Both the position numbers and the translations under genes were made by a program. A stretch of DNA of 64,000 bases, taken from the IMG/VR virus record IMGVR_UViG_3300031993_000004, positions 96,001 to 160,000 of that record; one strand, written 5' to 3'. Origin of the DNA: a virus. Its lineage: Duplodnaviria; Caudoviricetes. Of this stretch, positions 1-64,000 are shown piece by piece; positions within the stretch are counted from its first letter, which is position 1, and every line of letters begins with the position of its first letter. Below the pieces are notes generated by a model, which was not told the origin of the DNA, ran no database searches, and saw nothing but the letters and a program-made list of their open reading frames with translations.

Positions 1-3000
1 TGGATCAATCCATCTCCAGAAAATATATGAATCGAATTGGTTTCCACCATTTTCTCTTATTTTTTCCAGAACGGCGCCTTCGCTCTTACCGTATGCACTC
101 AATCTCCGAAGACCGCGACAATACATCTTGTTGATGTCGATGACAGTGAGATCATCATACGTGTCACTTCCAGACGATGCAGCTGTCGATGGAACATGCA
201 CTGGTGTACAATTTGTATCGACAACATTAATCGATGATGCGGTTGTGAACGCTTGCATCATGATATCCGCGGCATATGGTGCCATTGGGTTAACAGGAAG
301 ATTACGCGCCGATGGAAGAATGGAATTCATATATGAATCACGGAGTGATACTTCACCAGTGACCGACGATGTATCGGACGCATATGATTGCGCAACCAAC
401 CGTTCCTTGACCCACTGATTGTTTCGTCTGAGGACAAACCAGACACCTTCAAAGTCAGAAACGAACGCAAACAAATCGGAGAACACAGGACCTTTCTTAG
501 GAAGCAGATCTGCACAATTCGCGATCCTCAGAATAACGCGAAGACCGCGTCCACTTACAACACCACCGGTATCAAGCGGAGATGTTCCATAAGCCTGTGT
601 CAAACCAGAACCTGTGTCAATTGAAGCCAGATCAAAGTTTGCCAGATTGATCAGTGTGCTAGCATCATCATTCGACGCTAATTCTGCGCTGACAACAGAC
701 CCACTTGCAGTAACAGCCGTGACTTGATATGTGAACGAGTAACCACCGACAACGATGATACCCATCGAACCGACACTGTATCCAGTACCACCTTCGAAGA
801 TATGTGCAATGGATACATCAACCGGATGAACGCCGCGATTCAGATTCGTTGTTTCTCTGAAATCATTGTGGTTCATCAGATCCACCTGATTCAAAAGCTC
901 CATGGAATCGAAGACGAATTCATTAGATTGTGTATCCGGCTCTCCCGTATAGATCGGTGTACCGGTTACGTCCAATGCAGTTGGGCGGACCCATCTATTC
1001 TTCGAACCATTGTACAGATAATTCTGGTCTTTCTCTGTAAAGGTTGCTTCTGACCGAATGTATTTTTTGTCAACAACAGATGTTGGTGCAACACCGTGAA
1101 TGCCGGAAAGTTGCATGATGGATGTTGGAATATCACAGATACGCGCAAGCGTACGTTCCGGTTTCGGATTCTTTGCAGTTGCATTGTTCTGATACGTCGC
1201 AGAGTCATTTGACAACACGTATACACGTCCGATCTCGCTTGTATCGACATCGTCTGATGTATACGGCGCGACTTTCTCTGTGATAGAATTTTCATCAATT
1301 GCAACAACCAATCCTGTACCGGTTGTGAATGTGTGATACCACCACGGAAGTCCGTCCGCCATAAGTCCGGTTCCAGTTCCGGCAAGCTGTGACGTTCTCG
1401 CTTCCATAAGTTCTTCTTGTGTAAAGTTTTCGTCATACACCCATTCTGTCGTGAGATGAGAACCTGTCAACAATGATTTGTCATACACGGCTTCGTATGC
1501 AGATCCTGCATAATACCCAGGAAGCAAGATGTATTTCTGTTCTTGTTGATCCCAGATATACACATTTGGCTCGTTTGTCGCTTTGTATATTTTTGATTCA
1601 TCGGGGATGATCAGTTCCAATTCTGATGAATCCGTAAAGAATTCTCCACGTTCACTATCATAGAAACCGTAAATCATTTCGTCAACATCATCTTCCGATG
1701 AATCAACATACAATGGGTTCAATTCTGTTGCTGCTCCTGTCACAGGATCAACTGCAGTAATCTCGACGAGTGTTCTGCTTCGAGATCCATTATTGAACTT
1801 CACCCAAACACGGTTTGGATTGGTGATATGTCTGTACATATCACCGCTCAGAAGTGTGTATGCCGTATTATATTGGTCATACCTGTATGATGCCGATGAC
1901 GGAATGTCAATATACAGTTTACCTGGATCAGCTGTGATCAACGTTGTATGTGCCGCCTCTTCGTAAAAGGCTCCATTGTAGAAGTATCCTCTGACAACAA
2001 CACGTTCATCGAGTTGCTGGTTATAACCGGCACCGCCAGACACGATTGAGATTGCATCCAACTCATATGAACCGGGATGGAAATTGTCATCGTACGAACG
2101 CTCAACACCAGGATCAAACAACAGACCTGCAATTTGCCGTGTTGATTGATCACTCGGTCTGTAGAATGGCGTGTCGTGTGCCGCATACACCGATAAGTGT
2201 TGCGGTGTCAGATTCTCATCATTATTGCGAATCCATTCTGGCAAACCGTCCAGATTTGTCAAATCATGGGGATACCGCGGTTGTTGATCCGGATAATTCT
2301 TTGAAGAACCCATTCTGATTCCAGCAAATCCTGTATCAGTTGTCGTATCTTCAAACAGGATCGTGTCATCCATCCGAACATCAAACGCTGCAATCAACGG
2401 ATCTTCATCTTCTGACGAATAAAGATTCGTTGCAAATGTAGACATTGGAATCGAATACGCATGATTCTCGTCATCGTATACCCATCCAGCGTCCGGATTC
2501 AGTGAGACAATGTTGGAACCTGTCTCATTGATAAATTTGATGTATTCCGGATCTGCCGAGGAACCTGGATCAAGGTGTCTCAACATCACAATTCTGACTT
2601 GACGTGTGAAGTCAGTAGCACTTCCATCGAATGCACCAACTGATGGGGAAGCACATACGAGTTCCCAATCATCAAGTGTATCGGATGGGACAGAATCTTC
2701 CTCAATACCAACCGCAGGATACAGTTTTTCGATATATGCTGATGCATTGCCAGGGTGTCCCATTGTCAAATACTTAGACCCGGATATAGAACCAGATCTT
2801 GTGTTGTTATCGACACGGATCTTCGGGCCGAGATTGGATTCATCACATGTGAACCACAACAACGGATATCCAATCAGATTTTGATCTGTGATTGGTACGG
2901 TGATAACATGTTGCAAAACATAAGTATCGACCGCGACAGGTTGAAGAACTTCGTCTGCAGGGAAATAGAACACTGGGTTTGTGACGCCTGATGAGAACTG

Positions 3001-3513
3001 AATAGGACGTTCCAGCAGCCATTGTCCGTTACCATCCATCATCTGCAGAATTGGACGCGCTGATGTTTTATACCATTTATAGACAAATACATCAGGATCA
3101 TTCTTATCGGGTGCCATTGGAATATAGCATTCTTCGACATCAGTCAACATCAATCTGAAATTATGGTATTCGTCATCCACCATCAAATTGATTGACTTTA
3201 ATCGGAGAAAATGCAATCCATTCATTTCCGGGATATAACTGAATACAGACGACGCCAAATCGAACACGTCGGACACATTCTCCGAAGAGAATGTGCCCTT
3301 ATGCACGACAACGTCCTGCGTATACAGCTTTTCAGTTTCAATAATGATGTCTGATCCGAGATTGTCGATACGGCCCTGGAAAGTATCACCAGTTACGGTG
3401 TCCTGGACCTGCTTCAACTTGTCTGTCTTCAGCAGCCAATGTCTGCGATCTTGCTCCATGATTGTTGCAAAACTATTGGAACCAAGATACCAGTATGTCT
3501 TATTCGGATTCAT
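1..3513 (-). CDS. Large tail fibre/baseplate-associated virion protein (3' end beyond the window; paralogue of 3532-7437)
   Basis: Absent from the ORF track because no stop lies in the window. Manual translation from ATG at 3513 (RBS AGAAAGGAG at ~3522-3530) is open to base 1 (MNPNKTYWYLGSNSF...). It shares the GRxYxxxND..TYxNN...RTxARICDIPTS block and GGxGY motifs with the neighbouring protein. Confidence 0.8.
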   Translation of the reverse strand, partial: MNPNKTYWYLGSNSFATIMEQDRRHWLLKTDKLKQVQDTVTGDTFQGRIDNLGSDIIIETEKLYTQDVVVHKGTFSSENVSDVFDLASSVFSYIPEMNGLHFLRLKSINLMVDDEYHNFRLMLTDVEECYIPMAPDKNDPDVFVYKWYKTSARPILQMMDGNGQWLLERPIQFSSGVTNPVFYFPADEVLQPVAVDTYVLQHVITVPITDQNLIGYPLLWFTCDESNLGPKIRVDNNTRSGSISGSKYLTMGHPGNASAYIEKLYPAVGIEEDSVPSDTLDDWELVCASPSVGAFDGSATDFTRQVRIVMLRHLDPGSSADPEYIKFINETGSNIVSLNPDAGWVYDDENHAYSIPMSTFATNLYSSEDEDPLIAAFDVRMDDTILFEDTTTDTGFAGIRMGSSKNYPDQQPRYPHDLTNLDGLPEWIRNNDENLTPQHLSVYAAHDTPFYRPSDQSTRQIAGLLFDPGVERSYDDNFHPGSYELDAISIVSGGAGYNQQLDERVVVRGYFYNGAFYEEAAHTTLITADPGKLYIDIPSSASYRYDQYNTAYTLLSGDMYRHITNPNRVWVKFNNGSRSRTLVEITAVDPVTGAATELNPLYVDSSEDDVDEMIYGFYDSERGEFFTDSSELELIIPDESKIYKATNEPNVYIWDQQEQKYILLPGYYAGSAYEAVYDKSLLTGSHLTTEWVYDENFTQEELMEARTSQLAGTGTGLMADGLPWWYHTFTTGTGLVVAIDENSITEKVAPYTSDDVDTSEIGRVYVLSNDSATYQNNATAKNPKPERTLARICDIPTSIMQLSGIHGVAPTSVVDKKYIRSEATFTEKDQNYLYNGSKNRWVRPTALDVTGTPIYTGEPDTQSNEFVFDSMELLNQVDLMNHNDFRETTNLNRGVHPVDVSIAHIFEGGTGYSVGSMGIIVVGGYSFTYQVTAVTASGSVVSAELASNDDASTLINLANFDLASIDTGSGLTQAYGTSPLDTGGVVSGRGLRVILRIANCADLLPKKGPVFSDLFAFVSDFEGVWFVLRRNNQWVKERLVAQSYASDTSSVTGEVSLRDSYMNSILPSARNLPVNPMAPYAADIMMQAFTTASSINVVDTNCTPVHVPSTAASSGSDTYDDLTVIDINKMYCRGLRRLSAYGKSEGAVLEKIRENGGNQFDSYIFWRWIDP

Positions 3514-3531
3514 GACATTCACTCCTTTCTA

Positions 3532-6500
3532 TCAGATATATGCGTATTCCCAACGTCCGTTGTGATACGTATACTTCTTATATCCATCAGGTTGTTTTAC
3601 GATCAGCAGTGTATACGCCGAGACATCTACATTGCCATCCATCATCTTCAGATTATTGAAATCCGAGATGGGTTCGTCAATGCGAAATACATATAACGGA
3701 TCAGCAGTCTTTTGCGTATTTCGAACTGTCACACATGAGTCTACGGTTTCCTTCAGCGGAATATATCCACCGATCGGATTATTTTTCGGAACACTCATGC
3801 TGCTTCCTTTATAAGCGTACACTTCGAGATCCGGATTATCATAAACCGTTGTCGGGAATGTTCTGGCCATCACGTAGTTGACCATCATTTGGAATTTTAC
3901 GCTTGGTCCGATGTATGTCATATTTCCGTTTGCCACATCATGTGACAAATCCGATGCAACAAACAACCGTGCAGCTGAGTACAACGACGTCTCGGTTGTT
4001 GTTTTATAAATGACAAATTCGCCACGAGTATATGTTTCACCGGGTACATACAACCGTTCTGGATATGAATAGTACCGTGAGATATCATTATCCTCACCAT
4101 ACTTTTCATTGATCAGGTTATATAATTCTTCTGAACTCATTGCTTCAAGTTCGGTACGAATTCTTTCATATTCCCTAAACGGTTTAAAGTGGTCAAACCG
4201 ATAAAGATTATAATTCAGATTCATACCGGAGTACAACCTCATTGCATCTGACGGATATACATCTTGAACAATTTTCAGAATTGATGTCAGAGATATCTCA
4301 GATCGACCGGTAAGGCACATATCACCTTTCTCAAGTGAATATGTATCATATGTACGATGCAATGGATCATACATGAATGGGCAAACATCCTTGTTCGATG
4401 CAACTGTGAATTTTACAGACGACCACGAGTTATCATACGACGAGAAATTCGTTCCAACAAAATGTGGGAACAACAAATTGCCATTCCCAAATCTTCCATT
4501 TTCGAAAGATGAATTCATGTCGTATGCCCATGAAACCGTGTAATATTTCTCATTGTCATTCGACTGAACAGCTGCAACAAAACAATTCCATTTGTTCAAT
4601 CCGTTATCTGATAATACTTCTGACAAATCTGCAGGATGACCGGTGCCAGGATCATTGTTCACAAGTTTGTCTGGAGTAATTGTAGGCGGATCATACGTGC
4701 AATGTGCATACTGGAAATCAATAATCTTACCACCGGATATTGATTGAAGGATATTGTCTTCTTCAATATTTCGATTGGTCAGCAAATTATATAGATAGGT
4801 AGAATTGAGTGTGCGTCGTTTCATTGTTGACCTGTCTTCATATACCGGATTTCCGACAGAGAGATCGCCGGTGAGTTGTGTCAATGCAGATTCTTCCCAC
4901 AACATTGTGTCATAGTTGTATTTTGTGACATAAAGTCCTCGGTCAAGTTCATCTGAAACGAATGCAACAAGATTTGGATTCCAAGTTGTTCGAATACCGG
5001 TTTCTTGGGCATCCCATGCCTCGGATGGTACTTCAACTGAGATAACCGCACCAGAACCTGGACCTTGCAACGTTTTCAATTCATATTCCGAAATCCTGCC
5101 GTTCAGGTTTGCTAATGGAATAAAAACGTTTTCATCAGCAGCTTGGTCCGGAATATCTCGATTCACGTAAATCAAGAACGCATCCGGGTTAAGTGAACCA
5201 GACATGAGCGGAACAATCTTGAAGAATACACCACCAATATTGAATCCAAGCATGGATGGATTTGGTGATGTATATGCATTATATCCAGAACCGCCGTTTG
5301 TGATTCTGAATGTGATATCGTTGAAGTGTACGGTTCTTAGTGGAGGAATTGCGCGACCGTATCTTTCAAGAATCATACTGAGATTATGGAATGGCTCAAT
5401 ATGATTCAATTCGTAAAACGTTGGGAAATACACTTTCACATGATTTCCAAATGGATATGTCGCCTGGAACCAATTCAACAGGAAATCATTCCACAACATT
5501 TGATATTCATCTTCGTTGAATGAAGCATACGCTCGAACATAATCAGGATCGATAATCAATGTTGGAGAAACATTGGTGATGTTCTGAAGTTGTTCAAACG
5601 ACGTTGGAATGTCACAGATACGAGCAGCTGTTCTTGGTGCTTTTGGCGTTTTTGATTCAGAATTGTTCTCGTATGTCGCGGGATCATTCGTGATCAGATA
5701 TCCACGTCCGTATTCTGTACTCGGATCAATATCGATAACACCTGTTGAGAAGTATCTGTTTCCGTGATAGACAAACCGATGTGAATATTTTGCACCAGGA
5801 ATTGTCACATCGCAGAAATGATATTTATCAATGAATCCGGTATCGGACAGGAAGTTTACATCAGAGATGATGTGTGCTGGATTCGTGATATACTTGAAAG
5901 TATGCGGTCCCTCATATACGATAACAGGTTTCATATCTGCAGTGATTGCAGCATAGTCCGTAATCGGAACAGCGGAATCCAGAATAACAGCAGATGTTTG
6001 TTTATCCATTGCATGTTGATTCTTAACATTTGCGTCATCTCTGATTGCATACAGCTCTGCATGAGCATGATGAATCGTCCGATCCATATAATATTTATAG
6101 TATGACGGCAATCCATCAAATTCACACAAATCGCGAATAACGCCGAAGCGTTTGTCAACGCAATTATCGGAATAATCGGTTGTCACATCCAAATGAACTC
6201 CGGCGTTCATTGCATTGATCTCAGATTCATATGGATGAAAGTAAATGTCCTTAAATGACACTTTGAACAACGGATAGAACACATGATGCTCGATAAGAGA
6301 CTCGATTGCATTGTTCTCTTCATATTCCGCTAAGAACATGCATGCATTGATTGGCTGATACGGTGTGGTATCATCGTAATCATAATCACCTTCTTCTGCA
6401 CGTCTGAATGTCCAATGCATGTCACGTGGAATACCGGATTCTGTCAATGAGACTTTCGCATACTTCTCATCATATGTGAAATAGTATTCGAAGTCAGGTT

Positions 6501-7437
6501 CATCTGTGAACGATTCTGTTTGACAGTGAATATAGCCGATTCGGTGAACAGTCGTATTCAGATTGAATTCGCTGTGTTCTGTATTGGAGAATTCACCATA
6601 TACCTTCACATACCAATATCCACCAGAAACCGATGTTGACGGAACATTGTCATGGCCGTACATATACGGATACAGAAAGATTGTGTCATCTCCGTTGACA
6701 CCATATTCGACCAACGGACGCCCTTCTGTGTCAATGTTTCCAGGATCCGTTCCATTCTTCCATTTAATATCCGGAAGCATTCTCATGCTAGAAACACACA
6801 ACCACAATGCAGGAAGATCGATGAATTTTGTCAAATCATCAATAACAACGGTGCCTTCAGCTATATCAGCTGTATACATTCCGTCGGTTGTTTGATTGAT
6901 GGCAAAATACCATGTGACATGTTCATCCGAGTTGTTTTCGTGATCAACATACAATGGATATTCATCTTCATCAATTACCAACACAGGATTTGCCGTTGTC
7001 GCATAGAATGCAGAGATTCGAGCTTTGCGGTCAGAATACGCTTCCGCACGAGCGAAGTATCTCAGCGTGACATCTGAAAAACGCAGTTGATATGTGTGAT
7101 TGGATAACAGAACATCTTTCTTCACACATCCCATCAGCATGTTCTGTTGTGGATACGCTTCAATGAAATCAGAATGTGAGATATTGAAATAGTATGACAA
7201 CAATGCCGATGGATTGATGACTTTTTCTGGTGGACGATTCATCCGAAGTTTGCGTGTTTCCAGCAAAATCTCAGAACCGAAGTTTGCAGTCGAGCCGACA
7301 TATTGCAAACCATCAATATCCGTATAGCCAAAGAATCTTGGCGTATGGAGGTCATAGAAACTTTTCGACAATCTAAGCAGTTGTCTCAACGCATCGGGTG
7401 ACGCTTTCGGTGATGTCATGCGAAGTATATCAGACAT
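3532..7437 (-). CDS. Large tail fibre/receptor-binding-like virion protein (1301 aa)
   Basis: Long ORF with AAAGGAGG RBS; ITNGGSGYN motif; C-terminal YVPGETYTRGEFVIYK resembles a CBM5/12-type aromatic module. Function inferred. Confidence 0.6.
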   Translation of the reverse strand: MSDILRMTSPKASPDALRQLLRLSKSFYDLHTPRFFGYTDIDGLQYVGSTANFGSEILLETRKLRMNRPPEKVINPSALLSYYFNISHSDFIEAYPQQNMLMGCVKKDVLLSNHTYQLRFSDVTLRYFARAEAYSDRKARISAFYATTANPVLVIDEDEYPLYVDHENNSDEHVTWYFAINQTTDGMYTADIAEGTVVIDDLTKFIDLPALWLCVSSMRMLPDIKWKNGTDPGNIDTEGRPLVEYGVNGDDTIFLYPYMYGHDNVPSTSVSGGYWYVKVYGEFSNTEHSEFNLNTTVHRIGYIHCQTESFTDEPDFEYYFTYDEKYAKVSLTESGIPRDMHWTFRRAEEGDYDYDDTTPYQPINACMFLAEYEENNAIESLIEHHVFYPLFKVSFKDIYFHPYESEINAMNAGVHLDVTTDYSDNCVDKRFGVIRDLCEFDGLPSYYKYYMDRTIHHAHAELYAIRDDANVKNQHAMDKQTSAVILDSAVPITDYAAITADMKPVIVYEGPHTFKYITNPAHIISDVNFLSDTGFIDKYHFCDVTIPGAKYSHRFVYHGNRYFSTGVIDIDPSTEYGRGYLITNDPATYENNSESKTPKAPRTAARICDIPTSFEQLQNITNVSPTLIIDPDYVRAYASFNEDEYQMLWNDFLLNWFQATYPFGNHVKVYFPTFYELNHIEPFHNLSMILERYGRAIPPLRTVHFNDITFRITNGGSGYNAYTSPNPSMLGFNIGGVFFKIVPLMSGSLNPDAFLIYVNRDIPDQAADENVFIPLANLNGRISEYELKTLQGPGSGAVISVEVPSEAWDAQETGIRTTWNPNLVAFVSDELDRGLYVTKYNYDTMLWEESALTQLTGDLSVGNPVYEDRSTMKRRTLNSTYLYNLLTNRNIEEDNILQSISGGKIIDFQYAHCTYDPPTITPDKLVNNDPGTGHPADLSEVLSDNGLNKWNCFVAAVQSNDNEKYYTVSWAYDMNSSFENGRFGNGNLLFPHFVGTNFSSYDNSWSSVKFTVASNKDVCPFMYDPLHRTYDTYSLEKGDMCLTGRSEISLTSILKIVQDVYPSDAMRLYSGMNLNYNLYRFDHFKPFREYERIRTELEAMSSEELYNLINEKYGEDNDISRYYSYPERLYVPGETYTRGEFVIYKTTTETSLYSAARLFVASDLSHDVANGNMTYIGPSVKFQMMVNYVMARTFPTTVYDNPDLEVYAYKGSSMSVPKNNPIGGYIPLKETVDSCVTVRNTQKTADPLYVFRIDEPISDFNNLKMMDGNVDVSAYTLLIVKQPDGYKKYTYHNGRWEYAYI

Positions 7438-7542
7438 TCGTTATTCCTCCTTTCGAAAAAAAAATAGTTTCCATGTATATGTATAATTTTTGTGCACGGG
7501 GGTTGAACACTCATTTACTACGCAATCCCCAAATTCAAGAAA

Positions 7543-9195
7543 GTGAAGGTGATTTTTGTGACTGATTACGTCATCAAAGAAATGCATAATCCTTTGTCAG
7601 GGATTCAAGTCGACCTTGGTGTTGATCAACCTCTTTGGCGTTATGTTCAGAAAGCAATACAAGATATTGAAGTTCTGAACATTTTGAATCTCTACAAATA
7701 TGACAAGGACATTCCGGCGCCATTCATTCATGTGATAAATTGGTCGTGGAATCCGCATCCGTTGGCAGAAGAAATCCAGTACCGCCGGCGTGAAACCGGC
7801 GATAAACTTTCAACAAAATCAATTGGAGACACCCGCATCGGTATTCTTGAATTTGATATCTATTGCGGCGCACGCGATAAAAATAAGAATATCGTCGAAG
7901 AAGTAGTGCACAACAAATTGTACGTCCCCATCGAGGACGAACATGGAAATTATTTGATTGAACACCAGTTGTACTCCGAGTATCAGCTGGTTGATAAGCT
8001 GCTGTATCCATCCGGTAACAATTCATTCACACTGAAGTCATTGCTTCCGGTTGTGATCAAATATGAAGAAGCAACCGAGCAATCCATGGATGGATATCTT
8101 GTCACTTCCAAAATTGGAATGGTCAAGATCTTCACAACAATGGAACCGATTCTCGCATGCTTCATGCATATCCCAGGACCGCTGTGCTATCTCGGAGTTT
8201 ACCCAGTATTACAGTTCTGTGACCATGTCCGCGAGCAGGATAAGGACGAGTATGAGTACTTCCAGCCTATTCCTGACCGCGATATTTACATCAGAGCATA
8301 CCGAAAAGGACTCGAAGAATTTGATTATGTTCGATCTATTTTGGTTATGGCAATCCCACTGATCAAGAAGTACAATCCGGAAACACTTGAGCAATTGAAT
8401 TCGCCTGAATGGTGGATTTATCAGCTGTCTTATTATGATAACATTATTGAGCATCGTGGCTCCTGTTATGAAATGCATGTTGCCCGTATGCTTGATACAA
8501 TCTCAGCAAATGTTCTTCCGATTCCTGAAATCGATAAACGGAATATGATTGCTCTGTTGCGATATGTTCTTCAAACAGAATTCACAGATGTGAACATCTA
8601 TTCATATGAGAATAAACGGTTGCGTTTGAATGAAGTCATTTCAACAATTGTTACCGCAGAAGTCTCTGAGAAGCTGAAGAAGATGTTCAAGTTCGGCCTT
8701 CTTTTGAAGATGACTGATATGCAGCCGGCTGTTAAATTCCGTCCGGAATTGATTCTGAAGAACATCTACAAACTCGGAACAGTTCATGTGACCGACTTTG
8801 CGAACGATCTTGATTATCCACAGCATCTCCGCTGGACCAAGAAAGGTCCTAATTCTCTCGGCCGTTTGGATAATCATAAGATCAACTTTGTGCACAGACA
8901 ACTTCATCCGTCCATGATCGGTTTGGTCGATCTCCTGGATTATTCAAAGGATGTCGGTCAATCTGGTATGATCTCACCGTGGGCAGATATCTCGACGATT
9001 TCAAATGTTGACATCAACAAATACCCGAATGTGAAGTATGACCTTTTCAGATTCATACAAGAAGAATTCCCGAATCCGGTCGTGCGATTCAACTGCAACA
9101 GCATCGAAGAGTACAACCGATTGTTGGATAAACTCGTTCTGAGTACATATATGAATATCACGTATCATGTACCAGGAGGAGGCGAAAGTAAGTAA
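7543..9195 (+). CDS. Phage multisubunit RNA polymerase beta subunit, N-terminal half (probably non-virion RNAP)
   Basis: NKRLRLNE and RQLHPSMIGLVDLL..S.DVGQSGMISP match RpoB regions NRRIR and [24 protein letters not shown]. Size resembles the split beta-N of phiKZ/AR9 enzymes. Start may be GTG at 7558. Confidence 0.85.
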   Translation: MKVIFVTDYVIKEMHNPLSGIQVDLGVDQPLWRYVQKAIQDIEVLNILNLYKYDKDIPAPFIHVINWSWNPHPLAEEIQYRRRETGDKLSTKSIGDTRIGILEFDIYCGARDKNKNIVEEVVHNKLYVPIEDEHGNYLIEHQLYSEYQLVDKLLYPSGNNSFTLKSLLPVVIKYEEATEQSMDGYLVTSKIGMVKIFTTMEPILACFMHIPGPLCYLGVYPVLQFCDHVREQDKDEYEYFQPIPDRDIYIRAYRKGLEEFDYVRSILVMAIPLIKKYNPETLEQLNSPEWWIYQLSYYDNIIEHRGSCYEMHVARMLDTISANVLPIPEIDKRNMIALLRYVLQTEFTDVNIYSYENKRLRLNEVISTIVTAEVSEKLKKMFKFGLLLKMTDMQPAVKFRPELILKNIYKLGTVHVTDFANDLDYPQHLRWTKKGPNSLGRLDNHKINFVHRQLHPSMIGLVDLLDYSKDVGQSGMISPWADISTISNVDINKYPNVKYDLFRFIQEEFPNPVVRFNCNSIEEYNRLLDKLVLSTYMNITYHVPGGGESK

Positions 9196-9746
9196 TGGCA
9201 CAACGAATCAACTATAAACTGTTCAGAGGTTCCATTGACAAACATTTGACAGTGCTTTATTCATACATTTATGAAGAAGACGGGGATTTCAGAACAATCT
9301 ATCAGCGTGAAGGAAGCACGTCTGTTACGATATCTCCATCATTCGGCGTATCGTTATCACACGGATACGGACAAGATAGCGTGTATGTCCCCGCGTCACA
9401 GTATTTCTCGTTCATAACAATGCTTGAGAAATGTGTGAAACTCGTATCTGAAAATCTGTATGAATTATTTCCAAATGTTGGTCGTTCAGAATTCGAAATC
9501 AACGCGAAAGCATTGGAACGATTCCAGACTGAAAAGGCAATGGCATCGGATGGTATCACGATGATTCCATCCGTATATGTCGATGAAACAAATCAGTGCT
9601 TCCCAGGAATTCAAATCAATACATTGAAGCACGGGAGCATCAGGATTCCACTGGAAGATGCAATCCCAATGTCGAAAATGTTCTCAACATTTGATCCGAA
9701 CGTTATGGCAATTTCAATGTTACGTATTCTCGGAAAGATCAGTTAA
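9195..9746 (+). CDS. Hypothetical protein translationally coupled to RNAP beta-N
   Basis: TAATG overlap with the upstream stop; followed by a terminator hairpin. Confidence 0.75.
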   Translation: MAQRINYKLFRGSIDKHLTVLYSYIYEEDGDFRTIYQREGSTSVTISPSFGVSLSHGYGQDSVYVPASQYFSFITMLEKCVKLVSENLYELFPNVGRSEFEINAKALERFQTEKAMASDGITMIPSVYVDETNQCFPGIQINTLKHGSIRIPLEDAIPMSKMFSTFDPNVMAISMLRILGKIS

Positions 9747-9780
9747 GAAGAGCGGGGGCAAACGCCCCCGCTTCTTTTTT
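9745..9780. terminator. Intrinsic terminator, likely bidirectional
   Basis: AGCGGGGGC-AAAC-GCCCCCGCT followed by a T-tract, between convergent genes. Confidence 0.85.
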
Positions 9781-9781
9781 C

Positions 9782-11515
9782 TTACATTCTGCTTGTATTG
9801 AGGAACTGGTTTGCGAAATCATAGAAGTCTGATTTCAGAGCAGATCCAACATTGTATCCGATGTTCGCACCGTCTGATGCTGCAAGGATTGCTTTCGTAA
9901 CAAGACGCATAGAACCATTCACACGATATTTATCAACTGCACAGCATTGTGCGATGTAATCAAACATCGTGTGGTTGTTCAGCATAACAGACATCTTATC
10001 CATTGGAGACGTCATTAATGTATGCTGCAGATCAGTAACATTAATGGTCATATCAACAGATGTCGGATAACCATAAATGGACACGTCATTCCCATCCGGA
10101 TTCTTCGTAATGGTCAAACTGGTGACCAGGCCGAGACGAGTTCCGAATATACCAGGAATATTACACTGAACAAGTGGTGGATAGCTATATGATGCAGCTG
10201 AGTTCTTGGACATCGCTGGAAGAACCATACCGAGTGCAAAGAACATCGGCACCAAAATCTCTGTCAGATAAGAATATGGATCGCCGCCTGATGAACGAAG
10301 CTTTACAGTCATCGAAATCTCCGATGCATTAGATGTATGATTCTGGAAAATAAGCGGATAAATCGTATGATCGCCTTTGAATGAACGGAACATGGATGAT
10401 GCAAGTGATGCTGTGAATCTACCAGCAGAACCAAGATTTGACATGATCGATTCTGCAGTACTCACAACGTCATCAGTCAATTGCAACAGTTTATCATCGA
10501 GCGATGACGCTGTTGATGACGTGATAAACGCAATTTCATTTCCATATTCGTTACCCATGTTCAAAACAGACGAATATATTTTGGATTCTCCTGCGGAGTT
10601 TTGGTACGATTCTGTTATACCTTTCGGATCGATCATGAATGATACATATTGAGACGTATCACCATTCTGCGAATCCAACTCCTGTACAGTGCCGAGACCG
10701 GTAGTAGGTGTGATGTAACGATAGTTTGCCCACACATCGGATGCAGTATCGATCTTTGCGGTCGGACAAATGCTAAACATTTCGTCGCCAATTCGAACAG
10801 TTGCATCTTGTAAACCGAGCATGACAACCGCTGCATTGATCATCATCTTGACATTATTGATATAGGAATGCCAGTCCGAGTCAAATGTGTAGAACGGCTG
10901 TTGTACAGCCATTGATGTCAAGAATGGAGCCATCAGACGTCCACCAAACCAACCTCCGAGACTGGAATCAATCTGCTCAGATACCGTTTGCATATCAGCG
11001 CTAACATCCGTATCTTCGCCGATTTCGTCTTTCAGCAAGAATGAAAATGCGTTTGCCTTTTTGGTTTCGTAGTTCGCGGAATCATCATTACTCAACTCGC
11101 TGATGAATTTCTTGAGTTTGTTCCAGTTATCGACGAGCGTAGTCGCATTTGGTTTGAATGTTTGATTTCCGGTTGTACTATCTCCATATTTTTCCAATGC
11201 ATAAATATACTGTCCAGCTTGTGTAAGAGCCTGACGTACAGATGACATGCCACCCGTGAATCTTGCGCGACCAATAACGAAGTTTGCAACTTGTGCGTCA
11301 CGCAGAATGTGTTTCAGATAGAAATCACCAACGGGTCCTTCTCTGCCATTTGCCGCACTCATCGTGCGCATATCATTTAAGCTCGTCAACTGTGGAGGAG
11401 CTCCAAACAGTCTGGGAGAATAATTATGCAACATTGCAGTCGCTTGTTGCACTTGTGCCGGCGTCGGTTCTGCACTCGGTGTCGTTGCAGCAACTCCAGG
11501 AATGAGAAATCCCAT
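9782..11515 (-). CDS. Putative virion structural (baseplate/tail-tube-like) protein
   Basis: 577 aa; AAGGAGG RBS; late-type motif upstream. C-terminal G..TSLTITK..D.S..GYPTSVDMTINVTDL resembles tube-fold baseplate proteins of jumbo phages. Confidence 0.55.
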   Translation of the reverse strand: MGFLIPGVAATTPSAEPTPAQVQQATAMLHNYSPRLFGAPPQLTSLNDMRTMSAANGREGPVGDFYLKHILRDAQVANFVIGRARFTGGMSSVRQALTQAGQYIYALEKYGDSTTGNQTFKPNATTLVDNWNKLKKFISELSNDDSANYETKKANAFSFLLKDEIGEDTDVSADMQTVSEQIDSSLGGWFGGRLMAPFLTSMAVQQPFYTFDSDWHSYINNVKMMINAAVVMLGLQDATVRIGDEMFSICPTAKIDTASDVWANYRYITPTTGLGTVQELDSQNGDTSQYVSFMIDPKGITESYQNSAGESKIYSSVLNMGNEYGNEIAFITSSTASSLDDKLLQLTDDVVSTAESIMSNLGSAGRFTASLASSMFRSFKGDHTIYPLIFQNHTSNASEISMTVKLRSSGGDPYSYLTEILVPMFFALGMVLPAMSKNSAASYSYPPLVQCNIPGIFGTRLGLVTSLTITKNPDGNDVSIYGYPTSVDMTINVTDLQHTLMTSPMDKMSVMLNNHTMFDYIAQCCAVDKYRVNGSMRLVTKAILAASDGANIGYNVGSALKSDFYDFANQFLNTSRM

Positions 11516-11589
11516 AACGAGACCTCCTTCTATATAGATTATTAATTTTGGGTCTACAAAAATGAAACTTATCTAAAGGAGAGGATATT

Positions 11590-12435
11590 ATGAATTTAAC
11601 ATTTGTCAATCTTCAGAAGCCTGTTTGTTCGGATGATCTTCATAAGTTTGCAGATATGCTTCTTGAGAAAGGAATCATTAATGACAAACTTCTGGAAAGT
11701 ATTTACATTCCGTTGATTGTCCGTCCTTATTCAGCGGCTCAAATGATTTATCGTGCATTCTGGTCAGAGACGTTTCTCAGACGTGATTTCAAAACCTCAT
11801 ATCAAAACAGAGGTGACGGTGGTCCTGATTGGGTTATGGATGATTTGTTTCAAGAGCTTCCGCCTGAAGCTGAAGTCCCTGTCATGATGTCGATTTCTGA
11901 ATGTATCGATTTTATCTACAAGGCAACTCCCGCAGCTCTGCAAGAGAAGATTCCGGAAAATATAAAGTCGATTCAGAATATCTGGGATCTGATGCATTAC
12001 TTCTTCTTTGAAGAGAAGGATCCGAGACTTTCAACATATAATCTCACAACATTTTATTCGGTGTTCCATATGGAAGCGTTCGAGAACCGATACAAAGCTG
12101 ATCGCAAACGTATTAAGTTTCTCCGCAGTCTGATCAAAAAATATGACATGGATAATTATGGAACACTACTTGGATGTGTTGATGCATCAACGATTGAGAT
12201 TGATAAGATCATGGAACAATCTGATTCAGATGAAACAACACCCGCATATGTTCAAATGTCATTCCACGCAAACGTTGAAGAAGACATTGAAATCTTGTAT
12301 GATTTTCTGTGTATGAACGAATTCTCAATCACAGGTGTTGAATGTGATCAGACAGGTGTATATGTATCAGCATATTGCCAATGCCTCAATCACGATATAT
12401 GCAATTTCATTAAATCGATTTATTCTAATTTATAA
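11590..12435 (+). CDS. Hypothetical protein
   Basis: 281 aa ORF with AAAGGAGAGG RBS and a terminator downstream. Confidence 0.75.
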   Translation: MNLTFVNLQKPVCSDDLHKFADMLLEKGIINDKLLESIYIPLIVRPYSAAQMIYRAFWSETFLRRDFKTSYQNRGDGGPDWVMDDLFQELPPEAEVPVMMSISECIDFIYKATPAALQEKIPENIKSIQNIWDLMHYFFFEEKDPRLSTYNLTTFYSVFHMEAFENRYKADRKRIKFLRSLIKKYDMDNYGTLLGCVDASTIEIDKIMEQSDSDETTPAYVQMSFHANVEEDIEILYDFLCMNEFSITGVECDQTGVYVSAYCQCLNHDICNFIKSIYSNL

Positions 12436-12438
12436 TAG

Positions 12439-12475
12439 TATGGGGGCCTTCGGGTCCCCATAAAATATTTTTTTA
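12439..12475 (+). terminator. Intrinsic terminator hairpin
   Basis: TATGGGGGCC-TTCG-GGTCCCCATA followed by an AT/T-rich tract. Confidence 0.7.
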
Positions 12476-12497
12476 TTTTCAGAGACATATATACTTT
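12470..12497 (+). promoter_or_regulatory. Candidate early-type phage promoter (T-run...ACATATAT)
   Basis: TTTTATTTTCAGAGACATATATACTTT; the same architecture recurs upstream of about 9 non-structural operons. Confidence 0.5.
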
Positions 12498-12683
12498 GTC
12501 TGGAATGGGAGATGCTATGCACGTGAGACATAGCTATGAAAGTATCACAGGCATGAGAGCGAATAAGTGGATTGATTCGTTTACGATATAACTGACGTCC
12601 TGTTGCGAGGACTATCAGCGGTTATAACGCTTCTACTGTGAATCTCGAATCTATTCTAAATATTAGAAAGGATGGAAATACAA

Positions 12684-13823
12684 ATGTTAAATTCCTCAAT
12701 GCTTATTGCGGGAATCGCAGGCGTGTCTGCGCTGATCGGTGTGATTGTGAATTCCGTTCGGAATGATTTCAATCGTTTCGCATTTGAGAGATATGGCTAT
12801 TATCCGGATTCAAATCGTATCCCGATGCCTCAAACTCCTCAAATGGCACCGCAGCAGTGCACATATAACTTTGCACAGAGACAGCCGATGTCGATGCCGG
12901 TACAACAGCAAATCGTTCCGCCGTGTGCACAGAACGTATATCCCCCGTCTTATCCGTGGGGTGCAAATGCATATATCGCAACGATTGCAAATATGCCGAC
13001 CGTTCAACCTCAATATCCGCAGACAGCATATCAAATGCCCGGTCCTATGATGGCACCGAAGGTATATGATTATGACTTCAATAAGCGGAATGCCATGCTT
13101 CAAGCACAAGGCATGTCACCAGGAGGTACTGTAATGCCACAGTACCAAAACCCAACATTACAGTTTGCAACCCAGAGTGGTTATCCGTGGGCGAGACAGC
13201 CTGTCATGCAGCCCCAGATGGCAATGCCTATGCAGCAGAGACCTATGGATGTCACAGAAGTTTGGGCAAACCGTAATTTCACAGTACGTCCGTTGCCGAC
13301 GTATGCACAGCAACAGCCGGTTGCACAACCTGCTCCTCAGCAGATGGCTCCCACACAGCCTACACCGCCGGCCCCGGTAATCCCGCGACCCGCGAACGGA
13401 TGCCCGCTTCCGCAGCAGCCGATCTTTAAGACTCCGCCGCAGATGTGGGAGATGCCGGCAAAACCGGTATTCCCAAAGCAGCTGCAGTCCACACCGTCTG
13501 CACCGAAGTCGGCGTTTCCTCCGCTGACACAGATTGTTGATTCGACGCCAAGTACGCCAAGCAGTCTCGGACCTATCGGTGAAACCATGTTTGATTCCAT
13601 TCTGCTGAATCAAGCAAATACACGACCGGATCCGAATGCTGAGATTCCGGCACCAGATCCGGATATGCCAATCGAAATGGTCGATGATTCCAACATGCCA
13701 AAGTTGTCTGAGATTCGTGAAAGGAACGCTGCCGCCGCCGCGAAAGCACTCGCGGAAGAAGAAGCAGCAAAACAAAAAGCCAGCAACAACACAGGCAAAA
13801 CAAATAAAGAACCCAAAGGTTAA
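12684..13823 (+). CDS. N-terminally membrane-anchored Q/P-rich low-complexity protein
   Basis: Hydrophobic LIAGIAGVSALIGVIV segment, then about 300 aa rich in Q/P/M/Y with two YPW motifs and APQQCTY. RBS spacing favours ATG 12684 over 12672. Confidence 0.75.
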   Translation: MLNSSMLIAGIAGVSALIGVIVNSVRNDFNRFAFERYGYYPDSNRIPMPQTPQMAPQQCTYNFAQRQPMSMPVQQQIVPPCAQNVYPPSYPWGANAYIATIANMPTVQPQYPQTAYQMPGPMMAPKVYDYDFNKRNAMLQAQGMSPGGTVMPQYQNPTLQFATQSGYPWARQPVMQPQMAMPMQQRPMDVTEVWANRNFTVRPLPTYAQQQPVAQPAPQQMAPTQPTPPAPVIPRPANGCPLPQQPIFKTPPQMWEMPAKPVFPKQLQSTPSAPKSAFPPLTQIVDSTPSTPSSLGPIGETMFDSILLNQANTRPDPNAEIPAPDPDMPIEMVDDSNMPKLSEIRERNAAAAAKALAEEEAAKQKASNNTGKTNKEPKG

Positions 13824-13887
13824 TACAACCATTTACATTGATCGGATAGAGTCAGGCTATCTGATCACGTAAATAGTAGAGGAGGTC

Positions 13888-14307
13888 ATGACAATGATGG
13901 AAAATCCGGCAGTGGCTCAGGTATTTGATGGTATCGGTGCAGTTGTCGATGGCGGTCGCGCAATCGCAAACATGGCAACGAACACATTTGATATTCTGAG
14001 CAATATCGGTAATCCACAAGGCGGTGGTGGTCTGTTCTCCAGACGTGACTACAACTATCAGGCACCGCAACAGCAGATGCAGTATCAGCCGTCCACATAT
14101 CCGTGGGCAACCAGCCCGAATGTATACGGCGGATATCAAATGCAGCCGCAGGGAATCGTCGGCTATCCTGGTATCACGAATCCGAATTATGGTCATCCCG
14201 GATTTTACACCGGAACATTCAACCAGAACAATTCGGGATTGTGGTCATATAATAACCAGAATGCAAGCTCCAGCATGCCCACATGGGTCAACCAGATCTG
14301 GAGGTAA
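13888..14307 (+). CDS. Q/Y/N/G-rich low-complexity (prion-like) protein
   Basis: GAGGAGG RBS; SRRDY, QAPQQQ and TYPW motifs; C-terminal two-thirds nearly free of charged residues. Confidence 0.75.
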   Translation: MTMMENPAVAQVFDGIGAVVDGGRAIANMATNTFDILSNIGNPQGGGGLFSRRDYNYQAPQQQMQYQPSTYPWATSPNVYGGYQMQPQGIVGYPGITNPNYGHPGFYTGTFNQNNSGLWSYNNQNASSSMPTWVNQIWR

Positions 14308-14313
14308 TGGATT

Positions 14314-14682
14314 ATGTTGTTCGGTCAGTTTTGCAAACAGTTTGCAAGCAATGAGTTGATCACGGAACCTTTCACAGATGCCGAAACGGCTTCGGATGAT
14401 ATCAAAGCTCGCGCACAAGTGCTTTGCGACATCATGAAGCCGAAGATGGATATTCTGGATAAAGTTGAAGTGGTGTTCATTGAAGCAGCTCTTCAGGACC
14501 CGGAGTATGTTGAGTCAACGCTGGCACAATATAATCAAGGCGATATTCCGGACTATTTGTTCAAGAAATTCTCAGAGACGCTGTATCAGACACCTTTTCA
14601 GGAGTTGACATTAGAGCAGCAATCTATAATTAAAACCTTGAGCGCGTACATCTGTGTATCCGCCCAGGGTTCTAATAAATAA
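14314..14682 (+). CDS. Hypothetical protein
   Basis: 122 aa, in an operon, GGAGG upstream. Confidence 0.7.
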   Translation: MLFGQFCKQFASNELITEPFTDAETASDDIKARAQVLCDIMKPKMDILDKVEVVFIEAALQDPEYVESTLAQYNQGDIPDYLFKKFSETLYQTPFQELTLEQQSIIKTLSAYICVSAQGSNK

Positions 14683-14705
14683 CTTTCACGAGGAGGAAAA
14701 TCCAA

Positions 14706-15365
14706 ATGGCAACAAAAGCGAATCTCAAAAATCTTCCGGTTGAGCATTTCCAGGTGACGTCATCTGACATCGTCACGTACCTGCAGAACCAGCTGGGATT
14801 CCGGTTCGACTGTGACTTCCAGCTGTGGGATAACAGAGCTGAATGGGAGAAGCCGATGTCCGTGCATAAGTGCTACGTCATCATGCGCGCAATCTTCAGA
14901 AGTGAGGATATTCGCGTCAATGATCAGATTCAGTCTTATGTCGATCAGGTTCTCGAAGACAGCGCTGCAGGCATCCGCTTCAAGGACAATGTCATCAATG
15001 TGCTGAAGCCGTTCATGTTCCCGGAGAACTTCGCAACCGTCCGTCAGAATCCGGAGAAGCTCCAGCAGCTCGCGGAAATGGGCATCTACGGTGATCGTCT
15101 TGAGAGACTGATTCGTCGTCCGGGTCTGTTCTATGATCAGCAGACCAAGCGCTTCGGTCTGTATCTGCGTCCTGAGCTGATTATCAAGGACATGGCAGCA
15201 GATCCCGCAACAAACAAGACCGATGGCGTTATGGCATTCGGTTATGTCTCTGACGCATCTGGTAATGCTGCAGCAATCAGCTGGGGTGTCAACCTGTATC
15301 ACGGTCTGCACGCAAACAATGGTGGTATTTCCATCGATGCCGTCTTCAACAACGTACAGGCGTAA
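14706..15365 (+). CDS. Hypothetical protein (codon bias typical of high expression)
   Basis: 219 aa; GAGGAGG RBS; strong C-ending codon bias. Confidence 0.8.
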   Translation: MATKANLKNLPVEHFQVTSSDIVTYLQNQLGFRFDCDFQLWDNRAEWEKPMSVHKCYVIMRAIFRSEDIRVNDQIQSYVDQVLEDSAAGIRFKDNVINVLKPFMFPENFATVRQNPEKLQQLAEMGIYGDRLERLIRRPGLFYDQQTKRFGLYLRPELIIKDMAADPATNKTDGVMAFGYVSDASGNAAAISWGVNLYHGLHANNGGISIDAVFNNVQA

Positions 15366-15389
15366 TTTGTTTGCGCAAACAAATTCAAA

Positions 15390-15436
15390 ATATGATGAGT
15401 GGTGGGATTCGTCCCACCACTCCTCTCATATTTTTT
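15390..15436 (+). terminator. Intrinsic terminator
   Basis: GAGTGGTGGGA-TTCG-TCCCACCACTC with an extended stem and a T-tract. Confidence 0.75.
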
Positions 15437-15449
15437 GGAGGTGAAACGT

Positions 15450-16514
15450 ATGTCTATTCTGGAAATCAATGAAATGATCGACATGATGGAAGACCATTTC
15501 TCTACGAACTGGGGTATTCGAAATCATATGATGACTGTCGGTGGTGTAGCAGGCACACAGATATTCCAATATGCAATTGATGCTGCTTTGCGATATCATG
15601 ATATCAGCAAGATTCTGATTGTGGATGGATGTCAGGATTATATCGGTTTGCTCAGAAAGCCAATGCATAATTATGTATACTACATGGATCTATTCCAGAC
15701 AGTTCGAATTCAACAGATTGAGAAACAACTAAATCCATTTCATGACTTCCCAATGGAATTGCCGTGTTATTATCGGAAAACACTCATGGATCATCTGATC
15801 AACGGATACGATGCAATGATTATACAGAATGCACATCTGATTCCACCGGAATGCATTCAAGCATTTGATTCTTTTTTCTGTGGAAAGATCGTATGTATCA
15901 TCGATCCACTTGATTTCAATGGAAATGATTTCTGTGCAATCCCGACATTGTATGATTCTCTGACAAAACAATCACCAATGATTGCATTGGCACGCTCTAT
16001 GTATGATATTGATTCACGTTGTATCGATAGAAAGGTCAAAGGAGACTTTAAACGAGCGAAAATGTCGAAACGAAGCATCGGAAAGATCGACACGAATCAA
16101 TATGTAACCAACTCTCCGGACGTATTGAAACAAATACAGGCGAAACAGTTCCATGCGCCATACAGAAAGAATCAGAAGTTTATCGTTGCAACAGATGAAA
16201 TCACCGTTTTCAAAGATCAAAACGATGCTCTCATCAATGTTGGACCTGGTTCAATGTTTTCAATCATGTCTGTTACAAAGCCAATGCTTCGTTTGCGGCT
16301 TCATTCATCAAGAAGCCAATTTTATTCGACGTTGTCATACCGTCATACGGATATGGCGCTTTATGTCAAGCCTGCAAATATAATATCAATAGAGGACGCT
16401 GTACACCATAGATTTAATTCACTGATTGTGGTAATGGGTGACCAACCCATGTCAAATAGGTTATGGTATTCTCTTTTGAAGATAGCGAATAACGTAACAG
16501 TTGTAGACTTCTAA
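15450..16514 (+). CDS. RecD/Dda-like SF1 helicase homologue with degenerate motifs
   Basis: Start at MSILE (GGAGGTG RBS). SF1B motif order is recognisable: GGVAGTQIF, MIIQNAHLI, IIDPLD, ANIISIEDAVHHRF, LWYSLLKIA. Confidence 0.55.
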   Translation: MSILEINEMIDMMEDHFSTNWGIRNHMMTVGGVAGTQIFQYAIDAALRYHDISKILIVDGCQDYIGLLRKPMHNYVYYMDLFQTVRIQQIEKQLNPFHDFPMELPCYYRKTLMDHLINGYDAMIIQNAHLIPPECIQAFDSFFCGKIVCIIDPLDFNGNDFCAIPTLYDSLTKQSPMIALARSMYDIDSRCIDRKVKGDFKRAKMSKRSIGKIDTNQYVTNSPDVLKQIQAKQFHAPYRKNQKFIVATDEITVFKDQNDALINVGPGSMFSIMSVTKPMLRLRLHSSRSQFYSTLSYRHTDMALYVKPANIISIEDAVHHRFNSLIVVMGDQPMSNRLWYSLLKIANNVTVVDF

Positions 16515-16527
16515 TGGGGGCATACAT

Positions 16528-17217
16528 ATGTTATTTTTTGCCAAAAGGCGTGCTCAAAAAGAACGTGAGTTGAAAGACAAGCTTGCGTTGCATTCATTTG
16601 CAACAGTTGTCACAAGTATTGTGTCAGGTATGCACAATCTTGACAAATTGATGCAAAAGATGATGAACGCAGGTGATATATCATACGATTCAGCATTGGT
16701 TGTATATCGGTCATGTGAAGATTTATTTGCGTTGCTCGATATCTATCGGAATAACAAATACTATCATCATTGTTTTGACAATTTGCTCGAGAAGGGTATC
16801 GAGTCAATTAAACGAAGTGCATCACGTCTCAAAGATCTAACAGAGAATTCGCGAATCATGTATGAGAATTATAAACTCACTCGCAATGGTTTGGATACAT
16901 ATAAGGATCAGACCGAGATCGATGTTGATCGCGAAACACTTGAGGACATTCATCAACGATTGATGACATTAATGATGGAACATCATCAGGTGGTGTTTGA
17001 AATCAGGTTGACACAAATTGAGTTACGCTCAGTAATGAACGCAGTACGTGGTATTGTTGTTCGTGATTACATCACGATCAAAAGCGGAATTAACATTCCA
17101 TTATTATACGAAGATTACGAAACTCTTGTCAATAATCATTTAAAGCAAGAGATTCTGTTCGATAAAGTTGAGATACAGAAGATCTCTGCAAATAAAGGAG
17201 GAAAAGAACATGAATGA
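16528..17217 (+). CDS. Hypothetical helical protein
   Basis: 229 aa ORF overlapping the chaperonin start. Confidence 0.7.
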   Translation: MLFFAKRRAQKERELKDKLALHSFATVVTSIVSGMHNLDKLMQKMMNAGDISYDSALVVYRSCEDLFALLDIYRNNKYYHHCFDNLLEKGIESIKRSASRLKDLTENSRIMYENYKLTRNGLDTYKDQTEIDVDRETLEDIHQRLMTLMMEHHQVVFEIRLTQIELRSVMNAVRGIVVRDYITIKSGINIPLLYEDYETLVNNHLKQEILFDKVEIQKISANKGGKEHE

Positions 17218-18937
17218 CATGATTGCAGAAGAGCTGGGTTATCAGAAGCATTTCGATTTTACCCAGTACTCGCACGACAACAACGTGAATGTTATCCCCG
17301 AACAGGACTTCAAACGTCTTGTCGCAGATACATTCAGATGCATTGCGGATAACCTGCGGAACACGTATGGACCGTACGCATCATCTGTTCTGATTTCTGA
17401 TCAGAGCGAGACATATGCAACCAAGGATGGTTACAATGTCTTCAATGCCATCGGGTTCTCCCATACGTACAAGAACATGGTATATCTGGCAATCAAGAAG
17501 ATCATTGACCGCGTCAATCATAACGTCGGCGATGGTACGACTTCGTGTATTCTGCTTGCAGAGAAACTGTTCAACGAGTTGAATCATGCTCTGAAAACAG
17601 TTGATGACAAGCGGAACATCATGGACGTGTTGTCCAATATTGAGAAAGACCTTTTGAATGAACTGGTCATTGCACAGGACCGTACAGAAGGAATGATCAA
17701 GCCGCTGACAAAGGAATCTCTCGAGGGTCTTATCCGTGTTGCCAGTAACTATGATTCCGAATTGACCCATATGATTATGGATGCATTGAGCCCGACATAT
17801 GACGAAGACGGAAACGTTACAACGATCCGTAATATCATTGTTGATTCTGCTCTGGTTGACGACAGTGATACACTGACATATGATGTTGATTTTCTCCCTG
17901 GAGACTATCGCATTCGTGTTGAAATGGATCAGACGTTTGCGCTTACGTTTATGGAACCGCGGCCTGTCCGTGTTGCACTGTATGATCACCAGTTCGGTGC
18001 AGATGACTGGAATTTCTTCATGAAAAACTATGACAAGGTCACTGAAACTGTCATTATTGCAAGAGACTTCAGTCGTTCGTTCCTTGATCATGAGTTCTAC
18101 AAGTACTGCCGTGATCTTGCAGTGGTGAAGCAGCCGTGTCCAATTATCTTTGTAAAAATCAAAGGCGAATATGTTCGCGACGAAATCAAGGATCTCGGTG
18201 CAGTTCTTGGATTCGAACCAATCGGACTGTATGCAAAATCAGTTGATCATACTACGCTGCCGGTAAAGAACATTCAGGTTTTCAAAGGAAACTGCATGTG
18301 CTTTGATATGCCGAATCCACCGCTTGATTACATCGAGACCGTTAAGGCTGATGCAAAGGCAGATCTCAGTAAGAGCCTGACCAAGCCGCAATGGTACAGA
18401 GACAGAATCAGAGCTTTGTCCAATACGGCCAAGGACACGCTCATCGTCGTGAATGCTACTTCGTCTCTCGAAAGAAAGATGGTTGCAGATAAGATCGATG
18501 ACTGTATCTCCATCGTAAACTCTGCGATGACATACGGTGTTATCCCGAATCTGTTTGCGTATGGTCATTATCGCATTGGCGATTTCCATCCTACCGAACA
18601 CAAAGATCTTTCCGAAGCTGCACAGAATGCGATCATGCGTTCTATTGAAGGTCTTCTCAGAGACATCTGGGAATCCAAGCATGGTGCAGATTACGAGTCG
18701 AAGTGTAACACAATCATCAAGACGATGTATGCTGATGATGATACATACGAATCATTCGATATCATCAAAGAACGCTTCGTTCCGATCGACAAGATTCCGA
18801 CATCTGCACAGTACGATCTCGAGGTGATCGCCGCAGCAATCTCCATTGTGAAGTATTTGCTGACTGGACGTGCGTTGATCTTTGATGCGTTCATCATGAA
18901 GAAAGTTGATGACACCGGTTCTTATTCAAGGAATTAA
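17210..18937 (+). CDS. GroEL-like phage chaperonin
   Basis: TYGPY, TKDGY, VGDGTTS nucleotide-binding motif, and KIDDC at the catalytic-Asp position. Start ATG 17210 follows AAAGGAGG. Confidence 0.9.
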   Translation: MNDMIAEELGYQKHFDFTQYSHDNNVNVIPEQDFKRLVADTFRCIADNLRNTYGPYASSVLISDQSETYATKDGYNVFNAIGFSHTYKNMVYLAIKKIIDRVNHNVGDGTTSCILLAEKLFNELNHALKTVDDKRNIMDVLSNIEKDLLNELVIAQDRTEGMIKPLTKESLEGLIRVASNYDSELTHMIMDALSPTYDEDGNVTTIRNIIVDSALVDDSDTLTYDVDFLPGDYRIRVEMDQTFALTFMEPRPVRVALYDHQFGADDWNFFMKNYDKVTETVIIARDFSRSFLDHEFYKYCRDLAVVKQPCPIIFVKIKGEYVRDEIKDLGAVLGFEPIGLYAKSVDHTTLPVKNIQVFKGNCMCFDMPNPPLDYIETVKADAKADLSKSLTKPQWYRDRIRALSNTAKDTLIVVNATSSLERKMVADKIDDCISIVNSAMTYGVIPNLFAYGHYRIGDFHPTEHKDLSEAAQNAIMRSIEGLLRDIWESKHGADYESKCNTIIKTMYADDDTYESFDIIKERFVPIDKIPTSAQYDLEVIAAAISIVKYLLTGRALIFDAFIMKKVDDTGSYSRN

Positions 18938-18971
18938 TTTTTTCTTCGAAGATATATCATTATGCGGATAT

Positions 18972-19004
18972 GAGGGGGCTTCATGCCCCCTCGATCTAAT
19001 TTTT
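18972..19004 (+). terminator. GC hairpin (terminator-like)
   Basis: GAGGGGGC-TTCAT-GCCCCCTC; the T-tract is offset from the stem. Confidence 0.6.
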
Positions 19005-19051
19005 GGACCCCGAGAACCGAAATATACAAAATTTGATTAGGCGGTGATGAT

Positions 19052-20542
19052 GTGAAAACATTAAAACCATCGATGTGGAAAAACATCGCGTCGATATTGT
19101 TGTCCAATCATGATGAATGGAAGACATCTAAAAATATGATTCTGTTTGCACGTGCTGTGAGTACCTACCCGAGCAAATCAGAATACTATCTGACGTGTGA
19201 ACGTGTGATTCATTATATGGAACAGAACATCCTGTCAGTTCCAATGATCATTGAGACCATGAGAAATGAGGGTGAGACGGACGATGTATTGGAAGTTGCT
19301 GAATTGCTGAGTCAGCAACCTACCATCAAAACACTTGCAGAGGTGCAGCGTCTTTGTACGGTGTTGGCAGACTATGTGAAATATGCAAAGATCTTGAAAG
19401 TCAAGGAGTCTTTTCTGAAGACACTTGATATGATTGATGAAGATGATGCCAACATCAAAACGACAGTTGATACTCTGTATCGTATATCAAATGAGATTGT
19501 GACTGCGTATAACTCAGCAGCATTCACACAAGCAACGTGTTCATTTGATTCTGACAATGCTGAAGAAATGAGAAACGGTATTGCAGAAGCAAAAGATGCA
19601 CGCTCGTCAGATAAGACAATCATCACAGGTATTCGTGGTTTGAATAATCTTTTGTCACCAGGATATCTGTCTGGATGTTTATACATATATGCGGCATTGC
19701 CCGGTTGTTACAAAAGCGGTATTCTGTTACAATCGCATATTGACACCTGTAAATACAATGAGCATATCAAGCATACAACAAATGGAAAGACACCGATCTC
19801 TATCTATATCTCGATGGAGAATACGATGGCACAGACCATTCGTCGTGTATGGTCATTGTTATTCCCGACTGCAGACTTGTCAATGTTCACTGTCGATGAA
19901 GCGATGGAGATGATCAATCGCGAGCTCACGACAAAAGGATTCCGTTCTGTTATTCTGTATTATGGATATCGCGAGAAATCCACTGCAGATCTGTATGATA
20001 TCATTCGTGGTTATAATGATGACAACCATCAGGTCGTCGCATTGTTCTTGGATTACATCAAGCGTATTCGTTCTGCACGTACTGATGCAGCAGCAACAAA
20101 TTCTGAAAAGTCTGAGCTTCATGCGATTATGAATGAGCTGAAGACGATTGCATCACAATTTGACATTCCTGTTGTATCTGGTCACCAGCTGAACAGAGCC
20201 GCAGCATCTGCAGTCGATACTGTTGTTGCATCTGGTGGATATGCAAAGACATCTGAAGTTCTTGGAAGATCACAGATTTCTGTTGCATGGGAAATCATGG
20301 AAGTTGCTGACTGGCTGTCGGTCATGAACATTGAGAATGACGGCGAGAACAAGATGCTGATGATCAAGGCTGTTAAACAGAGAGATCTTGATAGTAAGTC
20401 TGATGTTCAAATCACAGCAATCAGACATCCGTTCTTGTCACCAGATTCGTTCGCATTGCGTCAGGACATCATGGAGAATTGCTCGATTTCGACACCAATC
20501 TATACGGGCAAACACCAGCTGAATTATATGGCGAATATTTAA
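19052..20542 (+). CDS. DnaB-like replicative helicase (jumbo-phage type)
   Basis: Walker A variant ALPGCYKS, YISMEN, LFLDYIKRI, PVVSGHQLNR. Confidence 0.9.
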   Translation: MKTLKPSMWKNIASILLSNHDEWKTSKNMILFARAVSTYPSKSEYYLTCERVIHYMEQNILSVPMIIETMRNEGETDDVLEVAELLSQQPTIKTLAEVQRLCTVLADYVKYAKILKVKESFLKTLDMIDEDDANIKTTVDTLYRISNEIVTAYNSAAFTQATCSFDSDNAEEMRNGIAEAKDARSSDKTIITGIRGLNNLLSPGYLSGCLYIYAALPGCYKSGILLQSHIDTCKYNEHIKHTTNGKTPISIYISMENTMAQTIRRVWSLLFPTADLSMFTVDEAMEMINRELTTKGFRSVILYYGYREKSTADLYDIIRGYNDDNHQVVALFLDYIKRIRSARTDAAATNSEKSELHAIMNELKTIASQFDIPVVSGHQLNRAAASAVDTVVASGGYAKTSEVLGRSQISVAWEIMEVADWLSVMNIENDGENKMLMIKAVKQRDLDSKSDVQITAIRHPFLSPDSFALRQDIMENCSISTPIYTGKHQLNYMANI

Positions 20543-20631
20543 TTATTTTTCGCACATATATAATTTATCGGATTACGGGTGACACTCTGTTACTCCGTGA
20601 TTGAGAAAATCTTTAAGGAGGATTTAGCATC

Positions 20632-21261
20632 ATGATTGAGCAGTATCAATCACACATTCTCAAACCTGCTGAAGTGGTCGATTATTCCGCTGAATTGATC
20701 CACGGTTTGAGACCCGAGACCATCCAGAATGAACCACTGATTGGTTTCAAGGTGCTGGTCAGAGACACGAACGCGCATATCACTTCTCCTGCAGCGAGAT
20801 TCCAGTTTCTGGAAACGAATCTTGGATTCCTGCAGAACAGTGGTTGTATCCTTCGTGAGAGCCAGCCGAATGAAGCTCTCGATGGATTCTGGGTAATCAC
20901 ATTCCCGGTACCGCAGTCCAACCTCTCAACTCAGATTATGAATCTGACGAGAATCCTGGATTGCCTCACAGCATCGTTCGGTATCATTCCGGCAAATGTT
21001 GTTGAGATTTCGGTGTCGGGACGTTGTGGTATCGGCGAAACTGAATGGCGTTTGGCGAACATCAATCTTCCGATGAATCTTCGTCAGGGTCTGGTTGAGC
21101 CGACCAACACTCCGTATAAATTGGGACACCTCATCAGAATCAATGATGATTTCGCGATTCTTCGCACCATGTGGGATTGGCGGATTTGTGGTTCTACCAC
21201 GAATTCCCACCTGAGCGATTTGCTCGTGATTCCTCAGCTGCTCTGTGGGATGTTCCATTAA
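20632..21261 (+). CDS. Hypothetical protein
   Basis: 209 aa; AAGGAGG RBS; first gene after an early-type motif at ~20543-20566. Confidence 0.75.
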   Translation: MIEQYQSHILKPAEVVDYSAELIHGLRPETIQNEPLIGFKVLVRDTNAHITSPAARFQFLETNLGFLQNSGCILRESQPNEALDGFWVITFPVPQSNLSTQIMNLTRILDCLTASFGIIPANVVEISVSGRCGIGETEWRLANINLPMNLRQGLVEPTNTPYKLGHLIRINDDFAILRTMWDWRICGSTTNSHLSDLLVIPQLLCGMFH

Positions 21262-21283
21262 AAATCCAAAGGAGGAAACACAT

Positions 21284-21985
21284 ATGTCCATCTTCAACGT
21301 TAACCCCGATCCCGATTGGCCGGTACTGACCGGACCCGGCTTTGTCCAGGCGACGTATCAGCCGTACAATCAGCCGATGGGTGCTCCGTCTTACTATTAC
21401 AATGGTATGACGGTGGTTCCCACAACTCCGCAGGTCGGTATGCAGCCGGATTCTCGCAGATATGATACACAGCCTCCTGCGTATCAGCAGACTGCGATGT
21501 TCCAGCAGCCTGTTGCACAGCAGCCGCAGACATTCGGCTTCAATCAGCTTGCAGAGAGCAGACGGACTCAGACCACAGCTCCTACAGCAGTGAATCCGTG
21601 GGCAGTCCAGCCGGTACAGCAGGCACAGGCTGTGATGCAGCCTGTATTCCAGCAGCCGGTATATCAGCAGTTCGTTCCGCAGACACAGGTGACGACTGTT
21701 TCGTATCCGGTCACGTTCAGTGCAGGTGGTCCGTATGCAGCGCTGAGCGCATGCCATCCGATGATCAATAAGAAAAATGCATGGGGTGAGCAGCAGGTGT
21801 ACAATCCGACTCCGGCTCCGGTGATCAACTGGGCAAACGTCGGTGTTCAGACCGCGCCGCAGCAGTGCACCTATGCACTTCAGCCGATGGCACAGCAGCC
21901 GCAGATGACATATCCGCAGCCGGTATTCCAGCAGCCGGTGCAGCAGAGCTGGGAGGAGTTGGCAAAACAGAACTTCTGCAAGTGA
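21284..21985 (+). CDS. Q/P-rich low-complexity (prion-like) protein
   Basis: Start MSIFNV after AAAGGAGG. Repeated FQQPV units, periodically spaced Trp motifs, and APQQCTY. Confidence 0.8.
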   Translation: MSIFNVNPDPDWPVLTGPGFVQATYQPYNQPMGAPSYYYNGMTVVPTTPQVGMQPDSRRYDTQPPAYQQTAMFQQPVAQQPQTFGFNQLAESRRTQTTAPTAVNPWAVQPVQQAQAVMQPVFQQPVYQQFVPQTQVTTVSYPVTFSAGGPYAALSACHPMINKKNAWGEQQVYNPTPAPVINWANVGVQTAPQQCTYALQPMAQQPQMTYPQPVFQQPVQQSWEELAKQNFCK

Positions 21986-21996
21986 GGTGAATGTGA

Positions 21997-22827
21997 ATGA
22001 TCGTGGAATATCGGTCACGAATATTACAGCTTCCTCAAGAAGTTCGAGAAGGCTTGGCGGAGGTGTCATATCAAATCGGTATGACGCCTTCCGCAAGACG
22101 GGAAAGATGCATAAATGTCTTAAAGGAGCACAATATTCCGTTCAAAGATATTGGCACGGGGACGAATCGGTTCATCATTCGTTATGATGGTTTTGCGTTA
22201 AAGATCGCATTGGATGCCGAGGGTATTGCTGACAATAAACAAGAATGGGTTATGAGTTCTAAACTGGCACCGGATGTTGCGCCAGCACATGATATTAGTG
22301 ATGGAGGCCACCTTTTGGTGGCCTCTTATGCACCCGCCTTTTCGAATTATCAGGAATTTATTTCATTCCGTCCGCAAATCGTTGCCATTCTTCGGAAGTG
22401 GTCAACACGATATTTGTTGGGCGATGTCGGAATCACGCGCATTAATTATGCAAACTGGGGTATGCTGGGTAACAGACCAGTGTGTATCGATTATGCGTAT
22501 ATATTCCCAGTATCGATGGATGTATTCACATGTGTTTGTGGATGTAAGGAAATGACGTTCACAGATGAATCGTATACGGAATACAAGTGTAGTAATCCCG
22601 AGTGTGGTCTCACGTATACTGATAGAGATTTGCGTTCCAAGATCTCTCAAAAGGAACGATTTGATCTGTTCAAAAACGTGTCTGAAAATGCGGTGAGGAT
22701 GACATCAGCAACACAGCAGATGGAAGTCGATGATTATTTGGTGTCGAAAGCAAATGATCCCGACATGCCAGATCCTGTTGAGGTCATCACACAGGCAAAC
22801 AATCACTGGGGTTATCCAAAACTTTAA
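21997..22827 (+). CDS. Protein-kinase-fold enzyme with C-terminal Zn ribbon
   Basis: Gly-loop IGTGTNR, ALKIA Lys, NKQEW Glu, catalytic GDV...ANWG, IDYAY (DFG equivalent); CVCGC...CSNPEC. Confidence 0.75.
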   Translation: MIVEYRSRILQLPQEVREGLAEVSYQIGMTPSARRERCINVLKEHNIPFKDIGTGTNRFIIRYDGFALKIALDAEGIADNKQEWVMSSKLAPDVAPAHDISDGGHLLVASYAPAFSNYQEFISFRPQIVAILRKWSTRYLLGDVGITRINYANWGMLGNRPVCIDYAYIFPVSMDVFTCVCGCKEMTFTDESYTEYKCSNPECGLTYTDRDLRSKISQKERFDLFKNVSENAVRMTSATQQMEVDDYLVSKANDPDMPDPVEVITQANNHWGYPKL

Positions 22828-22844
22828 TCGAAAGGAGTACCAAA

Positions 22845-23468
22845 ATGCTGTATACACATGTAATCAAAACTGCTGGGGGAGTTGCGAGTGCCCCCAGCAA
22901 AGAATCTCCGTCAGAATTGGTTACATTGCTTCGCCAGTTGGCAGCAAAGAACGATACCCCGATGCCAAAGGTCGTTGCAGAATCAATCCGCACGGATTAT
23001 GATGTTCGGCTGATTCTGGAGTACGCGATGGAATTCCAGAAAAAGTATTTCCCGAAAACTCCATTGGCAAAGGATCTTGTGAAGCAGTTCATTTACAATG
23101 TTCCTGACAATGTTATGGCTGGAATCCGGTATGCACAAAACCATCCCGAGTTGGCAGATATCCTGAATCCGGTCATCTTCCTGTATCCGTTGTTGATGGT
23201 CAATCCGTCTGATTCAAATGGTGTGTTCTTGATGCAACTGAAAGAACTTTTCGATGGCAGTCGCGAAGCTATTGAAAAGGATGTCACAGATTTCATCAAC
23301 TTCCAAAATGAATCTAACGACGATATTGTTCCGGACATCACAGAACCAGCAGCCGAGGAAGACGTTGACGAATACGATGAACCGGCAGAAGAACTGACAG
23401 ACTATGAGCCGGACGGCGACCCGGATGATGAAAGTGACGAATTGGAGGACATGATTTATGGCGAATAA
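22845..23468 (+). CDS. Hypothetical protein with highly acidic C-terminal tail
   Basis: AAAGGAG RBS; last ~50 aa are D/E-rich. Confidence 0.75.
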   Translation: MLYTHVIKTAGGVASAPSKESPSELVTLLRQLAAKNDTPMPKVVAESIRTDYDVRLILEYAMEFQKKYFPKTPLAKDLVKQFIYNVPDNVMAGIRYAQNHPELADILNPVIFLYPLLMVNPSDSNGVFLMQLKELFDGSREAIEKDVTDFINFQNESNDDIVPDITEPAAEEDVDEYDEPAEELTDYEPDGDPDDESDELEDMIYGE

Positions 23469-24699
23469 TGACGCAAAAGATATCAAGTTTACCGGAGACC
23501 CCGTTGCATTTGACGGGGTTGAAGGTAAACGTGATCCTAAAACTGGAAAAGGTCGTTTTGATCTGATTCCAGAAGAAGTGTATCCCGTGATCTTTGATCA
23601 AATCGATCAGTTCAATGGTCTTCCCGGAAGAGATGTGTGTTATGATCCGATGCTGATATACCATAATATTGCTAAGGAAAACTGGGTCTATGCCATTATC
23701 CAAATGACAATATATGGATATCGTGATGAGAGACCTCCGGTCGATAGTAACGCCAATTGTCTTTGGTTGTGCCCACCGAAAGAGATCATTGGCTGTTTCT
23801 GGAAAATGCTGCAAGATTTAGCAATTCATTTCCAGAAGGGCGCGGAGCACTACGGTGAAAGGAATTGCCAAAGAGGGATCCCGCTGTGGAGCTTCAAGGA
23901 TTCTGCGTTGCGCCATGCAACACAGACATTCTCTGGTAAGACTGATGAACCGCATCTGATTTCAGTCATCTGGAATTGCTGGATGGCAGAATGGACAGTT
24001 CTCAATGACGAAGCCAAGACTTCATCCGTTCCGACTACAAAAGAAGAAATCAGTAATGTTCTGGAAAAATACGGGATTTCAGTTTGCGATATTCCGGATG
24101 AGGAGATGCAGGAGAAGATTGCTGCGATTGATATATGTATCAATGATTTCTTAGCAACAGTCAAAGCCAACGAAGGAAATGGACCGGTAATGAGAAGAGA
24201 GTTCTTCCGTGTATTTAAGGAGGATATCCTCAATATTCCGAATAACGTGGGATTTGGGCTCGTGTTTAAGAGATTGACTGAACGGATTCTGGAACCGAAC
24301 ATATCTGGCACTCGTCGTTTATATCTGAAATATTTGCAAGATTATGTCAATAATCTTGACACTGACGAGGATGCGATCTTCGAAAGCATGGATGACGAGC
24401 TGATGATAACCAGAACCGATTCTCCATACGATAGAATCGATGGCTTGCTCACAGATCTCGTCATGAGTGGTCCACACAATAACCACAACAAGGAATATAC
24501 CACTCAAGAGTTCATCAATACATTTATCTCAGATACATTAAGCGGACATGTTTCATTACAACTTGCAAGAAAACGTACTAAGGAACGAATGAAGACATAT
24601 CCAGAAGGATCTGTGCAATATTCTAAATTACAGACTGTCGTTGACGCATTGAATCGTCGGATCAATCTTGATTCTTACGAAGAATCTATTAATAAATGA
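23458..24699 (+). CDS. dATP/dGTP diphosphohydrolase-domain (DUF5664-like) protein with C-terminal extension
   Basis: GKGRFDLIP...HFQKGAEHYGERN..RGIP..SFKDSALRH...EPHL....WN is the characteristic pattern of this family. Confidence 0.75.
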   Translation: MANNDAKDIKFTGDPVAFDGVEGKRDPKTGKGRFDLIPEEVYPVIFDQIDQFNGLPGRDVCYDPMLIYHNIAKENWVYAIIQMTIYGYRDERPPVDSNANCLWLCPPKEIIGCFWKMLQDLAIHFQKGAEHYGERNCQRGIPLWSFKDSALRHATQTFSGKTDEPHLISVIWNCWMAEWTVLNDEAKTSSVPTTKEEISNVLEKYGISVCDIPDEEMQEKIAAIDICINDFLATVKANEGNGPVMRREFFRVFKEDILNIPNNVGFGLVFKRLTERILEPNISGTRRLYLKYLQDYVNNLDTDEDAIFESMDDELMITRTDSPYDRIDGLLTDLVMSGPHNNHNKEYTTQEFINTFISDTLSGHVSLQLARKRTKERMKTYPEGSVQYSKLQTVVDALNRRINLDSYEESINK

Positions 24700-24733
24700 G
24701 ATATATATCATTAATCCGAAAGGAGATGGTATA

Positions 24734-25657
24734 ATGATTTTATGTTCTCGACGTGTATTCCTGAATGTTGTCACCCAGCTATATGACCTGCACACACTGA
24801 TCAATGCAAACTATTTTCTGGTGGATCAGATTAAGCCAACCGGTATGGCGTCATTCCTTGATGAACCTAAGATCGGCATGAGTGGAGAACTTACGTTTGC
24901 TCCGAGTTTGGATTTCAATGATGAACCAAAGCAAGCATTCTATAAGTACTTTATCCACTATTCGAAGGTCTTGGATATGGCACCATATTTCTCGGTGGTA
25001 TCCGCGTCCGGAATAAACGATTATACACCACCAATAGAACGCGTGATCAGACAGTTGAATGATCCGGAACGTCAAGCTTCGATTTATCAGGAGCTGTTTC
25101 AGACGAAGTTACAGGGAAATGGTCTGCAGTTTGTGATCATTGCATCAGATATCGCAGCTCAGGAGTGTGGTCATGTTATATGCACATTCTTGGCATCTGA
25201 ATTTGGTGCAGATATTACATTCGTTGATCCGGCATATCGTCCGAAGACGAAAGGTCAACTGCAATATGTTGGAGACAAGATTCGCGGTGAACAACACATT
25301 CACGAACTTCGTGATATGATATTCTGTATGTCCGTCCAGTCGGCACTTGATAGTGCTAAGTTTGGAAATGGATTGATGAATCTGGAAGCGTACTTCGACA
25401 ATGATGCGTTCACAATCGAAGATATGTTCCATGCGTATCACCTGTTGTTCCCAAATGATCGTCTTCCGCCTGGGGAATACACGATTCCTCATATGAAGAA
25501 AATGATTATCGGCAGATTGTTGGATTCGACTGGAAAGAGTAATGAATTCAAGATTGCGAAAGATCTCGGTGTTGACTTCTATGCGTATGACAACATGATT
25601 GACCAATATACCGATAGTCTGACGACACCGGAGGAAGACTTTTCAGGATACTCATGA
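24734..25657 (+). CDS. Hypothetical protein
   Basis: Start MILCSRR after AAAGGAG; GATATATATCATT motif just upstream. Confidence 0.75.
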   Translation: MILCSRRVFLNVVTQLYDLHTLINANYFLVDQIKPTGMASFLDEPKIGMSGELTFAPSLDFNDEPKQAFYKYFIHYSKVLDMAPYFSVVSASGINDYTPPIERVIRQLNDPERQASIYQELFQTKLQGNGLQFVIIASDIAAQECGHVICTFLASEFGADITFVDPAYRPKTKGQLQYVGDKIRGEQHIHELRDMIFCMSVQSALDSAKFGNGLMNLEAYFDNDAFTIEDMFHAYHLLFPNDRLPPGEYTIPHMKKMIIGRLLDSTGKSNEFKIAKDLGVDFYAYDNMIDQYTDSLTTPEEDFSGYS

Positions 25658-25659
25658 TG

Positions 25660-25698
25660 AAGATGGGGGCAAATCGCCCCCATCTTTCTTTTTTCTTT
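25660..25698 (+). terminator. Intrinsic terminator
   Basis: AAGATGGGGGC-AAATC-GCCCCCATCTT followed by a T-tract. Confidence 0.85.
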
Positions 25699-25742
25699 GA
25701 AAACGAATTCGTAATACTTTTACGAAAGGAGCTGTCTCTGTT

Positions 25743-28700
25743 ATGACCAATTTCCAATTGGAAAAGAATCAAAAACGAAATCCGATGGCAGAGTATCTGT
25801 TCAAGATTCAACAAATTGTCACAAATACTTCATTCAAAGACAAGGACGAAGCCGCTCGGTATGAGACGCTTGATATGAAACTGAATGGCGAGAAATATAT
25901 CCGTGCCAAAACAGAACGTGATATATTCGAGTCATACGAATATGATCCGAGATATGTTTACCAGGTATTGCTGGAATCGGGAATCAACGAAATGCGAATT
26001 CCTGCGATGGTTGAAAACATGTCGCTGATCCCGCCTGCAATCCGAAACAAACTGATGATTGATGCACGCGAGCAGTTCATCCAGAATTATACTGAAGAAA
26101 ATCCGTATTATGTCATGTTGGCTGGTAAACCGTTTCCCGGTTCAGTTAACATCCCACCCGAGAATGTGTTGACAATTCCTGATGAGTTCTATTATATCTA
26201 TCAGAACGTCAATGCAATCGAACGCAATCAGGCTGTTCATGAAATGCCGATCAAGTATCAAGAGTTATTCATGAACACGCCGTACTATCGGCAGATGTTG
26301 ATCGATTATCCAAAGAATCGATATCTGAAGTATCTGGGTTCGCATGCAATTCCATATGAAGTATCTCGTGCAGCGCACGACGGTGATATCATGAAGATTA
26401 ATGTTGACTCATTGTCAGCAGCGCATCCGGTCTTCGGTAATGTAACCGTCGAGCATCCGCTGATTCATCTGTTTACCAACACATATCATGAGACACATTC
26501 ATATGTGTACGGCGCGTTGCGCGGTGATTTTGGAGACATCTACGCAAACTATAATTCTTTCATCAGATTTTTGACGATATATATGGCAATCGGTGGATGC
26601 CTGAATAAGCTGATGAAGGACTCCGCATCCATGATCTATATCAATAAATCAACCGCAAACGATTTCTTCATGCTGTATGGTCTGCCTTCTGTAATCATGG
26701 AAGGAGCGTCCATGATTTCATTCTTGAAACAATTCAGAATGATCTTAATGGACAAGGGCACGAATATTGTATATCGTGTTAAGGATCTGATCGGTTATGA
26801 ATACACCGACATCTACACACTTGTCATGGTCAAGCAGCAAGTGTTTGAGAAAGGTCAACCGAAATACACTACCGACGAAAAAGGAAATCGCATTCCTGTT
26901 CAGGAAATCGTATTTCGTAGATTGGGTGTCACGGATGAGAATGTCTCATATTTCAAGTTCCGTGATTCTCGAGAGACGTATACATTGGAACAGATCACAT
27001 CCGGAGATCCTCGTTGGTGGAACACGCCGGAAGTTGATCAGATGTTGACAGACATGAATTATACATTGTCGAATTCCAAGTATATCCAGTTGTCGACACA
27101 TTTGTCTATGACAGATATCTATTGGCAATGTGTAATTCTGGTTCGCGGTCTTTTAGACAATCGATATGAAACGGAACACATTAATCTTGCAACGAATCTG
27201 AACATGGGTGGAGATTCAGAGATATCTGTATTTGATGCCGTGTTGATTCTCGAGATCCTGATGAACTGGCATATCACAACTGTACGCGGCGACTCTTTGC
27301 ACGGCGATATGTATTTGCCAAACGGAACATACGAGGGAATGGCTGCATGTGTTGATATGTTATTCAACGGATTGGATGAATATGGCAATCCGTTGCCATT
27401 GAAGCCAGGTCTTCCATTCAAGGTGTCTTCGTTCAACTTTGATTTTCCCGAAGAACATAGAGAATTCTTCAACCAGATTCTTCCTGAGATGGAATACATT
27501 GATCCTGATACGTTCATTCCAATGCTGAACCGAGTCTTCCAACGGCAAGAAAATAACATCGGTGAAGTATTAATGGGTGACGTTAAAAAGATATACCATT
27601 ATCTTGAACTGAAACTGCTTGGATGCGTAAACATCCATCAGTTCAGACAAGTCACCGATGTATTCAGCAGATTGTTCCTGGTTGATCCTGAACGCGACTG
27701 GTATGAAGAAGGTATGATCGATGTCGACGCGTATTTGTGCGAGACATACAGAATTTCATTGTACGAACTAAGCACGCTGAAGGCGTTCTTCAATTCTGAT
27801 ACTTCAAAACCGGAAGACTTTGACGTTGAATACAATGATAAAGTATATCCGATTTATTTGTATCAGATTATGAATGAAGATGTTTTGCATATTGAAATCA
27901 ATGGGGAAGTTCCTTTCCAGGACAACAGATTTGTCGAAGCATTCATCGCGGCATTTGATCAGTATCCACCGAATAAGGATGAAGATCCGGTCAAGAATTC
28001 GAACTTGCCGATTAACGTTCGCAATTCGTATAAGAGCATCATCTCGGATAAAGTCGTGCTCGATGTTGGTAATGGGCTGAATGGACCTAGAACATTTGAA
28101 GCTCTGTTGTTCAGAAATAATCCTGACATCTATAAGCATCTGATTTCTCTGAGAAGTAACTCTGAATCTCTGATACTGATCATGCGGTCCATCGTAAAAT
28201 CTCTCGAGAGCTACACGAACTCTGCTTTGACAGGTTTGGAATTCTCGGCAATCGGTCAACAGGAGTACTTCAAAATTTTGAAAGCCGTTATTAGTTACTT
28301 TAAATCATACATGGTTGAATATACGAAAGACGAATTCATTTACGTGTTTGATGGACTGTTCGACAATGGCGGAAACTCTAACATGCTGAATCTATATGAC
28401 GAGATTACGAGCGGAACGATTCGCATGGTTCCACAGGATTCATTGACACTTCATGATGCATCATGTGCTGTTAACGTATATAAATTCGGAGATGGTGGCT
28501 TGACGACAATGTATGACGAAATGCAAGTTCATCGCCGCGCAGCATACAAAAAAATCAAACAATTGGGATATGACATTATCTTTGACACACCATACGGGAT
28601 TACCAAATTCCCGATGGACGTACCAGGGGAAGACGACAAGATTGAATTCTCGGTGTATGAAGTTGACGGAAGTTATCAGGTAAGAATCTTCTTAAAATAA
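25743..28700 (+). CDS. Large putative virion structural protein (baseplate-wedge-like)
   Basis: 985 aa; YTEENPYY and DKGT motifs recall conserved jumbo-phage virion proteins; late-type motif at 25702-25713. Confidence 0.55.
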   Translation: MTNFQLEKNQKRNPMAEYLFKIQQIVTNTSFKDKDEAARYETLDMKLNGEKYIRAKTERDIFESYEYDPRYVYQVLLESGINEMRIPAMVENMSLIPPAIRNKLMIDAREQFIQNYTEENPYYVMLAGKPFPGSVNIPPENVLTIPDEFYYIYQNVNAIERNQAVHEMPIKYQELFMNTPYYRQMLIDYPKNRYLKYLGSHAIPYEVSRAAHDGDIMKINVDSLSAAHPVFGNVTVEHPLIHLFTNTYHETHSYVYGALRGDFGDIYANYNSFIRFLTIYMAIGGCLNKLMKDSASMIYINKSTANDFFMLYGLPSVIMEGASMISFLKQFRMILMDKGTNIVYRVKDLIGYEYTDIYTLVMVKQQVFEKGQPKYTTDEKGNRIPVQEIVFRRLGVTDENVSYFKFRDSRETYTLEQITSGDPRWWNTPEVDQMLTDMNYTLSNSKYIQLSTHLSMTDIYWQCVILVRGLLDNRYETEHINLATNLNMGGDSEISVFDAVLILEILMNWHITTVRGDSLHGDMYLPNGTYEGMAACVDMLFNGLDEYGNPLPLKPGLPFKVSSFNFDFPEEHREFFNQILPEMEYIDPDTFIPMLNRVFQRQENNIGEVLMGDVKKIYHYLELKLLGCVNIHQFRQVTDVFSRLFLVDPERDWYEEGMIDVDAYLCETYRISLYELSTLKAFFNSDTSKPEDFDVEYNDKVYPIYLYQIMNEDVLHIEINGEVPFQDNRFVEAFIAAFDQYPPNKDEDPVKNSNLPINVRNSYKSIISDKVVLDVGNGLNGPRTFEALLFRNNPDIYKHLISLRSNSESLILIMRSIVKSLESYTNSALTGLEFSAIGQQEYFKILKAVISYFKSYMVEYTKDEFIYVFDGLFDNGGNSNMLNLYDEITSGTIRMVPQDSLTLHDASCAVNVYKFGDGGLTTMYDEMQVHRRAAYKKIKQLGYDIIFDTPYGITKFPMDVPGEDDKIEFSVYEVDGSYQVRIFLK

Positions 28701-28708
28701 AAAATGAG

Positions 28709-28732
28709 ATGCGGGGGCTTTCGCCCCCGCAT
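28709..28732. terminator. Terminator hairpin between convergent genes
   Basis: ATGCGGGGGC-TTTC-GCCCCCGCAT. Confidence 0.8.
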
Positions 28733-28739
28733 TGTCATC

Positions 28740-29180
28740 TCATTGTGCTTTATCAACTGCGGTCGGATCGACCAGCACTTCAATCGTGCCGATCTTTCCT
28801 CCCATATTAAGTTGGACACAAGCCAGTCCGCTTGCGGGATCGATCCCTTTGAACTTCCCGTTGAACTTTGGCACGACCTCGCCGGTTGTTTGATTAAGTG
28901 TGCCCGCGGCGAGCACGACTTTTTCGTTCAGATCAATCGTCTGCACCGGTGGCTGCGGCTCGATAATTTCCGCTGCCACGGGTTCGGTGGAGCAACAGTC
29001 GTCAAACTCCTCCGGATCATATGTCATCGATCCGGCGGGCATCGGCATTGATGCCATCTTCCGACGTTCCCACCATCTGGTCGCCGCAACGTCGATCGCT
29101 GAGAGGACATTTTGTGTCGTCAGCGCGACGAGCATACCGGCGATTTCTGCACCGGTGATGCCGAACAGAACAAAACTCAT
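28740..29180 (-). CDS. Small putative membrane-associated early protein
   Basis: AAGGAGG RBS; hydrophobic N-terminus followed by AATRWWERR. Confidence 0.7.
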   Translation of the reverse strand: MSFVLFGITGAEIAGMLVALTTQNVLSAIDVAATRWWERRKMASMPMPAGSMTYDPEEFDDCCSTEPVAAEIIEPQPPVQTIDLNEKVVLAAGTLNQTTGEVVPKFNGKFKGIDPASGLACVQLNMGGKIGTIEVLVDPTAVDKAQ

Positions 29181-29318
29181 TGTTTTTCCTCCTTATTCAT
29201 TTATGTGGTTTACATCTGTGATCTCCTTGTCAATCCCAGGATGTCATGAGCAGCTTGTTACAGAGTGACTATCAGCCAGGTAACAAGCTGCTCCAGCAGC
29301 TTCTGAAACAATTACTCT

Positions 29319-29576
29319 TCAGAAGCCGCAATTCTGCGACCCACGAAGGCTCGCTGTTGTTGTGGCCACTTCGGAACCGCTTCCGACGCTGTCGATAACC
29401 GGGATATCACATCCGGATTCGAATCGGCGCTGGTACCACCGCATTGCAGCGGCGCCGGCAACGAGAGATACAGCCGAGATTGCCACGCCCTTTGCGAGGG
29501 AGATTCCGGCGTGTTTCAAATATTCGCGCCGGATCATTCTTTTTTCTTCAGGGGTATACTGCTGCTGCTGTCTCAT
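29319..29576 (-). CDS. Small single-TM early protein
   Basis: AAAGGAG RBS; hydrophobic GVAISAVSLVAGAAAM followed by RWYQRR. Confidence 0.7.
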   Translation of the reverse strand: MRQQQQYTPEEKRMIRREYLKHAGISLAKGVAISAVSLVAGAAAMRWYQRRFESGCDIPVIDSVGSGSEVATTTASLRGSQNCGF

Positions 29577-29730
29577 GGATATTCTCCTTTTCTGTAGATT
29601 ACTAACTCGGTATTACTCTGGGACGAACCTACAAACTCCCAGTACCTCTTGCGAATATGACACACTTGTGGGCAGTGTGTCTCCTATTCATAATAATAAT
29701 ATATATATGAATTGGCAAAAAATAAGGGTA

Positions 29731-29752
29731 TGTGGGGGCTCGCGCCCCCACA
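29731..29752 (-). terminator. Terminator hairpin
   Basis: TGTGGGGGC-TCGC-GCCCCCACA downstream of the SbcC operon. Confidence 0.7.
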
Positions 29753-29755
29753 CTT

Positions 29756-29989
29756 TTACCCACGGCATGCCGGATCTTTTGCTTCCGACATCTGCTTCAT
29801 CATATCGTCGTAATACTTCTTGGGATCCTGAGACATCTGAAATGCCTCGGGAAGCTTCAAGCCATGCAGACGAATCGTATTGCCGTCGGGATTCGTCAGC
29901 GTATAATCATGGAAGTCATTATGAGTTGTACTCAGATATGAATATCTGTATCCATCTTTTTCACCCTCATACGGTATTGCTTTTGGCAT
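29756..29989 (-). CDS. Small hypothetical protein coupled to SbcC
   Basis: TAATG overlap with the SbcC stop; AAAGGTGG upstream. Confidence 0.65.
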   Translation of the reverse strand: MPKAIPYEGEKDGYRYSYLSTTHNDFHDYTLTNPDGNTIRLHGLKLPEAFQMSQDPKKYYDDMMKQMSEAKDPACRG

Positions 29990-32547
29990 TATGATTCACC
30001 ACCTTTCTGATTGTCTATGATTTCAGATATATCAATTGTCTTTACGATGTGTGCAAACTGTCCTTTCTGAAGATTGTGCGAGATCAAGAACATTTGTTCC
30101 ATTCCGAGTTTACCCATCATAGCCTCCAACATCAGAATGAAATCATCTCGAATTGATATATCTAGATATGCATCGATCTCATCTACAAGCGGGATATTGA
30201 ATTGCGATAGAGATGATGCGAGCGAGAGAGACAAAGCCAACGATAACAATGTTGACTCTGATTGCGAGCCATAACGGATGTCAGCAGATTGATTACTACC
30301 ACATCTGAAAGGCAACGCAAAATTGTTTTCATCAATAACCGGATGAAGTAATTCGATCTCATGATCATACATCACATCCAGTAATTGATTTGCTGTGTGG
30401 ATTGCGCGTTCAACTGTATCGCGAATTGCAATGACGGGAATTCCTTTTGTGGAGGAAGTGGCTTCTGCAATCGCTTTGTATGTTGAATCCTTTTGTGAAT
30501 GCTGGTCGATTTCTGCAGTCGTTTTCACATACTGATCAAACGCTTTTTCCAATACATCCAACTCTGATACCAGAGATTTGTGCTGTGCGACACACTGGTT
30601 GTATTGAAGGGTCGTCGTATGAAGTTCTGTTTCTGCAGATTTCTGACGGTCGATAATCGTTTGTAGTTGGGTCTTTCTTTGCTGAAGGGTACCGATATCG
30701 ACACGTTTTATATTAGACAGCATCAAACGCTTTTCGTCTGTTGCTGCTAATTGCGTTGTAATATCCGCAATCGTCTGATCAAGTTCTGCCAACGATTGTT
30801 TCATTTTTTCCAACATCTGATCGAAGTTTTCGGTGTCGGCCAGATCAATATTGGCAGATAAGCGTTCCTGGATTACTTTCAGAGATTGTTCGCTTTCATG
30901 AATCTGCTGAATATACTGACCACGTTGTTCCATCTTGGTTGCTTCTTCAATCAGACGTTTGATCATATCAACATCAACACCGAATCCAAATTTCAACATA
31001 CTATTTGAAATTGATTTAATCGAGAACATTTCTCGGATTAATTCGTTCGGAATTTCGATATTGATCAGACGCTTAATAGTCTGGATATTTTTGTACGCAT
31101 GATCCATTTGTTCCAAATCATATTGTGTATAAGCACCACTTTCAGATGATTGATATGATTTGAAGTACGAATCAAATGCGTCATAGACCCGTCGATAGAG
31201 ACAATTTTCTATGCTACATCGCGATTGATCTGGGATTTCGCCGTCGATTGAACTCATCATTGTTCTGATGTATGATATCACAGATTTCTCTTTCTGAGAA
31301 TCTAATACATCTGCACCAGCTTTCATCAGAAATGCAGACACATCAATTCCATGTGTTATCATGTCGATCATGAATTCAAGATGTTCGCGTTTCAAAGATG
31401 AAATGATTTCTTTGCATGTTGAATTGATAGCCTGCGCCAGTGACAACATCGTCATCAGATACGACGATGTCAATTCCGCGACAACCGGATCTGGTTTTAA
31501 TAGCGAAACCTTTTCTTTCAACATTTCAATTGTGTTTTCCAATGCGTTTTTGTCTTCAATCGATTGTCTGTATGAGCGTGCGATTTCAGCGGCTTTGTGT
31601 TGTTTGTCATATACATCATCAATGTCCTTTAACAGAATCTCACGTTGTGCTTTCGTGTCTGACAGTTTCTGATTAAGTGAGATTTGTAGTTCGACGAGTT
31701 TATCCGGAAGATCCGGTTCATAGCTTCCACCGAGTTGAGCAATGTTCCTTTCATATTCTTCAATGGATGCGTTAACGCTGTAAAATTCTTGTGTCGGGTT
31801 TTGTTGCATGATTGACAAAACCATTCCCTGCAGTTTGTCCATAGTTGATTTCAGCTGCTGAACCTCGTACTCGAGTTTGTCACGTTCTGAACGTTTCGCA
31901 TCAACCTGAGCAAATAACGATTCATATGAACCATATGTGGTCAACAAATATTCACGTGTGTGGTTTAAAGATTCAATCAATCGGCTTGTGAATCTGTAAT
32001 CATTCGTGGCAAGTTTGTGAATCTTGTCATAGATGTCAATACCCATTGCCTTGTTTAACAATGTCTTTCTCTGCGCTGTACCCATACCAGCAAATGATGT
32101 CAGATTTGTTCCATTGATAATGAATTGGAATTTGTATTTATTGATGCCAAGATGTTTCTCTATCAATGCGATGCCAGTATTGACACCACCTGATGGATTC
32201 TGTTCCTCTCCATTTACAACGAAAGACGTCGATACTGTATGGGATTTACCACTGACTTTGTATGTATGCGTGATATTGATGACATTACCGTTCACTTCAT
32301 AGATGATATTCTTCACACCAACTTCTCCAGGAAGAATCAGATCCAAATCATTTCGTTCATCACCTGTCAGATTGATAGATGAGAATGGATGATGCTGTTG
32401 AATCATGACAGTCTTGCCACAGCGGTTTCTTCCGTATAACTGAATAATCGGCTGGGTGATTTTATCATACTTGAATTCGATCTCCGATAAACCGGTTGCT
32501 GCTTTTACGCCAATGAAATTAACGAGTTTCAAATATACGATTTTCAT
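29989..32547 (-). CDS. SbcC/Rad50-like SMC ATPase (recombination nuclease subunit)
   Basis: Walker A GRNRCGKT, long coiled coils with central Cx4C, signature-like YGSQSE, Walker B LVDEID, ISH. Confidence 0.9.
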   Translation of the reverse strand: MKIVYLKLVNFIGVKAATGLSEIEFKYDKITQPIIQLYGRNRCGKTVMIQQHHPFSSINLTGDERNDLDLILPGEVGVKNIIYEVNGNVINITHTYKVSGKSHTVSTSFVVNGEEQNPSGGVNTGIALIEKHLGINKYKFQFIINGTNLTSFAGMGTAQRKTLLNKAMGIDIYDKIHKLATNDYRFTSRLIESLNHTREYLLTTYGSYESLFAQVDAKRSERDKLEYEVQQLKSTMDKLQGMVLSIMQQNPTQEFYSVNASIEEYERNIAQLGGSYEPDLPDKLVELQISLNQKLSDTKAQREILLKDIDDVYDKQHKAAEIARSYRQSIEDKNALENTIEMLKEKVSLLKPDPVVAELTSSYLMTMLSLAQAINSTCKEIISSLKREHLEFMIDMITHGIDVSAFLMKAGADVLDSQKEKSVISYIRTMMSSIDGEIPDQSRCSIENCLYRRVYDAFDSYFKSYQSSESGAYTQYDLEQMDHAYKNIQTIKRLINIEIPNELIREMFSIKSISNSMLKFGFGVDVDMIKRLIEEATKMEQRGQYIQQIHESEQSLKVIQERLSANIDLADTENFDQMLEKMKQSLAELDQTIADITTQLAATDEKRLMLSNIKRVDIGTLQQRKTQLQTIIDRQKSAETELHTTTLQYNQCVAQHKSLVSELDVLEKAFDQYVKTTAEIDQHSQKDSTYKAIAEATSSTKGIPVIAIRDTVERAIHTANQLLDVMYDHEIELLHPVIDENNFALPFRCGSNQSADIRYGSQSESTLLSLALSLSLASSLSQFNIPLVDEIDAYLDISIRDDFILMLEAMMGKLGMEQMFLISHNLQKGQFAHIVKTIDISEIIDNQKGGES

Positions 32548-32770
32548 GTTATCGTCCTTTCAAAAGAAGATTACAAGATGAGTCGTACGAGATATAATTT
32601 TCAACGAATAGATACATTCCATTACATCTATTCAGAAGAGACTCTATCTTATTCGATATAATAATATATCTGCATAAAAAATAATTTTAAACACATATAT
32701 GATTGAAATGGTTAAGGGGAGTTTGTGAGCTTCTCAGACCTATATTACAAGAAAGAAGGAGTTAAGACTT

Positions 32771-33445
32771 ATGGCCGAAAAAATTGATTACACTGGTCGT
32801 CGCGTGAGGTATATGGAGACTTTCAAGGAAGATCCGAATCTCACACAAAAAATTCCTCAGCTCGCAACGGAGTTGCTCTATTCCGAGTTCGGAATCTCCA
32901 TTGCGGATATGACCGCAGTCCCTGTTGTATGGGGTTGTGTGTGGTCGAGATTGATGGAATTCCTCCATCAGCAGAAGAGTGATGCGTTCTCCGTTTCAAT
33001 CGCAGGTTTTACAATCGAATATATGACAGAATATTCCGAATCTGATAAAGCGAGAAACATCGTGCCGGAACTGTATCATGATTACATTCCGACATTCACA
33101 GAACGCAAACACACTGCGGTTCCTGGTTGTGATTATAATCAGGATCTCACATCGAAGTACAACGACTGGCGGACAAACAACTTGACAGAAACACTTGACA
33201 TGGTTGAACGAAACGCATATGACGATATTCTGAAGAAGTTCGGTATCGATCTGATGGTCTCAGCAACAGTCATTCCGTTTGTGGCAGCTATCTATGCTGC
33301 GGGCATCCGGATTGCACTCGAGACGAAGCAGCCGGTTAATATGTATAACTGGTTCACCATCACGGCATGTGCTGATGACAAGATCATTCTGACACCGCTC
33401 GCTTCCATCAAGCAGGGTCTGAAAGACGACGGAAAGCGTGCGTAA
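32771..33445 (+). CDS. Hypothetical protein upstream of tubulin
   Basis: 224 aa; AAGGAG RBS; ACATATATGATT motif upstream. Confidence 0.75.
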   Translation: MAEKIDYTGRRVRYMETFKEDPNLTQKIPQLATELLYSEFGISIADMTAVPVVWGCVWSRLMEFLHQQKSDAFSVSIAGFTIEYMTEYSESDKARNIVPELYHDYIPTFTERKHTAVPGCDYNQDLTSKYNDWRTNNLTETLDMVERNAYDDILKKFGIDLMVSATVIPFVAAIYAAGIRIALETKQPVNMYNWFTITACADDKIILTPLASIKQGLKDDGKRA

Positions 33446-33449
33446 GACA

Positions 33450-33478
33450 ATGGGCGGAGTTTTCCGCCCATATCTTTT
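33450..33478 (+). terminator. Terminator hairpin
   Basis: ATGGGCGGA-GTTT-TCCGCCCAT followed by ATCTTTT. Confidence 0.7.
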
Positions 33479-33541
33479 CACAATAAAATAGTGGTTGGCT
33501 TTGTATCGATCACACATTTCAAATAGAAAGGATGAAAGCAA

Positions 33542-34666
33542 ATGTCATTCAATCTGATAATCGGTATGGGCAATACCGGTTCCCAAATCGTGAGAGCTGC
33601 AGCAGAATCCGAGATCCTGACTGATTGCAAGCTGTACACGATTGATTCCGTGACCTCCAATGTCGACATGAAGACCGTCAATACGATCGAATCGATTTCT
33701 TTGATCTCTGACGACAAGGCTGGTAGCGGACGGTCCCGTGAACGTGGTGCTGCGATGTTCGAATTCCACGATAATAATGGGACATTCGACGAACTGTATG
33801 CTGAAGCACAGAAGGCGAAGACTCCGATCATCGTAATCACCTCTTCGGCTGGTGGTACTGGATCTGGTACAACACCCCCGCTGTGCAGAAAGCTCATCGC
33901 AGCTGGCATTCAGGTGATTCCGATCATTGTGTGTCCTGCGATGGAAGATCCGGTTGCATTCCATATGAATACAAATGATCTCTTGTTGGAGCTGCAGAAA
34001 GCTGAGATCTCCACATACTGTGTATTCCGGAATGAATACGGAAAAGCAGATTACCGTGACATCAACAAAGAGGTTGTCTCTGCAATCGAGATTATCCTCG
34101 GAAAGCGGTATGATGCAACTGACAAGGATTCCATCGATGATTCTGATCTTGACGTGATTCTTTCAACACCAGGACGTTTCATGGCAGTCGAGGCTTCCGC
34201 ACAAACCCCGAGCGACCTGAAACGCCGAATCACAGAACGCGTCCTCAATGGACACCAGCCTTGCTGGAATATGACAGATGCTGAGTCAGGAACGCTAATG
34301 ACTGCGTTTGCTCTGTCTTCTCCTTTTGCTGCAGGTGACTTCGAAGAAGTGTTCTCTGAGTTGAATGCTCGTATCAAGAACAGATTCGATGAATATCGGA
34401 ATATCTGCAATAAAGATGGTATGTGCAAAGCATCCATCATCGTTGCAGGGCTTCCGCCTGTTGAATTGAAACAGATCGACGGTGAATTCCAGATGGCCGC
34501 GGGCATTGCGGATGGTGTCAAGAGTACAGCAAAGCGTCCTGCATTCATGCAGAAGAAAGGTACTCTGCGTTCAGCCAATTTCCCGAAACCATTCCAGCCG
34601 GTTAATACCGTTGCTCCGGATGAGAAGAAATCTGGAGATGTTCTGGATAACTTCAACATGACCTAA
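33542..34666 (+). CDS. phuZ: Tubulin/FtsZ-family GTPase (PhuZ-like)
   Basis: IIGMGNTGSQI (T1), GSGRSRERG, signature SAGGTGSG, and IDDSD (T7 loop). Confidence 0.88.
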   Translation: MSFNLIIGMGNTGSQIVRAAAESEILTDCKLYTIDSVTSNVDMKTVNTIESISLISDDKAGSGRSRERGAAMFEFHDNNGTFDELYAEAQKAKTPIIVITSSAGGTGSGTTPPLCRKLIAAGIQVIPIIVCPAMEDPVAFHMNTNDLLLELQKAEISTYCVFRNEYGKADYRDINKEVVSAIEIILGKRYDATDKDSIDDSDLDVILSTPGRFMAVEASAQTPSDLKRRITERVLNGHQPCWNMTDAESGTLMTAFALSSPFAAGDFEEVFSELNARIKNRFDEYRNICNKDGMCKASIIVAGLPPVELKQIDGEFQMAAGIADGVKSTAKRPAFMQKKGTLRSANFPKPFQPVNTVAPDEKKSGDVLDNFNMT

Positions 34667-34753
34667 AATATTTTTGTGTCGCAGATATGTACATAATTCC
34701 TGCGATATCTGTCACACAAGGATATCTAAAAATCCAAAGGAGGAAACACACTT

Positions 34754-35656
34754 ATGATCGCTTACTCGCAAATGTACCCCGGCGACATCTCATTCCTGGA
34801 GTCTCTCGAATCATATTTGAGAAAACTCAACGTGTCTGCAGCGTCTCCGCAGGAAAGACTCGCCATCACTGAACAGGCAAGAGGAAGCTTGTATTCCTAT
34901 CAGGTTCAGTCCATCGACAGAGTCTCCAACAAGATTCTCGAATCGGACATGGAAGTTGATCAGGAAGCTCGTGCCCTCTGGATTGCGTTCAGCCATCATG
35001 TAATGGATCCGGCATTCGTGAACATCATGATGCAGTATCTCGGAACCAGACAGGATCCGACGCTGAACGGCCAGGTCGGCGCTCTCCTTTCCAAGGTGAT
35101 GAATGAGTACATGGAATCTCACTGGAAGCGGGATGAGAAGAAAAAGAAGGACGAGGAAGAAGCCCTTCCGGAATTCGAAGAGATCAAGCACATCCAGATC
35201 GCTATCGAAGATCTTCTCGGACCGACAGCAAATTCCATTCAGGTTCGCTGCGGAAACCTGACACATCCGGAAGCACTGTTTATCGCCGCATGCATTGCAA
35301 TGAACTCTCAGAAGACACTGAAGGAAATCCTGTCCTCCGGTCTTCCGATCACTGCAGATGTATTCGACAACCTGCTGAATCCGGATCCGATCATTCGTGG
35401 TGCTCTGACTCTGCTGAAGTCTGATGTGCCTACGAAACCAAACGCAAACCAAACTGCGTTCCTCGAATCTTTGAAGCGTTGGATCTATACCAAGCTCGAC
35501 AAGATTCCGGGCGGCTCCAGTGTTTGCTATCAGTATCTTGTCGGCGTATACGGAAGCGTCTCTCCTGATGTGTCTCCGTATTATATCCAGATCAAGGACT
35601 GCGGTACCCTGTATACAACTCTGCTTACTGTCGCAAAGCAGATTGTGAATAAATAA
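34754..35656 (+). CDS. Hypothetical protein
   Basis: 300 aa; its leader shares an identical 24-nt block with that of 21284. Confidence 0.8.
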   Translation: MIAYSQMYPGDISFLESLESYLRKLNVSAASPQERLAITEQARGSLYSYQVQSIDRVSNKILESDMEVDQEARALWIAFSHHVMDPAFVNIMMQYLGTRQDPTLNGQVGALLSKVMNEYMESHWKRDEKKKKDEEEALPEFEEIKHIQIAIEDLLGPTANSIQVRCGNLTHPEALFIAACIAMNSQKTLKEILSSGLPITADVFDNLLNPDPIIRGALTLLKSDVPTKPNANQTAFLESLKRWIYTKLDKIPGGSSVCYQYLVGVYGSVSPDVSPYYIQIKDCGTLYTTLLTVAKQIVNK

Positions 35657-35674
35657 TCGAGGAGGAAAATTACA

Positions 35675-36172
35675 ATGACTGAGAAAATCAATCCCGCTGT
35701 TGTTCAGATGATTCAGCCCATCATGCAGAGAATGACTGCAATCCATCTTGCAGAACGCAACATGCCGGTCATTGGCGCAAGCCACAATGATCCGTATAAG
35801 GATGATAAGCAGCAGTGTGTTCACTTCATCTACAATGGCAATCAGCCCGAGTGCATGCTCGAGAAGACTGCTGATGGCAAGCTGAAGTGCAAGGCTTGCG
35901 GCCGTGAAATCGGAACGAAGTTCGATAAGAGCGCAGTCGAGACTCTGATCGAGGCACGCAAAGTTATCGAGCAGATCATGTTCTTCGGAATGATCAATAA
36001 CATGACTGCGGATCTCATCTCCGGCTGCATCCAGATCAAGAGCTCTATTCCGGCACTTGCTCTGCTGATTGCACAGCTGTCTGATTTCGTGAAGCGTGAA
36101 GAGTCCAACATGGATACAGTCTCCAACATCGGTGACGAGTATCGTTTCAAGGGAATCACCGGCGCATTCTAA
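35675..36172 (+). CDS. Putative Zn-ribbon protein
   Basis: CVH...CKACG; GAGGAGG RBS. Confidence 0.7.
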   Translation: MTEKINPAVVQMIQPIMQRMTAIHLAERNMPVIGASHNDPYKDDKQQCVHFIYNGNQPECMLEKTADGKLKCKACGREIGTKFDKSAVETLIEARKVIEQIMFFGMINNMTADLISGCIQIKSSIPALALLIAQLSDFVKREESNMDTVSNIGDEYRFKGITGAF

Positions 36173-36203
36173 TGCTGATTGATCGATCAATGAACATTCG
36201 AAG

Positions 36204-36244
36204 TGAATATGAGGGGGCGGATGCCCCCTCATATTCATTTTTTA
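36204..36244. terminator. Intrinsic terminator between convergent genes
   Basis: 15-bp stem TGAATATGAGGGGGC-GGAT-GCCCCCTCATATTCA followed by a T-tract. Confidence 0.9.
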
Positions 36245-37498
36245 GTTTGTACATAATTTCATTACGGTCTGAGGCGCAAATAATTCACCAGAAGCATTTG
36301 AAAATACATGTGCGGCATAGCAAATGCGATATGCATCAGCAATCTTCAAACCACGAATAGGAGATTCGAATACGAGATTCACACGAGAATTCGGTTTAAA
36401 TGCAGCAACATCAATTCCAGCACATGAAATATCAACGCGGGTAATCCGTTCATTCAATCGAGCAGCTTCTTGAATCGTCAGTGTCGTTCTGTCTGTCTTA
36501 TGAAGGATATTTTTTTGCTCGATCGGACTGATGTATCTGGATACATTTGAACTTTCTTTCAGTTTATCCAGCTCCGTGTAATTCATCTGTAATGTGTTGA
36601 CGTTGATATCCGACAACCGTTCAGGATTCAATACGCGTTCAACATCAGATTCCGTCAAGACGGACACATTCACGGATTGTGTTTGTGCTTGATATAAACC
36701 ATTTGAATAGAACATGCCAGATTCTGCCATTTCGTCATTCTTTTCTGAACGCACATAAATTGGAATTGTAACAGTTCCATTATGTGCAGCTGTATCAGAC
36801 AAATACATCTGATTTGTATGGTCCATGAACAACAAACCTCCGTGTGGATACAGACCATAGTTTCGATCAAAATATGAGAATACTTCGATTGCTGACAGAT
36901 TCGGTATCAGTATCTGGTCATATCGTTTCTGATTCTGAATTGGATCAATCGTGATTTTGTTTGATGGGAGACCAACGAGATTCATCAGAATATCATCACA
37001 GACTGTTCCGATTGTCGAATCTCTGTAAACCGATCTTGTTTTCGAACGCATGTTATGGATAATCTCTGGCCAGAAAATGAATATCTCAAATGGAACCTTT
37101 GAATCAACATTCAAATCCGTGGCATCTTTTAGACCCATCTTAAACTGATCGAACTTTGACACAGGAATGTTTTTGTTCTCAATGTATCCATAACCAGACA
37201 TTGCAATTTCAGATGTAGGTTGAACCAGAGATGTTGTATGCGTGTCTTTATCGGTTTTATATACTCCACCGGTCAGAGTAATGCCAATCGTTGTATCATC
37301 CGGATTCTCATTGATGTTCTCGATGAGATTCATATCAGCATAAACACGAACACGAATGATTGGGTATGTTGCCGTGTCATACTGATTGATGATAGCGATT
37401 GAGACAATATCGGAACCGGATAACTGTTGACGGAATGTTGGACCCGATGCGATCCATCCATTCAATTTGTACATGACATTATATACAGAATTCGCCAT
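36242..37498 (-). CDS. Putative baseplate hub-like virion protein
   Basis: 418 aa. YDQILIPNL...YFDRNYGLY and a C-terminal beta-rich YRI..AAHVF pattern fit gp27/hub-type proteins (inference). Confidence 0.5.
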   Translation of the reverse strand: MANSVYNVMYKLNGWIASGPTFRQQLSGSDIVSIAIINQYDTATYPIIRVRVYADMNLIENINENPDDTTIGITLTGGVYKTDKDTHTTSLVQPTSEIAMSGYGYIENKNIPVSKFDQFKMGLKDATDLNVDSKVPFEIFIFWPEIIHNMRSKTRSVYRDSTIGTVCDDILMNLVGLPSNKITIDPIQNQKRYDQILIPNLSAIEVFSYFDRNYGLYPHGGLLFMDHTNQMYLSDTAAHNGTVTIPIYVRSEKNDEMAESGMFYSNGLYQAQTQSVNVSVLTESDVERVLNPERLSDINVNTLQMNYTELDKLKESSNVSRYISPIEQKNILHKTDRTTLTIQEAARLNERITRVDISCAGIDVAAFKPNSRVNLVFESPIRGLKIADAYRICYAAHVFSNASGELFAPQTVMKLCTN

Positions 37499-37608
37499 AA
37501 TATCACCTCATTTGATTGATAAAGCCCTTCGACTTTTTTATAAGCCCGTATACTATAAAAGATACGGATTATTTTTTTTTTCATTTTATATAGAAAGGAA
37601 TCAAGATC

Positions 37609-38565
37609 ATGGCGATTATATTTCAAGAAGCGGCAATGAACTTGCCGCGTCTTTCACAATCATCGCTTTATGCAAAGTTTGATCAGCAATCGCACATCAC
37701 ACAGATCTGGCGTGAAGCGATCAGTGATAAGAGCATGTACGTATCTCCTGATGCAATGAAGGAAATCATGTCTTTGATTCGTTTGAATGGTTCGCCGAAT
37801 GCAAAGAAAGCCGTTGACATGTTCACTTCAGGCAGAATGATCCTCATTTACAATAAGGACCGTTCAAAGATTCCGGCAGTTCTTCCATACATTATCACAC
37901 AAGGCAAGGACGGAAGAGCAACAGCATTTGTATTCGCCGACAGAGTTGTTACGAATCTGACATCTACTGCAGAATATCCTAATCTGATGGCTACCATGGA
38001 AGCTGCATTCCTTGCAGCTGCATTGGTTGAGAATCCTTCACAGTTCCTGTTGAACCGTCAGCTGATTCTGAATCTCTGCAGTTTATATCAGTATCTGTGG
38101 TTGATGCCGCTGGAGCAAAAATTGTACATCAAGGGTGAGAATCTTACAAAGGTTCAGATGTACGTAACCGCATATTTCTACAGAATGATTGACGGCGATA
38201 AGATGGGTCCGACAACGATCCCATTCAATCGACTGTTGAAGGATAAGGTCAGCGGTGAACAGGTAAAACAGGTTACCACCGAAGTTTCTATGATGCCGTC
38301 ATTGGGAATCGGTAATGTGATCTCTTTGATTAAGCAGATTAATCCTGTCAGATACAAAGATCTCGACAGCACATTCATGACATACTTCGCTTCTTCATGT
38401 GGTGTCACATTGATCTTTGCACTGGAGAATATTCAGTATCTGTTCCTGTTGATGACATCTGCAAATTACAAGACAAAAGTCACTGCGTACGCACTGAATA
38501 AGAGTGCAACAGACAGTGTTAAGAGGTGCATGTCCACATTGAATGGTATGAACATTCATATCTGA
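37609..38565 (+). CDS. Hypothetical protein, probably virion-associated
   Basis: 318 aa; heads the operon containing the portal; late-type motif upstream. Confidence 0.6.
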   Translation: MAIIFQEAAMNLPRLSQSSLYAKFDQQSHITQIWREAISDKSMYVSPDAMKEIMSLIRLNGSPNAKKAVDMFTSGRMILIYNKDRSKIPAVLPYIITQGKDGRATAFVFADRVVTNLTSTAEYPNLMATMEAAFLAAALVENPSQFLLNRQLILNLCSLYQYLWLMPLEQKLYIKGENLTKVQMYVTAYFYRMIDGDKMGPTTIPFNRLLKDKVSGEQVKQVTTEVSMMPSLGIGNVISLIKQINPVRYKDLDSTFMTYFASSCGVTLIFALENIQYLFLLMTSANYKTKVTAYALNKSATDSVKRCMSTLNGMNIHI

Positions 38566-38579
38566 AAGGATGATGAATA

Positions 38580-40451
38580 ATGGCGCTTTTCCCAACATAC
38601 CCAGATCTGATCAGTGCGGTGGATGTTGCACGTACATCGTATCGGATTGGGTATAATATTGGTGGCGCGATAGGAACACTCGTTTCAAATATTCGTGATC
38701 TGAAATCAACTGATCTTTCTGAAGTTGTTCGGTATGGGACAAACGCAAACAAATCACACTACGGTGTTGATGAACCGACACAAGCGTATTATTTGCAAGG
38801 GCCATATCGACCAAGAGATGATTTTCCGATTGGTGGTCCCTTATATACAAGCATTGATCAGACGAATATTTATCCGTGGATGCATAGCATGGGATCTGGG
38901 CAGACAGATGAGTTTTCCGCAAAATATAACGGAGGAATGTTGTTTGCCGTTGACCGTGAAATGCATGTCACGTCGAATTCATCGCTCGATCCAATATACA
39001 CACCCGAAATATTAAAACAGATATCTGCTGGAAATAGCAGTATCATTTATCCGATCGAAAACAAAGTGCCCGGTGTTGATTCTCCTTTTGCAAAGTGGAA
39101 TCTACCATTCCGTCAATCAAATGTCTTCCAATATCAAGGATCGGTAACTCCTGTGAATCCAGAAGGAGATCCTGAAAAGAATTACGTTCTGACAAATGGT
39201 TTGGAGAACTCTGATAAACGGAATGCTTCATTTACTGCAAGCTCAAGCGACGAAGCGAATGCTTCTCCGGGTACGCCAACTTCACCGATTCATCCGTTTA
39301 CAAGATCATATTCGGAACGTTCACGAAATGCTCTTGTTACAGCATACAATAGAACGAAGCTGCCAATTGCTGATGCGGAACATCGTAAGGGATTCCGCTA
39401 TATCTTCATCACGCGTCCGGAATGTTATCTGTTGGCTTCCGATGGAGTCGGCGGTACAAGGATGTCTGTTCAATGTCAACAAGATGAAGATATGAACACT
39501 TGCGGATGCCGTATGCCGCACATCCTTCGAGCGCTGTCTCCAGTTTATGTGTGTCCCGCACCAGGCAATCCACACTATGCAAACTGGAACTATCTTTTGT
39601 GCAACCGTATCATGAGTATGGGGACACAAGGTCAGTCGCTTTCAATTCTCGACTCGGTTACGAAAGGCATCCATGGCGCAACAGTTACCCCTGGAAAGAT
39701 CATGACATCGAATCTGGGCGGTACATTAGATATTTCATTCCGTGATACAAAATGGATGGACGTCTATGAGATGTTGCGAATCCATATGTTGTACATCCAT
39801 AAACGTAAAATCGGAAAATTCTCTCCTCCGTTCAATGGATACACGTATGCGAATGAAGGATTCGCAACAGGATTCGTTCGTCAATTTATGCATCCATATG
39901 ACAGAGCACTTGAATACTGCGTTTCTATTTGGGACATCATAACCAACGAAACCGGTACAAAGATTTTGTATTGGTGTAAGTATTATGGTGCATATCCAAC
40001 GGCATGTTCAACATCTGTTCTGTCTAATGATAATGCATCAGCAATCACAGGAGAAGCTCGGGTTTCTTCTACATGGCAATATCAATATAAGCAAGAAAAC
40101 GTTTATCAGAACCTGATTGAATTCAATTACAATGCAGGTATTTTTGATAACATGGGAGTTCTTCGCAGTGATGTTGATCTTCGTAATGCTGTGCCATTCT
40201 TGTATCGTGAAGAAGGAAACGGCGGTTCCAGTGATACATCAAGTATATTGAAAAATTACGTCGGTGCAGCTTCAATGTTCACCGGATCACCATTTATCAT
40301 ATCCGAAGTTAATGGTGCTCACGATCCCTGGAAATGGGATCAAACGGGTTTGGTTCAAAACAACCTGTGCTTTATGCCTGTTCATAATGTTGACAGTGCG
40401 ATTGCAACCAGAATGAATCTTGGTATCACAAACGAGATGCCAGTAAAGTGA
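38580..40451 (+). CDS. Tail-tube-fold/baseplate virion protein
   Basis: YIFITRPEC, LDISFRD and ILYWCKYYGAYPT are tube-like motifs. Confidence 0.55.
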   Translation: MALFPTYPDLISAVDVARTSYRIGYNIGGAIGTLVSNIRDLKSTDLSEVVRYGTNANKSHYGVDEPTQAYYLQGPYRPRDDFPIGGPLYTSIDQTNIYPWMHSMGSGQTDEFSAKYNGGMLFAVDREMHVTSNSSLDPIYTPEILKQISAGNSSIIYPIENKVPGVDSPFAKWNLPFRQSNVFQYQGSVTPVNPEGDPEKNYVLTNGLENSDKRNASFTASSSDEANASPGTPTSPIHPFTRSYSERSRNALVTAYNRTKLPIADAEHRKGFRYIFITRPECYLLASDGVGGTRMSVQCQQDEDMNTCGCRMPHILRALSPVYVCPAPGNPHYANWNYLLCNRIMSMGTQGQSLSILDSVTKGIHGATVTPGKIMTSNLGGTLDISFRDTKWMDVYEMLRIHMLYIHKRKIGKFSPPFNGYTYANEGFATGFVRQFMHPYDRALEYCVSIWDIITNETGTKILYWCKYYGAYPTACSTSVLSNDNASAITGEARVSSTWQYQYKQENVYQNLIEFNYNAGIFDNMGVLRSDVDLRNAVPFLYREEGNGGSSDTSSILKNYVGAASMFTGSPFIISEVNGAHDPWKWDQTGLVQNNLCFMPVHNVDSAIATRMNLGITNEMPVK

Positions 40452-40464
40452 GGAGGTGAAGCAT

Positions 40465-42876
40465 ATGGCACAGCAAAAAGAAAGTAATGAAGAGCGATTG
40501 ATACATGGCTTAATGAATGACTTAACCGGTGGAGACATTGTCATGTCGAAAGACGAACTGTCGACAACGATTTCCAATATCTTGAGAAAGTATAACCTTT
40601 CGACAGATATGTCATTCATCGAGAAGATTGCGACAATGAAGTTCCCGGATTCAAATGAGAAACTCTCACTTGATATGATGCCGAAAGAACTGACAGACGC
40701 CGCATTCTTACCGGTCACAACAATTGCGGATATCGCTCTTCGTCAAGATCTCGACATGGTCGTTTCCCAGATTCCTGAATGGTACAACGCATTGATTGTT
40801 ACGCGTGATGCAATCTGTGAATCTGATATCGTTGATGGTACACTTGCACGTACCATCACATTTGACAAAACCAAACTGACTGACACTGAAGAAACGACAA
40901 TCATGGAAAAGATTAAAGCAGTTGAAGAAAAACATCGGCTGCATGCGATCATCAAGAACCATATCGTGTACAACACGTTGTTCTATGGCGAAGGCTATGT
41001 GTATTGTGTTCCATATGCAAAAGTATTCGAGGATCTTTATAAGTACAGACTGAAACAGACTGAACGAAAGGATCCGAGAAATTCAGTTGCGAGTATGTTT
41101 GAAACATCCTCGTCTCTTACCGGATATGGATATGCTTACGGAGAAGCTGCTGTTGAGAGATCTCTGAAAGATACTTACGGAAAGATTGTCCAAGAGCAAG
41201 ACGCAAAGAGTAACGCAAAGAAGCAAGTAACACAAGAGCATGTTTCTTTGTTTTCAGAGCAGGAAATCATCGAAATTATTCCGGGATATCATGCAAAACC
41301 TAACGCCAAGTTGGACCCGGAGGTTGTTGTCGATTCAAAACGCGATGAACAATTCGATGATTACATTGACAGCATTGCGAGCAACATCAGATATATCGAG
41401 CAGGACATTGCGCTCCCTGTCATCGAGGAGTCTGCACTTGACCTGAAACGTGCATATGATGTGAGCTATGGTGAATACAATGATGGAGAGTTTGTCAAGA
41501 AAACAAACACCATCTTTGAATCTGTCATGAACGATGGCGTTTCAGACCCGGATAGCATCAGTAAGGAATTCAAGAACGTTCCAGGTATGTACATCAAGGT
41601 GCTCCCGGCGACGAAACTGATCCCGATTCGTATCGACCGAACTGTTATTGGATATTACTATATTTCTGATTTGACACGTCCGGATGATGCTGGAGAACGT
41701 CGTAACTCAGGTCTGTCTGGTTATACGTTGAGAACACCTTCGATTGGTCATGATACATTCTCACCTGACAGAATGCTTTGTGAACGGCTTGCGACAAAGA
41801 TCATCAACAACTTCAATCTGAAGTTCATGCGTGACAATACGGCGCTGCATCAACAAATTGTCACAATTCTCGAAGCGCATAAGTTCAATGAAGCGATGAT
41901 GCGTTTCATCTATATTCCCGCAGAGAATGTTTGTCAGTGTACCATCAATGAAGATGGTGCTGGTAAGGGTCACTCCATGTTGGAAGGCGGATTGATCACG
42001 GCTAGAATGTACATGTTCTTGAAGATGTACTCAATTCTGTGGCAGATTAACAACTCTGCCATCCGCGTGTATAATCTCCGTTCATCTGGTATTGACAAGA
42101 ACTACAAGCAATTCATTCAGCAACTGGTCAGAAAGTTTTCGGCTCGCCGTGTCACATCGAATGATATCTTCAACTATCGTTCATCACTGACAAAAGTTAC
42201 CGGTGGATCCGAACTCGTTCTTCCGATGGGTCCTGATGACAAAGCACCTGTAACGATCGAGAATATTCCTGCCGCAGAAGCTCCGCTGAATACCAACCTT
42301 CTGGATAAACTTCATGAAGAGGCAATCAACTCAACACCGGTTCCTGCCATCATGGTTAAGAACGGCGGTGTGACAGAAGTCGAATTCTCGAAGGAAGTTG
42401 AATTGTCGAATACACGATTTGTGTCATTCATCTCTTCTACAAAGATTGATATGAATCGTGATATCACGGTTCTGTACAGACGCATTCTTCTGCATGAGAC
42501 TGACATCGATCCTGCGATCATACACGACTTGCGGTTCTCATTCCACATGCCTGCGGCGAAAACATTGTCTGTTACATCAGACATGATAAACAACTTTGAA
42601 GCAATCTTTGAGTTGGCTTCTAAGACATTCTTACGAAAAGAAGATATGCAGACAAAGGATGGGGATGACGATCCGCAATCTCCAATCATGCGTGCTTACA
42701 AGAAACTTCTCATGGGTAAATATTTGCCGCAACTCGATGTAGAAGAATTCGAGAAAATGGCAGAGCAAGCTCGTCAGGAAGCAAACAGCATTAAGATTGA
42801 CAAATATCCATCTTCTCAGAATCTGATTGACAGTTCTGATCTGCCAGAAGAAGGAAAAGAGGAAGGTGAAGAATAA
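40465..42876 (+). CDS. Portal protein (putative)
   Basis: About 800 aa, helical; TLFYGEGYVY, LIPIRID..VIGYYY and GKGHSMLE are portal-like patterns; close to the terminase. ATG 40465 follows GAGGAGG. Confidence 0.7.
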   Translation: MAQQKESNEERLIHGLMNDLTGGDIVMSKDELSTTISNILRKYNLSTDMSFIEKIATMKFPDSNEKLSLDMMPKELTDAAFLPVTTIADIALRQDLDMVVSQIPEWYNALIVTRDAICESDIVDGTLARTITFDKTKLTDTEETTIMEKIKAVEEKHRLHAIIKNHIVYNTLFYGEGYVYCVPYAKVFEDLYKYRLKQTERKDPRNSVASMFETSSSLTGYGYAYGEAAVERSLKDTYGKIVQEQDAKSNAKKQVTQEHVSLFSEQEIIEIIPGYHAKPNAKLDPEVVVDSKRDEQFDDYIDSIASNIRYIEQDIALPVIEESALDLKRAYDVSYGEYNDGEFVKKTNTIFESVMNDGVSDPDSISKEFKNVPGMYIKVLPATKLIPIRIDRTVIGYYYISDLTRPDDAGERRNSGLSGYTLRTPSIGHDTFSPDRMLCERLATKIINNFNLKFMRDNTALHQQIVTILEAHKFNEAMMRFIYIPAENVCQCTINEDGAGKGHSMLEGGLITARMYMFLKMYSILWQINNSAIRVYNLRSSGIDKNYKQFIQQLVRKFSARRVTSNDIFNYRSSLTKVTGGSELVLPMGPDDKAPVTIENIPAAEAPLNTNLLDKLHEEAINSTPVPAIMVKNGGVTEVEFSKEVELSNTRFVSFISSTKIDMNRDITVLYRRILLHETDIDPAIIHDLRFSFHMPAAKTLSVTSDMINNFEAIFELASKTFLRKEDMQTKDGDDDPQSPIMRAYKKLLMGKYLPQLDVEEFEKMAEQARQEANSIKIDKYPSSQNLIDSSDLPEEGKEEGEE

Positions 42877-42878
42877 TC

Positions 42879-44324
42879 ATGAAGATCGAGAAAACGACAA
42901 CGGGTCTGATCATCAAAGACCCGACAACTGAAGTCAAGAAAAAATGTTTGCAATACTTCACACTTCAGAAGCCACTTCGTGAATTCTTCATTTACAGCGG
43001 TAATGACCCAGATACAAAACCAACTCTGGGTCATGAACACGATGTGATTTATATCACTTCCGGTTTCCTGAAGATCAACGATCCTGCAATCATGTCATTG
43101 CGAGTGGATTCAACCAAATCGTATCTGACACCGAAACAGATTACACTTGAGATGAATCGCGAACCTCGTTCCAAGTTGCAAGAAGATTGCATCAAACTGG
43201 CGACAACATCGACCTCTCCAAAGGTCACGATGGAACTCAAGCCCGGAACAGGAAAGACGTTTATTGCGCTTTATTCTGCATCAAAGCTTGGGTTGAAGCC
43301 TTTGATTGTTGCACCTACATCATTGCTGAAAAATCAATGGATTGATAATATCCTTGAACTTGGCATTGATCGTAATGACATTGCGACGAAGATATGGGAT
43401 TCTCCACATAAGAAAGTGTGTGTTGTCACGATTTCTTCATTGGAAGGTGCTGTCCGCGATGATTGGAATGGCCTCATGAAGACAATGGATTCTGCAGGAT
43501 TCGGAATCAAAGTTATCGACGAAGCACATCTTCATTTGAAAGGAATGCTGAAGTTTGATGCATTGTGCAATATCAAGCACAATTGGTATCTGTCTGCGAC
43601 GCTCGGACGTTCTGATCCTTCTGAAGACAGAATCCTGAATCGTGCGCTTGCTGATGCAACCAGATTTATCGGCAACTCTGCATATGAGGAATACCAGAAA
43701 GAATATGTCCAGGTTTATCTTCAGGACATCTTCTACTTCCCGTCTTCAAAACTCTGTGAGAAATGCTTCAAGTATGGATCAAAGGGTTTGATTCGTTCCT
43801 CATACTATCGCATGCTGATGTCATATCGTAATGGTGAACCTTTTATTCGGAACATCGTGAATGTCATTAAACGTGCAAAAGGAATCATCAACTATGACGG
43901 AAAGATCTTGGTGCTTGTTCCATTGCTCGATATCATTGATCGTGTTCTCCAAGCAATGAAAGCTGATCCGTTCTTCAGGAATTACACGATTGCCGGTGTT
44001 GATGGTTCTATGCCATTGGCAAAACGTCGTGAAGCAATGGAATCCAACTTCATTCTTTCAACATCCTTGTCGATGGGTACTGGTGTTGACGTTCAGAATC
44101 TTGGTGTTGTTGTGAACTTCGACCAATATTCTTCGTCAATTATTGGCGAGCAGATCTTCGGACGTTTGAGAGACCGCGGTAAAGAGACGTACTATGTCGA
44201 CGTCTGTGATCATGTCAAGCAGGCTTCCATGTTAAGACGATGGGGTGAGAAGCGTCGTCTGCTGATTCCATATTATCCTGGCGCAAAACGGGATATGAAA
44301 AAATTTCCGAACATCTTCTGTTGA
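42879..44324 (+). CDS. Superfamily 2 DNA helicase (UvsW-like)
   Basis: PGTGKT, IDEAH, LSATL, GTGVD, QIFGRLR. Confidence 0.9.
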   Translation: MKIEKTTTGLIIKDPTTEVKKKCLQYFTLQKPLREFFIYSGNDPDTKPTLGHEHDVIYITSGFLKINDPAIMSLRVDSTKSYLTPKQITLEMNREPRSKLQEDCIKLATTSTSPKVTMELKPGTGKTFIALYSASKLGLKPLIVAPTSLLKNQWIDNILELGIDRNDIATKIWDSPHKKVCVVTISSLEGAVRDDWNGLMKTMDSAGFGIKVIDEAHLHLKGMLKFDALCNIKHNWYLSATLGRSDPSEDRILNRALADATRFIGNSAYEEYQKEYVQVYLQDIFYFPSSKLCEKCFKYGSKGLIRSSYYRMLMSYRNGEPFIRNIVNVIKRAKGIINYDGKILVLVPLLDIIDRVLQAMKADPFFRNYTIAGVDGSMPLAKRREAMESNFILSTSLSMGTGVDVQNLGVVVNFDQYSSSIIGEQIFGRLRDRGKETYYVDVCDHVKQASMLRRWGEKRRLLIPYYPGAKRDMKKFPNIFC

Positions 44325-44334
44325 ACGGAATAAT

Positions 44335-44512
44335 AATCCGGAATGCTCCCTTCTCCTCACACAGGGATTGGCCTCCCTGTTTCGCCGAAGCGGGTCGGCG
44401 ACTACGATGTGTTTTCCTCCTTGAGAACATGCTTACACCATTCGAAAAGCATTCCGGATTTTGATATTTATCGTGCGGGGCGAAAGCCCCGCACTAAAAT
44501 ATCATTTCTTTT
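44335..44512 (+). ncRNA. Candidate structured small RNA with anti-SD loop
   Basis: 13-bp closing stem (44335-47 with 44448-60) encloses three hairpins. AACG-N6-TA promoter motif places +1 at 44335. Terminator hairpin at 44473-44494 with a T-tract. Confidence 0.6.
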
Positions 44513-46632
44513 TAGAATTGCTGTGAGGAGTAATATGCCATGTCAGATGTATCAATCGATACAAGTGGCATATCACCGCCATAGTCAGTACGTCTGTAAC
44601 CATACTCGTCATAACCATCACGACCAAAACCATTTCTGTTCGTTTGGTCAAGATTCTCACGCAACAACTGCATTTCGAATCCTTCTTTATCGCGATATGG
44701 AATAATGTTGTTAATCTGTTCTTCAGACAATTCCTGTTCGTATTGTTCAACTTGTTGACGACCAGTTTTGAAAGTGCACCGCTCTTTGTATATACCAAAC
44801 CGCTCCAATTTGTAACCGAAGTAGAAGATATAGAGGATATGGTTGTATGCCATGACCAGGTCATCATGGCATCCTGCAGCCGCTTCGATTTTTCCATTCT
44901 TACCACGAACAAGATTCATGATATCGAATGAGAGATATTTGGTTGTCATCAACTCTCTATAGTCATGCACGTGAGACTTCAACAACACAAACATCTTTTC
45001 ACGAATTGCAGTTGTCAGATACGTACCGATATAACCCTTCTCGACAGCTTGACGTTTAACTGTCATCTCATCGGTCTCACCACGTGTAATCGCATTCTTA
45101 GAAGCGTCAAGTTTCGGATCATGATAGAACCGGTGTTCAAGATGTGACTTCTGTACGAAATCAACGATTGTAACACCAAGGGAGTTCGTCTCAATGATGA
45201 AGATACAAGACGGAATCAGTTTTGCAATTTCAATGATGACAGACATCGTATCAAACGGTCCCAAGAAGTTACAAACCAATTCACCAACAACTTGGAATGT
45301 ATACGGGTGAACGACAATCACGGCCGTGTTGTCTCCGTTCTTACCAGATGCAGGGTCGATACCGACAAGATACGGTAACCGCGTGTCATAATACGGTGTA
45401 TCGGATGTCAAACTCTTGTTGACAATTGGATGATCATAAACATAGAAATTGAATACATTCATAATCTTCACAACATGATCAGGTTCACGTGTATGTTGAG
45501 AAATGTAATCAATATCTGCTTGTTCGAACAGAACGCCCTCTTCACCACGATACCGTTGCAACAAAACACCACGACGATACTCGTTGATGGTACCTTTCTT
45601 AACGGCTTCGTAGTATTGCTCTCTCAACCAAGCTTCATCTTTGCGAAGTTGCTTGTAATTGAACTCGATGTAGAACATCGAAATCGGAACACGATCTTGG
45701 TCTTCTTCGTCCGGACCTGGAACGAGTTGCATCCGAGCAATTTCTTCATCCGTCTTGTCATAGATATGCTCATCAAACACAGGAAGATTATCAATGATCT
45801 TTTGGAAGTTGATACCATCCTGCGTTTCCAAGTTACCAGGTGTTGATGCATACATAATACAAGAACGGATACCCATCTGTCTTGCTGTAATGCGAGCTTG
45901 AACGATTGTCGGGTTCGCACCATCAATGAATGCTTTCATGTATGGCACGAATTCACATTCATCGAAGAAGCCTGCAAACAGAGAAAGACCACGAGACTTG
46001 TCTTCTGCAACAGTTTCAGAACGTGCGGCGGATACAGTTGCAATAGAACAGTTGTGTTTTTCATATTTGAGAGACTGCAAACCTGGAAGATGTTTCATCT
46101 TGGCCCAAGGATTCATATATTCCGGCAAAGCTGTGATATAATCGCGCAGAATACCAACGTTGTCCATGCAACGTTTCTCAGTTCTGTGCATATATGGAAT
46201 ATCAATGTTCTGATATTCAAACAACATCATGTATGAGACAATCGATGTCAATACCGTTGTCTTATAGGTCTGACGAGGTTGCACAAGTTCAAAGTCGAAA
46301 CTGTGAATGAACGACCATATCGCAGCACATCCAGCTCTATGTAAATACAAAGGAACTTTACCTGCACCACGAATCGGAATTCGTACAACTTCTCTGAAAT
46401 AGAACCATGGATTCTTTTTACATTCACCAATGATTCTGCCAATGTTCTCTGCCGTTATATTTGGATCGTATGGGTCGATGTCTTGTACGCCTAAGTCGGG
46501 ACGTTTTACTTCCAACATGAAGTACCATTTCTTGATACCCAATGTTTTCAGTTCTTGTGCGGTCAGTAGAAATGATTGGTTTTTTGTTCCAAAATCATAA
46601 TACTTATTCCCAATTCGTCGAACATCAGACAT
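44512..46632 (-). CDS. terL: Terminase large subunit
   Basis: NPWFYFREVVRIP, Walker A PRQTYKT, FFDECEF, ASTPG, nuclease VGIDPA and HDDLVMA. Confidence 0.92.
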   Translation of the reverse strand: MSDVRRIGNKYYDFGTKNQSFLLTAQELKTLGIKKWYFMLEVKRPDLGVQDIDPYDPNITAENIGRIIGECKKNPWFYFREVVRIPIRGAGKVPLYLHRAGCAAIWSFIHSFDFELVQPRQTYKTTVLTSIVSYMMLFEYQNIDIPYMHRTEKRCMDNVGILRDYITALPEYMNPWAKMKHLPGLQSLKYEKHNCSIATVSAARSETVAEDKSRGLSLFAGFFDECEFVPYMKAFIDGANPTIVQARITARQMGIRSCIMYASTPGNLETQDGINFQKIIDNLPVFDEHIYDKTDEEIARMQLVPGPDEEDQDRVPISMFYIEFNYKQLRKDEAWLREQYYEAVKKGTINEYRRGVLLQRYRGEEGVLFEQADIDYISQHTREPDHVVKIMNVFNFYVYDHPIVNKSLTSDTPYYDTRLPYLVGIDPASGKNGDNTAVIVVHPYTFQVVGELVCNFLGPFDTMSVIIEIAKLIPSCIFIIETNSLGVTIVDFVQKSHLEHRFYHDPKLDASKNAITRGETDEMTVKRQAVEKGYIGTYLTTAIREKMFVLLKSHVHDYRELMTTKYLSFDIMNLVRGKNGKIEAAAGCHDDLVMAYNHILYIFYFGYKLERFGIYKERCTFKTGRQQVEQYEQELSEEQINNIIPYRDKEGFEMQLLRENLDQTNRNGFGRDGYDEYGYRRTDYGGDMPLVSIDTSDMAYYSSQQF

Positions 46633-46688
46633 CGATCGTCACCTCCTTGTTAATTGTTATTATAGCGGTAGAAGAAAAAAGTAGAATA

Positions 46689-46710
46689 CATGGGGGCTTT
46701 CGCCCCCATG
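46689..46710 (-). terminator. Intrinsic terminator
   Basis: CATGGGGGC-TTTC-GCCCCCATG with a T-tract on the minus strand, downstream of RNAP beta-C. Confidence 0.8.
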
Positions 46711-46750
46711 CAAACATTAAGATTGACGAGCGGAACCTCTGAGGAGGTAA

Positions 46751-48964
46751 TCAAACATATTGTTTCAATTGGTTTAATGTTGGAATTAATTCGGTGAAAC
46801 GCTCATACATGGACTCGATATAATTGCGATCTCTACCTTCAAACAAATCGGTGTCATCCATAAGTTTGAAGAATTCAGTCAGATCAACGATTGAATGCGT
46901 CATCTTGTATTTCATATAGTATGAATACATGATTAGGTACGCACGCAATTCAGGAATGGAAGTTTGAATTTCCACATTGTTGATCAGAACATCATACAAC
47001 TTATCGGTGGTTCCGATCGTCGAATAACCGAAGATATCAGGACGCAACTTGATACCCATGAATTTGAGCGAGTTCTTCAGATTATCAAGTTGTGGGAACT
47101 GATTATACTTGGAGAAGTCCAGTCCCATATCGTTCAGCTGTGCCATGAGAACAGAATTATCCGTGTATTGCGAGCCGCGATAGTATGTTGTAATTTTTGC
47201 AAAGTCAACAATTCCAACACCAGCAAGGAAGTTATAAGTATCATACTCACCAAACTTCACAGGGTTGTCAGAATAGTGACGCAGATTCTTATTGAACTGA
47301 TGCGTCTTGACAGGCTGATCGTACAACGTCGTACGTCCGGTGGAGATTGCCGACAACGCCTTCGAGGGCTCTTGTTTCAGAACCCATGTGTACTGATAAC
47401 CGATTGGATACTTCTCGTCGAGTTCAATCCAACGCTTATGAAGCTTTGTGAATACTTTGTAATGACGCATAATTGCCGGATACTTCTCGTATGCTTCCAG
47501 AATCGCATCACGAACGCAAACCTCATTGAACGGTTTGATCTGAATACGAATTCCATTTTCCAGAATGTCGTTTGCAACTCTGGTTGGGTTTTCCCTGAAT
47601 AACCGGAGAATTTCTGCACCTTCTTCTGGATTGAAAATGGATACGAATTCTGCTGCCAGATTCACGAACTCTGAATCTTCACAACCGTTTTCATGCATCT
47701 TTGCGATATGCTGATTCATGCGATCCATCATGAATGTCATGGATCCTTCATACGTTGCGAATGCAATAATGCGGTTCGGAACAGCCAATGCATTTGCAAG
47801 CATATGAATAGGACGCCCATCATCTGTCTTTGGCATCTCATCAACTGGAATGATTTTTGAGATAACAGATTTGTTTCCATAACGACCGACAACCTTCTGA
47901 CCGACTTTGATCTCCATCGGTTGCAGCATGGTAAACTTGATGATCGTATCAGCGATATATTCCTTCGTAACCCAGACCGAGCTATTCAGATACTTCTCTG
48001 CTTTATGATAGATATCCAGAAGCGAAGTATCATCCTGGTATGGATCTGCAATAACGGTTGAAATATATGCATAGATGTCAGAATACCATTGCTTGATCTG
48101 AGCAAGATAGAAGTTGAACTGTTCATTCTCAACATCGACGTTCGTGAAGATATCAATGTCGGCAACAATGCCGTGTGAGAAGATCTTTGTATCATTGATA
48201 TGTGGAATGGAAGCTTCCGCAACAGAGGACACATAAGAATTTTCACGAATGGAACACAAAATGTCGTTTTGTACCTCTTCACCGATGTTCGGGAACGGCT
48301 TGTACTCACCATTCTTTCCGTAACGGTTTAACAGGAATGACTTCTTGGAAACATTCACTGTGACGGTATCAACAAAATCGTATTCAAGTGCCTTCGCACA
48401 TTCATCGGAAATAACCAATGAGTCTTCTGTCAATTCCGGCAATACTGCATATGCCATGCGGACATTCACACCTGCACAATAATTATCATTGACATATGAT
48501 GATGACTGTGCAATGGATGTTCCCTTCGGAAGAATATCTCCTTCACGAATATTCGGGATATTGTTGTGCATCCGGAAGCCGTATTTCTCAACCAGATTCA
48601 CGGCCGGGTGATATATTTTACACAGAAACTTTCCATTTTCCATATTTTGGAAGATATATGCAATCGGTGAATATGGTGCATTCGGAAACTTAACGAATTT
48701 CTTCATCAAACGATAATCGGCCAAAGCCCGAACATCCCATGACGAGCGTTTTCCGAACTCGTTTTCGGCACCTGAGAACACCATCGGAAACTCGGGGTCA
48801 CGAACAACCATACGTTGGGATGTATGTTTGACGGCCATACCTCCACGCGTTGTGGAGATCTTCTCCGGAAACACCATCGCCGACATTCCTGTCAAAGATA
48901 AGGGATTCACTTCGCGACAACGATTCTCGATCTCCGCCGCATTGTTCATAACTTTACTCGACAT
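46751..48964 (-). CDS. Phage multisubunit RNA polymerase beta subunit, C-terminal half (probably non-virion RNAP)
   Basis: EDSLVIS, GQKVVGRYGNKSVIS (RpoB GDK..GRHGNKGVIS), and PVKFGEYD (RpoB QRFGEME). Confidence 0.92.
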   Translation of the reverse strand: MSSKVMNNAAEIENRCREVNPLSLTGMSAMVFPEKISTTRGGMAVKHTSQRMVVRDPEFPMVFSGAENEFGKRSSWDVRALADYRLMKKFVKFPNAPYSPIAYIFQNMENGKFLCKIYHPAVNLVEKYGFRMHNNIPNIREGDILPKGTSIAQSSSYVNDNYCAGVNVRMAYAVLPELTEDSLVISDECAKALEYDFVDTVTVNVSKKSFLLNRYGKNGEYKPFPNIGEEVQNDILCSIRENSYVSSVAEASIPHINDTKIFSHGIVADIDIFTNVDVENEQFNFYLAQIKQWYSDIYAYISTVIADPYQDDTSLLDIYHKAEKYLNSSVWVTKEYIADTIIKFTMLQPMEIKVGQKVVGRYGNKSVISKIIPVDEMPKTDDGRPIHMLANALAVPNRIIAFATYEGSMTFMMDRMNQHIAKMHENGCEDSEFVNLAAEFVSIFNPEEGAEILRLFRENPTRVANDILENGIRIQIKPFNEVCVRDAILEAYEKYPAIMRHYKVFTKLHKRWIELDEKYPIGYQYTWVLKQEPSKALSAISTGRTTLYDQPVKTHQFNKNLRHYSDNPVKFGEYDTYNFLAGVGIVDFAKITTYYRGSQYTDNSVLMAQLNDMGLDFSKYNQFPQLDNLKNSLKFMGIKLRPDIFGYSTIGTTDKLYDVLINNVEIQTSIPELRAYLIMYSYYMKYKMTHSIVDLTEFFKLMDDTDLFEGRDRNYIESMYERFTELIPTLNQLKQYV

Positions 48965-49080
48965 TATTAGTCACCGTTCCTTTCGATAAAGTTGTATAAG
49001 TTAGTTGTAACCCCTATATATTTAATCATGATTGGGGTTAACATGGAAACGATATACTTCTCTAAAAATAAAAAAATGGA

Positions 49081-49103
49081 GATGTGGGGCATTGCCCCAC
49101 ATC
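49081..49103 (-). terminator. Intrinsic terminator
   Basis: GATGTGGGGC-ATT-GCCCCACATC with a minus-strand T-tract. Confidence 0.8.
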
Positions 49104-49110
49104 AACCATC

Positions 49111-50073
49111 TCATTCTTCTTCAACTTCATCTGCTCCAGGAACAGGGATCTTCGAAAGCACATCGCGAACATATGCCTCACACGGAGATTTCTTTGAACC
49201 ATCCGGTGCAATGATATCCGCAACAGCATAATCTGCAATCAGATATACCGCGAGTGCAATCAAGAAGTCATACTTTGTGTCCGTATTGGACAGCAGGAGA
49301 TTCACAAGTCCAAGCAGATCGAACTTGTATTGTACCCGTTCGTCTTCTGCATAGAAATCACAGATCTTCTTCTCTGTCGGGAGGAAGAACAGTGACTCTT
49401 CGCGATACTTGTTGATCTTCTTTGCGTTGTACTTCTTCGTGTGAATTGCCTTGAGGAAATCATCCAGCGTGAATGTGGTAGTGACCCACTCAATCAGATC
49501 GTTCATTGTTGCAAACATCTGAATGTGGAGCTTTTGGATTTCCTCAATGTACTTATAGACAGACCAGTAGATGAACACATCATCCACGATGTCGTCCATC
49601 GTCACTTCACCTTTCACAAGAGCGACGATGACCGGATGTGTCTCATTGAGATCTTCACGGATACGCTCTTCAGTGATGCGACGTTTGATTCGACCGTATT
49701 CCGGAACGGTCTCTTCATTTCTGTTGATAAGGAACAACCGCTGTTTCACAAGATCTTCCGGTTCAACAACGTCCGGAGTATCTGTTGGCGCGACGCTATT
49801 CGGGATAATAGAATCGAGCGGAGAGGTTTGCAGTTCGATGTCACTGGTGAATGTCTTGTACTCAGCGTCGAAGGTCTTCTTGTCGAGAATACGATGACGA
49901 CCATTCAACAGTCTGATGTTATGGAACAAGGCATCTGATGCAGCAACTTCGCGAACATATTCCTCAAGCGGTCCTGCAAAGGTCTTGAGTTTCGAGTTCG
50001 GGACATTGAACATCTGAATCTTCCTTCCATTGTAAATTTTGCTGAGGATAACGTTGTGCATAGTATTGCTCAC
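49111..50073 (-). CDS. Hypothetical protein (start uncertain)
   Basis: 320 aa ORF with good codon bias but no RBS at the GTG; see findings. Confidence 0.7.
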   Translation of the reverse strand: MSNTMHNVILSKIYNGRKIQMFNVPNSKLKTFAGPLEEYVREVAASDALFHNIRLLNGRHRILDKKTFDAEYKTFTSDIELQTSPLDSIIPNSVAPTDTPDVVEPEDLVKQRLFLINRNEETVPEYGRIKRRITEERIREDLNETHPVIVALVKGEVTMDDIVDDVFIYWSVYKYIEEIQKLHIQMFATMNDLIEWVTTTFTLDDFLKAIHTKKYNAKKINKYREESLFFLPTEKKICDFYAEDERVQYKFDLLGLVNLLLSNTDTKYDFLIALAVYLIADYAVADIIAPDGSKKSPCEAYVRDVLSKIPVPGADEVEEE

Positions 50074-50224
50074 GGATCGGCTGATAATTGTCGATCACAT
50101 ATGCAATTCCGTTTCTTTCTATCTGCACATGAACGAACATGTCCAGTCTTGTAAACTGGACATGTCCCATTAAACTTGGTGAAGTGATCATTATTTTTCT
50201 GATTCCTTTCATATGGATTTCCCA

Positions 50225-50470
50225 TTAAGAAAGTTCATCGACCAAGTCATCAATCGCCGAAGTGTTCAATACCTGACGTGCGTGTTGAACAGAATCTGCA
50301 TAGCTTGCAGAATATTGCGGAGGTGGTGCTGTTGCACTCATCTGCTGTTGGTGTTGCTCCAGTCTGCGCTTGTTCTGGAGTTTTCGAAGTTCTCGGAGTC
50401 TGTTTACGGTTGGGCGCGGCATCCGTAAGAGTAAATCTAATGGGATACAGTTTCGGAAAAGTTCTCCCAA
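50225..50470 (-). CDS. Probable frameshift-extension ORF of the tail assembly chaperone-like gene
   Basis: TTG start without RBS; the frame stays open upstream to 50557 in the -1 frame of the preceding gene. Confidence 0.5.
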   Translation of the reverse strand: MGELFRNCIPLDLLLRMPRPTVNRLRELRKLQNKRRLEQHQQQMSATAPPPQYSASYADSVQHARQVLNTSAIDDLVDELS

Positions 50471-50475
50471 TTCGA

Positions 50476-52197
50476 TTAGGTCTGCTCCGTCTCGATTAAG
50501 CTTATTTTCGTAGACGACAGCCTCTGAGATAGCTGGAAAAGTAATGAACGTCCGATATCAGGAATCATAAGCCGATCCTCGTGACGTCCGCACTTGTCAC
50601 ATGTGATGTCCTCAAGGAAGAACTGAACCGGCTGGACATCCGCGCCAGCATCTCTGATCAGAGCGATCAATGTACCGGCGTCGACAGTATCGAGAGCAGT
50701 GGTAAGAATCTTCTCAATGTCAGCGAAGTCGGTGTACTTGTACACAGTATCACCAACGATTTTAGACATTGAGAGGATATACATACCATGGCCAGCCAGA
50801 TATGCGAATTCCTCATCGTCGAACTCGTTCTCAGTGTCTTTCTTGTCTTCCGTGTTGAAACGCGCCTCGAGTTCATCCAGCAGCGGATAAACACGATTCA
50901 GATAGTCGTATGCAGACTGACGCGGTTCGATTTCCACAATATACTTGGAATGCGGAAGCTCATAGAACACCACGGAGTTGTTGATTTTTTCGAAGTGCTC
51001 CTTAGCAGCCTTGCCGAACAGCGTGCCAGACTTTTTGAACTCGTATTTCGCCATGAGTTCATCGTTGACGTGCATAATGCTGCGCGGATTGTAATGGATT
51101 TCATGCGGTTCGCGACACTTCGGGTTTCCGCAGAGCAGTGTGATCGGCTCGACCTCATCACAAGAAGAAAGCAAAACGCCGTACAGAAGAATCTGAATGT
51201 CAGCATACTTTGTTTTCTTGAGGAAGTCTTCAAAGTCTGTGAACGGACCGATCGACGGATTGGTGATATGGTTATAAATGATACTCCATGTACGGAGATC
51301 CATATCAGCATTTGATCCGGAACGCCGTGCGGTTGTAAGCTGGATGAATTCCCAGTAAGACATCGGTGTGATTTCACAACGATAACCGGACAGCGGAAGT
51401 GTGATCGGGACAGTTGCTGTCGTGACCTCGAACGGTTGAATGATGTCGGTTCTTTCAGAGTTCAGAATGACACGCTTTGCAGCGAACATATCCTTGTCAG
51501 TCGTCTTGACAATGCGAACATTGACTTTGTGCTCTTCCGACATTTCTTTGACCACATCAGGATCGATGTTAACGGTAACATCCTTACCCTCTTCGGCATT
51601 GATCACGATTTCCGGAGTTGTTTTCTTCGGAATTTCATCCGTTGTTTCGATTTCAGCAGCTGCAGCAGCTTTGTTAGCAGCCTTTTCTGCTTCGGTATAA
51701 CCGTATCTCCAATACTTGAGAACGATCTCTTCAAATTCCGGAGTAACCTTATCACCATTATTGTGATAATATTCGATCAGATCGCCCATTGCATGGTCAC
51801 GGTGCTTCGGATCATCGTCGGTTGATTCCGGAATACAGCCTGCTGTCAGATTCCGGTTTGTAACAACCTTCTGAATCATGTTTCCGACAATCTCCAGAAC
51901 ACTTTCCTGGAATTCAACAGAATCCTTCTGGAATTCCGGATCCAGAGAACGCGGAGGCATTGCTTTCAGCTCAGCCTTAGTTGCTTCAACCTGTGCAGCA
52001 AGTTCTTCTTGATGTGCAATACGTGCAAGTTCTGCCGCTTCATTCTCAGCAGCAATTTCTGCTGCTTGGTCATTCATGCCGAATGGATCATCATCTTCCG
52101 GTTCATCCACCGGCAAATTGACCGCTGCAGCCGAAGGATCTTTTGTCGCCCCATGACGATTCATCAGAGCGTCAAGCGGATCATTGAATTCAGCCAT
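50476..52197 (-). CDS. T4 gp26-like baseplate hub/tail assembly chaperone-like protein with acidic N-terminal extension
   Basis: ITLPLSG, CGNPKC, YELPHS and CDKCG form a duplicated Zn-ribbon pattern. Start MAEFND follows AAAGGAG. Confidence 0.6.
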   Translation of the reverse strand: MAEFNDPLDALMNRHGATKDPSAAAVNLPVDEPEDDDPFGMNDQAAEIAAENEAAELARIAHQEELAAQVEATKAELKAMPPRSLDPEFQKDSVEFQESVLEIVGNMIQKVVTNRNLTAGCIPESTDDDPKHRDHAMGDLIEYYHNNGDKVTPEFEEIVLKYWRYGYTEAEKAANKAAAAAEIETTDEIPKKTTPEIVINAEEGKDVTVNIDPDVVKEMSEEHKVNVRIVKTTDKDMFAAKRVILNSERTDIIQPFEVTTATVPITLPLSGYRCEITPMSYWEFIQLTTARRSGSNADMDLRTWSIIYNHITNPSIGPFTDFEDFLKKTKYADIQILLYGVLLSSCDEVEPITLLCGNPKCREPHEIHYNPRSIMHVNDELMAKYEFKKSGTLFGKAAKEHFEKINNSVVFYELPHSKYIVEIEPRQSAYDYLNRVYPLLDELEARFNTEDKKDTENEFDDEEFAYLAGHGMYILSMSKIVGDTVYKYTDFADIEKILTTALDTVDAGTLIALIRDAGADVQPVQFFLEDITCDKCGRHEDRLMIPDIGRSLLFQLSQRLSSTKISLIETEQT

Positions 52198-52299
52198 GAT
52201 TATATCTCCTTTTTGCGAAAAATTTTTCAAACAGAAATGTATATCATTGAATTGATATACAGAGATACTCTGTATGAAATTATAAAGGGAGTATAGCAT

Positions 52300-53025
52300 A
52301 TGGTTTTATTTAATCGAGATGAACTTCCGGAAATGTATACAAAAACATTGTGGATGAATCCGGATATTGAATATGTGTTTGATAAGAACATCGTCGAGTA
52401 TGATATGCAGTCTGCATCACTGTCGGTATCCCGCAGATTTCATTTGATCCCTGACAAAGAATTGGACCAGATGGTTCGGATGCCAAAAGAGAAACGAACC
52501 AAAGCAATCGGTTTACGCCAGCGTGACGATAAAGAGTTCTCCGAGAACATGATTAATGGAATTCTGCAAACTAGAAAAGAATTCATCGAAATAAATCATT
52601 TGACCGCATCCGAAATCGTTACCTTACATTCAGATGCGTCAATATTCATCCAAAAGCGTCCAGTCATCGCAGACATTGACGGTGTGCCATTCATCAACAA
52701 GAATTGTTGGTCATCCTATTTACGATATGGGCGTGTGGAAATGTTCTATAAGGACGGTGTGATTGATTATAAAGGTATTCCGAAACAGATGTTACAACAG
52801 CACACGCTTGGAATGAATCAGTATCTTCTTAAGATATTCCGCATGCTCGAGGACAAAGATGAGGAGATTTATACGTTTATCACCAGATTCCAAAAACAAT
52901 ATCTCCAAGAACAGTTGCCGGAGTACTATTACATTGCATTCGGTAATACCGGCAAATACAAAGCCGAAAATCTAAATCTATTGTCATTCGTCGCAAACAT
53001 TGTGATGAAAGAGGTGAGGTGTTAA
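52300..53025 (+). CDS. Small DNA-polymerase palm-like protein
   Basis: IVEYDMQSASLS (motif A-like) and IVTLHSDASIF (motif C-like); no exonuclease domain; 241 aa. Confidence 0.5.
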   Translation: MVLFNRDELPEMYTKTLWMNPDIEYVFDKNIVEYDMQSASLSVSRRFHLIPDKELDQMVRMPKEKRTKAIGLRQRDDKEFSENMINGILQTRKEFIEINHLTASEIVTLHSDASIFIQKRPVIADIDGVPFINKNCWSSYLRYGRVEMFYKDGVIDYKGIPKQMLQQHTLGMNQYLLKIFRMLEDKDEEIYTFITRFQKQYLQEQLPEYYYIAFGNTGKYKAENLNLLSFVANIVMKEVRC

Positions 53026-53029
53026 CAAT

Positions 53030-53692
53030 ATGACAATCTATGAGTTTTCATGGAGGCCTTTGAAATATGATCCGATTGTAGAAAAAGATAATCCATATAA
53101 CTCAGTCAAATATGTTCAGACGCATGATGAAAAATTGATGAGGATGTTTCTTACACAGCACGGTTTTGATCCAGATACGCCAAATGTGAAAGTCATTGAA
53201 GATCCGCAATATAATGATGATGATACGATTGCGTTACATACATATCAAATTAGCTCACGGGAACGTGGTAAAGTATATAAAATCACAACAACATATGAAA
53301 TTATGGAGCATATCATAAATGAGATTGCATATGAACTGAATCAAGCCATGACGTTCGGATCATGTGCTCTCAAATGCGAAATTCAATTGTTCGACAGAAT
53401 TCAGGAATTGATGGATGAATTGGACTATGTTTACATTCAAGAAACAAACTCAGCAAATGCGTCTGGATTTGATGAGATGGCAGAATATGGATACTATCGT
53501 GTATCAGGACGCATTCCAGATATTGATTATGAGGAACTATCACGGGATGATCAACGAGATACCGTCTTTGGAGATTTAATCGAAACGGTGAGCGACAATA
53601 AATTATTACCGATTCCGATTACAATCGAATCGTACGTCTCGTTCTTTACAGAAATATATCTTATTGGAAAGGAAGTAAAGAAACATGGCTAA
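53030..53692 (+). CDS. Hypothetical acidic protein
   Basis: 220 aa; GAGGTG RBS. Confidence 0.7.
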   Translation: MTIYEFSWRPLKYDPIVEKDNPYNSVKYVQTHDEKLMRMFLTQHGFDPDTPNVKVIEDPQYNDDDTIALHTYQISSRERGKVYKITTTYEIMEHIINEIAYELNQAMTFGSCALKCEIQLFDRIQELMDELDYVYIQETNSANASGFDEMAEYGYYRVSGRIPDIDYEELSRDDQRDTVFGDLIETVSDNKLLPIPITIESYVSFFTEIYLIGKEVKKHG

Positions 53693-54083
53693 AAAGCCTG
53701 CACCCACATTGGCGGAGTTGGTTGATTCCCATCGACCAAAAAACTTTAAGTACTATTATTATTTCCATGATCCAAAAGATCTGGAACAGCTTGAAGCAAA
53801 TGGGTATGACATAACTACGATTGACACAATTTGCAATCCAGCGTTGATCAAGGCTGCACAATCAGCTTCATTCAAGTACTATGAGCGTGATATCGTTGCA
53901 CATGCCAAAGAACCAACAATCCTTGAAAAAGGTGTCATCATGACAAAGAAGATGGCGACCAAGACGGATAAGAAATTATCACAGGTTGGTGTTGGATTCT
54001 TTGAGTTGAATGACGTTGAGTATGTCGCAGTCAAACTCTGTTATGAGAAATTCGACATCTATGAGATTTTCATATTAACATAA
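53685..54083 (+). CDS. Hypothetical protein
   Basis: 132 aa, overlapping the upstream stop; terminator follows. Confidence 0.7.
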   Translation: MAKKPAPTLAELVDSHRPKNFKYYYYFHDPKDLEQLEANGYDITTIDTICNPALIKAAQSASFKYYERDIVAHAKEPTILEKGVIMTKKMATKTDKKLSQVGVGFFELNDVEYVAVKLCYEKFDIYEIFILT

Positions 54084-54090
54084 AACAAGG

Positions 54091-54128
54091 ATATGTGGGG
54101 GCGCGAGGCCCCCACATATTCTTTTTTT
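54091..54128. terminator. Terminator between convergent genes
   Basis: ATATGTGGGGGC-GCGAG-GCCCCCACATAT followed by a T-tract. Confidence 0.85.
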
Positions 54129-54136
54129 GTTGTTGA

Positions 54137-55243
54137 TTAGCCCGGAGCAGCGTCGGATGCATACGGATTCGAGATATCCGTATAAGTTCCTTCCGGCGTG
54201 TTGTAGATCTTGGAGTGATCGCTCGGTGTGATCGTCGTCTCGGGTTTTGCCTGACGAGAAACACGCTGATTGTTCGTACGGAAAACAGGGATGTTTCCGA
54301 CTCCAGACTGAACAGCGTCGAGGTCCGGTCTCTTGCCCTTGTTGAACATATCGGTGTTGATATCTCCATAGGTGGTAGGATTCGTATCGGTGAAGAATGC
54401 GTCTCCAGCACCAGGGTTGTAGTTCATCTTGTTTCCGAACACGGCGAATTGCTGCACGTATCTGGTCGCAAGATCGTTGACGTATGCAGACTCGACGAAC
54501 TGGCAGTTGTACTGCAGGGTCAGGGTCTGAAGCTGAGATGTACCAGAAGCGTTGGAGTTGAAGATATCGTATCCAACCTTTCCGGACGGCACACAGCCAA
54601 GTGCCATCAGAGCACCCTCAACACGTGCACCGGAACGATCCAGCGCGATGATGAGGAACTCGGCGACTTCCCATGCAGGGGACGGCTCCAGTGCAACAGT
54701 GGATCCACCGCCGTTTGCAGGTGCAAAGATTCTCTGCGGAATACGGTTAGCATCCACAGATCCAGCAACCAGACCATGATAGTGCGTGAGACCAGTGATC
54801 TCATCAGCAATACCATCGATCCACATGTTGTGGAAGTTTGCAGCCGGACGACCAACCAATTCAGGAATGGTAATCTGGAGCGACTGGTTGTTGTTTGCAT
54901 TCTGCTGGGTCGGGATCGGAATGCTTCTGGAAGCAAAGCCGCCCTGCAGGTTCGTCGTTGCCAGCGAATGGTCGCCAGCATTTACCGTAATACCCGTGTT
55001 GTAGTACTCGATGAGCTTCTTATACGTTGCGAACTCTTTGTTCGTGTACGCATTCGAACCTTCGCCGAAGTAATGCATCAGGAAATAGGGTCCACGATAC
55101 ATGACACAGATAACACGGTTTGTAGTCTCGGGGTTGAGACTCCGGAGTGTATGTACATCCGGAGTCAGGCCGCCGAGCATACCTGTGTATTGTGAAAGGT
55201 CTCCGTTGTATTCACGGATACCTGTCTGAAGGCTAATTGCCAT
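54137..55243 (-). CDS. Tail tube protein
   Basis: Directly downstream of the sheath; strong codon bias; ITIPE..G....WIDGI.D..TG tube-like pattern. Confidence 0.7.
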   Translation of the reverse strand: MAISLQTGIREYNGDLSQYTGMLGGLTPDVHTLRSLNPETTNRVICVMYRGPYFLMHYFGEGSNAYTNKEFATYKKLIEYYNTGITVNAGDHSLATTNLQGGFASRSIPIPTQQNANNNQSLQITIPELVGRPAANFHNMWIDGIADEITGLTHYHGLVAGSVDANRIPQRIFAPANGGGSTVALEPSPAWEVAEFLIIALDRSGARVEGALMALGCVPSGKVGYDIFNSNASGTSQLQTLTLQYNCQFVESAYVNDLATRYVQQFAVFGNKMNYNPGAGDAFFTDTNPTTYGDINTDMFNKGKRPDLDAVQSGVGNIPVFRTNNQRVSRQAKPETTITPSDHSKIYNTPEGTYTDISNPYASDAAPG

Positions 55244-55269
55244 GACTATTTCTCTCCTTTCTCAAAGCA

Positions 55270-58200
55270 TTAGACCAACGTAGCACGTCTGTTGACGTTC
55301 ACGATGACCGGGATGCGGAGATTGATGCCACGGAAGACGACGTCGACATAGCAAACAATGAGTTCGCCACCATCAAGCGGATTGATATCGCGCTCGAAGT
55401 GGATATCGAGAGAATCGACAAGGTTGCCGACCCAGTTCGTGAACAGATTGTTCACCTCGTCCTGCATCGTTCTGAGGAACGAATCGTCGTTGTACTCGAA
55501 GAGCTTCTCCTCGAGCTTGTCCTGCAGGATGTAGACAAGCTGAGTGAGGGTTCTCATGTTGGACTCCTGGATCAGGTCGGACGTATCCGAAGATCTGTAC
55601 AGGGTTCTCTGAGAACGACGCATGATTGCACCATTCTTGTCAGGAATCCAGGCGTTACCGCCGGAGTTGTACATGAGCTGACGATAATCCCAGTCAGTGG
55701 TGTCAATGTCCGGGAAGTAGGACGTGTACTCGGTACGATCGATCTTGCTGTACGTGTTGACGAACGGCTTATTGACCGAGAACGTCTGGCAGTGACGGAA
55801 GAGATTGTCGACAATTCTCTTCATATAGGTATACGGCAGACCATCCACGCTGGAGTAGTAACCACCGATATCCCAAGAAGCGTTCGGGTTATTGAAGCGC
55901 TTCTGGAAGGAATTGTTGATCGTGAGTGCCATGGTAGCATCCGTGACACCGGAGTCGAGATGCAACGACATACCGGAACCAGGTCCAACAGGGCGCATAT
56001 CCTCAGGCATACCCGTATAAATACGGTAATCCATCAGATCATACATTGCCTGCTTGACGTCGATTTCAGCACTCTGTGCATTCCAACCAGCAGTCAGATC
56101 AGGCTCGTAGAGAACCTCATCTTTCTCCTCAGCGGTGAAGATGGTAGACGCATTGATCAGATCAGCTGCACTGTACGCCATAGACGGAAGAGCAGACTGA
56201 CCAACAACGGTGTTCCAACCGCCGTCGAAGAGGTACTTCGCAGGAACGCGGTTCGGAGACATGATTCTCGGGTCGATACGGCCGCGGAATGCTTCAACGA
56301 GCAGCTTGGAGTAGTTCCACTTGTACTCGATATCAGACATCTCGGAAGTGCCGTAATCATCGAAGAATCCCGTACTACCATCATGCAACTTCACATCGTC
56401 CGAAGAAGCTGTGACGTTGATACCATAAGAGGTAGAATAGTAGTTCGCCGGAATGTCAATCGCATTCTGCTGCGTGCGATACAAGGAACCGATGGTTCCG
56501 ATGACGGTGAAACGAGTGATCTTCGTTGCAGAACGTGCATCCTGAACGTAAGTGAAATCACCCTGAACCAGCTTGAATGTGAAGCCGCCCAGAACGAGAT
56601 CTGTTGTATCATCCGGAACATTTCTGTCGATGTTCCATTCACCGTTCGAATTCTGATAGTACCAACGCAGAATCTGATCGTTGCTGGAAATATCAGTCAG
56701 AAGCACATAGGCAGAGCCTGTGCTCTTGTAGAACTTCGGATCGGAAGGATCGGTGATATCCTTGAATGCGCTCCACTTCGAAATGTCCGTCGTCTTGTCA
56801 TACTTGCTGGTCTCAGCCAGGTTATAACGTGCGAAGAACTCCGGAGCAGCGAGCTGTCTGTAGTAAGTATTTGCAGCCCAATCCGGTGCAGGATCAGATT
56901 CCGGAACTGCGACATATTCACCGTTCGACTTCGTAAAGTACGTGGTGTATGTCGTGCCCCAGTCTGCCGGCTCACTCATGGTCAGCTCATACTCACTGTA
57001 GTATGCGTCATACAGATCGAGTGCGACGAAGACGGTCATGCCGTTGACGCCGATCGAATTGTTGTAGTAGTTCTTGGAGATTTCCTCATTGGTGAACTCT
57101 TCAAGAGTGATCTTTGTGTCAGCAATTGCCTTAGACGCATTGAAGAGGAAACGATGGCTTTCAGGAATCCAACCGAGAACGCGGTTCTCAATCTTCTTTC
57201 CATCAGCACCAGTGACGGTTTCCTCAACGGTGTCGTTGATGTTGTACGCGACAGCATCGGTCTCAGAGACACAGCATGCATCATACTGAGAACCAACGAC
57301 GTTGGTTGCGACGAGGGTTGTAGTAGTTGGCGGCTGGCCATACTTCAGAACATTTGCGAGAGATCTGTCCTCGACAGTATACTTCACCGCAACGTTCGTG
57401 CCCTCTGCAGGATCCCACTCAGTGAATCCGGCGTTCACCCATACAGGTGTGGTCGGATCGGTCGGAGTAGAGAATGCTGCATCAACGTTGATGCATGTTG
57501 CACCAGCACGGTTGTATGCATCACCGTAACCGGTGCCATACTCACCGCCGACGAGACCAATCACATTGCCGACGTTCTCCATCAGTTTCCATGCGATAAA
57601 GTCATAGCCGTTGACGTTTGCGTTCTCAGGATCATCCGGATTGAAGTATGCAAGGAGTGAAGTTTCGAGATCAGCATTGACTTCAGCAACGTATGCATCA
57701 GTCTTAGCCAGATCAACAGAACCGTCCTTGACATAATACAGATTCCAGGTGCCGGTTTCCGTATTATACCATGCAACAGTATCGTTGTCCTTCACATAGC
57801 CCTTGCGCAGCTTCTTGCAGACTTCGGAGACAAATGTGATTTGCTCCTTAGCCTCGCAGAGATATGCAAGCTTGGAGTCGACGCCAGAGATCGAACGGTC
57901 TGCCGACTTAAAGCGGAGCATATTCGTTCTGACAGTCGTAACACCGCTCGTGTACTGGTTGATGCCAGCAACGATATAGATGTACGGATTGGTGTTAGAA
58001 GTGATTCCGCCGTACAGATACACATCGCCGAGGAATACTGCGTTCGGATCGAACACGCCGCTGTCATCAGTCGGAGCAACCTTGATACCAGTTGTCAGAT
58101 CGACAAGGTATTTGGACACTTCGCCTTCGATGTTGACCGGATGCTCAGGATCTTCAGAATCAGTGTAGTACACTCTCTGAGACTCAGCAAGCTCCGGACG

Positions 58201-59211
58201 GTCAGATGTACGCATGTCAATCTGCAGGAACGGAAGACGTGCGTTCGAATCAGTTCCATCATAGAGATACAGGCCGAAGATCGGATCGAACGTATTCACG
58301 TTCAGAGTCGCGTATACTTCGTTCTCATACTCAGTGAACTTGTTGCTGTTGTCATTCTTCATCTCAGCGTAGTGCTCGCGGTAGACGTTGTACAGCTCCT
58401 GAACTGCTTCCTCATTGAGGAACGGAACAACAACTGACGAACCTTCGACACGCTTACCGATGACGATATTGACCGGATCGATCGCATCATCACGGCTGTT
58501 GCTGATGTTCACCAGAGAAGCGTGGAACTTCTCGGTGACGAGATTGGTCATGCTGTCAATCGTGCTGAAGAGATAACGGACATTTGCCGGTCTCTTTGCC
58601 TGAACAGTCTGTTCGATCGTAGTGGTATATCTGTTATAAGCAGAACCACGACCAGCCGAGACATTGACCAGAAACGCACGGCGTGCATCCCACTTCTCGC
58701 CAGTATCATCCAGGAAGTTGTTCTTCTTGCAGTGCTTCTTGATGTAGTCTGCGAGGCGCTGCTTGTTCTGGAAGTTCACGAGATCCAGATCGTTCTCCAG
58801 AGAGTACGTGCCGTACCGGACATGAAGAAGCTTGTTCTCTCTGTCCCAACGCCATTCGACCGTGATGCAAGAGTATGCATATGTTGCGTCAGGCGGAGTG
58901 ATACGGAGCAGCTGTACAGGAGCTCCCTGATCGATGATGGACAGAGGATACGTGATCGTCTGACCATACTTCTTGATGTCAGAAGCACCGATCTTGCCGA
59001 GACCATATGCAACACTGAGGATATCCGACCGTGTAACCTGAATCACTTTGCCGTCTTCACCCATAGGGAAGCCTGCGACAACGATGGTTCCATACATAGA
59101 CGGATCTTGCGCCACGACAACCGGGAGATCGCCAGTGTACGAAGAATTGTCCACAATGTGAACGAGAGTATGAGGAAATGAATATTTCATCCCAAACTTC
59201 GTATCAAGCAT
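55270..59211 (-). CDS. Contractile tail sheath protein (unusually long, 1313 aa)
   Basis: N-terminal P..G....V....YG and C-terminal SQRTL...SDL.QESNMR...YVDVVF sheath-type motifs; followed by the tube gene; strong codon bias. Confidence 0.8.
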   Translation of the reverse strand: MLDTKFGMKYSFPHTLVHIVDNSSYTGDLPVVVAQDPSMYGTIVVAGFPMGEDGKVIQVTRSDILSVAYGLGKIGASDIKKYGQTITYPLSIIDQGAPVQLLRITPPDATYAYSCITVEWRWDRENKLLHVRYGTYSLENDLDLVNFQNKQRLADYIKKHCKKNNFLDDTGEKWDARRAFLVNVSAGRGSAYNRYTTTIEQTVQAKRPANVRYLFSTIDSMTNLVTEKFHASLVNISNSRDDAIDPVNIVIGKRVEGSSVVVPFLNEEAVQELYNVYREHYAEMKNDNSNKFTEYENEVYATLNVNTFDPIFGLYLYDGTDSNARLPFLQIDMRTSDRPELAESQRVYYTDSEDPEHPVNIEGEVSKYLVDLTTGIKVAPTDDSGVFDPNAVFLGDVYLYGGITSNTNPYIYIVAGINQYTSGVTTVRTNMLRFKSADRSISGVDSKLAYLCEAKEQITFVSEVCKKLRKGYVKDNDTVAWYNTETGTWNLYYVKDGSVDLAKTDAYVAEVNADLETSLLAYFNPDDPENANVNGYDFIAWKLMENVGNVIGLVGGEYGTGYGDAYNRAGATCINVDAAFSTPTDPTTPVWVNAGFTEWDPAEGTNVAVKYTVEDRSLANVLKYGQPPTTTTLVATNVVGSQYDACCVSETDAVAYNINDTVEETVTGADGKKIENRVLGWIPESHRFLFNASKAIADTKITLEEFTNEEISKNYYNNSIGVNGMTVFVALDLYDAYYSEYELTMSEPADWGTTYTTYFTKSNGEYVAVPESDPAPDWAANTYYRQLAAPEFFARYNLAETSKYDKTTDISKWSAFKDITDPSDPKFYKSTGSAYVLLTDISSNDQILRWYYQNSNGEWNIDRNVPDDTTDLVLGGFTFKLVQGDFTYVQDARSATKITRFTVIGTIGSLYRTQQNAIDIPANYYSTSYGINVTASSDDVKLHDGSTGFFDDYGTSEMSDIEYKWNYSKLLVEAFRGRIDPRIMSPNRVPAKYLFDGGWNTVVGQSALPSMAYSAADLINASTIFTAEEKDEVLYEPDLTAGWNAQSAEIDVKQAMYDLMDYRIYTGMPEDMRPVGPGSGMSLHLDSGVTDATMALTINNSFQKRFNNPNASWDIGGYYSSVDGLPYTYMKRIVDNLFRHCQTFSVNKPFVNTYSKIDRTEYTSYFPDIDTTDWDYRQLMYNSGGNAWIPDKNGAIMRRSQRTLYRSSDTSDLIQESNMRTLTQLVYILQDKLEEKLFEYNDDSFLRTMQDEVNNLFTNWVGNLVDSLDIHFERDINPLDGGELIVCYVDVVFRGINLRIPVIVNVNRRATLV

Positions 59212-59332
59212 TATTTTTTCTCTCCTTTTCTATAGATTTTGGATATTGTAATTACGAGGAAACAGCATGAAGAATCGCGTTTCATGCGGGAATAACCTCA
59301 CAATTATCATTTTGTGTGAGGTATATTAATAG

Positions 59333-59354
59333 TGGCGGGGCCGAAGCCCCGCCA
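59333..59354 (-). terminator. Terminator hairpin
   Basis: TGGCGGGGC-CGAA-GCCCCGCCA (UUCG loop on the minus strand). Confidence 0.75.
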
Positions 59355-59359
59355 TCTTA

Positions 59360-60319
59360 TTAAAGTCCGAGTTCGTCTCTGGTTTTAACGGGATATGATT
59401 CCATATATTCATCAGTCGCAGTCTTTGTTGACATGTCCAGGTTTGTTATCCTCGCACTTGGGACCGGATATTCGGATAACACATCGCCGTCTTTGTTGAC
59501 AGTAACAAATTCGCGGTCCGATTCATCATCTCCGATAACGACATACGTTGTCGGCTCTTCGGATTCGAATGCAGTTGTTGATGCGACACTGCCCTCGTCG
59601 ATGATATTGTTCAGAACAGATGCCGCTTGATCAAGACTGACCGTCGGATAATTGTCGGCAACAACCGGCTCGCTGTCTTGCGTCATAGACGGCACTTTGA
59701 AAATATCGTCCAACATGGAACGACCAACAGAGTACACATCTGTCTTTGTAGCAGGTCCAGCCTGTGCTCCAGGTGCAACAGCGCCAGCAGCTTGCTGCTG
59801 TTTGATTTTCAATTCCGCAATCGTCTTCTTCACGTTAATCTGCTTCTCCTGAATTGCCATGAGTGTTGACCGAGCTGATGTCAATGCTTGCATCGCAGCA
59901 ATGTCATCTTCATTCAAACCAAACTTGCCTTTGTCGTTATAGCTTTCCATAGCTTTCCGTTCAAAGACTTTGATCAGTTTGGCTTGATCAGCAGCCATTG
60001 TTTTCAATGCAGCAACATCGGCAGTGAAAATCTTGTTCGGTTCAACCTTTTCCTGAAGCGGTCCAAGTTCCATTCCTGCCTGGAGTGCATTCATGACATC
60101 TGACACACCGCCCCATTGTCCAACATACGGACGAATGTATCCATCCATATTAGGGTTGAACTTTGGTCGTGTTGTAAAAGATGCATGACGTTGGAGCCAT
60201 GCGTTCGGATCCGTTTGAGCAAGATCCCAAGCCGGTTGTGGTTGTTGATGATATTCATCAGCCGCTTGCTCAAATGAACGCACTTGATTCAGTGTATTGA
60301 ATGCGTCCAACATACTCAT
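59360..60319 (-). CDS. Hypothetical protein with central coiled coil
   Basis: True start MSML after AAGGAG; the ORF-track extension runs through a terminator. Confidence 0.7.
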   Translation of the reverse strand: MSMLDAFNTLNQVRSFEQAADEYHQQPQPAWDLAQTDPNAWLQRHASFTTRPKFNPNMDGYIRPYVGQWGGVSDVMNALQAGMELGPLQEKVEPNKIFTADVAALKTMAADQAKLIKVFERKAMESYNDKGKFGLNEDDIAAMQALTSARSTLMAIQEKQINVKKTIAELKIKQQQAAGAVAPGAQAGPATKTDVYSVGRSMLDDIFKVPSMTQDSEPVVADNYPTVSLDQAASVLNNIIDEGSVASTTAFESEEPTTYVVIGDDESDREFVTVNKDGDVLSEYPVPSARITNLDMSTKTATDEYMESYPVKTRDELGL

Positions 60320-60388
60320 ACTAATCATCTCCTTTAAATAGTATATGAGATTACTCTCAATACTGTAGAGTTTAAAAGCGACAGCATA

Positions 60389-60417
60389 ATTACGTGGGGC
60401 ACAAGGCCCCACGTAAT
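60389..60417 (-). terminator. Terminator hairpin
   Basis: ATTACGTGGGGC-ACAAG-GCCCCACGTAAT. Confidence 0.75.
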
Positions 60418-60425
60418 GCTTTTCA

Positions 60426-61931
60426 TTATTCGAGTTTCGTAAGTCCATACAGACCATTCAAACATTCCTTTTCAATTGGGAATGCCGCGGTCAAATCCGT
60501 ACGAACACAATAGATTTTAGAGTACATCATTTCTTCTGCTTGTTTATTCGCTTCATCAGACCAGATTCCTGTACTCTTGACAGTATCACCATCATAGTCA
60601 CCACCGATGTTCACCAATCGAGCATTCGACATCTGGAGAACGTCAATGAATTGTGTTGATACTTTTGCATGGTTCATTTCCGGATCAACAACGGGATATG
60701 TGTCATACTGTTCTCCATTGAACTGAACCGGAATTGTTGTGTTTGTTGACAGCACATGGACCTTTGTAAAGAATGCACCGTACAAGTCGCCAATCGGATA
60801 TCGCACGGTGTAAACATGTCGGTCGGCCTTCACTGTTGCCGCGTAGCAGCATAGATAAATGACGTCAGTTAATGTCAGTGGCCTGGAAATGGACTCATTG
60901 GTTTGTGTATTTACAGCGTTGAATATAATTGGGGTCTTATTTTCTGGATCCGCATACAAAATACGGAATCTGCTTCCCGGATTCAGCATGAAGATCTTGA
61001 TCAGATCATCGATTTCTCTGTCATCATAGATGTTATCAATATCAGAACGTTTGATTTGATCTGGATTTGAATGGAATGTGATGATGTTATCATATGAAAG
61101 GAATTGTTTCATATTGAACTTCACAAATGGACGGAACATTGAAAGAATTGACATCAATGGATATCCGGTGCGGAATATACCAACCGGTGTATTATCCGTT
61201 CGATATGATGGTGCTGAGATAACATTACGAACAGTACCAATAGTATTCTTTGCCAACAGGTTTCTTTGGAAGTATCCATTCTTCGTTCCACACAATTTAT
61301 GAATGTATGAATAGATTTCAATGACGGTATCTTGAATCTGGTTGTGTGCTTTGTGAACTGTCGTCGTGACATGCGTTGTGACGGACTTGAAACCAATGAG
61401 CTTCATATAAATAGTATTCAGCTCGGATTTGATTTGACGCCCATTGCGCATACCAGTAGGACGCATAGCGGGTGGCAATACGAGAACCTTATCGACAAAA
61501 AGAAGACGTTTTGGTGTCCGTGTCAGAATCTTAATGTTCTCATCGCGTTTTGTCTTCAGTGTTTTTGCGATATCGATTTGATCCCAAATGTTATACAAAT
61601 CGACAAAACCACAGTATTTACCACTTTCATTTTCAACAAGCACGCCATCAATCAAATCACATCTGATTTCGGCATATGCAAGTTTGCGGATGATACCACC
61701 GGAACGAAGAATGATTGTCTTTGCAATATGCGGATTGAACACATGAATTGGCAACTTGATATATCCGCATCTGTACTTCTGTTCTTCTTCTGTTTGACCA
61801 AAGATTTCTTCTGAGAACAGGCCAAACGGGTTATATTGGTTCGTTGATCGATATATCTGAGGTGATGTAACTTCTTGCCAGTTATTCACCTTAATTGCAT
61901 AATCCATATCATAGAGACCCTGAATTTGCAT
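60426..61931 (-). CDS. Phage multisubunit RNA polymerase beta' N-terminal subunit with catalytic DxDGD (probably virion RNAP)
   Basis: GLFSEEIFG, GYIKL, LPPAMRP, RNVIS, RYPI and GGDYDGD. Start MQIQG follows GAAGGAGG. The split point after the catalytic motif resembles phiKZ-type virion RNAP. Confidence 0.9.
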   Translation of the reverse strand: MQIQGLYDMDYAIKVNNWQEVTSPQIYRSTNQYNPFGLFSEEIFGQTEEEQKYRCGYIKLPIHVFNPHIAKTIILRSGGIIRKLAYAEIRCDLIDGVLVENESGKYCGFVDLYNIWDQIDIAKTLKTKRDENIKILTRTPKRLLFVDKVLVLPPAMRPTGMRNGRQIKSELNTIYMKLIGFKSVTTHVTTTVHKAHNQIQDTVIEIYSYIHKLCGTKNGYFQRNLLAKNTIGTVRNVISAPSYRTDNTPVGIFRTGYPLMSILSMFRPFVKFNMKQFLSYDNIITFHSNPDQIKRSDIDNIYDDREIDDLIKIFMLNPGSRFRILYADPENKTPIIFNAVNTQTNESISRPLTLTDVIYLCCYAATVKADRHVYTVRYPIGDLYGAFFTKVHVLSTNTTIPVQFNGEQYDTYPVVDPEMNHAKVSTQFIDVLQMSNARLVNIGGDYDGDTVKSTGIWSDEANKQAEEMMYSKIYCVRTDLTAAFPIEKECLNGLYGLTKLE

Positions 61932-61980
61932 ATCTTTCCCTCCTTCAGGATATAAAGTTACAAAAACGTTTTTAAGATAA

Positions 61981-62135
61981 AAGATAAGTTGCGGGGCCGA
62001 AGCCCCGCAATAAAATGAGATTAGGGACGCTGTGCTGGATAACACAGCGTGATGACGGAGAATACAAATGAATTACAATGGATCAAAATCAATCATCGTC
62101 CGGCGAAAGACGATTTGGTTCATTTGCATGAACTT
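61981..62135 (-). ncRNA. Second candidate structured small RNA
   Basis: GACA-N6-TA motif gives +1 at 62135; several hairpins with a minus-strand G-U pair; ends in a GCGGGGC-UUCG-GCCCCGC terminator with a U-rich tail. Confidence 0.45.
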
Positions 62136-62246
62136 ATTTTTTTGTCTGCTAAATAGATATATTATTTTCGCGTCATGGGAAGTGTATAATCTTTAGCTTC
62201 TCTGAACAAACAAATACAATTTTGTTGCGAAAGGCGGGTTTTTATC

Positions 62247-64000
62247 ATGGGTATGATGATGAAAGACGACAAAATGGATATCATCACAAATGATATCGAA
62301 CGCATCCGAAAACGACCAACAATGATCGTTGGTTTTGTTGGATCGAAAGGTATTCTGCATTTGTGTAAAGAGATCATAAACAACAATGCTGACGAGTGTT
62401 TCAAGAAAGAATCACCTGGTAATACGATTCGAATTGAAATCACTCCATCTTATATTATATCAGAGGATAATGGACGCGGTCTCCCGACAAATCTTCTGCG
62501 AACAATTCATGAGACGTCCCAGGCTGGTTCTAATATGACACGTGCACACGGTGCATCTGCTGGTGAAAATGGAATTGGCACAACTGCATTCACTGCGTTG
62601 TCTAGTGAATTGATCGTCACAACGTTTCGTCCACAAGAAAAGAAGAAACTGACGATTCATTACAAAGAAGGCAAACTGGTTGAAGAGATCTTGGAGGATT
62701 ACAAGGGAAAGGAGCATGGTCTCCGCACATTCTTCAAACCGTCCAAGAAGATCATGAATGAATCAGAGATCCCGGTTGATGATCTGGTTGCATGGATCAA
62801 AGGTTTCGAGTATACGCTGGATCCTGCCATAAAGGTATTCTATACTGTCAATGGCGAAGAGCATCAACTTGAGCACAAAACAATTGACCGGTATTTCCGT
62901 GAAGTGATTCCGGATGATAAGTTCATGTCAACTCCGATTCGGATTGAGTGTGATGAAGGAAAACTTCCCGAAACTGTCCAAGGTGTCACATATTCGCGCA
63001 TGTTCAAGATTGATGCGGCCTTTATGTATGCAACTCCAGACTATCGCGGAGAAGATTTGCGTCAATCGTGGATGAATATGATTCAGACTGCTGAAGGCGG
63101 TTCGCATGTCAACGGTGTTGTGAACGGTCTGATCAAATATCTGACGGAACGTGTTATCGCAAAGAAGAAAGGTCTCGAGGATGATGACCTTCGTCGTGAT
63201 ATTCTGATGCATCTGAATGTTGCTGTAAAGGCAGAATGTGACTTTGCGAATATCTTTGCATCACAGGAGAAATCCAAAGTTGATTCCAGAGCACTTGCAA
63301 CCGCGATTTCGAATGCAGTGTATCAGAAGTTGTGTGACATGAATCAGACGAAGCTTGCTGATTTCGTTGATATTGTCATTCAGAATAATCGTGTTCGAAA
63401 AGAAGGAGAAAAAGTCCGTAATATTTCGGCTGAATCCAAGAAGAAACAATGGTCGAAACCTGACTCATATCTACCATGTGCTTCTGTGAAAACGCCGCAA
63501 CCGAAAGAGCTGTTCACCGTTGAGGGTAACTCTGCAGCGAGTGGTATCAATAGTGCACGAAATGCAACGTTCCAAGCTGTTCTGCTGTTCAGAGGTAAAT
63601 CTCCGAATGTTTGGGATCTGACGCTGGAGGAAGCATTGCGTTCAAATGTATGGCGCGATCTTGTCATCGTGCTCGGATGTGGAATTGGTTCAACGTTTGA
63701 CATCAAGAAACTGAATTTCGATAAGATCATTATCGCAACGGATGCTGACGTTGATGGATATCATATCCGTGTTGAGATCTGCACATTCTTCCTGAAGTTC
63801 TATCCGGAGATTATCGCAGCAGGTAAGCTGTATATCGCAGAACCGCCGCTGTACAAACTTGCGGTTGGGAAGCAGATCTCATATGTCGCAACACAGACGG
63901 AGTATATCAACGAATGCATCCGTTCTGTTGGTAACGTTCAGCTGCATTTTCCAGAAGGCGTTGTTGCGGATTCTACCGGAAAGAGATTTATCGAGGAAGC
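62247..64000 (+). CDS. Type IIA topoisomerase B subunit (GyrB/ParE-like), truncated by the window end
   Basis: Not in the ORF track (no stop in window). Manual translation gives IRKRPTM, KEIINNNADE, DNGRGLP, GENGIG, VEGNSA, RGKSPN and ATDADVDGYHI. Confidence 0.92.
   Translation, partial: MGMMMKDDKMDIITNDIERIRKRPTMIVGFVGSKGILHLCKEIINNNADECFKKESPGNTIRIEITPSYIISEDNGRGLPTNLLRTIHETSQAGSNMTRAHGASAGENGIGTTAFTALSSELIVTTFRPQEKKKLTIHYKEGKLVEEILEDYKGKEHGLRTFFKPSKKIMNESEIPVDDLVAWIKGFEYTLDPAIKVFYTVNGEEHQLEHKTIDRYFREVIPDDKFMSTPIRIECDEGKLPETVQGVTYSRMFKIDAAFMYATPDYRGEDLRQSWMNMIQTAEGGSHVNGVVNGLIKYLTERVIAKKKGLEDDDLRRDILMHLNVAVKAECDFANIFASQEKSKVDSRALATAISNAVYQKLCDMNQTKLADFVDIVIQNNRVRKEGEKVRNISAESKKKQWSKPDSYLPCASVKTPQPKELFTVEGNSAASGINSARNATFQAVLLFRGKSPNVWDLTLEEALRSNVWRDLVIVLGCGIGSTFDIKKLNFDKIIIATDADVDGYHIRVEICTFFLKFYPEIIAAGKLYIAEPPLYKLAVGKQISYVATQTEYINECIRSVGNVQLHFPEGVVADSTGKRFIEE

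Follow-up and report, generated by a model that had tools for sequence, protein, structure and literature searches.

A conserved small RNA gene of phiKZ/AR9-type jumbo phages with a predicted anti-Shine–Dalgarno hairpin that co-varies with one phage leader

Between the genes for a DNA helicase and the large terminase subunit of an uncultured phage lies a short intergenic stretch that can fold into a nested set of hairpins, one of which presents a C-rich loop of anti-Shine–Dalgarno (anti-SD) character. Does this locus encode an RNA of its own and, if so, which message might it meet? The original prediction, drawn from the window alone (the whole 64,000-nt stretch of DNA analysed), was a late-expressed phage small RNA that shuts off early, middle or host translation by pairing with SD sites. 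The phage record holding the window is 277.6 kb long. An RNA polymerase beta subunit, PhuZ and GroEL are also encoded near the locus, and these genes, together with the identity of the terminase (Table 1), place the phage in the phiKZ/AR9 type. Blastn revealed no DNA similarity to annotated phage records. Strong AAGGAGG boxes suggest a host among the Bacillota; one relative was binned under Paludibacteraceae, a label that mis-binning may explain. The names of the records hint at samples from the ruminant gut. Eleven tRNA genes form two clusters ahead of the window (genome 83305-95074).

Table 1. Coordinates of the RNA element, its neighbours and its predicted targets (window positions)
Feature	Position	Strand	Remarks
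SF2 DNA helicase	42879..44324	+	Upstream neighbour of the RNA; Pfam and PHROG
AR9-type late promoter AACR-N6-TA	44324..44335	+	Last A is the predicted +1
RNA body	44335..44460 (126 nt)	+	Closed by P1, 44335-47 with 44448-60 (13-bp helix)
J1/2 pyrimidine-rich linker	44348..44360	+	C/U-rich in most homologues
P2 hairpin	44361..44380	+	Predicted in homologues with differing stem sequences; loop often ends in CC
P3 hairpin, GCGRG at loop	44382..44401	+	Motif-anchored 6-10 bp stem in 16/16, divergent sequences
P4 hairpin	44408..44431	+	CUCCUU anti-SD loop 44417-22; 5' arm is the predicted target-specific seed
J4/1 single-stranded box ACACCAUUC	44435..44444	+	Kept in 13/16 aligned homologues
3' region	44462..44513	+	GC hairpin 44473-94 with GAAA loop, enclosed by an outer stem; T-tract follows
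Terminase large subunit (terL)	44512..46632	-	~26% identical to terminases of phiKZ-like phages
Tubulin PhuZ	33542-34666		Assigned by PHROG
Main predicted target	34713..34756	+	Late-type promoter 34713-24, 30-nt leader, SD 34737, start codon 34754
34754 gene	34754..35656	+	300-aa all-helical protein directly 3' of PhuZ; pLDDT 90
Possible second target, leader of 21284 (233 aa)	21269..21286	+	Third among 111 orthologue groups

The fold proposed from this one sequence, RNA body and following hairpin, recurs in 18 related contigs from about 12 lineages of AR9/phiKZ-like jumbo phages (duplicate records set aside), with compensatory changes in P1. The relatives were collected by helicase searches and pattern scans and gave an alignment of 16 distinct sequences, that of the window included. 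Homologues are 126-201 nt long and have in common the AR9-type late promoter at +1, the closing helix and the loops GCGRG and CUCC. In P1, 98.9% of cells are paired, and four columns are changed on both sides (17 such cells); this covariation was reached by 0 of 500 shuffles, a test inflated by the relatedness of the sequences, and slid controls gave 20-54%. The C-rich loop of P4 is enclosed by a 5-9 bp stem of very different sequence in all 16 aligned sequences, and in all of them CUCC, a motif different from UCCC, is predicted to be unpaired within it. A GC hairpin follows P1 in every homologue inspected.

A scan for the complete unit (promoter, closing helix, C-rich motif and following hairpin; positive controls included) found a single copy in each of four nearly complete genomes and nothing in G006, a complete, more distant relative that retains the 34754 orthologue and its SD despite the absence of the RNA. 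The exact P1 pattern matched nothing in viral contigs, and the lone match to a relaxed version, in L039, was judged a chance hit. A pattern scan of metagenomes contributed at least two new variants, the matches listed being mostly chance. The covariance model R1 drew a blank in distant phages, which weighs little: most of these are fragments, the model captures only 20 pairs, and even L007 and L020 score weakly. Rfam gave no gathering-score match in the window or in six related loci, and none on the element at E-values up to 10; a tRNA search of the element with ARAGORN was also negative. No open reading frame is conserved within the RNA on either strand (plus-strand frames of 1-120 aa, minus-strand frames absent or 3-92 aa, with unrelated sequences). 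No published description of the RNA was found; the supplementary tables of a survey of 10,000 viral RNA candidates (PMC10690425) fell outside the search, and may hold it as an unnamed listing. Taken together, the comparative data make it very probable that the locus is a real, free-standing, single-copy non-coding RNA gene of about 175 nt with its 3' hairpin.

All four helices P1-P4, including the three G-U pairs of P4, lie where they had been placed at the outset, and RNAfold returns the same fold. The body with the terminator hairpin has a z-score of -8.0 and the body alone one of -4.7; without the P1 arms the value is only about -1.7, and the inner helices thus rest on comparative evidence. 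Two details of the proposed anatomy need amending. P4 had been said to expose CCUCCUU; the leading C of that heptamer forms the closing pair, which leaves CUCCUU open. The GC hairpin said to close the unit with a T-tract is present, with the T-tract 10 nt beyond it, after the outer stem; a scan of the 3' region for canonical terminator patterns found nothing. The 3' end is probably near 44510, to judge from the sequence, and the 3' hairpin region is perhaps shared with terL. Freeing the P4 pentamer is estimated to cost ~2.9 kcal/mol. The P2 loop can pair over 3-7 bp with the P3 loop region, a figure with no null comparison behind it, and the J4/1 box might bind protein or host RNA.

The late promoters of AR9 have the form AACA-N6-TA/G, with transcription starting at the last base (PMC5312081). 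A variant of this unit, NACR-N6-TA, ends on the first P1 base in all homologues (one base upstream of P1 in L161) with a spacer of varying sequence; the AACG-N6-TA motif proposed to set +1 at 44335 was confirmed, and the predicted start site coincides with the beginning of the closing helix. Across this genome AACR-N6-TA occurs 147 times at spacing 6, versus 219-293 times at other spacings, and it is four-fold enriched between genes (Fisher p=5e-9). The depletion specific to spacing 6 was found in five genomes, the intergenic enrichment in this one. A working promoter is the likely reading, because the motif is rare at spacing 6 overall yet enriched between genes, as expected, and its conservation at the RNA start is in keeping with the late expression originally proposed. 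Because the fold of the minus strand is just as good (z=-7.5), folding cannot decide the strand, and folding-energy strand tests were uninformative. Counts of G-U versus A-C pairs (16 vs 7, p=0.09) favour the plus strand weakly; the main evidence for that strand is the promoter motif fixed at the first base of P1.

The leaders of 34754 and 21284 had been named as targets from this window before any relative was examined, and the relatives therefore serve as an outside test. The complementarity of the P4 arm and loop to both leaders is present as described, and so are the other leader matches listed at the outset. In the co-variation test, the 27-nt P4 seed of each of 14 genomes was paired with the 34754 leader of every genome. 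Cognate duplexes had a mean energy of -24.5 kcal/mol versus -20.8 for non-cognate ones (permutation p=5e-5 in the initial version); the advantage persisted with corrected inputs (p about 1e-4), with the leader taken only to the AUG (p=3e-5) and in four subsets without close kin (p=0.0006-0.013). Cognate partners were favoured in 69 of 91 genome pairs and not in 19. Among 42 orthologous leader groups only 34754 stands out, the next best giving p=0.03. The P2, J1/2, J4/1 and P4 3'-arm segments showed no co-variation with the same leader (p=0.44-0.95; J1/2 p=0.95), and the P3-loop segment gave p=0.005 with weak energies. Within genomes, the 34754 leader ranked 3/249 here and 2/229, 6/209, 1/230, 1/54 and 1/31 in five relatives, and the combined ranking placed it first among 111 orthologue groups, by a score that any strong, conserved SD would raise as well. 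Rank and co-variation with the P4 arm, both computational, thus point to 34754 as a specific target, pairing being predicted in trans at the SD region.

The predicted duplexes extend from the SD towards the start codon and use up to 4 G-U pairs, with perfect runs of 15 nt in L005, 14 nt in L003 and 13 nt in L161. After the cost of opening both RNAs, net energies range from -9.6 to -18.4 in 10 of the 14 genomes, and the value for this window is -7.6. Perfect matching to 34754 extends over no more than 10 nt in this genome, a length equalled by 8 other leaders and exceeded by 3, and this RNA pairs with the leader of L003 as well as, or better than, with its own. Duplexes end close to the SD in L176 and L177 and, less markedly, in L182. 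Comparison of sister pairs gave a clear cognate advantage in three (L162/L164, L006/L161, and L160 with L013 or L175) and a mixed or near-zero one in three. In L237, L238 and L239, where the RNA was not found, the SD-start spacer of 34754 is nearly all A/T, and RNA-bearing relatives mostly have several C there (the cases are few, and GC content differs).

Could 34754 be one among many messages, phage or host, damped by a general anti-SD RNA? The loop fits any GGAGG box, present in 93 leaders of this genome, and C-rich small RNAs of Gram-positive bacteria have many targets (PMC2790875). Genomes also differ throughout in the style of their leaders, which goes partly with the seed (Fisher p=0.025, with L020 as an exception), and a whole class of leaders may therefore be affected. 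Against this, 34754 is the sole co-varying group of the 42, and its leader pairs at ~-25 where the mean GGAGG leader reaches ~-17. A role in early or middle gene shut-off, in particular, sits badly with a target that itself carries a conserved late-type promoter, and early motifs occur within 200 nt of none of the 25 GGAGGAA leaders, so this part of the original prediction was not supported; host shut-off is conjectural. We regard a general anti-SD RNA as unlikely, while ranking it first among the alternatives.

Support for other individual targets is uneven. The 21284 leader ranks well across groups (Table 1), and its co-variation is borderline (p=0.058, five genomes). A 671-aa gene lies slightly beyond the window, at window coordinate 64597 (genome 160597-162612); its leader ranks second across genomes and gives p=0.033, also from five genomes. 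Five-genome groups cannot yield a p below 0.008, and both cases are underpowered for that reason; the 64597 gene is a candidate further target. Co-variation was not significant for two other leaders named at the outset, 35675 (p=0.09) and 17210 (p=0.11), and 14706, also named, ranks only in the top 6-47%. When J1/2, J4/1 and P3 were tried as seeds against phage mRNAs, no convincing or conserved target emerged.

The 34754 gene itself appears to be a non-early gene with a short leader, since an AC-anchored N6-TA motif lies 27-31 nt before the start in 15/15 orthologues. Repeated boxes (one TAATT, two GATAT) overlap its promoter at ~34694-34727 and are conserved in all 15 orthologues, forming a possible operator or autoregulation site. 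Homologues of the protein fall into 55 clusters at 50% identity and were absent from annotated phages. Searches of PHROG, Pfam, PDB sequences, Foldseek, VIA, BFVD and Atlas matched no family or fold, the best structural comparison (Z ~6) being ordinary for helical bundles. A weak Pfam match to DnaB_2 (DnaD-like) was seen in 10 of 63 homologues (best 1.9e-5; P0181 and P0182, residues 69-131); fold searches gave it no backing.

These data suggest a model in which the RNA probably, by analogy, represses translation, with 34754 as its main target. The RNA would be transcribed from the phage late-type promoter, the same phage polymerase making it and the 34754 mRNA, and P1 would protect its ends and hold the three hairpins. 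The C-rich P4 loop would nucleate on the GGAGG SD box of phage mRNAs, and from there pairing would extend down the 5' arm of P4, whose weakly bound 3' partner would be displaced, and cross the spacer as far as the start codon; opening P4 is predicted to cost ~5-10 kcal/mol in genomes that pair well. The extension beyond the SD would be the source of specificity. The conserved main target would be the mRNA of the gene that follows PhuZ, with 21284 and a few other GGAGGAA leaders as possible secondary ones, and the outcome would be a block of 30S binding that damps a non-early phage protein. Gene anatomy, conservation, P1 covariation, promoter statistics and RNA-leader co-variation are direct results of the comparison; timing, transcription, binding and repression we infer, the last three from the analogy with RsaE, RoxS, RNAIII and C4.

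As in RsaE and RNAIII of S. aureus and RoxS of B. subtilis (PMC2790875, PMC5419742), an unpaired C-rich motif is predicted to meet the SD, neighbouring bases would confer specificity, and no need for Hfq is assumed. Unlike these RNAs, with which it shares no sequence or Rfam homology, the jumbo-phage RNA carries CCUCC rather than UCCC, is encoded by a phage behind a phage-polymerase promoter, has its ends locked by a 13-bp helix, and has a gene of the phage itself as predicted target. It would thus work like a C-rich anti-SD small RNA, to judge from its sequence, and belongs to no such family. The C4 antisense RNA of phages P1 and P7 (RF01695; reviewed in PMC12197685) is likewise encoded away from its target, with loops that pair close to where ribosomes bind a phage message. 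C4 controls antirepressor synthesis in temperate phages, its target being the ant mRNA; the jumbo-phage RNA shows one seed, and the protein encoded by 34754 matches no known family or fold. The RF01695 covariance model found nothing in 5 genomes at E up to 1. Small RNA candidates have also been reported in phiKZ and 201phi2-1, jumbo phages with multi-subunit RNA polymerases (PMC11512511); their conserved small RNA, for which no target is known, differs in being derived from a 5' UTR that precedes a tail gene.

The anti-SD mechanism does not account for the conservation of P2, P3 and J4/1. The RNA may instead be a structured one that serves mainly to bind a protein or part of the ribosome, or in packaging, with SD pairing secondary. 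The P3 loop and the J4/1 box are conserved and no mRNA target was found for them, contact between the P2 and P3 loops is possible, and terL adjoins the RNA in this genome. Packaging had been offered as an alternative from the outset on account of a self-complementary GGCC loop, and phi29-type packaging RNA does have self-complementary or interlocking loops for multimers; the palindrome is not conserved here and inserted genes part the RNA from terL in most relatives, which weakens the packaging reading. No Rfam family matches, and the co-variation with one leader would be left unexplained. A primarily structural RNA is accordingly also improbable, standing just behind the general anti-SD RNA. 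A combination of functions, with the P4 arm as a changing guide that tracks one leader and the P3 loop, P2 contact and J4/1 as a scaffold for a phage protein in RNA-guided translation control, is speculative and slightly less probable still.

Pairing with 34754 may be real with another outcome, such as a stabilised message or timed release. RoxS offers a precedent: by way of a C-rich region it can stabilise a target and activate it (PMC5419742). Yet the duplex covers the SD through to the start codon, the usual geometry of repression, and the 34754 leader is short and open (opening costs 3-7 kcal/mol in most), so that an effect other than repression seems very unlikely.

Finally, the locus might make no RNA of its own and be only a 3' UTR or terminator structure in the helicase mRNA, or else an element that acts at the DNA level. 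Here the promoter overlaps the helicase stop and no terminator intervenes, which makes read-through from the helicase likely. In six relatives, however, the RNA lies apart from the helicase, behind a hairpin terminator in L006, L013, L175, L176 and L177 and at a distance of 1.3 kb in L007, with the promoter always kept. This argues that the RNA is a gene of its own, and we find the 3' UTR reading more doubtful than a different outcome of pairing. Least probable is a minus-strand decoy or small ORF using the mirrored SD, the other alternative raised at the outset: folding is equally good on the minus strand, where an SD is displayed and, in 9/16 homologues, followed by a start codon, but that strand holds no ORF here and elsewhere frames of 3-92 aa without shared sequence, the promoter is fixed at the plus-strand start of P1, and cognate duplexes use G-U pairs.

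The surroundings of the gene are themselves variable. Structured stretches lie between the helicase stop and the RNA (L013:7119-7345, L175:11450-11680, L176:12524-12730, L177:11444-11780, L006:6444-6600, L014:3618-3772); except for L013 and L175 (93% alike) they are mutually unrelated, three of them open with the late promoter motif, and this intergenic region resembles a hot spot of small RNA genes. Extra genes sit between the hairpin of the RNA and terL in many relatives (L003:6600-7520, L005:6600-7800, L161, L162, L175), several of them behind an AT-rich early-type promoter, and terL is flipped in L161. The helicase genes of L012, L013, L020, L162, L176 and L184 are interrupted by an insert, often with a LAGLIDADG domain, that is probably an intein.

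Among the phage small RNAs considered here from a review (PMC12197685), most belong to prophages or temperate phages, and the small RNAs of phiKZ-like jumbo phages have had no known target (PMC11512511). For the RNA studied here, comparison alone yields a seed, a target and natural compensatory pairs, which puts repression of 34754 within reach of a simple reporter assay that does not need the uncultured phage. If the model is correct, jumbo phages with their own polymerases would also tune non-early genes post-transcriptionally, and a conserved protein encoded beside PhuZ would be singled out as needing control.
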